From the NCBI GenBank assembly GCA_965249645.1, contig CBDFML010000009.1, positions 20,993 through 84,992 of the forward strand: a stretch of 64,000 nt of DNA. The letters run 5' to 3'. Within the stretch, counting starts at the first letter, position 1; each line of letters starts with the position of its first letter. Position numbers and translations under genes: made by a program. The stretch is from Alphaproteobacteria bacterium (GTDB taxonomy: Bacteria; Pseudomonadota; Alphaproteobacteria; UBA828; JAPUJA01). The notes beneath the pieces are model-generated. The model was not told where the DNA came from. It saw only the letters and a program-made list of their open reading frames with translations, and made no database searches. This document shows, piece by piece, positions 1 through 64,000 of this stretch.

Positions 1-1
1 G

Positions 2-100
2 CCGCGCATCTGGGACCCCGAGACCCAGGCGCTGTTCGCCGCCGTGATGAGCTTCTGGTTCGGCAACCGCACGCTGTCCAAGCTCCGCGAGCGGCGCTGA
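2..100 (+). CDS. 3' end of holin-like phage membrane protein (partial, window edge)
   Basis: Translates as PRIWDPETQALFAAVMSFWFGNRTLSKLRERR*, identical to the C-terminus of 8313..8777, and sits in the same position before a lysozyme. Confidence 0.8.
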   Translation, partial: PRIWDPETQALFAAVMSFWFGNRTLSKLRERR

Positions 101-104
101 GGTC

Positions 105-545
105 ATGCGCCATCTCACAGACGACGGTCTCGCGCTGATCAAGCGCTTCGAGGGCTTCGCGCCCGAGATCTATATCTGCCCGGGCGGCTGGCCGACCATC
201 GGTTACGGTCACGTGGTGCGAGACGACGAGCGCGAGAGGTTCGCGAACGGCATCGACGAAGCGACGGCCGAGGAGCTGCTGCGCCGCGATGTCGAGGTCG
301 CCGAGCGCGCCGTGCTGCGACTCATCCGGGTGCCGCTCGCGGACGGCCGGTTCGATGCACTCTGCTCCTTCGCCTTCAACCTCGGCGCCGGTGCGCTGCA
401 GCGCTCGACATTGAGGCGGAAAGTGAACCGCGAGGAGCACGGAGCCGTGCCGGATGAGTTCCGACGCTGGGTCTGGGCCGGCGGCCGGAAGCTCAAGGGG
501 CTGATCCGGCGGCGGGAGGCGGAGGCGGAGCTGTACGCGGGTTAA
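105..545 (+). CDS. Phage lysozyme/endolysin, GH24 family (copy 1)
   Basis: IKRFEG..Y.CPGGWPTIGYGH with E-x8-C-x5-T catalytic pattern; FDAL.SFAFNLG; GLIRRREAE. Confidence 0.93.
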   Translation: MRHLTDDGLALIKRFEGFAPEIYICPGGWPTIGYGHVVRDDERERFANGIDEATAEELLRRDVEVAERAVLRLIRVPLADGRFDALCSFAFNLGAGALQRSTLRRKVNREEHGAVPDEFRRWVWAGGRKLKGLIRRREAEAELYAG

Positions 546-580
546 CCAGGTGTGGGTGCCCAACTCGGACCGCACGCAGA

Positions 581-1615
581 TCAGTTTGAACCGCCGGCTC
601 GTGTCTCGATACGTTGCAAGAGAGAGATGCCGAGCTCCTGTGCCTCCGCAATTTGCGCGGCGGTCATGCCTTGCCGGATAATGCCTTTGACTTTTTTGGC
701 CTGTTCACTTTCTTGCGCGGCTGCAAGATTAATCCAGGCAAAGGCTCGGACATAATCCTCCGGCACGCCCTCGCCTTTGGCGTACATGACACCGAGGTTG
801 TATTGGGCCTCGGCCCGCCCCTGCTCGGCGGCCTTGCGGTACCACTTCACGGCCTCGGCATCGTCCTCCGGTACGCCGTAGCCTTTGTCATACATGACAC
901 CGAGGTTGTATTGGGCCTCGGCCTGCCCCTGCTCGGCGGCCTTGCGGTACCACTTCACGGCCTCGGCATCGTCCTCCGGCACGCCCTCGCCTTTGGCGTA
1001 CTTGACACCGAGATTGTATTGGGCCTCGGCCTGCCCCTGCTCGGCGGCCTTGCGGTACCACTTCACGGCCTCGGCATCGTCCTCCGGTACGCCGTCGCCG
1101 GTGTCATACATGAGCCCGAGGTTGAACTGGGCGCGGGCGTAGCCCTGCTCGGCGGCCTTGCGGTACCACTTCACGACCTCGGCATCGTCCTCCGGCACGC
1201 CGTCGCCGGTGTCATACATGAGCCCGAGGTTGTGTTGGGCCTCGGCCTGCCCCTGCTCGGCGGCCTTGCGGTACCACTTCACGGCCTCGGCATCGTCCTC
1301 CGGCACGCCCTCGCCTTTGGCGTACTTGACACCGAGATTGTATTGGGCCTCGGCGTCTCCCTGCTCGGCGGCCTTGCGGTACCACGTCACGGCCGCAGCA
1401 TCGTCCTCCGGCACGCCGTCGCCGTTGGCGTACATGAGCCCGAGGTTGAACTGGGCCTCGGCGTGCTCCTGCTCGGCAAGCGGCAACCACTCTTTGAAAG
1501 CAGTTGCGTAGTCGCCCCTCTCATAAGCTTCCACACCCGCCAGAAAGTCGGCTGCGGCCACCGACGACCAGAGCAAGATCGGCACGATTAACAGCAGATT
1601 GACGATTGGTTTCAT
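581..1615 (-). CDS. Secreted Sel1-like repeat protein (7 full 36-aa repeats)
   Basis: Likely start ATG 1615 (MKPIVNLLLIVPILLWSSVAAA signal peptide); repeats AEAQYNLGxMYxxGxGVPEDDAEAVKWYRKAAEQG. The upstream ORF extension lies in an IS end. Confidence 0.93.
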   Translation of the reverse strand: MKPIVNLLLIVPILLWSSVAAADFLAGVEAYERGDYATAFKEWLPLAEQEHAEAQFNLGLMYANGDGVPEDDAAAVTWYRKAAEQGDAEAQYNLGVKYAKGEGVPEDDAEAVKWYRKAAEQGQAEAQHNLGLMYDTGDGVPEDDAEVVKWYRKAAEQGYARAQFNLGLMYDTGDGVPEDDAEAVKWYRKAAEQGQAEAQYNLGVKYAKGEGVPEDDAEAVKWYRKAAEQGQAEAQYNLGVMYDKGYGVPEDDAEAVKWYRKAAEQGRAEAQYNLGVMYAKGEGVPEDYVRAFAWINLAAAQESEQAKKVKGIIRQGMTAAQIAEAQELGISLLQRIETRAGGSN

Positions 1616-1637
1616 TACGTTGGTTGTCCCAAAAAAG

Positions 1638-1881
1638 CGGCCTGCCCCCATCAGGTGGTCCACGGCTTATGAGAGAGTTGGGCGCGCGGATTGAGTTGAA
1701 GGGCCGGCCGGAGCCCATCAACAGAGTAGGTCGGTTCTTCAACGTTGGGCAATACAGTTTCTGGTGCCGGTGGTTGATATCCGAGTGAGCTGTGCGATCG
1801 GAGGGGCTGATCCGCCGGCAAGCGGCGGAGGCAGCGCCAAACTCTAACTTAAGCGGTGGACCACTTAATGGGGGCAGGCCA
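1638..1881. mobile_element. 244-bp element made of two opposed IS3-family right ends (MITE-like remnant)
   Basis: About 48-bp imperfect inverted repeats (CGGCCTGCCCCCATCAGGTGGTCCACGGCTT.. and ..AAGCGGTGGACCACTTAATGGGGGCAGGCCA); the minus strand encodes the IS3 OrfB tail HSSLGYQPPAPE. Confidence 0.75.
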
Positions 1882-1915
1882 TTATGATTCTTATGAAAGC
1901 TGGGATGAGAAGCCT

Positions 1916-2800
1916 ATGATCACTAGTCCGCGCCGATGGGGCATCCTTGACGATTACGGACCGCTCAAGAACGTGCTCCTGGGTACGCCTAAATTCTACC
2001 GTTGGATCGATGCCGGTCCAATCACCATGCGGACGCTGAACAATCAGGAACACACGGGCGTCGAATTCAACCTCCAGACGGCCATGTCGCAGCACGCCGA
2101 GATGGTTTCGATCTACGAGTCTAACGGTGTCACCTGCCATTATCTGGATGCCGATGAGACCCTGCATCGCAATTTCTTCGCCCGCGATTCGAGCGCCATG
2201 AGCCCCTGGGGTGCGCTTATATGCCATATGCAACTCAAGAGCCGGCGTGCCGACTACGTGACCGCCATCCGCTTCTATCAGAGCAACGACATCCCGATTT
2301 GGCGCTACGCCACTGCTGGTCACTTCGAGGGCGGCGATTTCAACATCCTGGAGCCGGGCTTTGTACTGATCGGCTACAGCGGCGAACGTTCCGAACGCGA
2401 GGGCTCAGAACAGGTGGCGGCGTGGGTGCGGGAGCAGGGATGGGAGGCAGTGGTGGCACCCATCTCGCGGGAGTTCGTGCACATGGACGGCCTGGTGGTG
2501 CCGCTTGCGCCGAAGCTGCTCGTGGCCTGCGTCGGCGCGCTGGAGGATTGGTTGGTGACGCTGCTTCGCGGGCGCGGCTTCGATTTCGTCGAGGTCGGCT
2601 ATGCGGAAGCTAAGAACCTCGGTGTCAACCTCGTGGCGCTCGGCAACGACCGCGTGCTCTCGATGCGCGGGGCGAAGGACTTGAACGCGCGCATGCGCGC
2701 CTTGGGGTTCGAAGTGTACGATCCGGACATGTCGATGTTCACCCTGGGCGGCGGCGGCGTCCATTGCCTGTGTCAGGCACTTTACCGGGAAGAGGTATAG
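1916..2800 (+). CDS. Amidinotransferase / dimethylarginine dimethylaminohydrolase / arginine deiminase family protein
   Basis: FARD, HFEGGD, HMDG and GGGVHCL (catalytic Cys) motifs; start placed at ATG 1916 because upstream codons lie in the IS end. Confidence 0.88.
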   Translation: MITSPRRWGILDDYGPLKNVLLGTPKFYRWIDAGPITMRTLNNQEHTGVEFNLQTAMSQHAEMVSIYESNGVTCHYLDADETLHRNFFARDSSAMSPWGALICHMQLKSRRADYVTAIRFYQSNDIPIWRYATAGHFEGGDFNILEPGFVLIGYSGERSEREGSEQVAAWVREQGWEAVVAPISREFVHMDGLVVPLAPKLLVACVGALEDWLVTLLRGRGFDFVEVGYAEAKNLGVNLVALGNDRVLSMRGAKDLNARMRALGFEVYDPDMSMFTLGGGGVHCLCQALYREEV

Positions 2801-3120
2801 ACGAATTGAGGAACAGCCGCAGGACAAGGGCGTGGGCGGCCGGTGCCGGCAGCGCCCGTTCTTGAAAGATGGCGAAGATCGTGCGATGCGCTGCCGTCGC
2901 TAGCTCGCATTGCAATGGCGAGCGAGGGTCCGTTCGAAAAAAAGAGAGGGCGATGCCGGGGCATCGCCCATCTCACACAGCCTCACCTAAGCACCGATTA
3001 GACCCGTCGCTACGAACGCTTTTTCCCGCACGAACCGTCCACAACGGTTCGGAGAACATGAGCACCGGCGTCGTAGCGACTACCGGTGCCCTACTGCATC
3101 CAGAAACCGCATCTGTGCGT

Positions 3121-3531
3121 TCAATCCCGGGTCCATCGGTAGCGAACCTTGAGGCCATTGAGGTGGGTCCAGGGAACGAGACCGGCATGCTGGAGCATCC
3201 CGACGACGATACCCGGCGCGACCCCCTGCTCGTCGGCAAAGGCGCAGACCTCCGCCTTGCTTTGTGGCGATTTTGCGACGAACCTCTCCCAATCCGCGCG
3301 TGCGACGAGGGCGTTGACAGCCCAATCATTCGCTTCGCTCTCGAGATCGGCACCTCCATCATTGGCTCCCTCTACGAAGATAAATTTCTTGCTGTGAAGC
3401 AGGAGGTGTGCCGCCTCGTGAAAAAAGCTGAACCAGAGATGATCGTCCGACTTGTGACGTGCGCTCAACTGGATCACGGCTTTTCGAGGTGAAAGCCACC
3501 AAGCAGCACCGCTCAGCGCGGTCTTTGGCAG
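3121..3531 (-). pseudogene. C-terminal fragment of ImmA/IrrE-type metallopeptidase (HigA-ImmA-like), cut by IS3
   Basis: SGAAWW..IQLSARHKSDDHLWFSFFHEAAH (HExxH)..ESEANDWA; the frame runs up to the IS3 left end at 3532. Confidence 0.8.
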
Positions 3532-3597
3532 TGTCCTGCCCCCTTATAACTGTGCCACGTAATTCGTGATTTTCTACGAAGCTGTGGAGGTATTGGG

Positions 3598-3885
3598 ATG
3601 GCAAGGAAGCGATATAGCGATGAGGATGTATTGAATTTGCTGCGTCAGATTGAGCTCAGTGTGGCGTCTGGCAGCAGTGTAGAGACGGCCTGCCGCTCAG
3701 CCGGCATCAGCGATGCGACATATTACAATTGGCGCAAGAAGTACGGCGGGATGGGCAAGTCACAGCTTCAGGAGCTCAAGGGCCTTGAGAAGGAGAACAC
3801 CCGCCTCAAGAGAATTGTTGCGGATCTTGAACTGGACAAGCTGATCCTCAAGGAGAGCCTCGATTACCTAAAGCCGAAGGTCTGA
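3598..3885 (+). CDS. IS3-family transposase OrfA
   Basis: HTH ..ACRSAGISDATYYNWRKKYGG..LEKENTRLKRIVADLELDK. Confidence 0.92.
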   Translation: MARKRYSDEDVLNLLRQIELSVASGSSVETACRSAGISDATYYNWRKKYGGMGKSQLQELKGLEKENTRLKRIVADLELDKLILKESLDYLKPKV

Positions 3886-4084
3886 CGATTGCCGATCTGC
3901 GTCAGGCTGTAGTCCATGTGCGTCAGAAGCTCGGGCCATCCGAGCGGCGGGCTTGCAGAACGATCGGCGTGGCACGCTCCACACAGCGCTATGAGGCATC
4001 CCCAGGAGATGATGACAGCCTTCGGCTGGCTGTGGTCAGACTGGCAAAGCACTATGGCCGCTATGGCTACAGGAAGATCGCCGA

Positions 4085-5465
4085 GAGCTATTGTCAAAAG
4101 TTGGTGACGCAGGTTTCAGGCGGCGCGTTCGGTTAGCTTTTCTCCGTCCTTGAATTTGACGCCTTGAATGATGTCGGCGATCTGGTGCGAGCCGTCCAGG
4201 CGGCGCCACTTCTTGCTGGCCGACTGGCACAGCTTGAAGACCATGGTGAGCGCCGTCATGCGGCTGAGGCAGCCCTTGGTCTTGGTGGTCCTGAGGCGCA
4301 CGGTCGCAAAGGTGCTTTCGATGGGATTGGTGGTGCGAATGTGCTTCCAGTGCTCGGCCGGGAAGTCGTAGAAGGCGAGCAACACGTCGCGGTCCTTGGC
4401 CAGGCAGGCCACCGCTTTGTCGTACTTGGGGCCATAGGCCTCGAGGAAGAAGTCGAAGGCCTTCTCGGCCACCGCGCGGGTCTCGGCCATCCAGATGTCC
4501 TGTAGGTGCTGCTTGGCGCGTGGCTGGACGGACTTCGGGAGCTTGTTGAGCACGTTGGCGGTCTTGTGCACCCAACAGCGCTGCTCGCGCGTCGTCCCGT
4601 AGACCTCGCGCAAGGCTTTCCAGAAACCGAGCGCCCCGTCGCCGGTGGCCAGCTCGGGCGCAATCGCCAGGCCGCGGCGCTTGAGATCGAGCAGCACTTC
4701 GCGCCAGGACTGGGCGCTCTCCCGGTAGCCGTCGGCGATCGCCAGCAGCTCCTTGCGGCCCAGCTCGTCGGCACCGATGATCACGCACATGCATTGCTTG
4801 TCATGGTCGAGCCGTGGTGAGAAGTAGATGCCGTCGGCCCAGAAGTAGACATAACGCTTGGCCGAGAGATCGCGCCGTTGCCAATGCTCCAGCTCGCCTT
4901 GCCAGACCTCCTTGAGGCGGGCAATGGTCGAGGCCGAGAGCCCCGGCGCCTCGGGCCCCAAGAGCGCCGCAAGCGCCTCGCAGAAATCGCCCGTGGAGAT
5001 GCCCTTCAGATAAAGCCAGGGCAGGAGTTCCTCGATCGACTTGGCGCGCCTGAGATAGGGAGGCAAGATCCGTGAGGTGAAGCGAATCCGCGGCCCCGTC
5101 TCGCCGGCGCCTCGGTCACGCACCCTGGGACAGCGCACCGCAACCGGACCAATGCCGGTCTGGATCTCGCGCTCCGGCAAATGCCCGTGGCGTACGATCC
5201 GACGGCGGCCGGCCGAGCCCGTCAGATGCGCATACGCCTCGACAAAACCGGCAACTTCCGCCTCCACCGCTTGCCCAAGTAAACGCCGCGCACCAAGACG
5301 CAAAACCTCCGTCAGCGGATCGTCCTCAAATGATCCTGGTTGGCGAAGCTGGACGACTGTATCCTCTCTCATGGCGTATCCCTCCTTCGTGGAAAATGGC
5401 GACTCCAACATCGCCAGGATACGCCGCCCTCATCTCATCCCATCACCAACTTTCGGGTATAGCTC
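4085..5465 (-). mobile_element. IS256-family element with 9-bp target-site duplication
   Basis: IRs GAGCTATTGTCAAAAGTTGGTGA and TCACCAACTTTCGGGTATAGCTC; TSD GATCGCCGA at 4076-4084 and 5466-5474. Confidence 0.95.
4116..5372 (-). CDS. IS256-family transposase
   Basis: YFWADG, GDGALGFW, QRCWVHK and RTTNPIES motifs; intact ORF, start at MREDTVV. Confidence 0.95.
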   Translation of the reverse strand: MREDTVVQLRQPGSFEDDPLTEVLRLGARRLLGQAVEAEVAGFVEAYAHLTGSAGRRRIVRHGHLPEREIQTGIGPVAVRCPRVRDRGAGETGPRIRFTSRILPPYLRRAKSIEELLPWLYLKGISTGDFCEALAALLGPEAPGLSASTIARLKEVWQGELEHWQRRDLSAKRYVYFWADGIYFSPRLDHDKQCMCVIIGADELGRKELLAIADGYRESAQSWREVLLDLKRRGLAIAPELATGDGALGFWKALREVYGTTREQRCWVHKTANVLNKLPKSVQPRAKQHLQDIWMAETRAVAEKAFDFFLEAYGPKYDKAVACLAKDRDVLLAFYDFPAEHWKHIRTTNPIESTFATVRLRTTKTKGCLSRMTALTMVFKLCQSASKKWRRLDGSHQIADIIQGVKFKDGEKLTERAA

Positions 5466-6121
5466 GATCGCCGAGCTGCTTCGCATTGAAGGCTGGGAAG
5501 TCAATCACAAGAAGGTAGAACGGCTCTGGAGGGAAGAGGGTCTCCAGATACCGCAGCGTCACAGGAAGCGGAAGCGTCTCTATCACAAGGACAGCTCCGT
5601 CATCCGGCTGCGCCCCAGGTATCAGAACCATATCTGGAGTATAGACTTCGTCCACGACAAGCTGGCCAGCGGCCGGCCTTACAAGATGTTGACCGTGCTG
5701 GATGAGTACACCCGTGAAGCCCTGTGCGTGGCCGTGAAGCCCCGAATGGGCAATGCGGAGGTTCTCGAAGCTCTCTATCCGCTCTTCCTGAAACGCGGCA
5801 GGCCAGAGTTTATCAGGTCAGACAATGGTCCTGAGTTCATCGCACAGAACTTCCAGGCCTGGCTTATCAGGGTCGGGATCAAGCCCATCCGTATCTATCC
5901 GGGGAGCCCCTGGGAAAACGGTTACAACGAGCGCTTCAACGGCACCCTGCGCAGGGAAGTTCTCAATGCTGAGTGGTTCACTTCAATCAGACAGGCTCAA
6001 ATCGTCATCGAAGCCTGGCTCAAACAGTACAATCACATCCGCCCGCATCAGTCTCTGAACATGCGTCCACCCGCGCCCGAGACTCTATCAGGAACTGGTA
6101 CATAGAATTGGGGCTTTACAG

Positions 6122-7846
6122 GCCGAGTACGCGGACAACGATCAGTACCTGCATCAGCTGCACTGCATCGGCCAGGGCGAGCACGAGGTCGAGCAGATCC
6201 GCATCGAGGATACGCCGATCGCCTCCTTCGAGGAGATCGAGACCGAGTTGGTGCCACCCGGCGGCGCCGTCAGCCTGTTCGAGGCCGACGTGGTGACAGC
6301 ACCCGAGATCGCCGGCCAGGAGTTGATTGGCGCCAACGACCGCGAAGAGGGCGACGACGGCTGGATCGGTCCCTTCACGGCCAACCCGGCCGGCACCCGT
6401 GCGACGGAGATCGGCATCGACGTGGTGATGCCGCGCGGGCTCTATTACGCCACCGCCAGCGGCAGCTTCAGTGCCCGTACCATCGAATGGGCAGTCGAGG
6501 CCCGCGCCATCGACGATGAGGGTGAGGCCGCCGGCGGCTGGTTGGCGCTTGCCTCGGAGAGCGTGACCGCGGCCGAGAACACGCCGCAGCGCAAGAGCTA
6601 TCGCTACACGGTGACGAGCGGCCGCTACGAGGTGAGGGCCCGGCGCACCAACGACAAGAGCGGCGATGCCCGCGCCGGCCATGTCGTCCACTGGGGCGGG
6701 CTCAAGGCGTATCTAGACGATCCGCCCGCGTTCGGCGACGTGACCCTGCTCGCGGTGCGGATGCGCGCCACCGACAATCTCTCCCAGCGCTCGGCGCGCA
6801 TGATCAATTGCATTGTCACCCGCAAGCTGCCGGTCTGGGATCCCGCGGCCGGCTGGTCCGGGCCTCGGGCCACGCGCTCGCTCGCCTCGGCCTTCGCCGA
6901 CGCCGCCAGGTCACGCTACGGCGCCGGGCTCGACGACGCCCGCATCGATCTCGCGGCGCTCCATGTGCTCGACGCCGTCTGGCAATCGCGCGGCGACCGC
7001 TTCGATGCCGTGTTCGACCAAAGCCTCACGGTCTGGGAAGCGCTCACCCGCATCGCCCGCTGCGGCCGCGCGCTGCCCTTCCTGCAGGGCGGGATACTGC
7101 GGATCGCCCGCGATGCGCCGCGCACTCTTCCCGTGGCGCTGTTCGGGCCGCGCAACATCGTCAGGGGCAGTTTCCGCGTCCAGTACGTCATGCCCGGCGA
7201 GGACACCGCCGATGCGGTGACGGTGACCTATTTCTCGGAACGCACCTGGACCCCGGACGAAGTCGTCGCGTCGCTACCGGACAGCGCCACCGAAGCCGCC
7301 GACAAGCCCGCCACGGTCGATCTGTTCGGCTGCACCGGCCCGGAACAGGCCATGCGCGAGGGCCTCTACATGGCCGCCGCCAACCGCTACCGCCGGCGTA
7401 TCGTCACTTTCCGCACCGAGTTCGAAGGGCTGATCCCGACCTACGGCGATCTCATCGCCATCACCCACGACCTGCCGCGCTGGGGCCAGGGCGGCGAGGT
7501 GACGGCCGTCGACGACCGCACGCTGACCCTGAGCGAACCGCTGGAATGGAACGAGGACACGGCGGAGCGTGCGCATTACCTCGCTCTTCGCCGGCGCGAC
7601 GGTGGCTTGAGCGGGCCCTGGCCGGTGACGCCGGGCGGCGATGCGCGGACCGTCGTGCTGGACGACGATCTAGACCTCGAGCCCTATACCGGCGCCGACG
7701 AGGAACGCACCCACTTCGCCTTCGGCGCCGGCGAGGCATGGGGCCTGCGGGCGCGCGTGCTGGCCGTGCGGCCGCGCGGCGAGCAGGTCGAGATCACCGC
7801 CGTCGGCGAGGACGCCCGCGTGCATACGGCTGACCTGGCCACCTGA
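6122..7846 (+). pseudogene. Phage tail-tip / host-specificity (J-like) protein, 5'-truncated by IS3
   Basis: Open frame begins at the IS3 right end (AEYADNDQYLHQLHCIGQG..); DVTLLAVRMRATDNLS, ALTRIARCGR and YGDLIAITHD are typical of tail-tip proteins; lies upstream of lysis genes. Confidence 0.8.
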
Positions 7847-7935
7847 CCGTCAACCGACCGTAGAGAACGCGCCGTGACGGTCCGTTCTCCGGGACGGGCG
7901 GTTCGCTGCGGCGTTGCAGCATCGGAGACCCACAA

Positions 7936-8160
7936 GTGACCGAAACCCATCTCATCGAGATCGAGCGGGTGCGCTCGGAGGCGGCGCGGCATCTCGCGGA
8001 GCATGAGATCGCCTGCGAGCGGCGCTACGGCGAGCTCCAGGCGCAGCTCACCAAGATCGAGGCGCTCCACAACCGCAACACGCGCCTCCTCTACATCCTG
8101 CTCGGCGGCATGCTCGCCGTCGCCACACGCGCGTTCTGGCCGGCCCTCTTCGGCGGCTGA
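7936..8160 (+). CDS. Small phage protein with coiled coil and C-terminal TM helix
   Basis: RBS GGAG before GTG; HEIACERRY; hydrophobic LLYILLGGMLAVA; located between tail and lysis genes. Confidence 0.6.
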   Translation: MTETHLIEIERVRSEAARHLAEHEIACERRYGELQAQLTKIEALHNRNTRLLYILLGGMLAVATRAFWPALFGG

Positions 8161-8312
8161 CGCCGCTCTGACATCAGGCGTGGCCGCCCAGCGCCGCACC
8201 ACCCCCCTCACACACCGATCCACACCGACCGGACCGTCGTCCGCACGGACCCCATCGTGCTCGCGCTGATGGCCGCGCTCGTTCCGACCTTCAAACCAAC
8301 CGGAGATCAACG

Positions 8313-8777
8313 ATGCTGACCCTTCTCGGCAGCCTGCTGGGATTCGCCACCAGCGCCATTCCCGACATCATGGCCCTGTTCCGCGAGCGCGCGGACCGCG
8401 CGCACGAACTCGCCGTGCTCGACCGCCAGATGGAGCAGATGCGGCTCGGCCACAACCAGCGCCTCGAGGAAATCGAGGTCAACGCCGACATCGCCGAGAG
8501 CCAGGCGCTCTACAAGCACGATGCAGCGCTGGGCGGCAGCAGCCGATGGATGGATGGACTGAGGGCCTCGGTACGCCCGCTCATCACCTACGCCTTCTTC
8601 ATCCTGTTCGCGGCCGTGAAGGGCTCCGGCCTCTATCTGCTGATGGCGGTCGAGGACCTGCTCATCGCCGAGGCCCTGCCGCGTATCTGGGACCCCGAGA
8701 CCCAGGCGCTGTTCGCTGCCGTCATGAGCTTCTGGTTCGGCAATCGGACGCTGTCCAAGCTTCGGGAGCGGCGCTGA
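8313..8777 (+). CDS. Holin-like phage membrane protein
   Basis: N-terminal hydrophobic segment, RASVRPLITY.F, C-terminal SFWFGNR; directly upstream of lysozyme. Confidence 0.7.
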   Translation: MLTLLGSLLGFATSAIPDIMALFRERADRAHELAVLDRQMEQMRLGHNQRLEEIEVNADIAESQALYKHDAALGGSSRWMDGLRASVRPLITYAFFILFAAVKGSGLYLLMAVEDLLIAEALPRIWDPETQALFAAVMSFWFGNRTLSKLRERR

Positions 8778-8781
8778 GGCC

Positions 8782-9231
8782 ATGCGCCATCTCACTGACG
8801 AGGGCCTCGCCCTAATCAAGCGCTTCGAGGGGTTTGAGCCCGAGATCTATGTCTGCCCGGGCGGCTGGCTCACCATCGGCTACGGCCATGTCGTGCGCGA
8901 CGAAGAGCAGGACCGGTTCGTCGGCGGCATCGGCGAGACGGAAGCCGAGGGCCTGCTGCGCCGCGACGTCGAGACCGCCGAGCGCGCTGTCCTGCGTCTA
9001 ATCCGAGTGCCGCTCGAGGACGGCCGGTTTGACGCGCTCGGTTCGTTCGCCTTCAACCTCGGCGCCGGCGCGCTGCAGCGCTCGACGCTACGGCACAAGG
9101 TCAACCGGGAGGAGCACGGCGTCGTGCCCGCCGAGTTCAGGCGCTGGGTGTGGGCCGGTGGGCGCAAGCTCAAGGGGCTGGTGCGGCGGCGCGAGACGGA
9201 GGGCGCGCTCTATGCGGAAGGCCCACATTAG
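8782..9231 (+). CDS. Phage lysozyme/endolysin, GH24 family (copy 2)
   Basis: Close paralog of 105..545 with the same E-x8-C-x5-T motif. Confidence 0.93.
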   Translation: MRHLTDEGLALIKRFEGFEPEIYVCPGGWLTIGYGHVVRDEEQDRFVGGIGETEAEGLLRRDVETAERAVLRLIRVPLEDGRFDALGSFAFNLGAGALQRSTLRHKVNREEHGVVPAEFRRWVWAGGRKLKGLVRRRETEGALYAEGPH

Positions 9232-9338
9232 ACGAGTCCGGTTCGCAGGTACCAAGGCGTCGCCTTCAAACCGAGAGCTTCGCGAACTTTCCTTGGGCTG
9301 GGTCCAGCGCGACTCGAGCCGCGCGGCACGCCCAAGAT

Positions 9339-9407
9339 TGCAACAAAAACCCATATTCTGCAACAAAACTCCTTTAGAGGAAACGTTTTGCCATTGCCAT
9401 GCAACAA
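9339..9407 (+). promoter_or_regulatory. Direct-repeat array TGCAACAA(AA) upstream of the AAA ATPase; putative operator
   Basis: Copies at 9339, 9359 (20-bp spacing) and 9400 in an AT-rich spacer. Confidence 0.45.
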
Positions 9408-9454
9408 TTAGCGGTGTATGAGCAACCAGAGAGTCTTCTCCCATGGGAGCCAGG

Positions 9455-10672
9455 ATGGAACATTTTTCGATAATTCAGGCCCTCTGCCGATCAGCCGCGG
9501 CAGATGCCTCTCCCGCGGTGCGGAAACAAATCGAGCGGCTGAGGGATGCCCTATCAAAGGATGGAGAACGCAAACAAGCGGCATCTCTAGCCAGGCTGCT
9601 CAGCGCGGCTGAACGCACAAGAGAGGTGGCACCAAGTCAGCTTGCACGTTCGCGCACGCAGATACCTGGAGAGGCGCTCAATCCCAACACACCCCTCCCT
9701 GTCGACCGTGAGACCTCCGCACCCTTGGCCGAACTATTGTTTCCAGGGGAGATCCGGGCCGACCCACCCTTGTTCAACCCAACGGTCACGACAGCGGTTG
9801 AGACCATCATCGAAGAGTGGGCAAACCTTGCGGACCTCTCCGCAGTCGACCTCCAACCGCCGAAGACCTGTCTGATCTACGGTGCGTCCGGCACCGGCAA
9901 GACTCGCCTCGCTCTGTGGATTGCCCACACCCTCGATCTGCCGGTTGTACTGGTGCGATTGGACGGCCTGGTCTCGTCGTTCCTGGGAACGACCGCGCGC
10001 AACATTGGAAATCTGTTCGGCTTCGCGAACCGCCATCGTTGCATGTTGCTTCTGGACGAATTCGACGCGATCGCGAAACTCCGCGACGATCCGCAGGAGG
10101 TGGGCGAGATCAAGCGAGTGGTGAATGCTCTGCTGCAGAACCTGGACGCGCGCAACGACTTGGGCTTCACCATCGGGATCACGAACCATGAGCGCCTGCT
10201 TGATCCGGCCGTCTGGCGACGATTTGAGGTGCAACTCGAAACCCCAAAGCCCGATTTCCAGATGCGTGTCGCCATTGCGCGGCATTTCCTTCCACCGGTC
10301 GACGCTCCTGAGAACCATGTCCGACTAATGGCTTGGGTGACCGAAGGGTGCACGGGCGCAGAAATGGAGCTATTGATCCGAACGTACAAGAAATCCCTGA
10401 CCGTGCGCGATCAGGTGCACGGTGGCGTGGTGGATACTCTGCGACAGTTCGCCACGCTCAACAGCGCACGCGTGAATGCCGTTCGGCGCACACTGCTGTT
10501 CAGCGATTCCGTAAGTCTGTTCCGCGCTATGAAGGACGACGCGGAGCTCGGGTTTTCCGTGACCGACATCGGCGAAGTATCTGGACGAAACAAATCCACG
10601 GTCAGCCGCCAGCTCGGCAAACGCAGAAACCGCCGTTCCGAGACCGGAAGCGAGGCCAGTGCCGGTGGCTAG
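9455..10672 (+). CDS. AAA+ ATPase (IetA-like) with C-terminal HTH
   Basis: Walker A GASGTGKT, Walker B LLLDEFD, TNH..LDPAVWRRF; tail SVTDIGEVSGRNKSTVSRQL is HTH-like; overlaps the S8 gene. Confidence 0.88.
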   Translation: MEHFSIIQALCRSAAADASPAVRKQIERLRDALSKDGERKQAASLARLLSAAERTREVAPSQLARSRTQIPGEALNPNTPLPVDRETSAPLAELLFPGEIRADPPLFNPTVTTAVETIIEEWANLADLSAVDLQPPKTCLIYGASGTGKTRLALWIAHTLDLPVVLVRLDGLVSSFLGTTARNIGNLFGFANRHRCMLLLDEFDAIAKLRDDPQEVGEIKRVVNALLQNLDARNDLGFTIGITNHERLLDPAVWRRFEVQLETPKPDFQMRVAIARHFLPPVDAPENHVRLMAWVTEGCTGAEMELLIRTYKKSLTVRDQVHGGVVDTLRQFATLNSARVNAVRRTLLFSDSVSLFRAMKDDAELGFSVTDIGEVSGRNKSTVSRQLGKRRNRRSETGSEASAGG

Positions 10673-13159
10673 CCCGATCCAGATCATCCTTAATCCTGAT
10701 AATTTTGAAGAGGCTCGCGAGGCTGCCGGCGGCGGCCCGAAGAGGGACTTCTTCGCGAATCGAGACCAGAAATTCAGACAGCATAAGGCACGCCTTATCG
10801 CTCAACTCGAAGCAATTGCGAATGAGCTTCGAACTGCCAAACAGACGGACCTTGGTTATGTGAAAGTGAGTCTGCGCCGCAAGGCATGGGCCAAGAGCCA
10901 CCGACCGGTAAAGGCGCTCTTCAAAGCGGGACGAACGCCGATTGTGGGCGGTGCCGACCTCGGCGTAATGCTCGTCGAAGCGCGGCCTCGGAGCCTGCAG
11001 CAAATTGTGGAAGATATTGCTGAAGCCGAAGAACACACGAGCCTCCGTTTCGTGGAATCTCAGGGGAAAGAGGTTCCGTATCCTTCAGCGCGTCGAAGCG
11101 AAACCGGCGCCATCGAGGGCATCGAGTTGTTCGGTGAGGCAGATCGGCGCGACTTCTCGCTCGAAGATGCCCTGCCTTGGTTATCGAATCCGCTCACCGG
11201 GGGCAGCTACGAAGTCGAGCTTTTCGACACACCACCGATGCGAGGAACGCTGGATGCGCTAGACGACAGTCATCGTCGCCTATTCCAGTCTTTTGTCGAA
11301 GGTCTGGCGGCACTCGGTGATGGATTAACGGTCAACCGCATTGCAACGCGCCCGCGCGCGCAGCCTCTTCTGTCGATGCGCGTTTCCCGATCGACCGACG
11401 CTCCGACGCTTCGGCTTACTCCGCCTCCGCAATCGGAGCGCCGCCGCGAGGTCGCACCCTTCGATCGGTCTGAAGAGCGGCATCGACGACTGCTGGCGTT
11501 CTTGGACAGACACCCGCTCGTCAGAAGGATCTCGCTTCCGGGAATTGTCGTGAGGTCGACTAATCAGCTGGGAAGAGTCCGACCCGACCAAGCGGCAATG
11601 CCCGTCAGAGACTCGGCGATAACACATCCTAGAATGGGTGTTATCGATGGCGGTCTGGGCGCTGCGCTCTCGGACTGGGTGATTGACCAGCGGGACATTC
11701 TCGCGGACGAGGATGCGGATCTTGAGCATGGTTCCTTCATCGGTGGGCTCGCTGTCTTGGGTAGGTCACTCAACGGCGAGCAATGCTGTCCGGAGTCCGA
11801 CGGCGCCGAACTCGTGGACCTTGCGGTGTTTCCGAGCGAACACTCCGGCGCCTTTTCCTCCTATTACCCTGAGGGTCCGACCCAATTCTTCGACGAAGTC
11901 GAATCGGCAATCAGCGAAGTACGAGCACGGCATGGTGTCCGTATCTTCAATATGAGCCTAAACATCCTGCGGCCAGCGACGCTTGATCGGTACGGTCCCT
12001 ACGCGGCCCGTCTCGATGCGATCGCCGAAGAAAACGACGCCATCTTCTTCCTATCTGCCGGCAACGTTGAGCCTCGCGATCAGCGACCTGAGTGGCCAAG
12101 TGACGATACGCAAGCGCTTGGACATCTAGCAACAGCGACCGGGGACCGATTGCTCACACCCGCTGAGAGCGTTCGAAACGTCGCGGTCGCGGCGGTCAAT
12201 CCGCCCGGGGTTCCCACGTCCATTCCGTTCGCACCGTCCCGCTTCAGTCGTCGTGGACCGGGTTTGCGCGCGGGCGTAAAGCCGGATTTGGCGCACGTCG
12301 GTGGTTCGGGCACTCCACAACCTCCACTGGACCACGGTCTTTTCTCTGTGACACATGATGGCGCGGTCATTAGCGGGGGCGGAACGAGCTACGCGACCCC
12401 ACTGATCGCAAAGACGGCGGCGGCACTCGATCATGCGATCGAAGGCGAGGTTTCGAGAGAGACGCTTATCGCGCTGCTGGTTCACCACGCGCAGACGCCC
12501 GAGCCTCTCCAGTCGAAGGCGCTGGCCTCGGTAGCACGTCATCTGGTGGGGTTTGGTATTCCCTCTCGACAGACAGCATCCTGGAAACCGACGACCATTC
12601 AATTACCTTGGTGTTCGCTTCGCGCATCAGGCCCGATCAACAGGCAGCCTTCCGGTTTCCCTGGCCAATATCACTCGTCAGCCAAGGAGCTGCATGCCGG
12701 GGAGCAGCGCGCTTGACCCTCGTATCCACTCCTCCGCTCGATTCGCGCTTCGGGTCCGAATTTGTGCGGATCAACGTTAAAGCATCCCTTCAGCAACAGG
12801 AGCCCGATGGTCATTGGAAGGGGCGCTTGGACCCGCTGTATCTTCCGGGTAAAGGTGAGAGCCCTGTCATCGAAGCCGAACTGATTCAGCACGGGTTGAA
12901 ATGGAGCCCAGTGAAAGTCTTTGCGAAGACAATGCCACGGGGTGTTGGAAAGTCATCGAACTGGAGGCTGTTCGTAGAGTATTTAGCTCGTTCTAATGAG
13001 GAAATGCCCGAACACGGAGTGCCGTTCACGGCGATTCTGACCATCTCCGATCCAATGGGCGTGCAACCCGTGTTTAATGATCTGCGCCAGAGACTTCTGG
13101 CCCTTGGTGTGCAGATTGCCGACATCCGAACAGCTGCGCGGATCACGCCACGCGTTTGA
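10665..13159 (+). CDS. S8 subtilase-family serine protease (IetS-like), with a 1-bp frameshift near 12567
   Basis: Triad motifs GVIDGG, HGSFIGG, GTSYATP and SAGN; ORFs 10659..12716 and 12608..13159 join as GIPS(P)TDSILETDDHSITLVF. Confidence 0.85.
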
Positions 13160-13180
13160 GATCGCACCGAGCACTACATC

Positions 13181-13294
13181 GCCGGCGGCATCGACGAGGC
13201 GACGGCCGAGGATCTGCTGCGCAGCGATGTCGAGACCGCCGAGCGGGCCGTGCTGCGGCTGATCCGAGTGCCGCTTGAGGACGGCCGGTTCGAC
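13181..13294 (+). pseudogene. Internal fragment of a third GH24 lysozyme allele
   Basis: AGGIDEATAEDLLRSDVETAERAVLRLIRVPLEDGRFD matches the middle of both lysozymes; cut by IS at 13295. Confidence 0.88.
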
Positions 13295-13367
13295 TGTCCG
13301 TCATCAAAACATTTGGGACATCTGGGCCTGTTTCTTAACGGAGGATCCGGCTCATCATGGGTTGATG

Positions 13368-14348
13368 TTAAGCCGCTTGCTTGCGTTGGGCCAAGCGGCG
13401 TTTTTGGATGGTCAGTTCTTTGATCTTTCTCCTTCTCTCGATGATGGCGTGGTCCCGGCCGAAGTAGACGTCGGCTGGCGGTAGGTTGGCGAGGCTTTCG
13501 TGATAGCGGCGGTAGTTGTAGTACTCGACGAAGGCGCCGACGCCGGCCTCAAGATCGCCTGGCAGATAGTAGTTTTCCAGCAGGACACGGTTCTTCAGGG
13601 TCTGATGCCAGCGCTCGATCTTGCCCTGGGTCTGAGGATGGTTCGGTGCGCCGCGGACGTGATCCATACCCTGATCCTCAAGCCAGGCTGCAAGATCGCC
13701 GGCGATGTAGGACGAGCCGTTGTCGCTGAGGAGCCGGGGTTTGTGAACGACCTCCGCGCTGCTGCAACCTGACGCTTCGAGGGCCAGCTTGAGCGTGTCG
13801 GTCACATCTTCAGCCCGCATGGTGGTGCACAGCTTCCAGGCAATGATGTAGCGTGAGGAGTCGTCGAGGATCGTTGACAGATAGAACCAGCCCCAGCCGA
13901 TGACCTTGAGGTAGGTGAAGTCGGTCTGCCACAGTTGGTTCGGGGCTGCGGTCTTGTCGCGGAACTCATCGGCTGCCTTGATGACGACGAAGGCCGGGCT
14001 GGTGATCAGGTCGTGGGCCTTGAGCAGGCGGTAGACGGACGCTTCCGAGACGAAGTAGCCCTTGGTATCGGTAAACGTCACCGCCAGTTCCCGCGGCGAC
14101 AACTCCGGCTCATCGAGGGCCAGGTCCACGATCTGGCGGCGGACATCGTCGGGGATGCGGTTCCAGATCTGGCCGGGACCACCGGTACGGTCTTCAAGGC
14201 CGGCTTCGCCGAAGGCTCGGTAGCGATCGTACCACCTGTAGAATGTGGTCGCCGGAATGCCCAGCTTGTCCAGGGTGCGCCGGACCGGCAGGTGGGAGCG
14301 TTCGACCAGGCGGATGATTTCCAGCTTCTCAGACGCGGGGTACCTCAT
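13368..14348 (-). CDS. IS3-family transposase OrfB (integrase core)
   Basis: WQTDFTY, LSDNGSSY and TQGKIERWHQTLK motifs. Confidence 0.93.
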   Translation of the reverse strand: MRYPASEKLEIIRLVERSHLPVRRTLDKLGIPATTFYRWYDRYRAFGEAGLEDRTGGPGQIWNRIPDDVRRQIVDLALDEPELSPRELAVTFTDTKGYFVSEASVYRLLKAHDLITSPAFVVIKAADEFRDKTAAPNQLWQTDFTYLKVIGWGWFYLSTILDDSSRYIIAWKLCTTMRAEDVTDTLKLALEASGCSSAEVVHKPRLLSDNGSSYIAGDLAAWLEDQGMDHVRGAPNHPQTQGKIERWHQTLKNRVLLENYYLPGDLEAGVGAFVEYYNYRRYHESLANLPPADVYFGRDHAIIERRRKIKELTIQKRRLAQRKQAA

Positions 14349-14719
14349 GCGCCGTCTCCCCCATCCCCGATCATGCTTTTTTTAAGCAGCCGGTTCTCCA
14401 GCACCTGTTCGGCAAGCGCCTCCTTGAAGTCATGCATCTCGCGGCGCAGGTCCTTGACCTCACCCGAGGACGCCTAACGGGCGGTATCGCCCGAAAGCCG
14501 TTTCTTGCTAGCCTCGAGGAACTCCTTGGACCAGCTGTAATAAAGGCTCTCGGCGATACTCTCACGCCGGCACAGCTCGGCAAGGCTGAACTCACCGCGC
14601 AGACCATCCAACACGATGCGGATTTTCTCCTCACAGGAATATTGCTTGCGGGTCACCCGGCGGATGTTCTTGACAAGCCGCTCAGACGACGATTCTCGGG
14701 TTCCGGATTTCTGTCTCAT
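14345..14719 (-). pseudogene. IS3-family OrfA with in-frame TAG
   Basis: MRQKSG..EEKIRIVLDGLRGE..GDTAR*ASSGEVKDLRRE..ENRLLKKS. Confidence 0.85.
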
Positions 14720-14737
14720 AGGCACTGACGGGGGACA

Positions 14738-14800
14738 ATCTTGATAGCTCCAGCCAGGATTGCCGAGGCGCTCCCATTCGTCGAAATTCCCTTCCGATGA
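14738..14800 (-). pseudogene. GMC (choline dehydrogenase-like) oxidoreductase remnant
   Basis: GNFDEWERLGNPGWSYQD resembles the GMC motif DxW..GNPGWSY; abuts the IS end. Confidence 0.55.
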
Positions 14801-14931
14801 AGGCGTTTTCGATACCCACGACAGAACCGCAGCCAACAGGCGTTCTCAGAAAATGACGGTCGAGAGAATCATCGCGAAGGGAACCTCGAACTGGACTTGA
14901 ACAACGACGGTGAAATCGTTTTACGAGGTTA

Positions 14932-15186
<255 letters not shown>

Positions 15187-16596
15187 TCAACCGTTCCAGA
15201 GCCCTTCGTCGCGAAGCTCCTTCGTCGCCGCTTCAATCCCGGCGCGGCTGGTATCGACGATGAAGTCGATCTCCTCCTCGTTGATGATGAGCGGCGGGGA
15301 GAGGACGATCAGATACTGGTTGCCGAGCGGTCTCAGGATCAGACCCCGGTCCTGACAATGCCGATCGATGCGCATACCCATTTCATACTCCGCCGGGAAC
15401 GGCTCTTTCGTCTTCTTGTCGGCGACGCAATGGACACAGGCCATGAGCCCAAGCCCGCGCACCTCGCCCACGATTGGCAATTCCTCGAGGGTCTGAAGAC
15501 GTTCGAGGAAATAAGGGCTGAGCTCGCGCACCCATTCGCAGAGCCGTTCGCGCTCCATGATCTCAATATTTTTTAGCGCGGCGGCGCAAGGGACAGGATG
15601 ACCCGAATAGGTGAAGCCCTGGGCGAAGACCGAGCCTTCCGCGCCCGCGCCGCTCACGGCGTCGAACAGTCGTTCGGAGATGATCGTCGCGGCGAGAGGC
15701 AGATAGCCGGAGGTCAAGCCTTTCGCGCAGGTGATGATGTCCGGCACGATGTCGAACACCGGTTCGGAGGCGAAGAAATGACCGAGCCGGCCGAAGCCGG
15801 TCACCACCTCGTCCGAAATGTAGATCACGTCGTATTTGCGGCAAACCTCGAGGGTCCTGCGCTGATAGCCGGGCGGTGGAATGACCAGCCCCCCGGTCGC
15901 CATGACGGGCTCGGCTATGAAGCACGCGACGTTTTTGGGACCGAGCTCGAGAATTGTATTCTCGAGATCCGCCACCTTCGCGTCACAGAATTCATCCATA
16001 CTCATGCCGTCGGGTCGGAAATATGGGTTCGGCGAGGGCAGCAGATGGACAAAGTCGTCTTCGTCCAAATAGTCGAAATATTCGCTCCGTTCCGACATTT
16101 TGCCGGACAGAGACGAGGTCAAATACGTCGAACCGTGATAGGAATCGATTCGTGAGAGTACGTGCCGCTTCGTCTTATGCCCCCGGTAGCTGTAATAGAA
16201 CAAGGCGAATCGAACGGCCGATTCAACCGCATCCGATCCGCTTCCTGATAGGAAAACCTTGTTGAGATCTCCGGGCGCGAGGCTCGCGAGCTTGGCCCCG
16301 AGCTCTGCCGTCGGCGGCGATGTCATCTGGTGGAAGGGTGAGAAATAGACGAGGTGGCGCATCTGATCGGCGACCGCATCGACGATCTCTTTCCGGCCGT
16401 AGCCCACCTGTGTGCACCACATGCCCGCTGGGGCATCGAGATATTTGTTGCCTTCGGAATCGTAGATGTAGCACCCTTCCGAATCGGTGATGACGAGGGA
16501 GCGCGGCATGTGTTCGAAGTCGTGCCAGCTATGTATGAGGAAATCGCTGTCCTTCTTCCGAAGATCTTCGGTGTCGTAGTGAATATTCGTTCGCAT
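15187..16596 (-). CDS. Class III PLP aminotransferase (omega-amine:pyruvate type)
   Basis: SYHGST, FIAEPV, SDEVVTGFGRLG, CAKGLTSGYLP and GFTYSGHP motifs. Confidence 0.93.
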   Translation of the reverse strand: MRTNIHYDTEDLRKKDSDFLIHSWHDFEHMPRSLVITDSEGCYIYDSEGNKYLDAPAGMWCTQVGYGRKEIVDAVADQMRHLVYFSPFHQMTSPPTAELGAKLASLAPGDLNKVFLSGSGSDAVESAVRFALFYYSYRGHKTKRHVLSRIDSYHGSTYLTSSLSGKMSERSEYFDYLDEDDFVHLLPSPNPYFRPDGMSMDEFCDAKVADLENTILELGPKNVACFIAEPVMATGGLVIPPPGYQRRTLEVCRKYDVIYISDEVVTGFGRLGHFFASEPVFDIVPDIITCAKGLTSGYLPLAATIISERLFDAVSGAGAEGSVFAQGFTYSGHPVPCAAALKNIEIMERERLCEWVRELSPYFLERLQTLEELPIVGEVRGLGLMACVHCVADKKTKEPFPAEYEMGMRIDRHCQDRGLILRPLGNQYLIVLSPPLIINEEEIDFIVDTSRAGIEAATKELRDEGLWNG

Positions 16597-16839
16597 CGCT
16601 TCACTCTCCTTCTGGTCGAGGCAGATCTGTTATCCGACGTCGATTCATCGCAATAGTCCCAGCCGCTTCCTCTCGGCCAAAAGGCGGGCGGCTTGCCAGC
16701 AATTTGATTCGGTTCATGGTGGACAGCCGCAAGCGAACAACAGATTGTCCATCAGCAAACGATGTTCTTCAGCGGCAAAAATTTTGTCCGCCTATCTTTC
16801 ATAGATTCTCGCTTCCCACTGTTTCGATCGGCAGGAGCC

Positions 16840-17010
16840 CGCCACGACGCCGGCCTCGATGAACGCCGCGTAGAGCGGATTCAGCATGGGGTCCCGCATC
16901 ACGCGCACCGGAACCTTATCGCCACGGTTTTCGTCGGCCCCGCCCTCGAAGCTTTCGATCCGCCGAAAATAGGGCAGCACCTCGGCGAAGTTCCAAACGG
17001 CGTTCCCCGT
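16840..17010 (-). pseudogene. GMC oxidoreductase fragment
   Basis: GNAVWNFAEVLPYFRRIES..RGDK.P.RV..NPLYAAFIEAG. Confidence 0.65.
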
Positions 17011-17061
17011 GGATGGAGCGGCTTGGTTCGTCACATGACAGAAACGCCTCGTACGAATGCT

Positions 17062-18192
17062 CTAATAGCCGGCCTTCACCTCTATGAACATGCGGTTGAT
17101 CTTTTCCTGAGTGTCGGCAGCGAACGGTCTCAACAGCACACCGGCGGTAACGACCGCCTCCGGATCAAGCCAACCCAGTTCTTTTAAAACCTCAAGGTTG
17201 GCGTGCTCGAAGGCCTTCCGGTTCGCGTGTCCGTACGCGTACTCTTCAATGGCGTAGACCCCGGATTCGGGTGCAAGAATGGTGTCCAAATAGGCATACC
17301 GCATCTCGTCGGGCGCGGGAGCGTCCGTGACGAGCACGGATAGGTCTATCCAGGTGAGGATGCCTTCCTTCGGCACCATGTACGCCACGGGAACGCCTTG
17401 TGCCCTGAGCTCGGCATACACGTCGCTCCACGCATAGGCGGCGACGACCTCGCCCGACGCGATCGATTGTGCGAGCGACGTGTTGTCGCCGTAGTAAAAG
17501 CGCACAAGTTCCCGCTGCTGCGCCAGGCGATCGCGGACTTTACTTATCTCCTCGTCGTTCATGTTGAACGGGTCCGCAACGCCGGCGACCAAGGCCGCCG
17601 GCACGGCCGCCTCGTCAGCAGAGTCTCGCATCGCGATTTGGCCCTTGTACTTCGGGTCCCAAAGGATCTCCCAAGTATGGTTGTCAAGATACTCAGGCGC
17701 GAGGTCCGTGCGGAAGACGACGGAGTTGTTACCCCATATGAAGGGCACGGCCCATTGAATCCCGTCTTCGAGGGTGCCGCTCTCTTTCAGCTTGTCAAAG
17801 ACATCGGGCCAATGGACGAGCCGCGAGGTGTCGATCGGTGAGATCACGCCGCCGTCCCGCCAGCGCCGGATAGACTCGAAGCCGGTGGTGGAGACGTCCG
17901 GTTTGTAACCGGCTTGAAGCTTGACGAAAGCCTCCTGAAGGTCACCAAAATATGAAAACAGCGGCGCCTTACCGTAGGTCTCGAAATAGCTTCGATACAT
18001 CTCAGGCACGGCATAGACGTCCCAGGTGAAGACGACCAAGTCGTCACCCCCCGCTCTCGCCCTTCGATGCAGCGCGGGAATTGTGATCGTCGCTATGCCA
18101 ACGGATGCGAGCGTTTTCAGCATCGTGCGGCGGCTTAATTTCTGCGCCTTCAACATGGCCTTAAACTCGTTTGGGGATAGTGGCTTGTTCAT
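17062..18192 (-). CDS. PotD/PotF-like polyamine ABC substrate-binding protein (Tat signal)
   Basis: SRRTMLK Tat motif, VPFIWG, WDPKYKG, PKEG.LTWID. Confidence 0.9.
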   Translation of the reverse strand: MNKPLSPNEFKAMLKAQKLSRRTMLKTLASVGIATITIPALHRRARAGGDDLVVFTWDVYAVPEMYRSYFETYGKAPLFSYFGDLQEAFVKLQAGYKPDVSTTGFESIRRWRDGGVISPIDTSRLVHWPDVFDKLKESGTLEDGIQWAVPFIWGNNSVVFRTDLAPEYLDNHTWEILWDPKYKGQIAMRDSADEAAVPAALVAGVADPFNMNDEEISKVRDRLAQQRELVRFYYGDNTSLAQSIASGEVVAAYAWSDVYAELRAQGVPVAYMVPKEGILTWIDLSVLVTDAPAPDEMRYAYLDTILAPESGVYAIEEYAYGHANRKAFEHANLEVLKELGWLDPEAVVTAGVLLRPFAADTQEKINRMFIEVKAGY

Positions 18193-18319
18193 TGGATACC
18201 TCCGCTGCGTCAGATGTTCGGCCGATAATTTGGAATTTTGCGCGCTGCTGCGCGCCTCGTATGCATTGGTAGCAGGGTTTAGCGGCTCTGTCAGGTTCCC
18301 TATGTTAGGCTGATCGAAT

Positions 18320-18726
18320 TGTCCGTCGTCAGATGATTTGAGACAGGGTGGGGCGTAAAATGACGGAGGCTCTGGCTCACCTGGTTGATAATTTTAGGCA
18401 GCGGCTTCGCGATGTTGCAAGCGCCGGTGCTCGATGGTTTTTCGTTTGATCCTTTTCCTTTCCAGCAGGATGGTTTGGCTGCGCCCGAAGTAGACATCGG
18501 CGGGCGTGAGGTTATTCAAACTCTCGTGGTAGCGCCGGTGGTTGTAGTGCTCGACGAAGGCGCCGAGCTGGGCTTCGAGATCACCGGGCAGACCATCCAA
18601 CACGATACGGATTTTCTCCTCAGAGGAATATTGCTTGCGGGTCACCCGGCGGATGTTCTTGACAAGCCGCTCAGACGACGATTCTCGGGTTCCGGATTTC
18701 TGTCTCATAGGCACTGACGGGGGACA
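18320..18726 (-). mobile_element. Internally deleted, chimeric IS3-family mini-element
   Basis: Both ends present; orfA N-terminus fused in frame to orfB C-terminus (IRIVLDGL|PGDLEA) at GCAGA microhomology near 18590. Confidence 0.85.
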
Positions 18727-19026
18727 CCCGACGATGGACGAGCTTGCTGCCTGGTTGGGCAGCGATGTTCGCATCGACACCGTACCGCTCGCACGCGACA
18801 CGACCGACTGGATGCTCGGCTCGTTCTGGGCGCACTCCGAGCGCGTGCTCGATGCACAGGCGCGAGCGGCAACGTTCGGATTTGCCCGCATGGATGACGC
18901 GGTAGTCAATTGCGTGGTGAGTGCGGTGGCACGCGACCTCGAAGACGGCACGTGGGACGCAGCCACGGGCACTTGCGCCACCTCGCAGCGCTCGATGTGG
19001 GGCTGCGCCTGGTGGTGGGTCGTTAG
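18727..19026 (+). pseudogene. C-terminal fragment of class I SAM methyltransferase
   Basis: VPLARDTTDWMLGSFWA..LDAQARAA..DLEDGTWD, then a frameshift to HGHLRHLAALDVGLRLVVGR*. Confidence 0.55.
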
Positions 19027-19091
19027 GGACGTCCGGCGTAGCGGCTGGTGAGTGGTGGATCGCAGCCGCCAAGAAACTCATCGATGCGAGC

Positions 19092-19226
19092 TGTCCGTCG
19101 TCAGAATGAATGGGTCAGTCGCGGCGGATATCTAAAGGAGGTTCTGGCTCATCCTGGTTGATGTTAAGCCGCTTGCTTGTGATGGGCCAAGCGGCGTTTG
19201 CGGATGGTCAGGTCTTTGATCTTCCT
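19092..19226 (-). mobile_element. Isolated right end of the same IS3-type family
   Basis: TGTCCGTCGTCAG..GGCTCATC..GTTAAGCCGCTTGCTTG is similar to 13295-13430. Confidence 0.8.
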
Positions 19227-19558
19227 GCTTAGCCGAATCCGACGGCATAGATTGCATCCTCCTCAAACACCTCTTCGATCAGCCTGCTGATCAGCTGCGG
19301 CTTGATCGGTCGCACCGACAAGTCCGTATCGTGGTAGGTCTGGTGCTCCGCCGTCTTCAGGCCCGTAATCCGCGCTTTGACCGGCGCACTGTCACGCCGA
19401 TGGCCCGCGGCCCCCCCTAGCCGTAAGCGCATCGTCCAGAAATGCGCCCGAACAGGCAGGAATGCCGAGCGTCGCCGACCATGGACCGGACGCGGCCGCT
19501 TTGGCACTAATGTGCACACTGGATCATTCCACGTCAAATCATGTAGGGAGCCCAGCCG

Positions 19559-19879
19559 ATGACCGCTTTCGATGACCGCAAGACAGCCGCCGAAGCAAAG
19601 TTCAAGCATGACCAGGAGTTTCAGTTTAAGGTCATCGCGCGGCGCAACAAGCTACTCGGCCTGTGGGCGGCGGAGCAAATGGGCATGCCGGGCCAGGATG
19701 CCGAGGCCTACGCCAAGCAGGTCGTGATCGCCGATTTCGAAGAGCCAGGCGATGCCGATGTGTTGCGGAAGGTGCTTGGCGATCTGATCGACAATGGGAT
19801 CACGGCGGACGAGCACAAGGTGCGTCACGAGATGACTCGCCTGCTTGAGGAGGCGAAGACGCAGATGGCGACCGAATAG
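19559..19879 (+). CDS. ATP synthase inhibitor subunit zeta (DUF1476)
   Basis: MTAFDDR..EAKFKHDQE.QFK..ARRNKLLGLWAA..ADFEEPGD. Confidence 0.93.
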   Translation: MTAFDDRKTAAEAKFKHDQEFQFKVIARRNKLLGLWAAEQMGMPGQDAEAYAKQVVIADFEEPGDADVLRKVLGDLIDNGITADEHKVRHEMTRLLEEAKTQMATE

Positions 19880-20217
19880 CACGCGGTCATTTAGATTAGC
19901 CAAATTAACAGGCTGCTATGAATTGGATTCAGGACGCTTTATGCCGCGGTGGTGCTCGATATCCTGCGGGGGCCGGGCCTGGTGTTCGCGCCGGATCGAT
20001 TCCGGGTCAGCTTCAGCCGAGTCGCGTCCGCCAATGCACCACCGGCCTATCGCCAATTCGTGGATCGAAGCATCCTTTCCCGGTCGGGTCCACGTGCAGC
20101 CACGAGAGCAACGGAGTTCAGGGACTGTGAATCCCGTCGCCCGCCGATAGCAACTCAATGACACTTCAAATGAATTTTGGAATTTGCAATTACCAAGAAC
20201 ATATTGTCGCGAACGCT

Positions 20218-20279
20218 TGACCCGCCCCCAACGAGGTCCTGTGCGTGACCTGCCCCCATTAAGTGGTCCACCGCTTATG
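20218..20279. mobile_element. Orphan IS3-family terminal inverted repeat plus an adjacent degenerate copy
   Basis: TGACCTGCCCCCATTAAGTGGTCCACCGCTT at 20246 is nearly identical to the IR ending at 1881; TGACCCGCCCCCA at 20218. Confidence 0.7.
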
Positions 20280-20560
20280 CAACACAGCAAGGGTCTGAAG
20301 CTTCCGAAGTCGCCACCTCGTGTAATCGCAAGTTTGATGTGGTTTTGGTCTCTATGCAAAAGCAACTGTGAATTTTCGCCGCCGCCGCAACACCCTATTG
20401 GCAAAGGTTCGAAACCCAATCGCTGTGCAATCGCGAATAGCGAGAGAAGGTTTCGATCCCAGTTTCGTTCCCACCGCCAGCTCAATTTTGATGCCGTGGT
20501 TCACGGCGCACCGCATCCGGATAACGGCGGCGGAACCCATTTGTAAGGACGGAGGTCCCT

Positions 20561-20950
20561 ATGCTTGATTACGCACAAAACCTGTCCCAGAGCGGGCTCG
20601 GGGAATGGCGTCCGCTCGACGATCTGGGCGCCGAGATCGTGAGCGGTACGCCTGAACAGCGCGAGCGGCTCGATTACGGCTCGGACGTGAGCGCGTTGAT
20701 GACGGGCGTGTGGGAATGCACCCAGGGCAGCTTCTCGCTGACCTATCCCTTCAACGAGCTCGCCACCATCCTCGAGGGCAACATCACGCTCACCTTTCCG
20801 GACGGCTCCGAGCACAGCTTTGGCCCCGGCGATACCCATTTCGCCCAGAAGGGCGACAGGGTGACCTGGACGGTCCATAGCGAAAAGGTCCGCAAGACGT
20901 TCTTCATCTATATGGGCGATCAGGTCGAGGCCTCGGCCGCCGCCGAGTAG
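20561..20950 (+). CDS. Cupin (DUF861/EutQ-like)
   Basis: GVWECTQG.F..Y.FNE..TILEG..FGPGD; RBS GGAGG. Confidence 0.85.
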   Translation: MLDYAQNLSQSGLGEWRPLDDLGAEIVSGTPEQRERLDYGSDVSALMTGVWECTQGSFSLTYPFNELATILEGNITLTFPDGSEHSFGPGDTHFAQKGDRVTWTVHSEKVRKTFFIYMGDQVEASAAAE

Positions 20951-21047
20951 CCGGCTGCTTTTCTCGTTTCGGAACCCGGCAAGACAAATGCCCGCAATAG
21001 GCGTAGGGTCTTAAGGTGCTTCAACAAGAAGCGAGAGGAGGGATCGG

Positions 21048-21823
21048 ATGGCTGGAAAAACGCCGGTTGACCCAGCCGCCCTGCGTGAAGAGGTAAAATC
21101 GAAATACCGTGAGGTCGCGATCGACCCTCATGGCACTTTCCATTTTCACACGGGACGGCCGCTGGCAAAACGGCTCGAATACGACGATGACGTGGTGGGC
21201 GCGATGCCCGACGTGGCCGTCGAATCATTCTCGGGCGTGGGCAATCCGTTTATATTGCGCCGGCTTTCGCGCGGCGAACGGATCGTCGAGATGGGCTCGG
21301 GCGCGGGCTTCGACAGCTTCATCGCACGCCAGCAGGTCGGCCCCGAGGGCCGGGTCGTCGGCATCGACATGACCGAAGAGATGCTTGAGAAGTCGCGCAA
21401 GACCGCCGCCGAGATGGGAATCGACAACGTCGAGTTCCGGGAGGGCATCATCGAGAACATGCCCATCGAAGACGGCTGGGCGGATGTCGTGATCAGCAAC
21501 GGTGTGATCAACCTGTGCGCCGACAAGGAGCAGGTGTTTGCTGAGATCTTCCGTGTGCTCAGGCCGGGGGGCGGTTGCAGTTCGGCGATATCGCCAACTC
21601 AAACCCGGTGCCCGAAGAAGCGGTGGAAAACATCGATCTTTGGACGGCTTGAATCGCTGGTGGCGTTCCGTGTGAAGGCTGGAAAGCGATGATTGAGGAG
21701 GCGGGGTTCGTCGACGTCGAGATCGGTGCGCCCATGGACACGTTCGGCGGCGCGGGCGGCGAAGGCAACGCCTGGGCGTTCGGGGTTTACGGCTACGCGT
21801 TCCTCGCGCACAAGCCCGCCTAG
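21048..21823 (+). CDS. ArsM-like SAM methyltransferase, candidate selenoprotein (frameshift in G-run near 21570; in-frame TGA 21650-21652)
   Basis: GVGNP, EMGSGAGFD, DVVISNGVINL; the corrected frame reads LRPGGRLQFGDIAN..IDLWTA-U-IAGG..AFLAHKPA*. Confidence 0.75.
21653..21690 (+). promoter_or_regulatory. Putative bacterial SECIS hairpin
   Basis: ATCGCT..TTCC..GGAA-AGCGAT stem immediately after the in-frame TGA. Confidence 0.55.
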
Positions 21824-21932
21824 GACCAGTGGCGGTGTGACCAAGCGCGGCGCCTGATCGGATAGGCCGTCAGGCCAGCGCCGCCGGCTCGCGTACGACT
21901 TCGCCGAGGCCGCGGAATAGGCTCGGACCGCC

Positions 21933-22535
21933 TCAGCCGAGCTCGACTTCGATCTCGCTGACCACGCCGCCGGCGTTGATCTCCCAACCCTCGGGCGAGA
22001 TGTCGAAGGGGCAGGCGGAGACGATGCAGATGGTGTCGATCAGCGCTTCGAGTTCGACCCAGCCGCCGGGTTTCACGATATTTTCAGGTGCAACCAGCCG
22101 TCCGTCGGCCTCCACGTTGGTGTTGGTGAAGAAGTTGACCGGCTGGGGCACGACGATGACCTCGTGGCCCAAACGGCGCATCGCGACCATGAGGTTTTCC
22201 GAACAGCTTGGATGGGGCCCCTCGTAGCCGAAGAATTCGTAGCGGAACTGGTCACACGCCGGCAGCAGCATGTCGTGGATGCCCTCCGCGCCGTCTTCGA
22301 GCAGTTTGAGCATGGGGCGGCGAAAGCGAGAGAGAAAGACGTCGCCTGGGCGCGGCGTGACCGAATAGTTCGCGATCCAGGTGTGCGGCGGCGAAAGCCA
22401 CTCGGCGGTATCCTCGGCGTTGTAGGCGAAGAAGTCGGCGGCCTGGTGGCCTTTCGGCGTGGTGAGCTTGATCCGCTTGCCCTTGGCCACATGAAAGGCG
22501 CGGCCGTCCCTGGGCGGAACGATGGTCTTGTCCAT
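21933..22535 (-). CDS. DUF1989 / urea carboxylase-associated family protein
   Basis: GHQAADF, HDMLLPACD, CSENL, PVNFF and SACP motifs. Confidence 0.88.
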   Translation of the reverse strand: MDKTIVPPRDGRAFHVAKGKRIKLTTPKGHQAADFFAYNAEDTAEWLSPPHTWIANYSVTPRPGDVFLSRFRRPMLKLLEDGAEGIHDMLLPACDQFRYEFFGYEGPHPSCSENLMVAMRRLGHEVIVVPQPVNFFTNTNVEADGRLVAPENIVKPGGWVELEALIDTICIVSACPFDISPEGWEINAGGVVSEIEVELG

Positions 22536-22600
22536 GGTGAGCCTCCCCGATCCGGTCTGTTGAGGTCGCCACGATAGCGCAGCGCGCGGGAGCGCGCGAC

Positions 22601-23400
22601 TCAGGGTTTCGCCCGCAGGCTCTCGTCGAGGAAGGGTGCGATCAGCGCATTTATTGTGTCCGGGGCTTCGACCAGACCCATATGGCGCAAGGTTGGGACG
22701 ATCTCGCCTCGCGCGCCGGGGATGGATGCCGCCATGCGCCGCGCCATGTCAGGCGAGTTGCCGCGGTCGTCCTCGCAGGCAACCACCAAGGTGGGACAAC
22801 GGATTCCGGCGATGGGCTCGACCAATGCCGCATCGCCCTCGGCCAGGACGCGGTAGGCGTGCGGGTAGACCTCGAGGTCGTTGGCGAGGATCGTCCGGCG
22901 CACCCGTTCGAGAACCTCGGGACGCGCGGTGGCGAACGCGGTGGTGAACCAGCGCTCCAGCGCGGCGTCGACGGTCGCAGCCGGACCGTCGGCTGCGGCC
23001 TGCTCGGCGCGGGCGCGCACGGCGGCCGCTCCGCCTCCGTACGGTCGTGGGGTGAGTTGAGGACGATAAGCGCACCGACGCGCTCGGGACGGTCGATCGC
23101 ATAGGCCCGGGCGATCATGCCGCCCAGCGAAAAGCCCGCCAGCGCGCAGCGCTCCAGCGCCAGACCGTCGAGCAAGTTGTCGAGCTGGTCGACGAAGTGG
23201 GCCATTTCAAAGTCGCCGCGCGGCTTGACGCTCTCGCCGTGGCCCAGCAGGTCGTAGCGCACCACGCGGAAACGGCCGGTCAGGGCGGGCAGTTGCCCGT
23301 CCCACATCGAGCGGTCCAAACCCAGACCGTGGATCAACACGACGGTTGGGCCATCGCCCTCGGACGTAAAGGCTGACTTGCCGATGAACCCGTCGGCCAC
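22601..23400 (-). CDS. Alpha/beta hydrolase (TgnD / enol-lactonase-like), frameshift near 23027
   Basis: LIHGLG, YDLLGHGES, GFSLGG nucleophile motif and LRHM; the two ORFs join by adding one G (CGG GCC). Confidence 0.8.
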
Positions 23401-23409
23401 GGTGGGCGT

Positions 23410-24477
23410 CTAGCGCGCCGCGCCGGTTCGGGCCGGCGTCTCCTGAAAGGCAGGCATGACTTCGTCGACGAAGAGGCGGAGCGAGCTTTTCTGCTCGGCC
23501 AGGGGCAGGCCGAAGCTCGCCTGATAGCAGAAATTATCCACGCCGAGCGCCTCGTAGAGCTTCAGCTTGGCGATGGCCTCGTCGGGCGAGCCGAAGATCA
23601 GATTGTCGAGCAGGTTTGACGGCTCGTATTCGGCCTGGTTGGTGAGCAACGCCGGATCGGGCACCTGGGGAAAACCGTTGACGACGGGGGCGAGGTTGCG
23701 AAACAGGTTTTCAAACTGGCGGCCCTGATTACGCACCGCGTCGAGATAGACGTCTCGGGTCTCGGAGTTCTCGTAGATGGCAGTATGGCGCATGGTCATG
23801 AAGCGGGGCCGCTCCATGCCCGGGTTGGCGGCGAGCGAGGCCTCGAAGCGTTCCATGTAGGTCTCGACCTCGGCGAACGAGCGGGTCAGCGCCCAGGTCA
23901 TGACGGAACAGCCCTGCTGGACCGCCCAGTCGAAGGTGCCGGGATCGCGTGCCGCGATCCATATTGGGGGATGGGGCTGCTGCAGCGGCTTGGGACAGGA
24001 AGTCGCGGCGGGAAAAGACCAGTACTCGCCGTTATGCTCAGTATCGCCCTGCCACAGCGCTTTCAGCACCGGCAGCATCTCTTGCATCATGGGTACGCCG
24101 AGGTTCATCTCCATACCGCTCGCCATGCGGTCGAATTCACGTTGATAGGCACCTTTGCCGATGCCGAATTCAAGCCGTCCGCCCGAGAGCAGATCGGACA
24201 GCGCCGCCTCGCCGGCGAGCTTGACTGGATGCCAGTAGGGCGCGACCACGACAGCGGTGCCGAGGCGGATGCGCGAGGTGTGGGCGGCGAAGTGGGCGAG
24301 CAACTGGAACGGGCCGGGCGCGATGGTCATCTCGATGGCGTGGTGCTCGGCGGCCCAGACGATGTCGACGCCGCCCTCGTCCGCCATCTGCACCATCTCG
24401 GTGACGTGGCGCATGACCTCGCGCATGTCCTCGTCGGGGCTCATGCGCTCCAGATTGATGACGAGATTAAATCGCAT
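23410..24477 (-). CDS. Luciferase-like (LLM) flavin monooxygenase, TgnB-like
   Basis: WAAEHH..TIAP.P, WHPVKLAGEAA, PLQQPHPPIWIAARDP. Confidence 0.85.
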   Translation of the reverse strand: MRFNLVINLERMSPDEDMREVMRHVTEMVQMADEGGVDIVWAAEHHAIEMTIAPGPFQLLAHFAAHTSRIRLGTAVVVAPYWHPVKLAGEAALSDLLSGGRLEFGIGKGAYQREFDRMASGMEMNLGVPMMQEMLPVLKALWQGDTEHNGEYWSFPAATSCPKPLQQPHPPIWIAARDPGTFDWAVQQGCSVMTWALTRSFAEVETYMERFEASLAANPGMERPRFMTMRHTAIYENSETRDVYLDAVRNQGRQFENLFRNLAPVVNGFPQVPDPALLTNQAEYEPSNLLDNLIFGSPDEAIAKLKLYEALGVDNFCYQASFGLPLAEQKSSLRLFVDEVMPAFQETPARTGAAR

Positions 24478-24632
24478 GGCAGGCGTCCGTTGGAGTTGTG
24501 TGGCTTTTTAGTCGGTCGCCGAGCGAGAGTAACGGCGAAATGTTACCTTGTCAGCGGTCAAGAGGCTGGACAGGAGCATATTCCTGTTAGCACACTGGCC
24601 AAACTTTGCCGGATCGCCAGGGGAGAGCTGCC

Positions 24633-26117
24633 ATGTCCGAGCTGACCCGTTACCAGATGCTGATTGACGGCCAGTGGGTCGACGCGAAGGGCGGCGCGAC
24701 CTTCGAGAGCATCAATCCGGCCAGCGGCGAGGTCTGGGCGGAAATCCCGGCCGCAAGCGAGACCGACGTCGATCGCGCCGTGCAGGCCGCGCACCGCGCC
24801 TTCAGCGATGGTCCGTGGGCGAGCATGACACCGAGCGAGCGGGGCAAGCGGTTGCGCAAGTTCGCCGACCTGCTGGCCGAGAATGCCGAAGAGCTGGGCC
24901 GCATCGAATCCGTCGATACGGGCAAGCTGTTCAAGGAGACCCGCTTCCAGGCAAATTACATCGCTGATTTCTTTCACTACTACGCCGGGCTGGCCGACAA
25001 AATCGAGGGTGCGACTCTGCCCATCGACAAGCCCGATCTCTGTGTTTTCAACACCCGTGAGCCGTTGGGCGTGGTTGCGGCGGTGGTGCCCTGGAATTCG
25101 CAGCTTTTCCTGACCGCGATCAAGATGGGTCCCGCGCTGGCGGCCGGCAACACCATCGTGCTCAAGGCCTCCGAGCACGCTTCGGCGGCCATGCTCGCGT
25201 TCGGCAGGCTGGTTGCTGAGGCGGATATTCCCGACGGCGTCGTCAATATCGTCACCGGGTTCGGCGAACCCTGCGGGCGGGTGCTGACCTCCCATCCGCT
25301 GGTGGCGCGGGTAAGCTTTACGGGCGGCCCCGAGACGGCACGCCATGTGGTGCGGAACTCGGCAGAAAATTTTGCGCAAGTTACTCTCGAGCTCGGCGGC
25401 AAGTCACCGGTCATGGTGTTCGAGGATGCGGACATCGAAAGCGCAACCAACGGCGTCGTGTCCGGGATTTTCGCGGCGAGCGGCCAGAGCTGCGTGGCGG
25501 GATCGAGGCTCTATCTGCAGGACAGTATCGCCGACAAGTTCGTCGAGGGGCTGGTCGCGCGGGCCGGAAAAATCCGGATCGGCGATCCGCTCGCGGAGGA
25601 CACCCAGATGGGCCCGCTCGCCACGCAAGCGCAGCTCACGCGGATCGACGCGGAAGTCAAAAAGGCACAAGAGAGCGGAGCGAGGGTGCTCCATGGCGGG
25701 CAGCCTCCGCCGCACCTCAACATGGGCTGGTTCTACGAGCCCACCATCGTCGAGTGCCCCGATCAATCGCTTAGCATCGTGGACACGGAGCTGTTCGGTC
25801 CGGTACTGAGCGTGTTGCGCTTTTCGAGTGAAGACGAGGCCATTGCGCGTGCCAACGACACAAAATACGGCCTCGCATGCGGCATCTTTTCCCGCGATAT
25901 GGGGCGCGCGCTCAGGGTCTCAAAGGCGATCCGGGCGGGCATCGTCTGGATCAACACCTACCGCATGGTCTCGCCCATCGCCGAGATCGGCGGCTTCAAG
26001 GACAGCGGTTACGGGCGCGAGGGCGGCTTGCAGGCGGTCTACGACTACACCCGGCCCAAGACGGTCTGGATCAACACCTCGAGCGAGCCGGTGGCCGACC
26101 CCTTCGTGATGCGATAG
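24633..26117 (+). CDS. Aldehyde dehydrogenase, TgnC-like
   Basis: PWNSQLFL, FTGGPETARH, LELGGKSP, GQSCVAG, ELFGP; C-terminus DPFVMR. Confidence 0.9.
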   Translation: MSELTRYQMLIDGQWVDAKGGATFESINPASGEVWAEIPAASETDVDRAVQAAHRAFSDGPWASMTPSERGKRLRKFADLLAENAEELGRIESVDTGKLFKETRFQANYIADFFHYYAGLADKIEGATLPIDKPDLCVFNTREPLGVVAAVVPWNSQLFLTAIKMGPALAAGNTIVLKASEHASAAMLAFGRLVAEADIPDGVVNIVTGFGEPCGRVLTSHPLVARVSFTGGPETARHVVRNSAENFAQVTLELGGKSPVMVFEDADIESATNGVVSGIFAASGQSCVAGSRLYLQDSIADKFVEGLVARAGKIRIGDPLAEDTQMGPLATQAQLTRIDAEVKKAQESGARVLHGGQPPPHLNMGWFYEPTIVECPDQSLSIVDTELFGPVLSVLRFSSEDEAIARANDTKYGLACGIFSRDMGRALRVSKAIRAGIVWINTYRMVSPIAEIGGFKDSGYGREGGLQAVYDYTRPKTVWINTSSEPVADPFVMR

Positions 26118-26233
26118 AGGCGGGAAATTAGTCGCGCTCGAGCGCCGCACAGGCTTTCGTCGCATAAACGGCGGCTCGCAGTCGCGGGCTGGTTGAGAGC
26201 TGCGAGAGGCGTGGTGCGAAATGCGAGGGGCTC

Positions 26234-27061
26234 TCAGGCCTTGCGTGCCACGACACGCGCGCCGCCGAGATGTCCACCAGCCAACATGGTGGTGACCATG
26301 TCGTAGAAATGGTCAAGCGCGGCGACGACCTCCTCGCCATGGACCACGACGTGGCGTTCAAAGCCCGCGCGGTATCGCTCGAGGCGTTCCGCCACATGGG
26401 TGCTCCATAGCTCGCTCATATCCTCGAAGGCGATGTCTTCGAAGCCGGCGGTTTGCAGGGTGGCACAATAGTTCTCCCGGGTCGTGAGGCCGGCGCCGTA
26501 TAACTCGTGGGCGACCCGGTTTCGCTCGTCGTCTGTCAGGGGTGCGCGTTCATAAAGGTCCTCGGCGTAGAGCGCGCTGCCCGGCTTGAGCGTGTCGGCG
26601 CAGCGCGCGAACAGTGCGGTCTGGTCGGGCACATGGTAGAGCGAGAGCCAGCTCACTACCGCGTCGTAAGACTCAGCGGGTAACGGGTGGGCAAGAACAT
26701 CGCCGCAGACATGCTCGACCCGTTCCGCGAGTCCGCAGCGCCCAGTCAGCGAGCGGGCAACAGCGTTCAGGTCCGGCTGAAGCTCGAGAGCTGTAATCTG
26801 ACAGCCCGTGCGCTCCGCCAAGTGACGCGACGACCCGCCGATTCCCGAGCCGACTTCGAGAACCCGGCTGTCCGCGTCGATAGCGAGCCGCTCAGCGGCG
26901 TCGTCCACGGCCTTGGTACCGAAATAGTGGTATTGATCGAACGGTGAGAGGTCCGCGACGGTGAGTGGATCGTCGTCGCCAAAGCCCGCCGCCTTGAGGT
27001 CGTTGTAGATTCGCTCGACCTGGCCGTAGAGCTTCATCGACTTGATGCCGGTCGCCTCCAT
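26234..27061 (-). CDS. SAM-dependent N-methyltransferase (sarcosine/dimethylglycine MT-like)
   Basis: FDQYHYFG, VLEVGSGIGG, YDAVVS.LSLYHV, LKPG. Confidence 0.75.
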   Translation of the reverse strand: MEATGIKSMKLYGQVERIYNDLKAAGFGDDDPLTVADLSPFDQYHYFGTKAVDDAAERLAIDADSRVLEVGSGIGGSSRHLAERTGCQITALELQPDLNAVARSLTGRCGLAERVEHVCGDVLAHPLPAESYDAVVSWLSLYHVPDQTALFARCADTLKPGSALYAEDLYERAPLTDDERNRVAHELYGAGLTTRENYCATLQTAGFEDIAFEDMSELWSTHVAERLERYRAGFERHVVVHGEEVVAALDHFYDMVTTMLAGGHLGGARVVARKA

Positions 27062-27231
27062 GGCGCGCCTTTCCAAGCTGTTTTGTTGCGGCCGTCACGA
27101 TAGCCGAAGCGGCGGGGTGGGGCCAATCGTCGCGGCGCCCCTTTTGGGGGCTTCACATCGCCCGTTCGCGCGGCAAGAATGCATTCCGGCGCGGGCGCGC
27201 CCAAGAACGAGAACGGCTAAGAGACGGAAGC

Positions 27232-28248
27232 ATGGCGCAGGATATTCCCCCGGATCAGTCCACCTTCATGGATGCGTTCCTGCGCGAGACGCGCGCGCTC
27301 GTGAAGACCTATGATTGCTCCGACGACGTCGAAGTCTCGCCGCTGAGCCAGGCGGAAAATACCATCCTGCTGGTTCACGACCGGGGGCGGGGCAACAAAT
27401 ACGTCCTGCGCATCAACTCTCACCAGCTCACCTACCACAACCCGGCGGTGATCGGCTCGGAAATGGCGTGGCTGCGCGCGTTGCGCGAGGATTCCGACAT
27501 CGACGCGCCGGATCCGGTCCCTTCGCGGGACGGCCGTTACGTCCAGAGAATCGAGGCGCCCGAAATCGACCAGCCGCGCTGCGCAATCATGATGACTTTT
27601 CTGGAAGGCGTGGAACCCGACCCCGATTCGTTGCTCGACGGCTTCGACCGGCTGGGCGAGATCACCGCGCACATGCACCGTCACGCCAAGGGGTGGGTGC
27701 GCCCGGCGGATTTTGTGCGGCCCGACTGGACACCGGAATCGATCGCCAACAACAAGCAGGGCTGGGGCGACTGGCGCTACGGCTACGGCATGGAGGACGA
27801 GGCGGCGCGCCAGGTGCTGGGCCGGGCGATGGATACGGTGCTCGCGCGGCTCGCACGCATCGAGCGCAATGCTGAGCGCTTCGGCCTGATCCACGCGGAT
27901 TTCCGCCTCGCAAATATCCTGGTCGAGGGCGACCGGACCAAGGTGATCGACTTCGACGACTGTGGATTCGGCTATTTCATCTACGACCTTGCCTCCGCGC
28001 TGACCTTCCTCGAACAGCGGGCGGACGTGCCCGAGCTGATCGAGACCTGGCTCGCGGGCTATCGCCGCGTGGCGGTACTCCCGCCCGATGTCGAGGCGGA
28101 AATTCCCAGCTTCGTCATGCTGAGACGGATAATGCTCCTCGGCTATATCGGCAACCGCCGACACCTGGAGTATGTTCAGGAGCTGGGCGTGGGATACACC
28201 ACCGACAGCCTCGAACTCGTGGAGACCTACCTGGCCAGGTACGGTTGA
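27232..28248 (+). CDS. APH / type II homoserine kinase-like phosphotransferase (copy 1)
   Basis: HADFRLANIL and IDFDDCG. Confidence 0.88.
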   Translation: MAQDIPPDQSTFMDAFLRETRALVKTYDCSDDVEVSPLSQAENTILLVHDRGRGNKYVLRINSHQLTYHNPAVIGSEMAWLRALREDSDIDAPDPVPSRDGRYVQRIEAPEIDQPRCAIMMTFLEGVEPDPDSLLDGFDRLGEITAHMHRHAKGWVRPADFVRPDWTPESIANNKQGWGDWRYGYGMEDEAARQVLGRAMDTVLARLARIERNAERFGLIHADFRLANILVEGDRTKVIDFDDCGFGYFIYDLASALTFLEQRADVPELIETWLAGYRRVAVLPPDVEAEIPSFVMLRRIMLLGYIGNRRHLEYVQELGVGYTTDSLELVETYLARYG

Positions 28249-28285
28249 GGTTCTCCACCGCGGAACAGAAGTAGGCCGGTACGCG

Positions 28286-29299
28286 ATGACCTCTGAGATT
28301 CTCCTCGATCATACGGTCTTCGACGAGATCTTGCTGCGCGAAGCGCGCAAGCTCGTAACGGCTTACGATTTCTCCGGCGACATCGAGGTCTCGGTCCTCG
28401 TCCAGGGCGAGAACACCATCCTGCTCGTCGACGACCGGGGAAGGGGCAAGAAATACGTTCTGCGCATCAGCTCCCACAGGCTGATCTACCACAACGGGCC
28501 GTCGATCGCCTCCGAGGTGATGTGGTTGCGGGCGCTGCGCCGGGATTCCGATATCGAGGCACCGGATCCGATTCCCGACAGGCAGGGCCGCTTCGTCCAG
28601 ACCCTCGAGGCCTCCGATCTCGACCGGCCGCGTTGCGCGGTGATGTTCAGCTTCCTCGATGGCGTCGAGCCGAATCCCAACACCCTGATGGCCGACTTCG
28701 CGCAGCTGGGCGAAATCACCGCGCGCATGCACCGCCACGCCCAAAGTTGGACACCGCCTGCCGAATTCGCACGCCATTCATGGACCCCCGATTCGATCTT
28801 CACCAATCAGGTCTCTTGGGGGCATTGGGAGGAGGGCATGGATGTGGATGCGGACGCGCGCGCCATTCTGGGACGCATGGCGGACGTCGTCGCGCGTCGG
28901 CTCGGTAGACTCCCCCGGGACAAGGAGCGCTTCGGCCTGATCCACGCCGATCTGCGGCTCGCGAATATTCTCGTCGAGGGTGACCGGGCCAAGGTGATCG
29001 ACTTCGACGATTGCGGTTCCAGCTACTATCTGTACGATCTGGCGACTGCGCTCAGCCTGCTGCAAGAGCGGCCGGACGCCCCGGAATTGACCGCGACGTG
29101 GCTCGACGGCTACCGCAGGGTTGCCTCGATCCCGCCCGACATCGAGGCAGAGATTCCAAGTTTCAACATGCTTCGCCGCCTGGCAGAAGTGGCCTGGTTC
29201 GGGCGCTGTCGAGGCATCGAATTCTTCGACGAGATCGGACCCGCCCACACGGCCGCCACGATACAGCTCGCCGACGACTATCTGACCAAGTACGCCTGA
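28286..29299 (+). CDS. APH / type II homoserine kinase-like phosphotransferase (copy 2)
   Basis: HADLRLANIL and IDFDDCG; tandem paralog of copy 1. Confidence 0.88.
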   Translation: MTSEILLDHTVFDEILLREARKLVTAYDFSGDIEVSVLVQGENTILLVDDRGRGKKYVLRISSHRLIYHNGPSIASEVMWLRALRRDSDIEAPDPIPDRQGRFVQTLEASDLDRPRCAVMFSFLDGVEPNPNTLMADFAQLGEITARMHRHAQSWTPPAEFARHSWTPDSIFTNQVSWGHWEEGMDVDADARAILGRMADVVARRLGRLPRDKERFGLIHADLRLANILVEGDRAKVIDFDDCGSSYYLYDLATALSLLQERPDAPELTATWLDGYRRVASIPPDIEAEIPSFNMLRRLAEVAWFGRCRGIEFFDEIGPAHTAATIQLADDYLTKYA

Positions 29300-29360
29300 G
29301 TTGCCATCCAGTTGATCGTCCGGTCCGATAGGGCCATGATCGGCTCTGCGGGAGGAATTC

Positions 29361-30224
29361 ATGACCCAGAAGCTCGACGTTTTTCAGTCCATGTGGGCGA
29401 TGGAGCAGCGCCGCCCCGACGGCAAGGAGTATTCGCCCGAGGAGGCGGTCGCGATGATCGCCGAAGCCGGCTACGCGGGCGTCGACATGGTCTCGACCCC
29501 CGACTACGCCGAGACCCGGGATCAATGGATTGAGGTGATCAAGGATACCGATCTCGACGTGAGCTTCACCGCCTTCTGCTCGGAGACCGATCTGCTCGAG
29601 CCCACCATCGAAGCCGCCTGCCGGGTTCGCGAGAAGGTTCGCTACATCAACCTGATCCCCCGCACGCTGTACTGGGATGTGGACGAGGCGGCGATGTGGA
29701 TGGAGAAATGGATATCACTTGGCGCGGCCGAGGGTTATCCGGTCTATCTCGAGACCCACCGTTTTTCGATGACCACGGACCTGTTGTTCACCATCCGGCT
29801 GGCCAACAGGATGCCGGAATTGCGCCTGGTCGCCGATCTTTCGCACGTCGTGACGGCGCAGGAATGGTTTTACCTGCCGCTCACCCACGAGGAAGAAACG
29901 ATGGTCGAGCACCTGCTCTGTCGGGCGGAATCGTTCCAGGGACGCGTGGCTTCCGCCGAGCAGATTCAGCTTCAGCTGGATTTTCCCCAGCACCAGGTCT
30001 GGGTCGACATCTTCAAGGGCTGGTGGACCAAGGGCCTGCGCTGGTGGCGCCAGCGGCACGGCCCGGACGATTCTTGTGTCTTCCTCTGCGAGCTGGGCCC
30101 GCCCTCCTACGCGATCACCGGCGCGGACGGCTGGGAACTGTCCGATCGCTGGCAGGACGCGCTCGCCATCAAGGGCTGGGTCGAGGACATATGGCAGGGT
30201 CTCGACGGGGACGCGAAGGCCTAA
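29361..30224 (+). CDS. Xylose-isomerase-like TIM-barrel protein
   Basis: ETHR, ADLSH and ELGPPSYAIT metal-site motifs. Confidence 0.75.
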   Translation: MTQKLDVFQSMWAMEQRRPDGKEYSPEEAVAMIAEAGYAGVDMVSTPDYAETRDQWIEVIKDTDLDVSFTAFCSETDLLEPTIEAACRVREKVRYINLIPRTLYWDVDEAAMWMEKWISLGAAEGYPVYLETHRFSMTTDLLFTIRLANRMPELRLVADLSHVVTAQEWFYLPLTHEEETMVEHLLCRAESFQGRVASAEQIQLQLDFPQHQVWVDIFKGWWTKGLRWWRQRHGPDDSCVFLCELGPPSYAITGADGWELSDRWQDALAIKGWVEDIWQGLDGDAKA

Positions 30225-30229
30225 GCGGC

Positions 30230-30415
30230 ATGGCGGCCTCGCCCGGCGATGACCGGCCTCAGAAGGGTGCTCCCTGGCGGGCCGCTTTCCTGCTGGTGCC
30301 GGATTTTTCGATGATCGCGTTTACCTCGGCGGTCGAGGTCTTGCGCTTGGCCAACTACGTCACCGGACGCGAGGATTTCGCCTGGTCGCTTTATTCTCCC
30401 GGCGGCGCGTCGATC
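30230..30415 (+). pseudogene. N-terminal fragment of GlxA/FtrA-type AraC regulator
   Basis: AFLLVPDFSMIAFTSAVEVLRLAN..W..YS..G; ends abruptly. Confidence 0.75.
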
Positions 30416-30894
30416 CGCCCGAGATCGCCGTGACCCAGCAGGACGTGCGGGCGATCCAGCTTGCCAAGGGCGCGCTTTATGCCGGGGTGCGGTTGCTGAT
30501 GGATCGCTACGGCGCAAAGAGCGTGGACCGCATCACGCTCGCCGGTGCCTTCGGCAGCCATATCGATGTGACCTACGCCATGGTCCTGGGGCTGGTCCCG
30601 GCCCGCGTCGCCTCGGCGGAAAACGCGGCCGGCACCGGTGCGCGCATCGCGTTGCTCAACGCCGCGGCGCGCGACGAGATTGAGGCGCTGGTGCCCGAAA
30701 TCGAGAAGGTCGAGACGGCGGTCGAGCCCGCGTTCCAGGAGCATTTCGTCGCCGCCATGGCGATGCCCCACGGGCATGATCCGTTTCCCCGCCTCGAGGC
30801 TCATCTGGGACGGGTCTTCGCGCGGCCTGCGGGCGGAACCGGGGGAACCGGAGGACGCAAGCGCCGCCGAAGCAAGGCCGCGGAGCGGGATTGA
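30416..30894 (+). pseudogene. C-terminal fragment of ASKHA/RACo (corrinoid reductive activator) protein
   Basis: IAVTQQDVRAIQLAKGALYAG..LAGAFGSHID..NAAGTGA; N-terminus missing. Confidence 0.78.
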
Positions 30895-30961
30895 CGCGTA
30901 CCCCTGCCTCGTCGAGGATGGCCGCCCGATACCCCGTCAGGGCCGCACGCCACAGTGGAGA

Positions 30962-31819
30962 ATGTCCGTGAGCGCTACCAAGCACATCCTCGTCGACGAC
31001 CCCCGCCCGAAAGTGCGTCGGATCACGCTTAACCGCCCGAAAAAGCACAATCCGCTCTCGAACGCGTTGCGCACAGAACTCTACGCGGCGGTCGAGGCAG
31101 CGGATGCGGACCCGGACATTCATGTCGCTGTGATCCGGGGCGCGGGCAGGAGCTTCTCGGCGGGCTACGACCTCGCATCAGACGTCTTCGCCGACCAGCC
31201 CTGGCATACCGCCGGCGGCCAGGGCAACTGGGCACGCCATGTGGTCGAGGGTCATTTCAAGATGTGGGATCTGGGCATCCCGGTGATCGCCCAGGTTCAT
31301 GGTTATTGCCTGGCGGGCGGCAGCGAGCTCGCCGCGTCGTGCGACCTCGTCTACGCCGCCGAAGACGCCCAGATCGGCTATCCGCCCGTGCGCCTCATGT
31401 GCGCGCCCGACATGCAGTATCACGTCTGGCTGATGGGCATGCGCCGCGCCATGGAGCTGATGCTGACCGGCGACGCCATCTCAGGCAAGGAGGCCGCCGA
31501 GTGGGGCTTCGCCAACCGGGCGCTGCCCAAGACCAAGCTCGAGAAATTCACCCTCGACCAGGCCGAGCGCATCGCCAAGATCCCGCCCGAGCTGCAGCAG
31601 ATCAACAAGCGCAGCGTCCATCGCGCCATGGAAGTCATGGGCGTGCGCAACGCGCTGCGCTCAGGCACCGAGTTGATGGCGCTGGGCCTGAACACCGAGG
31701 CCAGCATCGAGTTCGCGAAGAAGTTCCAGGCTGACCTCAAGAAAGCGCTGACCAAACGGGACAAGGCGTTCGGCGATTACAGGGCCAAGAAGAAGGCCAA
31801 GCCCCGAAAAAAGAGATGA
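30962..31819 (+). CDS. Enoyl-CoA hydratase/isomerase family protein
   Basis: TLNRP, FSAGYDL, HGYCLAGGSELA..CDL. Confidence 0.9.
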   Translation: MSVSATKHILVDDPRPKVRRITLNRPKKHNPLSNALRTELYAAVEAADADPDIHVAVIRGAGRSFSAGYDLASDVFADQPWHTAGGQGNWARHVVEGHFKMWDLGIPVIAQVHGYCLAGGSELAASCDLVYAAEDAQIGYPPVRLMCAPDMQYHVWLMGMRRAMELMLTGDAISGKEAAEWGFANRALPKTKLEKFTLDQAERIAKIPPELQQINKRSVHRAMEVMGVRNALRSGTELMALGLNTEASIEFAKKFQADLKKALTKRDKAFGDYRAKKKAKPRKKR

Positions 31820-31953
31820 CGGATCCCGCCCAATGCACCGGGTTTTCCGCCTGCGCTTGTCAGCGATTACGCCGCGCCATACTGTAAAACCGGCATAGCG
31901 GATTGCGCGCGACGGACCTATAAGGTCCGGCCGGAGACCTGGAGGCGGCGGCC

Positions 31954-33114
31954 ATGCGGCTTGACGATATTGTTGCCGCCGAGGAGTTGGCGGTGTTGGA
32001 CCGTCCCACGGGCGAGGCCCTCGGCCTGCCGGCGAGCGCCTATTCGCAAGCCTTCCACGAACTCGAAAACCGCTATCTCTTCCCCCGGACCTGGGCGGTG
32101 GTCGCCATGGGCGCCGAGCTTCCCAATCCCGGCGACGTTCTGCCGGTCAAGCTCGGCGACTGGCCGGTCCTGCTCGTGCGCGACGCGGAGGGGACGATCC
32201 GGGCCTTCCTCAATATCTGCCGCCACCGTGGCATGCGGATCGTCGATAAGGCCGCGCGGGGGTGCGAGGTTCTGCGCTGCCCCTGGCACAACTGGACCTA
32301 CGGTCTCGACGGCCGGCTGCTCAGGCGGCCGAAGTTCAAGCATCGTGCGAAAGACGAATGCGGGGGCCCGGAGCTCGAAGAACTCGGTCTCAAGCCGGTT
32401 GCGGTGTGACTCTGGCACGACAAGGTTTTCGTGAATATCGCCGGCAATGCACCACCCTTCGAGGAACATCGCAAGCCGCTCGATGCACTGTTCGCCGACT
32501 ATGATCTCGCGGGGCTGCGCTATGGCGGCCATTGGGAACACTTCTACGACGGCAACTGGAAGATCGCCATCGAGGGCGGCATCGAGAGCTATCACGTGCC
32601 CTATGGCCATGCCCAGTACATGCGCGGCGTTACGGACTACGAAGAGCACATCGTCAATCACGGTCATTGCTACGCGTTTATCGATTCGCGCGCGATCTAC
32701 GGGCCTGGCGCCGACCCGCACGTCGTTCTCGACAACGCGCTGCCGGTCATCTCGAAGCGAGAGGTCGACGGCGAGGCCACGAGCTATATCGGCAGCGTGT
32801 TTCCCACCGGGTTCATCATGACCTTTCGCAACCACGTCACCTTCGGCTTCATGACGCCCGACGGCTGGAACCGCACGCGGATCGTGCTCTATTTTTATTA
32901 TCCGGGCGAGTCGGCTACCGATCCGGCCCTGGCGGAGGAGCGCGCGGCCGTGGAGAAGGAATGGGAACTCGTCTTCACCCAGGACGACCCCTTCGTCCGC
33001 AACGTCCACGATAATCTCAAGGTGCGCGACCAGGCGGGGATCAGGCCTCGGTTCTCGCCTTACTGGGAAGGGGCGGTGCACCATTTCCAGAAGATGGTGG
33101 TCGAGACCATCTAG
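31954..33114 (+). CDS. Rieske oxygenase alpha subunit (choline monooxygenase-like) with apparent internal TGA at 32407
   Basis: CRHRG..CPWH Rieske motif; NWK..EGGIESYHVPYGH; QDD; both halves are in the same frame. Confidence 0.82.
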
Positions 33115-33153
33115 CAGGAAGAGGCGCTGACCGGTTAGGTCCGGCGACCGGGC

Positions 33154-34365
33154 TCAGTACCAGATTACGGGTGTCGTGGTGATCAGCTCGGTTCCCGTCG
33201 CGGTGACGATGAAGTTTTGCTCCCAGCCGACAGCGCCGACGCCCTCCCAGCCCATGAAGCATTCTGCGCCGCCAACCATATTTTCCTCCCAGATCTCATC
33301 CTCGTCGCACGCAAGCGTGCTGATAAACGGCGGTTCCCACATCATGCCGTTGGCGTGGCCGTTCATGGGCCACATGGCCGCGGCGTGGTCCTCGCCCCGG
33401 GTCACCGCCTGCTGACGGGCCTCGGCCTGCTTCGCGATATCGAGAACCTTCGCACCGGGTTTGACTGTGTCGAGGATGAGTTGGACGACGGAGTAAGAAT
33501 CCTCCATCAGGTTGCGCTGATCCGCGCTCGGCTTGCCGCCGACGACAAGGGTCCGGCAGGGATCGAACCAATAGCCCTGATGGATCGGCCCGTCGATCGA
33601 GAAGCGCGCCATGTCGCCTTCCCGGGGTGCGTCCTGACTGAAGCCGTAGGTCGGGTCGCGCTGGACGAATTGGGAGGTGTCGCCGAAATTGACCGGAATG
33701 CGGTGCCAGTTGCCGCCGCGTCGGACGATCTCGGCGCTCGCCTCGGCGACGGCTTCGGCCGCGACTTTTCCGGCGAGCAGGCCCGTGCACAGGATATGAA
33801 GCGCGTCGGAGACAATCTGCGCCCCCTCGCGGTAGCAGTCGATCTCCCGCGGGCTCTTGATTCGCCGGCAGGCGCGCACGAGGTCGTCGTCGAAGACGAA
33901 ACGTGAAGCCGGTATGGCGGTCCGGAGCTGGTCGGCGTATTTGACCGGCAGGCAGTCGCTGCCCACGAACGCGATATCGCCGTCCAGTGCACGGCCGTTG
34001 AGTGATTCGGCGACGCCGGCGACCACGTCCATGTGGCTGTGGTTATTCTTGGTGGCGACCAGATCGGGCCGGAAGGCAGAGCTATCGGCATGAAGTTCCG
34101 GCTCCTTGCCTCTCTCCAGGATCACGCAGCCGTAGGAGCGCGCGTTCCATGCCCGGGAATCCGGGTCGGCGCCGGAATATTCCGAGTAATGATTCGAAAG
34201 CCAGGTGATTTCCATGGCGCGTTCGTAGTTGCCGGCAGTCTGGCCCCAGACGACGGCGAGCTCCACGTCACGGCGGGCCATTTCGTCCTGCACCTGTTGC
34301 CAACGGTCTTCATATTCCTCGAGCGGGAAATATCGGCCGGGATAATTGTGCCGTTCCTGGGGCAT
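33154..34365 (-). CDS. M24 / creatinase-fold hydrolase (copy 1)
   Basis: EYEDRW..V..EM N-terminus, RRIKSPRE, GYWFDPCRT, GHANG. Confidence 0.85.
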   Translation of the reverse strand: MPQERHNYPGRYFPLEEYEDRWQQVQDEMARRDVELAVVWGQTAGNYERAMEITWLSNHYSEYSGADPDSRAWNARSYGCVILERGKEPELHADSSAFRPDLVATKNNHSHMDVVAGVAESLNGRALDGDIAFVGSDCLPVKYADQLRTAIPASRFVFDDDLVRACRRIKSPREIDCYREGAQIVSDALHILCTGLLAGKVAAEAVAEASAEIVRRGGNWHRIPVNFGDTSQFVQRDPTYGFSQDAPREGDMARFSIDGPIHQGYWFDPCRTLVVGGKPSADQRNLMEDSYSVVQLILDTVKPGAKVLDIAKQAEARQQAVTRGEDHAAAMWPMNGHANGMMWEPPFISTLACDEDEIWEENMVGGAECFMGWEGVGAVGWEQNFIVTATGTELITTTPVIWY

Positions 34366-34492
34366 GGCGTGCATCCTCCGGTGATCTAGGTTTTCCCGGA
34401 CTCTAGCTGGTTCGCGCGCTAGACTTCCAGAAAAACCCGGCCCGTTTGCAGGCCGACCGGGTGACAATCGGCAACGCTAGGGGAGGTATGCC

Positions 34493-35689
34493 ATGCCAGT
34501 CACGATGTATTTTCCACAGGAGGAATACGAGGCGCGCTGGACGCGCGTCTATGCGGAGATGGAGAAGCGCGGCTACGAGGTGATGGTTGTGTTCGGCAAG
34601 ACCGCTGGCAACTACGAACGCTCCATGGAGATCCTTTACCTCACCAATTTCTACTCCTGCCACTCGGGTCAGGAACCCGATTCAAAGGCCTGGAATGCGC
34701 GCTCTTTCTGCTGTGCCATCCTGGCCGACGGCAAGCCGCCCGAGCTGCATACCGATCTTCTCGATCCGCGCTTCGAGCGGATCGCGACGGACAATCACCA
34801 CTGGCATCTCGACCCCATCAAGGGCGCGGCGGATGCGCTGAATGAACGGAAAGTCGAGGGCAGGGTCGCCTTCGTCGGCAGCGATTGCCTGCCGGTCAAG
34901 TACGCCAAGCAGTTCGAGGCGCTGACCCCGCAGATCGACTACATCTATCAGGACGACCTGATGCAGGCGGTCCGCATGATAAAGAGCCCGCGCGAACAGA
35001 ATCTCTTTCGCGAGGGCGGCGAGATGGTCTCGGCGGCCATGAACGAGACCATGGAAGCCTTGATCATGGGCAAGACCGAGCGCGAGGCGGCGGCGCTAGG
35101 GGCGGCCTCGATGATCCGTCAGGGCGGTTTTTTCCAGCGCATCGCCATAGCGCACGGCGAGTATACGGCGCATCTGGAAGGCGATCCCATGTACGGCTTC
35201 AGCGAGGACGCGCCCGAGCCCGGCGACCTCATCCATATGGCAATCTACGGCCCGATCCATCAGGGCTACTGGTTCGACCCCGTCCGCTCGGCGGTGTGCG
35301 GCAACAAACCCAGTCCGGAGCAGAAAAAGCTCATCGAGGACATGGTCTATTTGATGGAGGACATCCAGGGCAACGTCCGCGACGGCGCCAACCTGCACGC
35401 GGTGTGCAAATCGGTCATGAAGAAGCAGGAGGATCTGGGCTACGTCTATTCCGACCTGTTCGAGCAATGGCCCTATTACGGCCACGGCAACGGCTCGCTC
35501 TGGGAGCCGCCGCTGCTCGGCCTTACGGTCTCCGAGCCCGACGAGACCTATGCTGCGGGCATGGTGGCGAGCGCCGAGGTGTTCTGTCAGACCGACGGGG
35601 TTGGTACGGTCTTGGCGGAAAACAACTTCATCATCACGAAAGACGGGCTGGACCAACTCTACCCCACTGTTCCCATGATCTGGTGGTAG
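34493..35689 (+). CDS. M24 / creatinase-fold hydrolase (copy 2, divergently transcribed)
   Basis: RMIKSPRE, GYWFDPVRS, GHGNG; paralog of copy 1. Confidence 0.85.
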   Translation: MPVTMYFPQEEYEARWTRVYAEMEKRGYEVMVVFGKTAGNYERSMEILYLTNFYSCHSGQEPDSKAWNARSFCCAILADGKPPELHTDLLDPRFERIATDNHHWHLDPIKGAADALNERKVEGRVAFVGSDCLPVKYAKQFEALTPQIDYIYQDDLMQAVRMIKSPREQNLFREGGEMVSAAMNETMEALIMGKTEREAAALGAASMIRQGGFFQRIAIAHGEYTAHLEGDPMYGFSEDAPEPGDLIHMAIYGPIHQGYWFDPVRSAVCGNKPSPEQKKLIEDMVYLMEDIQGNVRDGANLHAVCKSVMKKQEDLGYVYSDLFEQWPYYGHGNGSLWEPPLLGLTVSEPDETYAAGMVASAEVFCQTDGVGTVLAENNFIITKDGLDQLYPTVPMIWW

Positions 35690-35698
35690 GGGTTGGAT

Positions 35699-36838
35699 TC
35701 AGCCCGATGACGCCGCGAAATCGGCGCGCAGAGAGCCCTCCGTAAGGCCGTAGCGCCCGGCGACGGTGGCGAAGAACGGCTCCCAGTGGCTTTCCAGCAC
35801 CTCGACCTCGGTGGCGCCCTTTCTGATCCGCTCGAAGCCGGGCTCGCCCGGCAGGCGCACGGAATGGCCGGGTCGGGGTTTCGACCCATGGATTGCGCGA
35901 ACGAAGGCATCCGATCGCGCCTTGACCTTCTCGATCGGTCCGAATACCGACGGGTCAATGCAAATGTAATAGCTGCCGCCCATCATCGCGGTCTTGGTCT
36001 GCTCGGTAAACGCCGTAAGACCGGGCAGGTCGGGGCAGGCAACGCCCAAAGGGTTGACGATAGCGGTCATCCCCTCGTTCCAGAGATTGAGCGCGTAGGT
36101 GCGGGGGTGCTCGATCTGCCCGCCCCAGTCGTAATCCCAGACCCGTCCGCGGCCGGGCAGGGGTTTCGCGTGTTTGGTCGCATCGTCGGTCAACTCGCCG
36201 GTCTCCGGATCGATCAGCCACATCCCCTTCAAGGGCTTGTTATGGAGCACGGCTTCCGCGACGTCGGCGTCATAAAATTCAACGAATTTCACGCTGGCCC
36301 AGAGTGGCGCCTCCTCGCCCGAGGGGATGATGGCGTCGAACGGGGCGACGGAGAGCAGGTTTTCCATGCCGCCGAATGGGGCGGCCAGCGGCGGCGTGTT
36401 GTTCGACGTGATCGCCACCATGTCCTGCTCCCACGCCATGTAGGCATAAGCCCCAAAGCTGCCCGCGTCGTTGTGGTTGCTGCCGAAGCATAGGGAAATG
36501 CCGTGATCCCGCGCCTTGGCGATGGCGGTTTCCGCCATCATGTGAAGCGCGTAATAGCCCGACGAGCGCTTGCCGTCGAAAACCGCCCAGCAAGGTCCCT
36601 CCGAGACCATCTCGGGCACCGCCCGCACGTCGAGATTGCCCGAGGTGAGCGCGATGTCGAGCACCTCGTAGACCCCGAGTCCCTGGTTGAGCTTTTCGTT
36701 GCCCTGGCGATGGGCGAAGCCGATGGCATGCGCAATGATGTCGCCATGTTCCTCGGCGCCGCCCGCCGCTGTCCACACACGCCTCAGGCAGTATTCGATG
36801 AACTCGACGTTTTCGGTCCGTATCTTAATTTTGGGCAT
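35699..36838 (-). CDS. Ldh_2 (AllD/ComC/DpkA-type) NAD(P)-dependent oxidoreductase (copy 1)
   Basis: AIAKARDHGI, TSNNTPPLAAPFGG, IDP..F, VRLPGE. Confidence 0.8.
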   Translation of the reverse strand: MPKIKIRTENVEFIEYCLRRVWTAAGGAEEHGDIIAHAIGFAHRQGNEKLNQGLGVYEVLDIALTSGNLDVRAVPEMVSEGPCWAVFDGKRSSGYYALHMMAETAIAKARDHGISLCFGSNHNDAGSFGAYAYMAWEQDMVAITSNNTPPLAAPFGGMENLLSVAPFDAIIPSGEEAPLWASVKFVEFYDADVAEAVLHNKPLKGMWLIDPETGELTDDATKHAKPLPGRGRVWDYDWGGQIEHPRTYALNLWNEGMTAIVNPLGVACPDLPGLTAFTEQTKTAMMGGSYYICIDPSVFGPIEKVKARSDAFVRAIHGSKPRPGHSVRLPGEPGFERIRKGATEVEVLESHWEPFFATVAGRYGLTEGSLRADFAASSG

Positions 36839-36964
36839 TATCGCTCTCCGTTGCGCACCGCGTTCGCCCCGGTTCATTCCCGATAACGGGACCACCGCTT
36901 GGCGATGGTGCTGGCGCAGATTGTCATGATCATGAGCATGAAGCCGACGATGTTGATCCGAGCA

Positions 36965-38122
36965 TTAGCTCTTCAATCCTCCGTCTGTCGTGAAGTCGGC
37001 GTGCAGGGAATCCTCCGTAAACCCGTAGCGCCCCGCGATGGTGGTGAAGAACGGCTCCCAGTGGTTCTCCAGCACCTCCACATCGGTGACGCCCGTTCTG
37101 ATCCGCTCGAAGCCGGGCTCGCCCGGTAGGCGGACGGAGTGGCCGGGGCGGGGCTTGGCTCCGTGGATCGTGCGCACCAGGGCGTCCGAGCGCTGCTTGA
37201 CCGCCTCGATCGGGCCGAACATTGCCGGGTCGATACACAGGAAATAGCTGCCGCCGACGCTCGTGGTCTCGGTCTGCTCGGTAAATTCGGTGAAATCGGG
37301 CAACTCGGGCAACTCGGGGCAGGGGATGCCGAGCGGGTTGATGACCGTAGTCATGCCTTCGTTCCACAGGTTGAGCGCGTAGGTCCGGGGATGCTCGATC
37401 TGCCCGCCCCAGTCGTAATCCCAGACCCGCCCGTAGCCCTCGCGGCGCTTGGCGTATCTGGTCGCGTCGTCGGTCAGCTCGCCGGTCTCCGGGTCGATCA
37501 GCCACATCCCCTTCATGGGCTTGTTCTGGAGCACCGCTTCCGCGATGTCGCCGTCGTAGAATTCGGCGAACTTGACGCTGGCCCAGAGCGGCGCCTCGGC
37601 GCCTGACGGGATGATCGCGTCGAACGGCGGGCTGGACAGCACGTTTTCCATACCCCCAAAGGGCGCGGCGAGCGGTACCGTGTTGTTCGAGGTCATCGCC
37701 ACCATGTCCTGCTCCCACGCCATGTGGGCGTAGGCCGCGAAGCTGCCGGCGTCGTTGTGGTTGCCGCCGAAGCAAATCGAGATGCCGTGCGCTTTCGCCT
37801 TGGCGATGGCGGTTTCCGCCATCATGTGCAGCGCGTAATAGCCCGACGATTTCTTGGCATCGAACACCGCCCAACTCGGTCCCTCCGAGACCATTTCGGG
37901 CACGGCGGTGACGTCGAGGTTGCCGGAGGTGAGCGCGATGTCGAGCACCTCGTAGACGCCGAGCCCCTGGTTGAGCTTCTCGTGGCCCTGGCGATGCGCG
38001 AATCCGATGGCGTGGGCGATGATGGCGCCGTGCTCTTCGCTGCCGCCCGCCGCCGTCTACACGCGCCTCAGGCAATATGCGATGAACTCGACGTTTTCCG
38101 TGCGCATCTTGACCTCGGCCAT
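36965..38122 (-). pseudogene. Ldh_2 oxidoreductase (copy 2) with in-frame TAG at codon 22
   Basis: MAEVKMRTENVEFIAYCLRRV*TAAGG versus RVWTAAGG in copy 1 (TGG>TAG at 38057-38059). Confidence 0.8.
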
Positions 38123-38243
38123 GGCGTCCTTCCCCTGGGGCGATCTCCGATATATGGCGCTCCCGTTCTAGCATCGCCCCCGTGCGTCCGCCATCGGCTT
38201 GCGCTAGTCTCACGGCGGGCCCAATCCGAAGGAACAAGCGTTC

Positions 38244-38588
38244 ATGGATACGCGCGAGGATCTCGATCCCGATGACATCCGCCGCCGGCTGGAAGCGGAG
38301 CGGGGTGCTTTGCGCGAAATCGACGCTTCGTCCGCTGAGGCGCGCCGGCCCGTGGAGCTCGACCAGGCCGCGGTGGGACGGCTCTCACGGATGGACGCCA
38401 TGCAGGTGCAGGCCATGGCCAAGGCGGTGGGCGCGCGGCGCCAGGGCCGGGCGCAGCGGATCGAGGCGACGCTCCGCCGGCTGGACGAAGGTGATTACGG
38501 CTTTTGCACCGTCTGTGGCGACGAGATTCCACTCAAGCGGCTCAAGCTCGACCTGACCGTCGAGCGCTGTGTCGGCTGCGCGGCCTAA
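38244..38588 (+). CDS. TraR/DksA C4 zinc-finger protein
   Basis: GRLSRMDAMQ, YGFCTVCGDEI..RL..CVGC. Confidence 0.9.
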   Translation: MDTREDLDPDDIRRRLEAERGALREIDASSAEARRPVELDQAAVGRLSRMDAMQVQAMAKAVGARRQGRAQRIEATLRRLDEGDYGFCTVCGDEIPLKRLKLDLTVERCVGCAA

Positions 38589-38616
38589 TCCGGCAACGGC
38601 GGCGAGAGGACGAGGC

Positions 38617-41067
38617 ATGAGCGCGAACCTTCCCGGCCACGCCCAGGTGGTCATCGTCGGTGGCGGTATCGCGGGCAGCAGCCTCGCCTATCACCTGACC
38701 AAGCTCGGGGTCACCGACGTGGTCATGCTCGAACGCCACACACTGACCTCGGGCACAACCTGGCACGCCGCCGGGTTGATCATGCAGTTGCGCGGCAGCC
38801 ACGCCATGACCGAGCTGACCCGCTACAATGTCGAACTCTACTCTTCGCTCGAGGCCGAGACCGGCCAGGCTACCGGCTTCAAGCAGAACGGCACGCTGGG
38901 TGTTGCGCGCACCACTGATCGGATGTACGAGACCCGCCATCTCGCCACCGTCGCGAAGAGCTTCGGCATCGAGGCCCACATGATTGGCCCCGCCGAGGCC
39001 GCAGAGATATACCCGGGCATCGACGACAGCCTCGTCGAGGGCGCGATCTACATCCCGAAGGACGGCCAGACCAACCCCGTCGATACCACCATGTCGCTGA
39101 TCGCCGGCGCGAAACAATGCGGCGCACAGGTAATCGAGCACTCGCCGGTCGAAACGCTCGCACGCCTGCCCTCGGGCGACTACCGGGTCACCACGTCCGG
39201 TGGCGAGATCGTCTGCGAAACCCTGGTGCTGGCCTGCGGCTTGTGGACCCGTGACCTTGCCGCCCAGCTTGGCATCCGGGTGCCGCTGTTCCCATGTGAG
39301 CATATGTACGTCGTTACCGAACCGCTCGACTGGGTCCAGCCCAATCTGCCGGTGCTGCGCGATACCGATGGCTATGTCTACGTCAAGGAAGACGCAGGAA
39401 AACTGCTGGTCGGCTCGTTCGAACCCCAGGGCAAGCCGCTGCCCATGGACCGACTACCCGCCGACCCCGCCTTCGTCGAGCTGCCCGAGGACTGGGATCA
39501 CTTCGCCCTGCCGTTCGGCAAGGCAATGGAGATGCTGCCTGCGCTGGGCGAGGCGGGGATTGCGACGTTCATGAACGGGCCCGAGAGTTTTACTCCCGAC
39601 CTGCTCTTCATGCTGGGCGAGGCGCCGGGCCTGCCCAATTGCTACATCTCGGCGGGCTACAACTCGGAAGGAATCGAGTTCGGCGCCGGCGCGGGCAGGG
39701 CGCTCGCTGAGTGGATCGTCGAGGGCGAGGCGTGCATGGACCTCTCCTTCGTCGATGTCGCGCGCTTCCACCCGTTCCAGAACAACCACCGTTACCTGAG
39801 CGACCGGGCGGCGGAATCCCTCGGGCTGCATTACAAGATGCACTGGCCCTACAAACAGCGAGAAGCTGCCCGCCCGGTGCGCAGGAGCGTGCTCCACGAC
39901 CGTTGGGCTGCGCGCAACGCCTGGTTTGGCGAGGCGATGGGCTGGGAGCGCCCGCTCTGGTTCGCGCCCGAGGGCGTCGATCCCTCGCCGGTCTATTCCC
40001 ATACCCGGCCCGGTTGGTTCGAACACACGGCGGTTGAATGCCGCGCCGCGCGGGAGGGTGTAACGCTGTTCGATCAAAGCTCGTTCGGCAAGCACCTGGT
40101 GGCGGGGCGCGATGCCTGCGCGGTATTGCAACGGCTCTGTGCGGGCAACGTCGATGTGGCCGTGGGCAAGCTCGTCTATACCCATATGCTGAACAAGCGC
40201 GGCGGCATCGAGGCGGATCTCACCGTCAACCGGCTGGCCGAAGACCGCTTCCTCGTCATTTCCTCGGCGACCACCCATCCCCGCGACAAGGCCTGGATCG
40301 AGCGCGGCTTCGGCATGGACGAACACGTTGCGTTGAGCGACCTGACCGGCGCCTACGTCGTCCTCTCGGTCCAGGGGCCGCGCTCGCGCGAGCTGTTGGG
40401 GCGTCTGACCGACGCCGACCTCTCGAACGACGCGTTTTCCTTTGCCACCTCGCAATTTCTCGACATGGGCTATGCCCGGGTCATCGCCAACCGGTTGACC
40501 TATGTCGGCGAGCTGGGCTGGGAGCTGTTCGTGCCCACCGAGTTTGCCCAGGACCTGTGCGGCCGTTTGCTGACCGAGGGCGAGGCGGTGGGCCTTGCGC
40601 CGTCCGGCTACCACGCGCTGGAGCATCTGCGGCTCGAACGCGGCTACCGCGAGTACGAGCTTGATCTCACGCCGGAGGACACACCGCTCGAGGCGGGGCT
40701 CGGCTTCACGGTGGCGTTTGACAAGCCGGGTGGCTTTATCGGTCGCGACGCCCTGCTTGCCCAGAAGGAGGCCGGGCCGTTGACCAAGCGGCTGGTCGCA
40801 TTCCGCCTCGCCGACCCCGAGCCGCTACTCGTCCATGACGAAGTGATCTGGCTGGGAGGCAAGCCCGTGGGTTACGTCAGCTCGGGCGCTTTCGGATTCA
40901 CGTTGGGTGCCTCGGTCGCGCTGGGCTATGTGCGCCACGAGGGCGGGGTGAATGCCGAACTGTGCGCCGCGGGCGGCTTCGAGATCGAGGTAGCGGGCGA
41001 GCGTTATGCGGCGGAGGCCTCGCTCCGCCCGTTCTATGATCCCGAGGGATGCCGGCCCAAGGCCTAG
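38617..41067 (+). CDS. GcvT-family FAD oxidoreductase (dimethylglycine/sarcosine dehydrogenase-like)
   Basis: GGGIAG, TSGTTWHAAG, NGPESFTPD, GWERP, YVGELGWEL. Confidence 0.92.
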   Translation: MSANLPGHAQVVIVGGGIAGSSLAYHLTKLGVTDVVMLERHTLTSGTTWHAAGLIMQLRGSHAMTELTRYNVELYSSLEAETGQATGFKQNGTLGVARTTDRMYETRHLATVAKSFGIEAHMIGPAEAAEIYPGIDDSLVEGAIYIPKDGQTNPVDTTMSLIAGAKQCGAQVIEHSPVETLARLPSGDYRVTTSGGEIVCETLVLACGLWTRDLAAQLGIRVPLFPCEHMYVVTEPLDWVQPNLPVLRDTDGYVYVKEDAGKLLVGSFEPQGKPLPMDRLPADPAFVELPEDWDHFALPFGKAMEMLPALGEAGIATFMNGPESFTPDLLFMLGEAPGLPNCYISAGYNSEGIEFGAGAGRALAEWIVEGEACMDLSFVDVARFHPFQNNHRYLSDRAAESLGLHYKMHWPYKQREAARPVRRSVLHDRWAARNAWFGEAMGWERPLWFAPEGVDPSPVYSHTRPGWFEHTAVECRAAREGVTLFDQSSFGKHLVAGRDACAVLQRLCAGNVDVAVGKLVYTHMLNKRGGIEADLTVNRLAEDRFLVISSATTHPRDKAWIERGFGMDEHVALSDLTGAYVVLSVQGPRSRELLGRLTDADLSNDAFSFATSQFLDMGYARVIANRLTYVGELGWELFVPTEFAQDLCGRLLTEGEAVGLAPSGYHALEHLRLERGYREYELDLTPEDTPLEAGLGFTVAFDKPGGFIGRDALLAQKEAGPLTKRLVAFRLADPEPLLVHDEVIWLGGKPVGYVSSGAFGFTLGASVALGYVRHEGGVNAELCAAGGFEIEVAGERYAAEASLRPFYDPEGCRPKA

Positions 41068-41837
41068 CCGCGATAGCGCGTGACCCGGAACGCGATGTAG
41101 CTGGCGCAGATGGTAAACGTCATCAGCAGGAATCCCACAATATTGATCTGCGGGTTCGCGCCCTTGCGCAGCATGCCCCAGAGGAAAGTCGGCAGCGTGT
41201 TGCCGCCGCCGACGGTGAAGAAGGTGATGATGAAGTCGTCGAGCGAGAGCGCCATGGCGATCATCGCCGCGCCGATGATCGTCGGGCGGATCAGCGGCAG
41301 GGTCACGGAGTTGAAAGCCCGCAGCGGCGAGGCCCCGAGGTCGCGGGCGCTGTTCACGATGGCGTAGTCGAAGCGCGCCATCCGGGCATGCACGACGAGG
41401 ATGACGAAGGGTTGGGTGAATACCAAGTGACCCAGGATCACCGTCTGCAGGCCGAGGCGCATGTCGAGGCTTGAGAAGAAAGAGAGCAGGGTGAGTGCCA
41501 GGACGAGCGGTGGAAGCATGACCGGAAGCGTGAGTATCGCCATCGAGATACCCGCGACTTGGGGCCGCATGCGCGCAAACGAAAATGCCGCCATGGTGCC
41601 GCAGAGCGTCGTTACCCCGCCGACGGTTCCGGTTACGATGGCACTGTTGCGCAGCGACTTCCAGAATTCGGATCGCGAAAACAGCGTCTCCCACCAGTCC
41701 AGCGTCAGTCCCTCGATCGGGAAGCTGATCACGCCCTTGTCGGAAAAACAGAACATGATGAGGATCACCAGCGGCGAGATCATGAAAACGCAGCAGGCCG
41801 CAGCGAAGACGCGCCAGACGACGTTGCTTATCGTCAT
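41064..41837 (-). CDS. ABC permease, PotC-like
   Basis: ARDLGASP..F..VTLP, SLDDFIITFF. Confidence 0.9.
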   Translation of the reverse strand: MTISNVVWRVFAAACCVFMISPLVILIMFCFSDKGVISFPIEGLTLDWWETLFSRSEFWKSLRNSAIVTGTVGGVTTLCGTMAAFSFARMRPQVAGISMAILTLPVMLPPLVLALTLLSFFSSLDMRLGLQTVILGHLVFTQPFVILVVHARMARFDYAIVNSARDLGASPLRAFNSVTLPLIRPTIIGAAMIAMALSLDDFIITFFTVGGGNTLPTFLWGMLRKGANPQINIVGFLLMTFTICASYIAFRVTRYRG

Positions 41838-42682
41838 CCCCGTGCCTTCAAGGTTTGACGCATCCCGAGGGCGACCATGCTGATCACGATCATGCAGATC
41901 GCGATGATCGTAAACGCCATGGCCGCGCCCAGCGGCGCGTTGTACCGCATGCCGAATTGGAGCTGGATCATAATCCCCATCATCGAAGTGTAGGGACCGC
42001 CGACCAGCAACGGCGTGACGTAATCGCCTGCGGCAAACAAAAAGGAGAGTGTGAAGGAAAACAGAATGCCGATCTGGCACTGGGGCAGCACGATCTCCTT
42101 GAACACCCGCCACGGTCCCGCGCCCAGGTCGCGCGCGCCGCGCAGGGGCACGTCCTCGACGCTGCGCAGCGCACCATATATGGGCAGGATCGCGAGCGGC
42201 AGGGTGTAATGGCCCAGCGTTATCACCACCGCGAGCGGGTTGTAGAGAAAGGCGGTGATCGGTTCATCGATCAGTCCGATCGCCTGCAAGGCCGTGTTCA
42301 GCACGCCGCCCTGGCCGAGGATCGTCTTCCAGACGTAGATCTTGGTGAGATAGCCGCCGAACAGGGTGAGCAGGGTGACGAACAGCAGCGGCGTGCCCCA
42401 CCGACCCGCCCTGAAGCGGATGAAATAGGCGAAGCCGAAGGCCACCGTCGTGACGACGAGGCCGATCACCGAGGCCACCGCAAAGGTGTACCAGAGGGAC
42501 GGGAAATAGTCGGTCCAGACCTCGACATAATTGTGAATCGTGGGGTCGGTGCTGAGCTGATAGGCCTGGATCTGCCAGAAGCTCATCACGAAGAAATAGG
42601 CGACGGGGGCCGCGAAGCAGAACAGGAAGATCGTCGTCGACGGCAGCACGAAGGGCAGACGCCCCCTCAGCCAGTCGATCAT
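41834..42682 (-). CDS. ABC permease, PotB-like
   Basis: LPLAILPIY, ARDLGA, GDYVTP.LVGG. Confidence 0.9.
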   Translation of the reverse strand: MIDWLRGRLPFVLPSTTIFLFCFAAPVAYFFVMSFWQIQAYQLSTDPTIHNYVEVWTDYFPSLWYTFAVASVIGLVVTTVAFGFAYFIRFRAGRWGTPLLFVTLLTLFGGYLTKIYVWKTILGQGGVLNTALQAIGLIDEPITAFLYNPLAVVITLGHYTLPLAILPIYGALRSVEDVPLRGARDLGAGPWRVFKEIVLPQCQIGILFSFTLSFLFAAGDYVTPLLVGGPYTSMMGIMIQLQFGMRYNAPLGAAMAFTIIAICMIVISMVALGMRQTLKARG

Positions 42683-43746
42683 GTGTCGGGCAGGATTTTG
42701 TGTTCCGTGTGCGTCCAGCTCAATTGCACGGCGTCGCCGACGGCGACGCGCCCGCGCAGGTCCGTGTCCGCGCTGTGAACGGCAAAGATCTCGTCGTCGA
42801 TGGCGACGGTGTATCTTATGTAGGTGCCGAGAAACACCGCATCGTCGAGCCGGCCGGCAAGGCGTAACGCGTCATCGGGCAGCGTCGCGTCGGCAGGCAC
42901 GAGAATTGCCGCCTCGGGGCGCAGCATGATCACCACGTCCTCGTCGGCGCCGGCATCCTCGAAGCCACCGCCCAGTGCCAACGTGATGCGCCCGCCCGAG
43001 CGCCGGCCACGCAGAATATTGGCCTCGCCGATGAAGGTCGAGACGAAGCGTGATTGCGGCGCGGCGTAGATGTCCTCCGCGGTGCCCTGCTGGACGATGC
43101 GGCCCGCGGACATTACGGCGATCTGGTTGGCCAAGCCCATGGCCTCGCTCTGGTCGTGGGTGACGAACACGAAGGTGCCGCCGATGGAATTGTGGATGCG
43201 CCGAAGCTCGGTTTGCATGGCTTTACGCAGCTTGAGGTCCAGCGCGGCAAGCGGTTCGTCAAGCAACAGCACGTCGGGACGCATAATCAGCGCGCGGGCG
43301 AGCGCGACGCGCTGTGCCTGGCCGCCCGAGAGCTGGCCGACGCCACGTTGCTCCAGCTCCTCCAAATGGACGAGATCGATGATCTCGCGCACCCGCTCCT
43401 TGATCTCCTCCTTGGGGGCTTTTTTGATATTCAGGCCGTAGGCGATGTTCTGGCGCACGGTCATGTGTGGAAACAGGCCGTAGCCCTGAAACACCATGTT
43501 GGTCGGGCGGCGGTCGGGCGGCAGGCGGGTGATGTCCTGCCCGTTGATTTCGACCGTGCCGCTGTCGGGGTAGAGAAAGCCCGCGATCATGTTGAGCAGG
43601 GTCGTCTTGCCGCAGCCCGACGGGCCGAGGATCGCGAGGAAATCACCGCGCCGAATTGTGAGGTCGAGCGGGTGCACCGCGACCAAATCGCCGAACGACT
43701 TGGAAACGCCGCTCAGGCGGACGATGATTTCGTCAGTGGAGGCCAT
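42679..43746 (-). CDS. ABC ATP-binding protein, PotA-like
   Basis: GPSGCGKT, LSGGQ, LLLDEP, VTHDQ. Confidence 0.93.
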   Translation of the reverse strand: MASTDEIIVRLSGVSKSFGDLVAVHPLDLTIRRGDFLAILGPSGCGKTTLLNMIAGFLYPDSGTVEINGQDITRLPPDRRPTNMVFQGYGLFPHMTVRQNIAYGLNIKKAPKEEIKERVREIIDLVHLEELEQRGVGQLSGGQAQRVALARALIMRPDVLLLDEPLAALDLKLRKAMQTELRRIHNSIGGTFVFVTHDQSEAMGLANQIAVMSAGRIVQQGTAEDIYAAPQSRFVSTFIGEANILRGRRSGGRITLALGGGFEDAGADEDVVIMLRPEAAILVPADATLPDDALRLAGRLDDAVFLGTYIRYTVAIDDEIFAVHSADTDLRGRVAVGDAVQLSWTHTEHKILPDT

Positions 43747-43834
43747 GGATCATATCCTGGATTTGCAGCGGGAGGGACCGGCGGACGACCGGATCAAGCG
43801 GCTGTCCGCGCGGGCTCCACGGTTGGATCGCAGC

Positions 43835-44989
43835 TTACGCCGCGAGGAAACGCTCCCAGGCCTTGGTAACTTGATCGAAGGTCACATGCTCGCCATCGGG
43901 CGAGGTCGGCCAGAGCTCGCTGATGCCGCCGGCGGAGTCGAACCAGCCCTCAATGTCGTCGTACGGATACATGCTCTTGGGCAGGTCGTCCAGCATCGGC
44001 ACGGCGCCGCTGACCACCGCGCCCGTCGTATTGAGATTCGCGATTTCGGCCTGTGTCTCCGTCGCAAGCGAGTGATTGAGCAATTTGTAGCATTCGTCCA
44101 GATGGGGTGCCTGAGGCACGACCGAGAGGTTGTCGCAAAACAGCAGACTGCCTTCCTTGGGGATCACCCATTTCAGGTTGGTGTTCTCGGCGCCGCCCCA
44201 CACACTGGTCGGCTCCCAGGCAGGGGCCATGACGATCTCGCCGTTCGCAAACATCGTGCCGAGTTCGCCGTAGCCCGGCGCGACGGCCAGCGCGTGGTTC
44301 TTCTTGATATCGATGATCAGGTCGATCGTCGCGTCGAGCTCGGCCTCGGTGATCAGCCATGGCGTGCGCGTGCCCGCCGCGACGCTGGCGAAGGGGAACA
44401 TGATCGCGATCATGTCGTGCACGAGCGCGACCTTGCCCTTGTATTCCGGCTTCATCATGTCGAGCCATGAGGTCGGCGGCTCGGAGATCACGTCGGCGTT
44501 GTACATCAGCGGCACGGAGCCCCAGGCGAAGGGAGTGCCGAAGACTTCGCCGCCGATTTCGAGTGTCGGCATGTTCTGGAAAACCGGGAACAGGTTCGCG
44601 TAGTTCGGGATCCGGCTCATGTCGAGGGGCTCGAGCAGGCCCACATGGTTGTAGAACGGCACGTAGAGTGCTGCGGGCGTGACGATGTCCATGTTGCCCT
44701 TGCCGCCCGACTGGATGGCCGCGATGATTTCCTCGTTGCCCGCGGTGATGTAGGTCGTCTGCAGGCTGATGTCGTTGTTGTCGAACCAGCCACCTGCCTT
44801 AAGGCCGTCGTCATAGCCCTGCCAGCCCGTGTAATAGAGATCGGTGCCCGCCAGAGCCTTGCCTGCCGGAAGTCCTGCCAGGCCTGCGCCTGCCACGGCT
44901 GCGGCGGCGCCGGCGCCGAACTGGCGGCGGGTCATATGACCGAATGTGCGCGAGCGCACGAGGCCCGGATTGGTCGTGGTTTTGGTCAT
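43835..44989 (-). CDS. ABC substrate-binding protein, PotD/F-like (Tat signal)
   Basis: TRRQF Tat motif, PFAWG, PEYKGK, PKEG. Confidence 0.9.
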   Translation of the reverse strand: MTKTTTNPGLVRSRTFGHMTRRQFGAGAAAAVAGAGLAGLPAGKALAGTDLYYTGWQGYDDGLKAGGWFDNNDISLQTTYITAGNEEIIAAIQSGGKGNMDIVTPAALYVPFYNHVGLLEPLDMSRIPNYANLFPVFQNMPTLEIGGEVFGTPFAWGSVPLMYNADVISEPPTSWLDMMKPEYKGKVALVHDMIAIMFPFASVAAGTRTPWLITEAELDATIDLIIDIKKNHALAVAPGYGELGTMFANGEIVMAPAWEPTSVWGGAENTNLKWVIPKEGSLLFCDNLSVVPQAPHLDECYKLLNHSLATETQAEIANLNTTGAVVSGAVPMLDDLPKSMYPYDDIEGWFDSAGGISELWPTSPDGEHVTFDQVTKAWERFLAA

Positions 44990-45203
44990 TGAACTCTCTC
45001 CCTTATGGGCCCCGAATTTTGGAGGGCCGTGTCCCTGATGCGCTCCCGCCCGGTTATGTGGGTCATGGAGCCGTTGTTCTTACTACTATGGGGCCAGTCT
45101 AACCCCAATTCCATCGCTTGCGAAAGACCGCGCTGCACTATCGAAACACGGCGCGGCTGGGCTAGAGTACCCGATCGGGCGGCGAAGCAGGGAAGGACAG
45201 GCG

Positions 45204-46160
45204 ATGGCGGACGACGACGGCACGGACAGCGGCGAATTGCCCTACCGCCCCCGCTTCATGGAAATTCCCAGCTTCATGCGCTATCCCATCGTCAAAGGTG
45301 CGGGCGAGGTCGACATTGCGCTGATCGGCGTGCCCTTCGATCTCGGCACCACCAACCGACCGGGCGCGCGCCATGGGCCCCGCCAAGTGCGCGATATGTC
45401 GAGCCTGATCCGGCGCACCCACCATGTCAGCCTGATTACGCCCGACGAGCATTGCCGGATCGGCGACCTGGGCGACGTGCCCATCAATCCGCTCGACGCC
45501 GCCGCGAGCCTCGCGATCATCGAAGAGTTTTATGCCGACGTGCACGCAGCGGGTGCCGCGCCGCTTTCAGTCGGCGGCGATCACCTGGTAGCGCTTCCCA
45601 TCCTGCGCGGCATCGCGAAGGGTGCGCCCGCGGGCATGGTCCATTTCGACGCCCATTGCGATACCTCGGGCGCCTTCATGGGCGTCGAGCAGCATCACGG
45701 CACTCCGTTTCGTCTCGCCGTTGAGGAAGGTCTGCTCGATCCGAAGCGGGTCATCCAGATTGGCATTCGCGGCTCGCTCACGGACAAGGACATCTGGACA
45801 TTCTCCCACGAGAGCGGCATGCGGGTGGTCTACATTGAGGAATATTTTGAGCGTGGCGTCGACTGGGTGATCGACGAGATCCGCCGTGTCGTCGGCGACG
45901 GTCCCACCTATGTCAGCTTCGATGTCGACGGCCTCGACCCGGTCTACGCGCCTGGCACGGGTACGCCCGAGGCGGGAGGTTTTTCCATGTACGAGGCGCA
46001 GAAGATGATCCGCAGCCTGCAAGGCCTCCACCTGGTGGGCGGCGACGTGGTCGAGGTGTCACCACCCTTCGACCCCAGCGGCAACACGGCGCTCAACGCC
46101 GCGACCGTGATGTTCGAGATCCTCTGCGTGCTGGCCGATTCCCTGGCCACGCGGCGCTAA
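45204..46160 (+). CDS. Ureohydrolase (agmatinase/guanidinopropionase-like)
   Basis: GGDH, HFDAHCD, HGTPF, SFDVDGLDP. Confidence 0.92.
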   Translation: MADDDGTDSGELPYRPRFMEIPSFMRYPIVKGAGEVDIALIGVPFDLGTTNRPGARHGPRQVRDMSSLIRRTHHVSLITPDEHCRIGDLGDVPINPLDAAASLAIIEEFYADVHAAGAAPLSVGGDHLVALPILRGIAKGAPAGMVHFDAHCDTSGAFMGVEQHHGTPFRLAVEEGLLDPKRVIQIGIRGSLTDKDIWTFSHESGMRVVYIEEYFERGVDWVIDEIRRVVGDGPTYVSFDVDGLDPVYAPGTGTPEAGGFSMYEAQKMIRSLQGLHLVGGDVVEVSPPFDPSGNTALNAATVMFEILCVLADSLATRR

Positions 46161-46169
46161 ACCAGCGCC

Positions 46170-46973
46170 TTAGCTCTCCCGGCGCGGACCCACCAGGGTG
46201 ACGCCACCGTCGACCACGAGGGTCTGGCCGGTGATGAAGCGGGCCTGATCCGACGCCAGGAAGACCACCGCGTTGCCGACATCCCAGCCGGTGCCCTCGA
46301 TCGCCAGCGGCGCCGCTTTGCGCCGGCGTTCGCGCGCTTCCTCGCTCATTCCCTGGCCGTAAATCAGCGGCGTGTACATGGGCCCCGGCGCGACGCAGTT
46401 GACCCGGATGCCCTCGGCCGCGTGATCGACCGCCATGGCGCGGGTGAGCGTGATGACCGCGCCCTTCGAGGTCGAATAGGCGGTCAGGCCCCGGGGGCGC
46501 AGCGCCGAAATCGACGAAACGTTGACGATCGCACCGCCCCCGCCACTCTCAATCATGGCGGGAATCGCATGCTTGGACGCCAACATCATCGAAGTCACGT
46601 TGATCCGCATCACCCGTTCCCACTCGGCCTCGGTCTCGTCGACCACCGAGCCGCCACTCGTGATGACGCCGACGTTGTTGTCGAGGATGTCGAGCCGGCT
46701 GAAGTGCTCGATCGCCGCCGCGACCATCGCGGCACAATTGGAGGCGCGGGTGACGTCCGCCGCGAACGCCACGGCCCGCCCGCCGCCGTCTTCGATCATC
46801 GTTGCCGTACGCTCCGCCGCCGCCTCGTCGCGGTCGACCACGAGAACCTTCGCGCCCGCACGGGCGAACAGGATGGCCGCCGCCCGGCCGTTGCCGATGC
46901 CGTCGTCCAGCGCGCCGCCACCGGTGACGATGGCAACCTTGTCGCCAAGCCCGGAATCGTCGGGACTGTCCAT
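46170..46973 (-). CDS. Short-chain dehydrogenase/reductase
   Basis: VTGGG..GNG, NNVG, YSTSK. Confidence 0.92.
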   Translation of the reverse strand: MDSPDDSGLGDKVAIVTGGGALDDGIGNGRAAAILFARAGAKVLVVDRDEAAAERTATMIEDGGGRAVAFAADVTRASNCAAMVAAAIEHFSRLDILDNNVGVITSGGSVVDETEAEWERVMRINVTSMMLASKHAIPAMIESGGGGAIVNVSSISALRPRGLTAYSTSKGAVITLTRAMAVDHAAEGIRVNCVAPGPMYTPLIYGQGMSEEARERRRKAAPLAIEGTGWDVGNAVVFLASDQARFITGQTLVVDGGVTLVGPRRES

Positions 46974-46999
46974 CACACGCCGTTCTCCCCGTACTCCGC

Positions 47000-47737
47000 T
47001 CAGCCCCAGCACGGGCGCGCGACGATGCGCGCCGGTGCGCCGTCCGAGCCCGCGATGTTGATCGCCAGAACCATGACGTCGACCCGCTGGCTGCGCAAGG
47101 CGGCAAGGTTGGTGACATGCTCGGCGACCAAGGTGCCGCTGCCCAGCAGCACGTGGTGGACCGGCCAGTCGAAACCTGCCGCGCGGTGCTTGGCGGCGAG
47201 ATCGGGGGTGGGGAAATCAACTCCGACCAGCTTCGCGCCGTGCTCGACCAGCCAGCGCGCGGCCTCTGGGCTGAGCGAGGGGTGGTCCTCGTAGAGTGGG
47301 GTGTTCGCATGCTGCGCCCAGCCCGTGTCGAGCAGCACGATATCGCCGGGCTCCATCGCGGGCATTGCGGCCTTGAAATGGTGCGGCTCGATGACACCCA
47401 GAGGTTCCAGCTCGATCGGCCAGACGACGCCCGGACCGTAGAGCCGGTCGAGCGGGATGGCGTCAATTGCCGGCCCGTCGGCAATAAAATGACACGGCGC
47501 GTCGATATGGGTGCCGTGATGGCAGACCATGTGGATCTCGGTGAGATTCAGTGGATCGTCGGGCATGGTCATGAGCCGGTGGATGCGCGGCTGGGGAAAG
47601 AACGGCACACGCGAGAACTCTTCCGTGATCGGGTGGGACAGGTCGACCCACGGGGCGCTCGAGCCCGACAGGTGTGGCGCGGGCAGATCGGGCCATCCCG
47701 ACCATCCCGTTCGCTTGTGATCGACCGGATCGCACAT
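47000..47737 (-). CDS. Cyclase family (kynurenine formamidase-like) metal hydrolase
   Basis: HHGTHIDAPCHF, VGVD, HHVLL..E, DGAPARIVA. Confidence 0.9.
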   Translation of the reverse strand: MCDPVDHKRTGWSGWPDLPAPHLSGSSAPWVDLSHPITEEFSRVPFFPQPRIHRLMTMPDDPLNLTEIHMVCHHGTHIDAPCHFIADGPAIDAIPLDRLYGPGVVWPIELEPLGVIEPHHFKAAMPAMEPGDIVLLDTGWAQHANTPLYEDHPSLSPEAARWLVEHGAKLVGVDFPTPDLAAKHRAAGFDWPVHHVLLGSGTLVAEHVTNLAALRSQRVDVMVLAINIAGSDGAPARIVARPCWG

Positions 47738-47767
47738 CGGCGCGCCGCCCCCGAACCGCCCCCGCCC

Positions 47768-48157
47768 TTAGGCCGTGCCCTCGATGTCGGCAAACATCCG
47801 GTCGGCGATGCGGAAGGAATCGATCGCCGCGGGCCAGCCGCAATAGGCGGCGCACTGCAGAAGGATTTCTTTGGTTTCCTCCTTGGTCACGCCGTTGTTG
47901 ATGGCGCCACGCATGTGGATTTCGAACTCGTGGGAACGGTTGAGCGCGGTCAGCATGGCAAGATTGAGCATGCTTCGGGTCTTGAGGTCGAGGCCGGGCC
48001 GGGTCCAGACGGCGCCCCATGCCCCCTCCGTGACCGCGACCTGCTGCTCTTCCGTCAGCGGGTTGCCCTTGGCGCGCTCCAGCGCTCGATCGACATACTC
48101 GTCGCCCAATACCTGGCGGCGGATTTTGAGGCCTTTTTCGTAACGCTCCGAAGCCAT
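47768..48157 (-). CDS. Carboxymuconolactone decarboxylase family protein
   Basis: WGAVWTRPGLDLKTRS..H.RGA..NG..YCGWPA. Confidence 0.9.
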   Translation of the reverse strand: MASERYEKGLKIRRQVLGDEYVDRALERAKGNPLTEEQQVAVTEGAWGAVWTRPGLDLKTRSMLNLAMLTALNRSHEFEIHMRGAINNGVTKEETKEILLQCAAYCGWPAAIDSFRIADRMFADIEGTA

Positions 48158-48327
48158 GAGTGCTCTCCCGTCGGTGACGCGGTGGACCGGTAATTCCAGA
48201 TTGCCATCATACAGGATCGCCCGTACGTCGGGAGCCTGTTCGAAGGCGATTTCCGGGGCTAAGCTAGGCCAAGAACCGACGCGAGCATCAAGCGCATCGA
48301 TCGTCGGAGTTGAGGGAGATTATCGTC

Positions 48328-48612
48328 ATGGCCATGAAACGCTTCATCATCGAGCGCACCATACCCGAAGTCGGCAGCCTTGATCGCGAACAGCTCCGTG
48401 CGGCGGCCGCCAAGTCCAACGAAGCGCTGGCTCAGCTGGCGCCCGATATCCAGTGGATTGAATCGTTCGTCGCCGGCGACAAGACATTCTGCGTCTATCT
48501 CGCCACCGACGAGTCTCTGATCCACAAGCACGCCGAAATCAGCGGTTTTCCGGCAACCACGGTGACCGAGATTCGCAAGATGATCGATCCGACGACCGCC
48601 CGGCCCGATTAG
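48328..48612 (+). CDS. DUF4242 domain protein
   Basis: F.IER.IP..W..SFV..DKTFCVY.A..HA..SGFPA. Confidence 0.85.
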   Translation: MAMKRFIIERTIPEVGSLDREQLRAAAAKSNEALAQLAPDIQWIESFVAGDKTFCVYLATDESLIHKHAEISGFPATTVTEIRKMIDPTTARPD

Positions 48613-48649
48613 GCTGCATCACAGATAAGCGAACAAGGGAGAGCGCGCG

Positions 48650-49870
48650 ATGGAACCGATCTGGCGTTGGCCGATTTCCCATGTCCAGCACCCGTCCGCC
48701 ACGGCGGGCAAGCTCACGGCGGTCGGGGGTGCGGGCGATTTCGACGCCGCCGGCGCGATCGGCAACCCTGGCGATCTGACCGCCCAGATCGAAGGCGCCC
48801 TTGGAAACGTCGCCGCGGCGCTGGCCGCCGAAGGCTGCAGATTGACTGATGTGGTGCGCTTCAAGGCGTTCTATACGGGCGAGTGCGACGACTGGGAGGT
48901 CATCGCCGCGCTGGCCCGCGCTGTGCCCGAGGATCCCATGCCCGCGATCAGCACCGTGCCGACTCCGTTCCAGCCGTTTGAGGGCCAGCTCATTCAGCTC
49001 CAGGCCATCGCCCAGAAGGGCTGGCGCGGATTCGACGGTGTGCGCGCAGCGCCCCGTCCGGTGCCGGAAGCGAAACGGGATCTGTTCGGTGGGCGCACCG
49101 TGACCGGCGGCTTGCGCGCCGGGGAATTCTGGGCTGTTTCCAACCGCACCGCGGCGGACGAAAACGACGTTATCGCGGCACCCGGCGACGCCGTGGCCCA
49201 GAGCCATGTGGTGCAGCAGACCCACGAGGAGACCCTGGCCCAACTCGGCTGTTCGCTCCAGGATTCCGTAAAGATGGAGGGCTATTACTTCGGTGAGACC
49301 ACCGGAGAATGGGCCGAGATCGCCAAGGCCCGCTGCGCGCGAATTCGCGAGCCCGGTCCCTGCGGCACGGTCGTGCCCTGCCATCAGCTGCATCCCGAGG
49401 GCGCCGCGACCAAGATCGAGCACCTTGGCTTTCGCGAGAGCTGGAACGGCTTCGACAAGTACATCCCGCGTGCCGACAGTTGGCCCAAGCGGGTCTGGGA
49501 CTGGCCGATTCCGCTGCCCTACCGCCAGGGCCAAAAGCTGCGCGACACCATCTGGACCGGCGGCCAGGTGCCGTGGGAGTCGGATTCGAACTCCGGAGGG
49601 TGGATGTATCCGGGCGACCTGCACGCCCAGACCCGCTTCGTGCTTTCCTACGTGGCCGACATCCTGCGCGGATTTGACCGCGGTTTCGCTGATCTCAAAC
49701 TGCTCACCTGCTACTTCACATCGAGCGGCACGGTCGCGGAAAGCCACGCCTTTCTCGACACCGTCGCGGGCATGCTCGGTGGTGCGCTGCCGCCGATCAC
49801 CCTGGTGCCCCAGCCCTACATGCACGATCCGGGTACCACGGTGGAAATTTGGGGCATCGCCCAGGCCTGA
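48650..49870 (+). CDS. Protein with three tandem RidA/YjgF-like domains
   Basis: Three units: PGDLTAQ..L.DVV, PGDAVAQ..LQDSVK and GGQV..PGDLHAQ..ADLK..VEI.GIA. Confidence 0.75.
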   Translation: MEPIWRWPISHVQHPSATAGKLTAVGGAGDFDAAGAIGNPGDLTAQIEGALGNVAAALAAEGCRLTDVVRFKAFYTGECDDWEVIAALARAVPEDPMPAISTVPTPFQPFEGQLIQLQAIAQKGWRGFDGVRAAPRPVPEAKRDLFGGRTVTGGLRAGEFWAVSNRTAADENDVIAAPGDAVAQSHVVQQTHEETLAQLGCSLQDSVKMEGYYFGETTGEWAEIAKARCARIREPGPCGTVVPCHQLHPEGAATKIEHLGFRESWNGFDKYIPRADSWPKRVWDWPIPLPYRQGQKLRDTIWTGGQVPWESDSNSGGWMYPGDLHAQTRFVLSYVADILRGFDRGFADLKLLTCYFTSSGTVAESHAFLDTVAGMLGGALPPITLVPQPYMHDPGTTVEIWGIAQA

Positions 49871-49894
49871 TCCGGCAACCCACGGAGCCCGACC

Positions 49895-50207
49895 ATGACC
49901 GATCCCCATCCCCGTTTTTCCCGCGAGGAATATGGCGCGCGCATCGCCAAGATCCGAGTCGCGATGGACGGGGCAGGGATCGATCTCTTGATCGCGAGCG
50001 ATCCCTCGAACATGGCATGGCTGACCGGCTATGACGGCTGGTCGTTCACCGTCCATCAATGCGTGCTTCTGGGCAGCGGCGGCGATCTGGTCTGGTGGGG
50101 GCGGGGGATGGACGGCCAGGGCGCGAAGCGGACGGTCTTCATGGCCGACGACCGGATCGAGGGCTACCCCGACCATTACGTGCGATCGACCGAGCGCCAC
50201 CCGATGG
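49895..50207 (+). pseudogene. doeA: 5' fragment of a second ectoine hydrolase (doeA) copy
   Basis: Close match to 51984..~52296 up to STERHPM, then unrelated sequence. Confidence 0.85.
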
Positions 50208-50215
50208 CGGGCCGC

Positions 50216-51361
50216 TCAGCTCTCGCCGACGGCGCCGATTACGAGTTTGTGAAACTGCTCGACGCAGCTTTCCCAGTGGGGTGACATGACGCCGCCGTCT
50301 TCGGTGACGGGGGACGCCCGGCCTCTTTGGGCCCGTTCGACGATCGCCCGGTCCTCGTTCATCACCCGGGCAATCAGATCGTGCCAGCTCCGAACCAGGA
50401 CGGGATCGTCGGCCACGTGGCCGTAGCGGTAGATGTCGACCTGTTGGCGGCTTCGGTCGGGTGCCTCGGGAACCACGAGCACGGTCGCGGCCACGTCGTC
50501 ATAAGTATGGAGGGCGAAATTGGGGAACAGGTTGAGGTAATAGGCGTTGGTCTCCAGATGATCGGACTCGCCATGCGATGCCGCGGCGTCCTCCGGCGAG
50601 GCCGAGCCTGCGAGCGCCACACCGGAGCCGGTGCACATCCCGTCGACAACCAAAAAATGATCCGCCAGGGGCTGGCCCGCAGTGGTCTCGGGGTGAACGA
50701 CGGGGACATGATAGGGCTCCATGTAGTTCTCGATGATCAGCTTCCAGTTGCCGTCCACGCGCCCCACATCGACCCGGGAAACAAAGACGAGGCTTTCCAG
50801 ATCGTAGGCGCCCAGATGCTTGGTCATGGTCGCGATCCAGGCGTCGAACGGTGTCGCGGAGCTGTCGACGTTGACGAAGATCCAGTCGAGCCAGCGCTCG
50901 CAGTGCACAGGCACGAGCCCGTTGGCCTCCCGCTTGAAGCCCGGCGCGTCATGCCGGTTGTGGCCGCCGAAATGAGGGCTCGCGCGCAACGAGCCATCGA
51001 GACGGTAGTCCCAGGCGTGGTAGGGGCAGGTGAGGCTCTTCTGCGCTTGCGCTGGGGCGTCGTAGAGTTGGATTCCGCGATGGCGGCAGACATTGTGAAA
51101 CGCGTTGATCCCTCCGCTCGTATCGCGCACCAGGAGGATGGGCAGGCCGGCCACCGTAACCGGATAGACGTCTCCCGGCTCCGGGATATCGTGGGCAAAG
51201 CCGATGAAGGTCCAGCCACGCGCGAACAGGCGCTCGTTCCCCAGCCTGTAGAAATCGTCGCTGACATAGGCCGCGCGCGGCAGGCCGTGGGAAACCCCGG
51301 CCTGCGGCCACAGGCCCTCGAGCGTGGCCCGGTCGATGATGTCGTCGAGCGTCGCCGTCAT
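50216..51361 (-). CDS. Rieske oxygenase alpha subunit (choline monooxygenase-like)
   Basis: CRHRG..CPYH, ENYMEPYHVPVVH, NED. Confidence 0.9.
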   Translation of the reverse strand: MTATLDDIIDRATLEGLWPQAGVSHGLPRAAYVSDDFYRLGNERLFARGWTFIGFAHDIPEPGDVYPVTVAGLPILLVRDTSGGINAFHNVCRHRGIQLYDAPAQAQKSLTCPYHAWDYRLDGSLRASPHFGGHNRHDAPGFKREANGLVPVHCERWLDWIFVNVDSSATPFDAWIATMTKHLGAYDLESLVFVSRVDVGRVDGNWKLIIENYMEPYHVPVVHPETTAGQPLADHFLVVDGMCTGSGVALAGSASPEDAAASHGESDHLETNAYYLNLFPNFALHTYDDVAATVLVVPEAPDRSRQQVDIYRYGHVADDPVLVRSWHDLIARVMNEDRAIVERAQRGRASPVTEDGGVMSPHWESCVEQFHKLVIGAVGES

Positions 51362-51510
51362 GGCTCACTTCCCGTCGGTGTCGAACGCCAGGGGCGCATC
51401 GCGCCGCGCGGAAACATTGCTGACCCTGATCCAATCCTACTAAGATCGGTGATGAAAATCGATACTCGTTCGACAGGACGGGAATCGAAGCTACAGGGAG
51501 GATGATTGCC

Positions 51511-51924
51511 ATGACGTCGAAAGAGAACCTCGCCCTGGTCGAGGAGTGGTTTCGCCATTTCCAGGACGGCAACGACGAGGCCCTGCACGGGTTGCAAACC
51601 GACGATATCGTCTGGGACGTGCTCTCGGGCGCGTCCGAGGGCATCGTGCCCTGGCTCGGCGAGTTCCACGGCCGCGCGGGCGTGGACGAGTGTCTCGAGA
51701 AATTTCGGGCCGCAGTGGATGTGGAGGAATTCGAGGTCCGCGCGCTGTTGTCCGACGACGATCACGTGGCGTCCATCGGCTGGGCGCGGTTCACCGCCAA
51801 ACCCAGCGGCACGGTCTTCGAGATGAACTTCGTCGAGTATTTTCATTTCCGGGACGGCAAGATCAGCTATATCCCCGTCTTTGGTGACACGGCGCTCGCC
51901 AACAAGGTGTTCAGCAGCGGCTGA
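51511..51924 (+). CDS. SnoaL/NTF2-like protein
   Basis: DDIVW..VPW.G.FHGRAGV..FRDGKI..DT. Confidence 0.85.
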   Translation: MTSKENLALVEEWFRHFQDGNDEALHGLQTDDIVWDVLSGASEGIVPWLGEFHGRAGVDECLEKFRAAVDVEEFEVRALLSDDDHVASIGWARFTAKPSGTVFEMNFVEYFHFRDGKISYIPVFGDTALANKVFSSG

Positions 51925-51983
51925 GCCGAACACCGGGCGCGCGTCGCCGGGTAATATGGCCCGCTCGCCGACGAGGATCGACC

Positions 51984-53165
51984 ATGGCCAATGAAAATCC
52001 CCGCTTCAGCCACGCGGAATACGCCGCGCGCATCGCGAAGACCCGCGCGGCCATGGAGGCGAAGGGGATCGATCTGCTGATCGCGAGCGATCCGTCCAAC
52101 ATGGCCTGGCTGACCGGTTACGACGGTTGGTCGTTCTACGTCCATCAGGGCGTGCTACTGGCGGGCGACGGCGATCCGGTCTGGTGGGGGCGGGGGATGG
52201 ACGGCCAGGGCGCGAAGCGGACGGTCTTTATGGCGGACGACGACATCGAGGGCTACCCCGACCATTACGTGGAATCGACCGAGCGCCACCCGATGGACTT
52301 CCTTGCCGGCGTCATCAAGGCGCGCGGCTGGGCGGGCGGGACGATCGGCGTGGAGATGGACAATTACTGGTACACGGCCGCCGCCCACGAGGCCCTTGTG
52401 AGCCACCTGCCCAACGCGACCTTCCACAACGCGAACGCATTGGTGAACTGGCAGCGGGTGGTCAAATCGCCCGCCGAGATCGACTATATGACGGCGGCGG
52501 CACGGATTGTCGAGGCGATGCACGCGCGGGTTTTCGAGGTCATGGAGCCCGGCATGCCCAAGAACGCGATGGCAGCGGAAATCCTCGATGTGGCGACCCG
52601 CGGCGTGGATGGGTTCGGCGGCGACTATGCCGCCTTCATGCCCATGTTTCCGTCCGGCGCGGACGCCTCGGCGCCGCACCTGACCTGGGACGAGCGCCCG
52701 TTTAACGCCGACGAGGGCACCTTCTTCGAGCTGGGCGGCTGCTACCGGCGTTATCACTGCCCGCTCTCGCGGACCATCTATCTGGGTAAGCCGCCCCAGG
52801 TCTGGCGCGATGCGGAGGCGGCGTTGCTCGACGGCATCGAGGCGGCGCTCGAGGTCATGCGCCCCGGGCGGGCCTGCGAGGAGGTGGAGGCTGCCTGGCG
52901 CGCCGCCATCGCGCGCCACGGGCTCGAAAAGAAAAGCCGCTGTGGCTATTCCATCGGTCTCTCCTACCCGCCCGATTGGGGCGAGCGCACGTTGAGCCTG
53001 CGTCCGGGCGATACCACCGAGTTGATACCCGGCATGACCATTCACTTGATGCCGGGACTGTGGTTCGACGACTGGGGCCTCGAGATCACCGAGAGCGTGC
53101 GAATCACCGACGGCGGGGCGGAGCCGTTCTGCCACACCCCGCGCAAGCTGTTGGTCAAGGATTAG
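51984..53165 (+). CDS. doeA: Ectoine hydrolase DoeA/EutD
   Basis: DPSNMAWLTGYDGWSFYVHQ, STERHPMD, SAPHLTWD, SYPPDWGERT. Confidence 0.92.
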   Translation: MANENPRFSHAEYAARIAKTRAAMEAKGIDLLIASDPSNMAWLTGYDGWSFYVHQGVLLAGDGDPVWWGRGMDGQGAKRTVFMADDDIEGYPDHYVESTERHPMDFLAGVIKARGWAGGTIGVEMDNYWYTAAAHEALVSHLPNATFHNANALVNWQRVVKSPAEIDYMTAAARIVEAMHARVFEVMEPGMPKNAMAAEILDVATRGVDGFGGDYAAFMPMFPSGADASAPHLTWDERPFNADEGTFFELGGCYRRYHCPLSRTIYLGKPPQVWRDAEAALLDGIEAALEVMRPGRACEEVEAAWRAAIARHGLEKKSRCGYSIGLSYPPDWGERTLSLRPGDTTELIPGMTIHLMPGLWFDDWGLEITESVRITDGGAEPFCHTPRKLLVKD

Positions 53166-53175
53166 GGCGCCCCCT

Positions 53176-54186
53176 ATGCCGCCCGACGCCTTGCCGCCCA
53201 GCCCCATCGTGCCGAGTGTCGACTTCGAAGCCGACGGCGCGCAGCACGGCCATCTGCGCCTGCCCTGGTCGCGCGATGAGTCGGCCTGGGGCTCGCTGCT
53301 GATCCCCGTCAGCGTGATCGGCATGGGCGACGGCCCCACCGCGCTGTTTACCGGCGGCAATCATGGCGACGAATTCGAAGGACCGATTGCACTGCTCAAC
53401 CTCGCCCGCACCCTCGATCCCGCCCGCATGGCCGGGCGTGTCATCATCCTGTCGGGGCTCAACTACCCTGCGCTGAGTGCCGGCGTGCGGACCTCGCCTA
53501 TCGACGGCGGCAACATGAACCGCAGCTTTCCGGGCCGGCCCGACGGCACGATCACCGAGAAGATCGCCGACTATGTGCAGCGCTACCTGCTGCCCCGCGC
53601 CGACCTCGTCGCCGATATCCATTCCGGCGGCAAGACACTCGAATTTGTGCCTTTCGCCGCCTGCCACCTGCTTGACGACAAAGCCCAGGAAGCCCGTTGC
53701 CGGGCGGCGCGGGATGCGTTCGGCGCACCCTATAGCCTGGCGATGCGCGAGATCGACGCTGTCGGCATGCTCGACAGCGCGGCCGAAGCGATGGGCAAAA
53801 ATTTTGTCACCACGGAGCTGGCCGGCGGCGGCACCACCCGGCCCGAGACCCTGCGCATTGCGGAGCGAGGGTTTATTAACTTATTGATCCATATGGAAAT
53901 TCTAGACGGAAAGCCGGACACCGTGCCAACCGTCCATCTTGCAATACCCGACGATGACTGCTTCGCGTTTGCCGAGCATGCCGGGTTGATCGAGCCCTGT
54001 GCCGGTTTGGGCGACGAGGTCGCGGCGGGCGATCTGTTGGCTCGGGTCCACGACCTCGCACACACGGGCAGCGCACCCGTCGAGTACCGCGCGCCCCGCG
54101 CCGGCCTGCTCGCCGGGCGCCATTATCCAGGACTGATACAGCCGGGCGATTTCCTCGCCGTAATCGCCGAGGGTGTGGGCGATTAG
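53176..54186 (+). CDS. doeB: N(2)-acetyl-L-2,4-diaminobutyrate deacetylase DoeB/EutE
   Basis: SRDESAWG, GGNHGDEFEG, NMNRSFPGRPDG, DIHSGG; follows doeA. Confidence 0.9.
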   Translation: MPPDALPPSPIVPSVDFEADGAQHGHLRLPWSRDESAWGSLLIPVSVIGMGDGPTALFTGGNHGDEFEGPIALLNLARTLDPARMAGRVIILSGLNYPALSAGVRTSPIDGGNMNRSFPGRPDGTITEKIADYVQRYLLPRADLVADIHSGGKTLEFVPFAACHLLDDKAQEARCRAARDAFGAPYSLAMREIDAVGMLDSAAEAMGKNFVTTELAGGGTTRPETLRIAERGFINLLIHMEILDGKPDTVPTVHLAIPDDDCFAFAEHAGLIEPCAGLGDEVAAGDLLARVHDLAHTGSAPVEYRAPRAGLLAGRHYPGLIQPGDFLAVIAEGVGD

Positions 54187-54947
54187 ACGCGCAGCAGGCG
54201 GCCGTAGCCGGTGATGGGGTCGGTGTAGCCGCTCAGGCGCAGCGCGTCCCAGAACAGGCACTGGTTGCTGGAAAACACCGGGCAGACGAGATCGGCTTCC
54301 AGCGCCTCGGCTACCTCGACGCCGCGCAGCGCCGTGCAGGAGATGAACAGGGCGTCCGCCTCGTCGTCGCAGGATGCGACCGCGGCGCGGCGGATGGCGT
54401 CGGGCGAGACCCGGCACATGTCGATATCGTTTTCCAGCCCGAAGGCGGCAAGATTGAGCACCGTGATGCCGTTCTCCGCCAAAAAATGGAGCATCGGCTG
54501 GTTCACGTTGTCGATGTAGGGCGTGAGCATGGAAATCTTGTGCACCTTGAACATCTCGAACGCCTTGAGCGCAGCGGTAATCGGCGTCGTGACGGGCAAA
54601 CCGGGCCGGCCCGCGCCGATCTGGGCGGCGACCTCGTCATAGCCCATCGCCACCGTCGCCGACGTGCAACCGTAGGCGATGGCGTCAAGCGGGTGGCCCG
54701 CGACCAGGCTTGCGGCCGCCGCGGCAAGTTGCGGCCCCATGGTGCGCAGGTTTTCGATGGTGGTGGGGTTGGTCTGGATGACCCGCGCCGTGTGGAACAT
54801 CGCGCCGTCGGGAAGCAGACGGTGAAAATCCGCCTCGATTGTGATGTCCGTCGAGAGCGCGATCAACCCCAGCCGGTGGCAGACCGCTGGCTCGCCGAAG
54901 ATGTCGGCGTCGGTGATCGGGTCGGTGGTGACGGTCCTGGTGCTCAT
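54183..54947 (-). CDS. eutA: EutA-like Asp/Glu racemase / maleate isomerase family protein
   Basis: YGCTSA, LTPY, FISCTAL, SSNQ; adjacent to doeAB. Confidence 0.75.
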   Translation of the reverse strand: MSTRTVTTDPITDADIFGEPAVCHRLGLIALSTDITIEADFHRLLPDGAMFHTARVIQTNPTTIENLRTMGPQLAAAAASLVAGHPLDAIAYGCTSATVAMGYDEVAAQIGAGRPGLPVTTPITAALKAFEMFKVHKISMLTPYIDNVNQPMLHFLAENGITVLNLAAFGLENDIDMCRVSPDAIRRAAVASCDDEADALFISCTALRGVEVAEALEADLVCPVFSSNQCLFWDALRLSGYTDPITGYGRLLRV

Positions 54948-55071
54948 GGTGTGCGTGTCCGGTCTCGGGTTCGGACCCCAGTGTTGGAGGCGTCGGCCGG
55001 GGATGCAAGTATATCCCGACGATGTGGCGAGACGCTCCGGTCGTCTGGCCAGGACACGAAAGGGTCGAGCA

Positions 55072-55674
55072 ATGGATCAAGACAGAGTTGAAAATGTACA
55101 AGGCGGCTCGCCCGGCGAGCCCGTGACGGTCGTAATCGTGCGGACGGTCAGGCCCGGCAAGGAAGCGGCGTTCGAGACCTGGATCAAGGAGATTACCGAG
55201 GCGCAGGCCCGGTTCGACGGCTATCAAGGCGCGACGGTGATCCGTCCTCAGGGCGCCGGAAACGCCGAATATCTGGTGCTCGTACGCTTCGACGATTGCG
55301 CTGCGCTCACGCGCTGGCGGGCCTCGCAGGAATTCAACGAGCTGATCGAGAAATCCATGGCGCTGGCGGACCTTCACATGCACAGCGTCCAGACCGGCAT
55401 GGATACCTGGTTCAGCGTCGAGGGTCACCCGATGCCTCTACCGCTGCCCCGGTACAAGATGGCAATAACGGCAGGTCTCGCGATCTTTCCGCTCGTCCTG
55501 CTGCTCGCCTACGGCCTCGGCTGGGCGCTGGTCGACTTGTCGTTGCCGGTGAAGGTTCTCATCAACACCGCGATTCTGACCCCCCTGATGACCTGGATTG
55601 CGATGCCCTTGCTCAACCGGCTGCTCTGGCCGTGGCTGTTCCCGGGCATGGCCCGCCCGTCCGCGGCGCACTGA
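55072..55674 (+). CDS. ABM (antibiotic biosynthesis monooxygenase) domain membrane protein
   Basis: VRPGKEAAFE.W, TGMDTWF, PRYKMA, two TM helices. Confidence 0.82.
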   Translation: MDQDRVENVQGGSPGEPVTVVIVRTVRPGKEAAFETWIKEITEAQARFDGYQGATVIRPQGAGNAEYLVLVRFDDCAALTRWRASQEFNELIEKSMALADLHMHSVQTGMDTWFSVEGHPMPLPLPRYKMAITAGLAIFPLVLLLAYGLGWALVDLSLPVKVLINTAILTPLMTWIAMPLLNRLLWPWLFPGMARPSAAH

Positions 55675-55796
55675 GCGGGGTGTGACCGTCTGTGTGAAGT
55701 GGCGTAGGGTTGTAATCGGAACGGGTCGGGCGGACATTGCGAGCCGGGTCAATGGCCTGGCCTATAGAGCAGGTGTGCCGAGCGGGGGAACGCTCC

Positions 55797-57113
55797 ATGG
55801 CGACGAGTGACGCGACAGGCGACGGCGAGAGGGATCCACTGCTGGCAATTGCCGAAGCAACTGCCTTGTCAGTGGGCGACGAGTTCCTCGAGACGCTGAT
55901 CTCATCCATGCGTCGAAGTATGGATGTGGATCTCGCCCTGATCGCGACAGCAGAGGGCAGGCCACCGATCCGCGCGCGGGCACTCTACGCGTATGAAGGG
56001 AGCGCGCCCGCGCGGGCCGCCGATTTTGTGTACGACCTGAAGGGCACACCGTGCGATATCGTCATCGCGGGAAGCCGGTTGATCGTGCCGTGCGATTTCG
56101 CCGACCGCTTTCCCAAGTGGCCCGAATACGACAGCTATATCGGGGTTCCGCTCCTGAATTCTCTGGGGGTGGTCGCGGGTCATCTGGCCGTATTCTCGAA
56201 CGGGCCGATCGGCGAACCGGCGGGAGCCGAAAGCATCGTCCGCCTGTTCGGGCTGCGCGCCGAGACGGAGCTTCGGCGGATCGAGACCGAACGCGAACAG
56301 GCGCGGATGCTCGACGAGCAGCGCATCCTGTCGGGGCGGTTGGCCAAACGCTACCGCAAGGTTCACGAAGCCAACGCCTACAAGACCCGGTTGATGGCCA
56401 TGATCGCGCACGATCTGCGCAACCCGCTTGCTGCGCTGACCAGCCGGGCCGAGTTCATTGAGCAGCTTCTCGACCGCGGCTCCGACGAACCCGACAAGGT
56501 AAAATCCAGCTGCGAAGACATCGTCGATAGCGCGGAACGCATGGCCCGGCTGATCGGTTCAATTCTCGACCAGGCACGCGAGGAAACCGATCGTCTCGTT
56601 GTCACGCGGGACGTGGTCAAGCTCGAGACCGCGGCCACCGTTGCCGTAGACGCCAACCGGGACGCGGCAGCGGCCAAGGCGATTAATCTTGAGATCGACA
56701 TTTCCGAGCCGGTCTATGTCGAGGGCGATGAAGATCTTCTGATTCAGGCCGTGGATAACCTGGTTGCGAACGCGATCAAATATTCTCACTCCGACACGAC
56801 GGTTCATATTGCGATCGTACTGGACGACGGTGCTGCGGTGCTTCGGATCAGCGATCAGGGGCTGGGATTGACGGAGGAGGATCTGTCTCGCGCGTTTGGA
56901 GAATTCGTGACGCTCTCGGCGCGGCCCACGGGAGGCGAGCTGTCTCTGGGGCTGGGTCTCGCCACGGTTCGGCGCATTGTCGAGGCGCATGACGGCGAGA
57001 TCGCCGTGACTAGCGAGGGTCGCGACCTGGGGGCGACCTTTACGATCCGACTGCCGGCTCTCGAAGTCCCGGATGACGGCGCGTTCGCAGGGCAGGGTTC
57101 TTCGGTTCACTAA
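55797..57113 (+). CDS. GAF-domain sensor histidine kinase (no cognate response regulator nearby)
   Basis: GTPC..SYIGVPL GAF; AHDLRNPL H-box; NLVANAIKYS, DQGLG, GLGLA. Confidence 0.9.
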   Translation: MATSDATGDGERDPLLAIAEATALSVGDEFLETLISSMRRSMDVDLALIATAEGRPPIRARALYAYEGSAPARAADFVYDLKGTPCDIVIAGSRLIVPCDFADRFPKWPEYDSYIGVPLLNSLGVVAGHLAVFSNGPIGEPAGAESIVRLFGLRAETELRRIETEREQARMLDEQRILSGRLAKRYRKVHEANAYKTRLMAMIAHDLRNPLAALTSRAEFIEQLLDRGSDEPDKVKSSCEDIVDSAERMARLIGSILDQAREETDRLVVTRDVVKLETAATVAVDANRDAAAAKAINLEIDISEPVYVEGDEDLLIQAVDNLVANAIKYSHSDTTVHIAIVLDDGAAVLRISDQGLGLTEEDLSRAFGEFVTLSARPTGGELSLGLGLATVRRIVEAHDGEIAVTSEGRDLGATFTIRLPALEVPDDGAFAGQGSSVH

Positions 57114-57141
57114 GCCGCCGGGGCGTTCGCCCAGAGGTCGG

Positions 57142-57786
57142 CTACTCGGCGTCGGGCTGGCGTTTCGGGTGGGTTTCGCTGAATGCCGGACGGGCGAGGA
57201 GTGCGTCGTTCAGCGCGACGATCTTCGGGTAGGGCGCAAGGTCGCAGTCGAAGCGGTTGGCGTTGAAGACCTGGGGCACGAGGCAGATATCCGCGAGCGT
57301 CGGCGCCTCTGCGAAACATACCCCGCGGGTCGGCGCGTCGTCGGGCAACGAGGCTTCGAGCGCGGCGAAACCGAGCGCGATCCAGTGATGATACCAGGCG
57401 TGCTTGGTCTCCTCGTCGAGCCTCATCGGCCCGGTCAGACGCTGGAGCACCCGGAGGTTGTTGAGCGGGTGGATCTCGCAGGCAATTGAAAGTGCGAAGC
57501 CCCGAATGCGCGCACGCAAGGCCGCGTCTCCGGGCAACAGGGGCGGCTCGGGGTGGGTTTCGTCGAGATACTCGATTATGGCGAGCGACTGGCCGAGGTG
57601 GAGGTCACCATCCTCGAGCGTGGGCACCAGCGCTTGCGGATTGAGCGCACGGTAGGCCTCCGTGTGCTGCCCGCCGCCGTCCTTCGTGAGATGAACCGAC
57701 GCCGGCTCCCAGTCGAGCCCCTTGAGGGCCAGCGCAATACGCACCCGCCACGCCGCCGAACTGCGAAAATAGGTGTGGAGCTTCAT
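57142..57786 (-). CDS. maiA: Maleylacetoacetate/maleylpyruvate isomerase (GST zeta)
   Basis: YFRSSAAWRVRIAL, QSLAIIEYLDE, IHPLNNLRV. Confidence 0.9.
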   Translation of the reverse strand: MKLHTYFRSSAAWRVRIALALKGLDWEPASVHLTKDGGGQHTEAYRALNPQALVPTLEDGDLHLGQSLAIIEYLDETHPEPPLLPGDAALRARIRGFALSIACEIHPLNNLRVLQRLTGPMRLDEETKHAWYHHWIALGFAALEASLPDDAPTRGVCFAEAPTLADICLVPQVFNANRFDCDLAPYPKIVALNDALLARPAFSETHPKRQPDAE

Positions 57787-57812
57787 AGCGTGCCTCGCTC
57801 CAGCCGAGGTCC

Positions 57813-58106
57813 CTATTCCGGCGCCTGGTCGCAGCTGATGAAGACCGTGTCGGCGGCTTCGTCGCGGTTAGGGATCAATGCCTGATAGGCGTCCGAGGCG
57901 TACCAGGCGCTCACTGTCTCCTGATCGGGAAACTTGAGCACGCCGCTCAGGTTGTAGTCGTGGCTGCCTTGGAGGGCCTGGACGAACTTGCCCCGGAAGA
58001 CGAACTCGCCGCCGAACGCCGCGACGGTGGGGCGCGAGTCCGTGCCATATTGTTTGAACTTCTCCCCATCCTTGATGCGGGCGTGGACGATCACGAAAGC
58101 GGTCAT
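57813..58106 (-). CDS. DUF1330 domain protein
   Basis: FGGEFVFRG, FPD..AWY.S.AYQALI..R. Confidence 0.85.
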   Translation of the reverse strand: MTAFVIVHARIKDGEKFKQYGTDSRPTVAAFGGEFVFRGKFVQALQGSHDYNLSGVLKFPDQETVSAWYASDAYQALIPNRDEAADTVFISCDQAPE

Positions 58107-58152
58107 TTTTACCCCCTATAAAAAAGGACGCGCGCCAGGCGGCGACGTCCGG

Positions 58153-58788
58153 TCAAATCCCGGCGACGGCCCGCTCGATATTGCCGGTGCCGGCCAGGAT
58201 CTCGAAGCGCTTGCCGATGGTGTTGGGCGCGTCCAGGCAGGCAACGATCACGTCCGCGACGTCGTCGCGGGCAATCTTGTCCCATTCGCCGATCGAGGCC
58301 GCGAGACGAACCCCGCCATTTGGTTCGTCGTCGTTGAGATAGCCCGGGCAGACGATGGTGTAATCGAGGCCGCTTGCCGCGAGATGGGCGTCGGCGGCGC
58401 CCTTGGCGCGCATGTAGTGGCGGATTGCCTCGCGCTGGCCCTCGGGATCGTCGGCGCCCATCGAACTCAGCATGATGAAGCGGCGCACGTCGGCCGCGGC
58501 GCAGGCATCGATCAGGCGGATCGCACCCTCCTGGTCGACCGAGATGGTTTTCTCCGGGCCGGTTTTCGAACCCGAGCCGGCGGCGAAGATCACCGCATCG
58601 CAGCCCGCGACCGCGGCGTCGAGCGGCTTCTCGAGGTCGGCCGGAACGCTGACGGCGCCCATGGCCTCGAAGGGCGGCGCTTGGGCGGCATCGCGGAGCA
58701 TCGCGTGAACCTCGTGGTCACGGTCGATCAGCCGGCGGACGATGCGCCTGCCGGTCAGACCGTTGGCGCCGGCGACGAGAACGATCAT
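58153..58788 (-). CDS. NAD(P)H-binding atypical SDR
   Basis: VAGANGLTG, FAAGSG, YMRAK..AD, IARDDVA. Confidence 0.88.
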   Translation of the reverse strand: MIVLVAGANGLTGRRIVRRLIDRDHEVHAMLRDAAQAPPFEAMGAVSVPADLEKPLDAAVAGCDAVIFAAGSGSKTGPEKTISVDQEGAIRLIDACAAADVRRFIMLSSMGADDPEGQREAIRHYMRAKGAADAHLAASGLDYTIVCPGYLNDDEPNGGVRLAASIGEWDKIARDDVADVIVACLDAPNTIGKRFEILAGTGNIERAVAGI

Positions 58789-58936
58789 GGCGATCCGCTC
58801 CTCTCGACCCGTGCACGCAGACGTGAACAGGCTTCATTAGGGTGGCTACGCGTACGAGTGTAGCGTACGTCCTGCGGTTGGGGTCAAGGGCAACCGACTG
58901 AGAGCCGACGTGCCACAGCCCGAAGGGTACACAACC

Positions 58937-61090
58937 ATGGTCGATCAACTCATCGGATATTTGGCGCTCGTGCGCCGTGCTTTCGGAATCGCGGATCGCG
59001 GCATTGGGTCGTTTCTCGATCTCGCCATCCGTCTTTCGATCGCCGGCATGTTCTGGAGTTCGGCTATCGTCAAGATCTCCAACTGGCCGGTGGCGCTGGA
59101 ACTTGCGCGAGCCGAATACCCGGTAAGTTGGATGGACCCGGTGGCGGCGGCCTGGTTGGGCCTGGGGATCGAGCTGATCTGCCCCGTGTTTCTCGCCTTC
59201 GGCCTGTTTACCCGGCTCGCCGCGCTGCCGCTCATCGCGCTTTCGCTGATCATCCAGTACGAGTATCTCGCCCTGCCCGAGCACCTGTTCTGGGCCATCT
59301 TGCTGGGGCTGATCGCGATGCGCGGTGCCGGTGCGCTCTCGCTCGACCACCTGTTTGGCCGCGCACTGGTCCGCTCGGCGCTGCCGTTTACCGCGACCGC
59401 GGAAGCTGCGATTGCCACGCTTACCCGCTATGGCGGCTCGGGCTACCAACTCTTCATCCGGCTATGGATGGCGCATATCTTCTGGCAGTCGGGCCTGGTC
59501 AAGATCCAGAGCTGGCAGACCACCCTGTTCCTGTTCGAATACGAATATCAGATTCCGATCCTAGGGCCAGTCACGGCGGCCTATCTGGGTACGGCCACCG
59601 AGCTCGTCGCCCCGGTGCTGATCGCTTTCGGGCTGGGTGCGCGGTTCGCGGCGATCCCGCTCATTATCATGACCGGCTTCATCCAGTTCACCTATCTCGA
59701 CAAGTTGGAGCATTTCTACTGGATGATGCTGTTTGCCCAGATTGCGTTGCGCGGCGCAGGCCCGCTCTCGCTCGATTTCGGAATCGGCTGGCTGTTGGCG
59801 AAGCGCTTTCCACAGCTTGCAGGCAAACCCGCATTTTCGCTCGAGGGCTTGCCCCGGGTGGTGATCGTGGGCGCGGGCTTCGCCGGCCTGGCGGCGGCGC
59901 GCGGGCTCGCCATTGCACGCGCCCAAGTCACGGTCGTCGACCGCTGGAATTATCACCTGTTCCAGCCGCTGCTCTACCAGGTCGCGACCGCGAGTCTCGC
60001 GCCCGCCGACATCGCGACGCCGATCCGCAGCCTGCTGCGCGACCAGTTCAACACCCGGGTTCTGCTCGACGAGGTCACGGGCGTCGATACGGCGAGCCAG
60101 GAGGTGCTGATCGGCGAGCAGCGCATCGGCTACGACTATCTTGTGCTGGCGACCGGTGCGCGGCACAGCTATTTCGGCAAGGACGACTGGGAGGCCTTTG
60201 CGCCGGGGCTCAAGCAGGTCGACGATGCGACCGCGATCCGTCGCCGGATTCTCTCGGCCTTCGAGCGGGCCGAAAGCGCGGACGACGAAGCCGAGCGGCG
60301 GCGTTTGCTCACCTTCATCGTCGTCGGCGGCGGCCCGACGGGGGTCGAGCTGGCCGGGGCGATCGCCGAGCTTGCACGCTTCGGCATGGAAAAGGAGTTT
60401 CGCACGTTCGACCCGGCGGACGCGCGGGTGGTGCTGATCCAGTCGCCCGACCGGGTGTTGCCGTCCTTTCCGGACGTTCTCTCGGCCAAGGCGAAGGCGG
60501 CGCTGGAAGAACTCGGTGTCGTGGTTCGGGTCAGCTCGCGCGTCGAGCATGTGGACGCGGACGGCGCCATCGTCGGCGGCGAGCAGATCGAGGCGCGCAC
60601 GGTGTTGTGGGCGGCAGGCGTGATCGCCTCGCGCGCGGCGCGCTGGCTGGACGCGGAGGCCGACAAGGCGGGCCGCGTCAAGGTCGAAGCGGATTTTTCG
60701 CTCCCGAACCGACCGGAAATCTTCGTCGTCGGCGACACGGCGCTGGCCGTGGACGCTGCGGGGCGAACCCTGCCGGGCCTCGCCCCCGCCGCAAAGCAGG
60801 CGGGCGAGCAGGTTGCGAAACTGATCAAGGCGCGAATCGCGGGCAAGCCCGAGCCCAAAGCATTCCGTTATAAGGACATGGGCAGTATGGCGACGATCGG
60901 GCGGAAGTCCGCGGTCGCCGATTTCGGCCATGTTCGCTTGTCGGGCATGCCGGCCTGGTGGCTGTGGGGCCTCGTCCATGTCGCCTTCCTGGCCGGCGCG
61001 CGAAACCGGCTCTCGGTGATGGTCGAGTGGGTCTGGGCCTACCTGACCTACCGGCGCAGTATCCGGCTGATCACAGGAACCGGAAACTGA
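58937..61090 (+). CDS. Fusion of two DoxX membrane domains with a type II NADH:quinone oxidoreductase
   Basis: Two DoxX units (R..FW.S..VKI..W..EY..EL..PV..FGL.R.AA.P..GAG.LSLD), then GAGFAG, HLFQPLLYQVAT, GGGPTGVELAG. Confidence 0.85.
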   Translation: MVDQLIGYLALVRRAFGIADRGIGSFLDLAIRLSIAGMFWSSAIVKISNWPVALELARAEYPVSWMDPVAAAWLGLGIELICPVFLAFGLFTRLAALPLIALSLIIQYEYLALPEHLFWAILLGLIAMRGAGALSLDHLFGRALVRSALPFTATAEAAIATLTRYGGSGYQLFIRLWMAHIFWQSGLVKIQSWQTTLFLFEYEYQIPILGPVTAAYLGTATELVAPVLIAFGLGARFAAIPLIIMTGFIQFTYLDKLEHFYWMMLFAQIALRGAGPLSLDFGIGWLLAKRFPQLAGKPAFSLEGLPRVVIVGAGFAGLAAARGLAIARAQVTVVDRWNYHLFQPLLYQVATASLAPADIATPIRSLLRDQFNTRVLLDEVTGVDTASQEVLIGEQRIGYDYLVLATGARHSYFGKDDWEAFAPGLKQVDDATAIRRRILSAFERAESADDEAERRRLLTFIVVGGGPTGVELAGAIAELARFGMEKEFRTFDPADARVVLIQSPDRVLPSFPDVLSAKAKAALEELGVVVRVSSRVEHVDADGAIVGGEQIEARTVLWAAGVIASRAARWLDAEADKAGRVKVEADFSLPNRPEIFVVGDTALAVDAAGRTLPGLAPAAKQAGEQVAKLIKARIAGKPEPKAFRYKDMGSMATIGRKSAVADFGHVRLSGMPAWWLWGLVHVAFLAGARNRLSVMVEWVWAYLTYRRSIRLITGTGN

Positions 61091-61165
61091 TTGCCCGGAA
61101 GGGGCCTTTTCGCCGGCCTTGAGGCGGAGTATGGTTCGCGCCTCGAATTCTTGGGGGATCGTCAC

Positions 61166-62155
61166 ATGGCGGATCACGGTTACGAAACCGGACGTTTGAA
61201 CCTGCCCTTCGTGGGCCACGTGACCTTTGGCAAGGCCCCGCCCTGCACGGACTGGGAGGTGATCGAGGCCGACGTCGCGGTGCTCGGCGTGCCCTTTGAC
61301 ATGGGCACGCAATACCGCTCGGGCGCGCGATTTGGGCCGCGCGGTATCCGCGAGGCCTCCACGCTGTTCTCGTTCGGCCACGCTGGCGTCTACGACCACG
61401 AAGACGACATCGTTTATATGGCCAAAGAGGATGTCACGATGGTCGATGTGGGCGACGCAGATATCGTGCATACGGATACGGAGGCATCTCACGCCAACAC
61501 GACCGCTGCTGTTAAGGCCATCCTGGAACAGGGTGCGCTGCCGATGATCCTGGGCGGCGATCACTCGATTACAGCGCCGGTGATGGCGGCGTACGAGGGG
61601 CGCGGGCCGATCCATATCGTGCATTTCGACGCCCATCTCGATTTCGTCGACGAGCGCCACGGCGTGCGCTTCGGCCACGGCAACCCGCTGCGCCGTTGTT
61701 CGGAAATGGCCCATGTCTCGGGCATGACCCAACTCGGTATCCGGGGCGTGTCGTCATCGAACAAGTCCGATTACGACGACGCCCGTGCGGCGGGCTCGAC
61801 CATCCTGTCGGTGCGCCAGGTGCGCAAGCTGGGCGTCGAGGGCACGCTCGCCAAGATCCCCGACGGGGCGCGGTATTACGTGACTATCGACATCGACGGT
61901 TTCGATCCGTCGATCGCGGCCGGCACGGGTACGCCGAGCCCCGGCGGCTTCCTCTATTACGAGGTCGCCGAACTGCTCCAGGGGATTTCGCGGAAGGGCG
62001 ATCTGGTGGGCATGGATCTGGTCGAGGTCGCGCCCGATTACGACCACACAGGGAGTACCGCCATGCTGGCGGCGCGCATCGTGCTCGACATGATCGGTTA
62101 CGTCTTCGTCGAACGGAAACGGCGCGCCGATGGGCGCGAGGCAGCGGCGGAATAA
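61166..62155 (+). CDS. Ureohydrolase (agmatinase family)
   Basis: GGDHS, HFDAHLD, GHGNP, TIDIDGFDP. Confidence 0.92.
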   Translation: MADHGYETGRLNLPFVGHVTFGKAPPCTDWEVIEADVAVLGVPFDMGTQYRSGARFGPRGIREASTLFSFGHAGVYDHEDDIVYMAKEDVTMVDVGDADIVHTDTEASHANTTAAVKAILEQGALPMILGGDHSITAPVMAAYEGRGPIHIVHFDAHLDFVDERHGVRFGHGNPLRRCSEMAHVSGMTQLGIRGVSSSNKSDYDDARAAGSTILSVRQVRKLGVEGTLAKIPDGARYYVTIDIDGFDPSIAAGTGTPSPGGFLYYEVAELLQGISRKGDLVGMDLVEVAPDYDHTGSTAMLAARIVLDMIGYVFVERKRRADGREAAAE

Positions 62156-62179
62156 AGCGCGGCGTAGACGCCGCCCCGG

Positions 62180-62746
62180 TCAGTTGGCCAGGGCCAGATT
62201 GATCAGCTTGATGGCGGCGCGCTTGGCGACTTGTGCAATTGTTGGATCGTGCATGACGTGAGAGCGGGTTGCCGAGCCCTCGACCAGCAGTATCAATTCA
62301 TCGGCCAGGGCGCCGGGATCGGCAGCACCGGCGGCGACGGCCTGCTCGCGAATGTAGTTGTGGATCAGACGCTGGTGCTCGGCGCAGGCATTGAGAACGG
62401 GATTGTCCGCGTCGGGAAATTCGCCTGAGGCGTGCATGAACAGGCAGCCCTTGAATTCGGGGGCCCTGAACCATCCCTCCATGACGTCGAAAAGAGCGAC
62501 CAACCGGTCGCGCGGCGATTTGGCCAGCCGTTCGATCTCGCGCATGAAGTCGTTGCGCATGGTCTCGTCCATCCGCCGGATCACCGCCAGAATCAACTCG
62601 TCCTTGGACTTGAAATGCTTGTACAGCGTCATTTTGGCGCAGCCCGATTCGGCCAGCACCTTGTCGATGCCCGTGGCGTGGAAGCCGTTCTCGTAAAACA
62701 GCCGTAGCGCCGTGTCGATTAGCTGGTCGCGCTTGCTCGAGGCCAT
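62180..62746 (-). CDS. TetR-family transcriptional regulator
   Basis: LF..NGFHATGIDKV..SGCAKMTLYKHFKSKDEL; GCLF motif. Confidence 0.93.
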   Translation of the reverse strand: MASSKRDQLIDTALRLFYENGFHATGIDKVLAESGCAKMTLYKHFKSKDELILAVIRRMDETMRNDFMREIERLAKSPRDRLVALFDVMEGWFRAPEFKGCLFMHASGEFPDADNPVLNACAEHQRLIHNYIREQAVAAGAADPGALADELILLVEGSATRSHVMHDPTIAQVAKRAAIKLINLALAN

Positions 62747-62774
62747 GATGAAGGGCTCCTGTTCCGTCACATCT

Positions 62775-62794
62775 TGTACATACTGTTCTGTACA
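62775..62794. promoter_or_regulatory. Putative TetR operator 2 (autoregulatory)
   Basis: TGTACATACTGTTCTGTACA; core matches the 62966 palindrome at 11 of 14 positions. Confidence 0.6.
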
Positions 62795-62957
62795 CTATAT
62801 CGAAGTTTCCACGCCTCATAAACGAAAAATTTTGGTAGCCAGCTCGCTATATTAAAAGAGACGGGCGAGGAGGTAATGAAAATACCGTTAAATATCATAT
62901 ATTTCCTGTGCAAGGGGCAGTGACGGAATCTCTTTTGGGCTGGAGTGAAAAAAGCTG

Positions 62958-62986
62958 TTGACAGAACAGACTAGTCTGTCTATATT
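62958..62986 (+). promoter_or_regulatory. Sigma70 promoter with a perfect palindromic operator in the spacer
   Basis: TTGACA-17 bp-TATATT; ACAGACTAGTCTGT at 62966-62979. Confidence 0.8.
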
Positions 62987-63103
62987 CTCAACCATCAATC
63001 GCGGCGACAACAGCCCGCGGCAAAGAACCGGAAAAGGCCGGCGCGATTTTTAGAACCGAGAGACCGACACAACAGACAACACATTTGAAACAGGAGAAAG
63101 ACC

Positions 63104-63766
63104 ATGACCCGCACGATCAAGACCATTACCGCTTCCGCCATCGCCGCCATCGCCATTGCAGCGGCCGTTGCTTCAACTTCCGCCGAGGCCAAGATCGTCC
63201 ACGCCGACGACATCGCCAAACACCCGGTGATCCAGGACGTCGAGCGTGGCTTCAATCCAGCCAACTTCGACGTTGCTCGCGGTTTCGATCCCAATCAAGA
63301 CGCCGAGCGCGGTTTCGACCCCCGGACCGATGTTGCTCGCGGTTTCGATCCCGATCGCGACGCCGAGCGCGGCTACGACCCCCGGACCGATGCGGCGAAA
63401 ATCGACACGATCAAGAACGACGCCGAGCGCGGTTTCGACCCCCGGACCGATGTGGCGCGGGGCTTCAACCCGGCCAACTTCGACGTGGCGAAAATCGACT
63501 CGATCAAGAATGACGCCGAACGTGGTTACGACCCCCGGACCGACGTGGCGCGGGGCTTCAACCCGGCCAACTTCGACGTGGCGAAAATCGACTCGATCAA
63601 GAATGACGCCGAGCGCGGCTACGACCCCCGGACCGACTTGGCCCGGGGCTACAACCCGGCCAACATCGACGTGGCGAAAATCGGCTCGGTCAAGGATGAC
63701 GCCGAGCGGGGCTTGACCCCGGCCCGTGACCTGGCCCGCGGCTATACCCCCAACGCGGTTGCGTAA
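63104..63766 (+). CDS. Secreted protein of tandem ~10-aa modules (possible multi-copy peptide precursor)
   Basis: RBS AGGAG; Sec signal ending AEA; 13 D-x-[AE]-RG[FYL] units and 4 D-x-AKI units. Confidence 0.85.
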   Translation: MTRTIKTITASAIAAIAIAAAVASTSAEAKIVHADDIAKHPVIQDVERGFNPANFDVARGFDPNQDAERGFDPRTDVARGFDPDRDAERGYDPRTDAAKIDTIKNDAERGFDPRTDVARGFNPANFDVAKIDSIKNDAERGYDPRTDVARGFNPANFDVAKIDSIKNDAERGYDPRTDLARGYNPANIDVAKIGSVKDDAERGLTPARDLARGYTPNAVA

Positions 63767-63835
63767 ACCCCGTTAGCGAGAGGCCGGAAACCCTCCCCCG
63801 AGCGTCCCTCCCGCGCTCTTCGATCCGGCCCCCTG

Positions 63836-63881
63836 AACCGGTCCCCCGAGCCCCCCTCTCGGGGGGCCGGTTTTCTTTTTT
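63836..63881 (+). terminator. Rho-independent terminator
   Basis: AACCGGTCCCCCGAG..CTCGGGGGGCCGGTT stem followed by TTTTCTTTTTT. Confidence 0.85.
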
Positions 63882-64000
63882 ATCGGGTTTATGGGCGAAA
63901 ATGCAGGCGCTTGCCGAGGCCAGGGCCTAGACGCTGTAATACATGGCAAATTCGAGCGGATGGGGAGTCAATTCTAGGCGCGTGACCTCGTCCCACTTCA

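Follow-up and report, generated by a model that had tools for sequence, protein, structure and literature searches.

A TetR-linked gene for a predicted exported protein of RG-aromatic decapeptide repeats in an alphaproteobacterium

Introduction

The window analyzed here, a 64,000-nucleotide stretch of DNA from an alphaproteobacterium, carries a gene whose product is built from tandem modules of about ten residues, most of them centered on Arg-Gly-aromatic (the RG gene). A gene for a TetR-family regulator is divergent from it. The locus raises the question of whether such a protein is cut up to release many short peptides or works at full length. A first-pass annotation, made from the letters of the sequence, had favored peptide release under a dedicated TetR, and had named a repetitive ligand-binding periplasmic protein as the alternative. 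It turned out that this alternative fits the RG protein better than a peptide precursor does.

The RG Gene and Its Repeat Architecture

The features of the locus are collected in Table 1. The RG open reading frame is a genuine gene, as the first-pass annotation had taken it to be. It has a Shine–Dalgarno sequence, a promoter and a terminator; its GC content at third codon positions (GC3) is 0.81, compared with 0.48 and 0.65 at the other two positions; and the pN/pS among the three 93-bp super-repeat units is 0.18–0.36. This pN/pS indicates that the module sequence is under purifying selection. The gene would form a monocistronic unit under a strong promoter; a look for RNA runs that cover the stretch found none. 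In the 5′ UTR no Rfam family was found, and the one sub-threshold match fell on the terminator. A convergent glutamine synthetase gene (glnA) starts downstream of this terminator.

Table 1. Positions of the features of the TetR-RG locus in the window.
Feature	Position	Strand	Remarks
TetR-family repressor gene	62180..62746	-	188 aa from ATG at 62746
Divergent intergenic region	62747..63103	.	357 bp, AT-richer than the genome
Sigma-70-type promoter TTGACA-17-TATATT	62958..62986	+	11/12 consensus positions, consensus scan
Perfect 14-bp palindrome ACAGACTAGTCTGT	62966..62979	.	In promoter spacer; putative TetR operator
Shine–Dalgarno AGGAGA	63092..63097	+	6 nt 5′ of ATG, read from sequence
RG-aromatic decapeptide-repeat protein CDS	63104..63766	+	220 aa plus stop
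Predicted Sec-type signal peptide	63104..63190	+	29 aa, ...SAEA↓K, read by eye
N-terminal segment KIVHADDIAKHPVIQ	63191..63235	+	From family alignment
Module array	63236..63763	+	17 tandem 10–12-aa modules: 13 RG units, 4 AKI units
Three well-conserved 93-bp (31-aa) super-repeats	63389..63667	+	Tandem Repeats Finder
Degenerate fourth super-repeat	63668..63763	+
Intrinsic terminator	63835..63883	+	16-bp stem, 11 GC pairs, then T-run

Read by eye, the leader consists of MTRTIK, a hydrophobic stretch and SAEA↓K, and the same n-h-AxA layout is conserved in the family members. The leader contains neither a lipobox Cys nor a twin-arginine motif, and a lipoprotein or a Tat substrate was rejected on these grounds. 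This layout suggests that the RG protein is exported by the Sec pathway, in agreement with the earlier annotation. The segment that follows the leader (KIVHADDIAKHPVIQ) holds the best-conserved non-repeat motif of the family, D-x-[AQL]-K-x-P-x-x-E/Q-x-[IV], and a stretch related to the modules, DDIAKHPVIQ, precedes the array.

The first-pass counts of RG and KI units and of about three copies of a 31-aa super-repeat proved correct, and the claim that every module starts with D-[VAL]-[AE] followed by R or K is true of 17/17 modules. Twelve RG units are RG[FY] and one is RGL; the four other modules are AKI[DG]. The super-repeat is composed of an AKI unit, DAERG[FY]DPRT and D[VL]ARG[FY]NPAN[FI]. 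Tandem Repeats Finder gave a period of 93 bp with 3.5 copies, 91% matches and a score of 528 (63394–63720), and also periods of 30 and 60 bp (63268–63453). The mature protein would have 191 residues and a mass of about 21 kDa. It is acidic, contains 31 Asp and 13 Asn, and lacks Cys, Met and Trp altogether. A role as a sacrificial antioxidant was rejected, given the absence of these three residues.

A Small Family with a Constant Ten-Residue Period

The window protein belongs to a small, lineage-restricted, unnamed family and is the largest member known. Its members appear to be exported proteins of 100–220 aa, with the consensus D-[VTAI]-[AED]-R-G-[FYW]-[NDST]-P-x-x and a 10-residue period. 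The wider homologue search that the first-pass annotation had proposed bears out how tiny the family is. A search with the family profile gave 12 matches (the sequences of seven were inspected). In an exhaustive search of 1.84 billion representatives, 9 of the 50 matches were true relatives, all of 103–154 aa and all with a leader except P0032. The other 41 were rejected; they were mostly long repeat-rich proteins with 0–2 RG[FYW] motifs each. The rejection was based on motif counts for all 50 matches and on the sequences of P0003, P0004, P0021, P0025, P0047 and P0051, the last of which has four RG[FYW] motifs, yet in unrelated 20-aa repeats. When metagenomes were scanned with the RG protein, a single locus came back, and this was an AT-rich repeat without relation to the family.

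Across 13 proteins we examined 92 RG sites. The residue after RG is F in 45, Y in 32 and W in 4; P stands two positions after the aromatic slot in 64, and D three residues before R in 56. The spacing from RG to RG is nearly always 10, and modules without RG keep the period, giving spacings of 20 and 21. Module sequences vary freely between species, and the period stays constant.

Among the genomes examined, the family is restricted to one taxonomic family. It is present in 3/4 other genomes of that family, in 0/44 genomes of the sister family and in 0/400 others sampled across the class. No family in Pfam, NCBIfam or PDB was matched, and the protein family is undescribed in these databases, as had been claimed. 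In a search of literature listings, no paper was found with the motifs of the RG family or with its decapeptide repeats. It would thus be a new family of exported proteins for which neither a Pfam or NCBIfam model nor a solved relative exists, and its 10-residue RG-aromatic architecture is simple enough for biophysical study.

Disorder or a Regular Fold

The first-pass annotation had noted neither Cys nor a globular domain, and indeed no such domain is detectable by Pfam, NCBIfam, PDB or AlphaFold. The RG protein has no Pfam match at the Pfam cut-off, nothing at threshold in NCBIfam and PDB, and no match above 0.84 in the ESM Atlas. The Pfam entry PF25296, "Decapeptide repeat region", has a gathering threshold of 45 bits. 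Its best match is the paralogue-type member P0054 with 27.9 bits; among the 12 members of the family alignment one has an E value of 0.02, and the matches do not include the window protein.

The AlphaFold check proposed earlier was run and gave no confident fold. When no alignment was supplied, AlphaFold2 returned a mean pLDDT of 46.2 and a pTM of 0.13; for the 12-sequence alignment the values were 52.9 and 0.15. No residue reached a pLDDT of 70 in either model; low pLDDT from 1–12 sequences is no proof of disorder. The charges of the RG protein alternate, its GRAVY is −0.93 and its Gly content 7.3%, and its mean hydropathy of 0.397 lies below the charge–hydropathy boundary of 0.428. Judging from these predictions, the protein is probably disordered.

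However, the strict 10-residue period could instead reflect a regular fold invisible to AlphaFold. The chain would then form a solenoid of short helices or beta-turns, or a fiber, maybe stabilized by Ca2+ or another cation, and would serve the envelope structurally, in adhesion or by binding ions. The period is kept across relatives of 35–45% identity. Hydrophobic residues recur in each unit ([VIL] two before R, the aromatic two after), Asx-Pro turn motifs are present, and AlphaFold places short helices, at low confidence, at the same spot in most units. The abundance of Asp and Asn would suit a cation. All the same, the low pTM and pLDDT speak against such a fold, as does the lack of any RTX, pentapeptide or other repeat model in Pfam up to E = 1. 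A profile of the 31-aa super-repeat found only chance-level matches in PDB (ribosomal eL13, E 0.038; a methane monooxygenase component, E 1.2). The invariant residue is Arg, not an acidic residue or a Gly-rich loop, and near-identical alleles differ by whole units. EF-hand-like Ca2+ loops were rejected by eye, since the spacing does not fit. We consider a regular fold unlikely.

The TetR Regulator and Its Putative Operator

The TetR gene has an alternative upstream start, GTG at 62770, which gives 196 aa. TetR homologues align from about residue 9 of this form, and a GGAG box precedes the ATG. The product exceeds the Pfam cut-offs for TetR_N (PF00440; E 1.4e-15, 57.2 vs. 24 bits) and TetR_C_13 (PF16925; E 1.2e-12, 48.6 vs. 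27 bits). In NCBIfam it stays below threshold, the top score being 56.8 bits where the DicD/YjdC model requires 240, and in PDB its closest relatives are structural-genomics entries without names. It is the sole member of its subfamily in the genome that holds the window. One Cys of the ligand domain is conserved in 79/80 homologues; it may be structural.

The palindrome ACAGACTAGTCTGT has one exact copy in this 4.1-Mb genome. To see how general this arrangement is, one can look at 80 loci of TetR homologues, mostly from Alphaproteobacteria and some from Planctomycetota, as judged by record title. In 34 of them, the 400 nt upstream of the TetR gene contain an exact ACAGACnnGTCTGT, and there are 0 copies in the rest of the 593,980 nt of these loci; when at most 2 mismatches are allowed, 37 loci carry the operator. 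This pattern suggests that ACAGACTAGTCTGT is the operator of the divergent TetR and that TetR represses the RG gene.

Upstream divergent ORFs of the TetR homologues were collected with a crude ORF picker and scanned. The 35 ORFs comprised CMD/AhpD-like proteins (11), PNPOx (2), Abhydrolase_3 (2), NMT1 (2), GST (1), DJ-1/PfpI (1), DUF1348 (1) and PALP (1), and 14 had no Pfam family. The window's own genome has a second operator-bearing promoter (G000:C11:612811) with a 53-aa ORF and a PNPOx_N gene downstream, and the window TetR probably controls this PNPOx-like gene too. The regulator is therefore not dedicated to the RG gene, contrary to the first-pass view: it belongs to a widespread subfamily whose operator elsewhere faces CMD/AhpD-like, PNPOx, GST, DJ-1 and hydrolase genes. 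Nothing relevant on TetR/CMD operators or on the operator strings appeared in literature listings. The regulon is defined, by the operator ACAGACnnGTCTGT inside a TTGACA/TATA promoter, and uncharacterized.

Conservation and Loss of the TetR-RG Pair

A genome of a second genus (G002) contains a TetR of 54% identity, likewise divergent from an RG gene. When its intergenic region is aligned with that of the window, a single block of about 30 nt is conserved, and this block is the promoter/operator. Sequencing runs from three other studies contain a relative of 90–95% identity that has TetR, the intergenic region and the 5′ end of the RG gene on one contig. A genome of the same genus (G001) is syntenic except for window positions 62679–63665, which are missing as one 987-bp deletion. 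The deletion removes the TetR start, the RG start and the promoter, and the remnant of TetR matches in two separate frames. G001 is a fragmented genome, and the gap could have arisen during assembly. Because the operator is conserved in the promoter, the pair recurs in a second genus and both genes are lost together in G001, we conclude that the RG gene is functionally tied to TetR; this part of the earlier proposal stands.

The loss in G001 also bears on whether the RG gene is a fast-evolving, dispensable ORF without a specific function that was kept by chance beside a regulated promoter. The family is tiny and lineage-restricted, the sequence is of low complexity and the length of the array is unstable, all of which would suit such an origin. 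Yet the low pN/pS between units speaks against it. So does conservation across genera, which covers the leader, the N-terminal motif and RG-aromatic-x-P and, in two genera, the promoter/operator. A paralogue, too, has been retained and has orthologues in other organisms. We give this explanation almost no credence.

Other RG Loci and Their Neighbors

The paralogue lies in the same genome as the window, between a Sel1-repeat protein and a TPR lipoprotein encoded on the same strand, both of which end in SPOR-like sequences when read by eye. Between alleles of the paralogue that are otherwise nearly identical, the array differs in length by exactly 60 aa. In a further genome (G004), the RG copies adjoin TPR-containing BTAD regulators. 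The paralogue and the G004 genes have no such TetR or operator nearby; therefore, the function of the family is not intrinsically tied to the TetR regulon.

These neighborhoods raise the possibility that the RG-aromatic units are linear motifs of a multivalent ligand or scaffold for periplasmic TPR/Sel1-type proteins, such as the two that border the paralogue, or for the cell wall. Arrays of linear motifs typically show short, evenly spaced, conserved elements set in a variable background, and both the paralogue and the G004 copies have TPR-type neighbors. TPR genes, however, are very common, and the association comes from two loci; the window gene has no TPR or Sel1 neighbor, and the TPR proteins of G004 carry a BTAD domain and look cytoplasmic. 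We regard the scaffold role as decidedly unlikely.

A check of the neighbors for peptidases and modifying enzymes had been proposed together with the peptide-precursor reading. Four loci have readable flanks, those of the window gene and its paralogue and those of the RG genes in G002 and G004, and within the flanks scanned we found no peptidase, RiPP modifying enzyme or exporter beside these genes. The neighbors are an arginase-family gene, glnA, a PLP enzyme, hydrolases, SLT, Sel1/TPR proteins, a Rieske oxygenase, BTAD-TPR regulators and DUF5943. The gene context thus gives no support to the release of peptides.

According to that reading, the exported protein would be cut by a periplasmic or extracellular protease at the D-x-x-[RK] boundaries into many copies of three types of decapeptides that serve as signals or effectors. 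It draws on the putative signal peptide followed by near-identical modules of constant length with the uniform start described above, on the purifying selection on their sequence and on expression that appears to be tightly gated. The unit number also varies between close paralogue alleles, as it does in pheromone precursors. On the other hand, the D-x-x-[RK] starts match no known protease motif, dibasic sites are absent, and cleavage after R/K would split the near-invariant R-G-aromatic (plus P). Module sequences differ between species while the period is kept, and some relatives have 4–5 units only. A decapeptide exceeds the size limit of porins and would not diffuse out of the periplasm, and there is no linked transporter. 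We consider peptide release very unlikely; if true, it would be a new Gram-negative route to multi-copy peptides.

Discussion

We propose, at about an even chance of being right, that the RG protein is a ligand-inducible, probably disordered, multivalent repeat protein of the periplasm, which works at full length and is not a source of free peptides. Since the putative operator lies in the promoter spacer, the RG gene is expected to be silent until a ligand or modifier of TetR arrives, and would then be strongly expressed. At other loci this TetR/operator module mostly faces enzymes of detoxification or redox chemistry, so the inducer may be a reactive or xenobiotic small molecule; the idea of an electrophile or xenobiotic follows from guilt by association with the partner genes. 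An exported repeat protein at a slot that normally faces such enzymes suggests a periplasmic arm of this response. There, the full-length protein would act as a largely disordered polyampholyte chain, and its RG-aromatic motifs could bind or shield small aromatic or electrophilic compounds, or components of the envelope, in a multivalent, low-affinity manner.

Two bolder variants can be imagined: TetR-gated cutting into about 17 decapeptides in the periplasm or outside the cell, without RiPP enzymes, or a periplasmic Arg/aromatic "sticker" that on induction gels or soaks up Arg-reactive or aromatic toxicants. The probability of such a reading is, in our estimate, very low. The RG-TetR locus is best described as a well-delimited, testable orphan system in which no new mechanism has been demonstrated.

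Comparison with Known Systems

TetR/tetA is the paradigm of a repressor with a divergent, operator-controlled target, and NemR senses electrophiles. The window locus resembles such systems in its TetR_N/TetR_C_13 domains, its divergent target, the 14-bp palindrome in the promoter and the near-universal Cys of the homologues. It differs in that the target is a predicted exported repeat protein, not a pump or enzyme, and in that the TetR subfamily is uncharacterized.

Multi-copy precursors include yeast alpha-factor, FMRFamide-type neuropeptides and multi-core RiPP precursors such as cyanobactin PatE; fungal alpha-pheromone precursors reportedly contain decapeptide repeats. The RG protein shares with them a putative signal peptide followed by tandem modules of about 10 residues, with a copy number that varies between alleles. 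Unlike these precursors, it has no dibasic or other known processing sites and no linked protease, modifying enzyme or exporter; its conserved residues straddle the proposed cut, and its setting would be the periplasm of a Gram-negative bacterium.

RTX beta-rolls and pentapeptide repeats are likewise short (9–10-aa) Gly/Asp tandem repeats of bacterial exported proteins. In contrast to them, the RG consensus contains neither GGxGxD nor A[DN]LxX, AlphaFold shows no solenoid, and the protein appears to have an N-terminal Sec leader rather than the C-terminal type I signal of RTX proteins. Both solenoids were rejected, as neither the window protein nor the 12 alignment members match their Pfam models up to E = 1.

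Hydrophilins and LEA-like proteins, such as GsiB and YciG with its KGG repeats, are cytoplasmic and are recognized by a Gly content above 6% and a hydrophilicity index above 1. Measured against these values, the Gly content of the RG protein lies above the limit and its GRAVY falls just short of 1. Short tandem repeats, the lack of a predicted fold and a regulon that seems to be of the stress type add to the likeness. Unlike hydrophilins, the RG protein has a leader, and every unit has Pro and the invariant RG-aromatic; the KGG model is absent from the Pfam matches up to E = 1.

Arg/aromatic "sticker" regions are known from eukaryotic condensate proteins, and salivary proline-rich proteins bind tannins. 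The RG protein has no homology to either, its likely compartment, the periplasm, is different, and the comparison is a pure analogy. By that analogy, the even spacing of Arg and Phe/Tyr along a charged, Pro- and Gly-containing and probably disordered chain would make its action, like theirs, dependent on multivalency.

The RG Gene and Its Product

The first-pass annotation described a secreted protein built of short modules, and our analysis bears this out: the open reading frame is genuine and its content matches that description. The GC3 of the RG gene in the coding frame is 0.81, with contig GC of 62–66% across the genome. Inspection by eye shows a Sec-like leader (MTRTIK, then a hydrophobic stretch, then SAEA|K). 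From residue 45 to the end, the protein consists of 17 modules of 10–12 residues, namely 13 RG units (12 RG[FY] and one RGL) and four AKI[DG] units, and D-[VAL]-[AE]-[RK] opens all 17. Tandem Repeats Finder gives a period of 93 bp with 3.5 copies and 91% matches, and pN/pS among the three good 93-bp units is 0.18–0.36. The mature chain (191 aa, pI 4.9, GRAVY −0.93) contains 31 Asp, 20 Arg and 10 Lys and is devoid of Cys, Met and Trp. We have shown that the RG gene is a real, selected, leader-bearing repeat gene.

Features of the RG/TetR region and related sites (window positions unless a contig is named; G000 is the genome of the window)
Feature	Position	Strand	Description
DoxX-NDH2 fusion, 726 aa	58910–61090	+	two DoxX membrane domains, then Pyr_redox_2 and NDH2_C (type-II NADH dehydrogenase)
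Arginase-family gene	61091–62155		starts directly after the DoxX-NDH2 stop codon
TetR gene	62180–62746	−	TetR_N/TetR_C_13 (Pfam); divergent from the RG gene
TGTACATACTGTTCTGTACA	62775–62795		adjoins the TetR start
Promoter	62958–62986	+	sigma-70 type, near-consensus; upstream of the RG gene
Putative operator ACAGACTAGTCTGT	62966–62979		perfect palindrome in the spacer of the RG promoter
Shine-Dalgarno AGGAGA	6 nt 5' of the RG ATG	+	by sequence
RG gene, 220 aa	63104–63766	+	leader and decapeptide modules
Intrinsic terminator	about 63835–63873		strong; 3' of the RG gene
Paralogue of the RG gene	G000:C9:295373–295765		paralogue type
Second operator copy ACAGACAAGTCTGT	G000:C11:612811		one central mismatch

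Relatives of the RG Protein

Pfam and NCBIfam scans of the RG protein gave no model at cut-off, and no PDB sequence matched at E ≤ 1. A super-repeat profile produced only chance-level matches to the PDB, and the ESM Atlas search returned nothing above 0.84. The literature covered by our search on RG motifs contained nothing relevant. An exhaustive phmmer search against 1.84 billion representatives (E ≤ 0.001) yielded 50 matches, nine of which are true relatives (P0001, P0002, P0005, P0007, P0011, P0012, P0016, P0023 and P0032). The other 41 were set aside as repeat or low-complexity matches, judged by RG[FYW] counts for all 50 and by the sequences of six. A profile search gave 12 matches and added six members (P0054, P0055 and P0057–P0060). 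When all 12 members of the family alignment were scanned against Pfam, no family was matched by more than one. A single paralogue-type relative scores 27.9 bits against PF25296 "Decapeptide repeat region", for which the cut-off is 45.

The true relatives are 100–221 aa long, and all except P0032 carry an N-terminal leader. Thirteen proteins with 92 RG sites give the consensus D(56/92)-[VTAI]-[AED]-R-G-[F45 Y32 W4]-[NDST]-P(64/92)-x-x. In these proteins one RG nearly always follows the last at a spacing of 10, with occasional values of 9–11; a non-RG module in between brings the spacing to 20 or 21. Two subtypes can be distinguished: the window type has a common motif, D-x-A-K-x-P-x-x-E-x-I, before the first RG unit, and the paralogue type is marked by a C-terminal tail of its own. 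Within the same taxonomic family, three of the four further genomes searched have the RG family, the fourth, G001 (same genus), holding a remnant; it was found in none of 44 genomes of the sister family and in none of 400 others sampled across the class. The searches show a small, new family.

The length of the RG array is unstable. P0054 and P0057, near-identical alleles of the paralogue type, are practically the same outside the array, and their arrays differ by 60 residues, exactly three 20-aa double units. P0005 is made of four perfect 20-aa repeats. From this length difference and this repeat make-up, it follows that arrays expand independently in each lineage. Short-read assemblies from other runs break inside the RG array, with a variant module at the loose ends.

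Predicted Structure

AlphaFold2 gave a mean pLDDT of 46.2 (pTM 0.13) for the single sequence and 52.9 (pTM 0.15) with a 12-row alignment, where no residue reached 70. In most units a short helix is predicted, at pLDDT of about 50, over P-x-x-D-x-x-R. The mean hydropathy of 0.397 lies below the charge-hydropathy boundary of 0.428, and charges alternate regularly. These predictions fit a disordered polyampholyte. The 10-residue period is strict, which speaks for a structural constraint of some kind, and a regular fold or cation-binding solenoid stays compatible with a model that rests on few sequences; we regard this alternative as rather unlikely.

Genomic Surroundings

The RG gene sits between TetR and a convergent glutamine synthetase. 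Past TetR lie the arginase-family gene and the DoxX-NDH2 fusion, and past glutamine synthetase a PLP enzyme, hydrolases, SLT and DapA. In G002, a genome of another genus, the RG gene lies between TetR and a DUF5943 protein, and in G004, of the same taxonomic family, an RG pair has a Rieske oxygenase on one side and BTAD-TPR regulators on the other. The first-pass annotation had proposed a precursor cut into many module peptides. In the scanned flanks of the RG gene and its relatives, no peptidase, RiPP enzyme or exporter adjoins, so gene context lends this idea no support. Neither does the conservation pattern, because the proposed cut would split the invariant R-G-aromatic, and we consider such a precursor very improbable.

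The paralogue is flanked on one strand by a Sel1-repeat protein and a TPR lipoprotein (L004 85–3159; G000:C9 ~294–297 kb), both with proline-rich linkers and SPOR-like C-termini as judged by eye. Together, these three genes may make up a single envelope unit. That RG proteins are linear-motif scaffolds for TPR/Sel1 envelope proteins seems improbable to us.

TetR and Its Putative Operator

The TetR of G002 is 54% identical and, as in the window, is divergent from a small gene of RG repeats. When the two intergenic regions (357 vs. about 320 bp) are aligned, just one block proves conserved, GTTGACAG-r-ACAGACTAGTCTGT-TAT; the palindrome has no other exact copy in the window's genome. Around TetR homologues of 45–61% identity we fetched 80 loci, the best 80 of 436 (L020–L099). 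In 34 of them the 400 nt upstream of TetR contain an exact ACAGACnnGTCTGT, about 90–260 nt from the gene, and the remaining 593,980 nt of those loci contain none. In the loci listed as examples, it lies between TATA-like and TTGACA-like hexamers pointing away from TetR. Comparison shows a conserved putative TetR operator in the RG promoter and RG/TetR co-occurrence in two genera. The operator search found no site near the paralogue or the G004 RG copies, and G003 (same taxonomic family) and G004, both with RG genes, yielded no TetR of the subfamily at E ≤ 1e-20.

The second operator copy keeps both half-sites, with TTGACA upstream; downstream come a very acidic ORF of 53 aa and a gene of the PNPOx_N family (L101 2900–3672). 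The site is probably another promoter of this regulon. The genome has no further member of the window TetR's subfamily, the next TetR being 31% identical, and the closest solved TetRs are unnamed structural-genomics entries. TGTACATACTGTTCTGTACA has ACAGAACAG, as reverse complement, in common with the sequence immediately ahead of the operator; TGTACATACTGTTCTGTACA might serve autoregulation as an auxiliary site.

An RG-repeat ORF stands beside TetR in only one of the 80 loci, L032, which has the same ORFs as the G002 locus and was counted as non-independent. The other ORF that was flagged, in L086, is Arg-rich and spurious. A crude ORF picker found a divergent ORF directly upstream of TetR in 35 loci. 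In Pfam scans, CMD/AhpD-like genes are the usual partner, with 11 of these; PNPOx_N, Abhydrolase_3 and NMT1_3 account for two each, and GST, DJ-1/PfpI, DUF1348/SnoaL and PALP for one each. The remaining 14 match no family, and part of them may be false ORFs. Record titles of the homologue loci of this uncharacterised TetR subfamily are mostly Alphaproteobacteria, with some Phycisphaerae and others.

Natural Variants and Loss of the Pair

Contigs from three other studies (runs X3, X5 and X10) hold a relative, 90–95% identical, which speaks for presence only. A single contig in X3 and in X5 spans the TetR gene, the intergenic region and the 5' part of the RG gene; the corresponding X10 contig extends no further than the start of the TetR gene. 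The differences listed for X3 include none in the promoter/operator.

The G001 neighborhood is syntenic (glnA, terminator, arginase-family gene) and lacks window positions 62679–63665 (987 bp; L104 1340–1560, G001:C13). The gap removes the first ~23 TetR codons, the entire intergenic region and RG codons 1–187. The RG gene survives as a frameshifted tail, and the rest of TetR matches in two separate frames. This shows joint loss of a dispensable pair. The deletion could also be an assembly artefact, because G001 consists of about 130 contigs.

Discussion

Our overall reading, to which we give about even chances, is that of a TetR-repressed, inducible, flexible periplasmic multivalent RG protein. 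The RG gene would be repressed until a small-molecule or thiol-reactive signal frees TetR from DNA; the genes that this subfamily faces suggest reactive or xenobiotic compounds as inducers. After induction, the RG protein would build up in the periplasm as a flexible chain, whose evenly spaced RG-aromatic units might jointly act as a multivalent binder or shield. We are far surer of the regulatory part of this reading than of the biochemical role. The RG/TetR pair is a clean, testable orphan system, with no surprising mechanism as yet. In the libraries and the part of the literature searched, where operator strings led to no relevant paper, the RG target family and the operator of the TetR subfamily appear to be undescribed. 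A regulator with a divergent target is a classical layout. The ligand-domain Cys (F-K-G-C-L-F), kept in 79 of the 80 TetR homologues, recalls the thiol-based sensing of NemR, and this analogy may serve as a lead.
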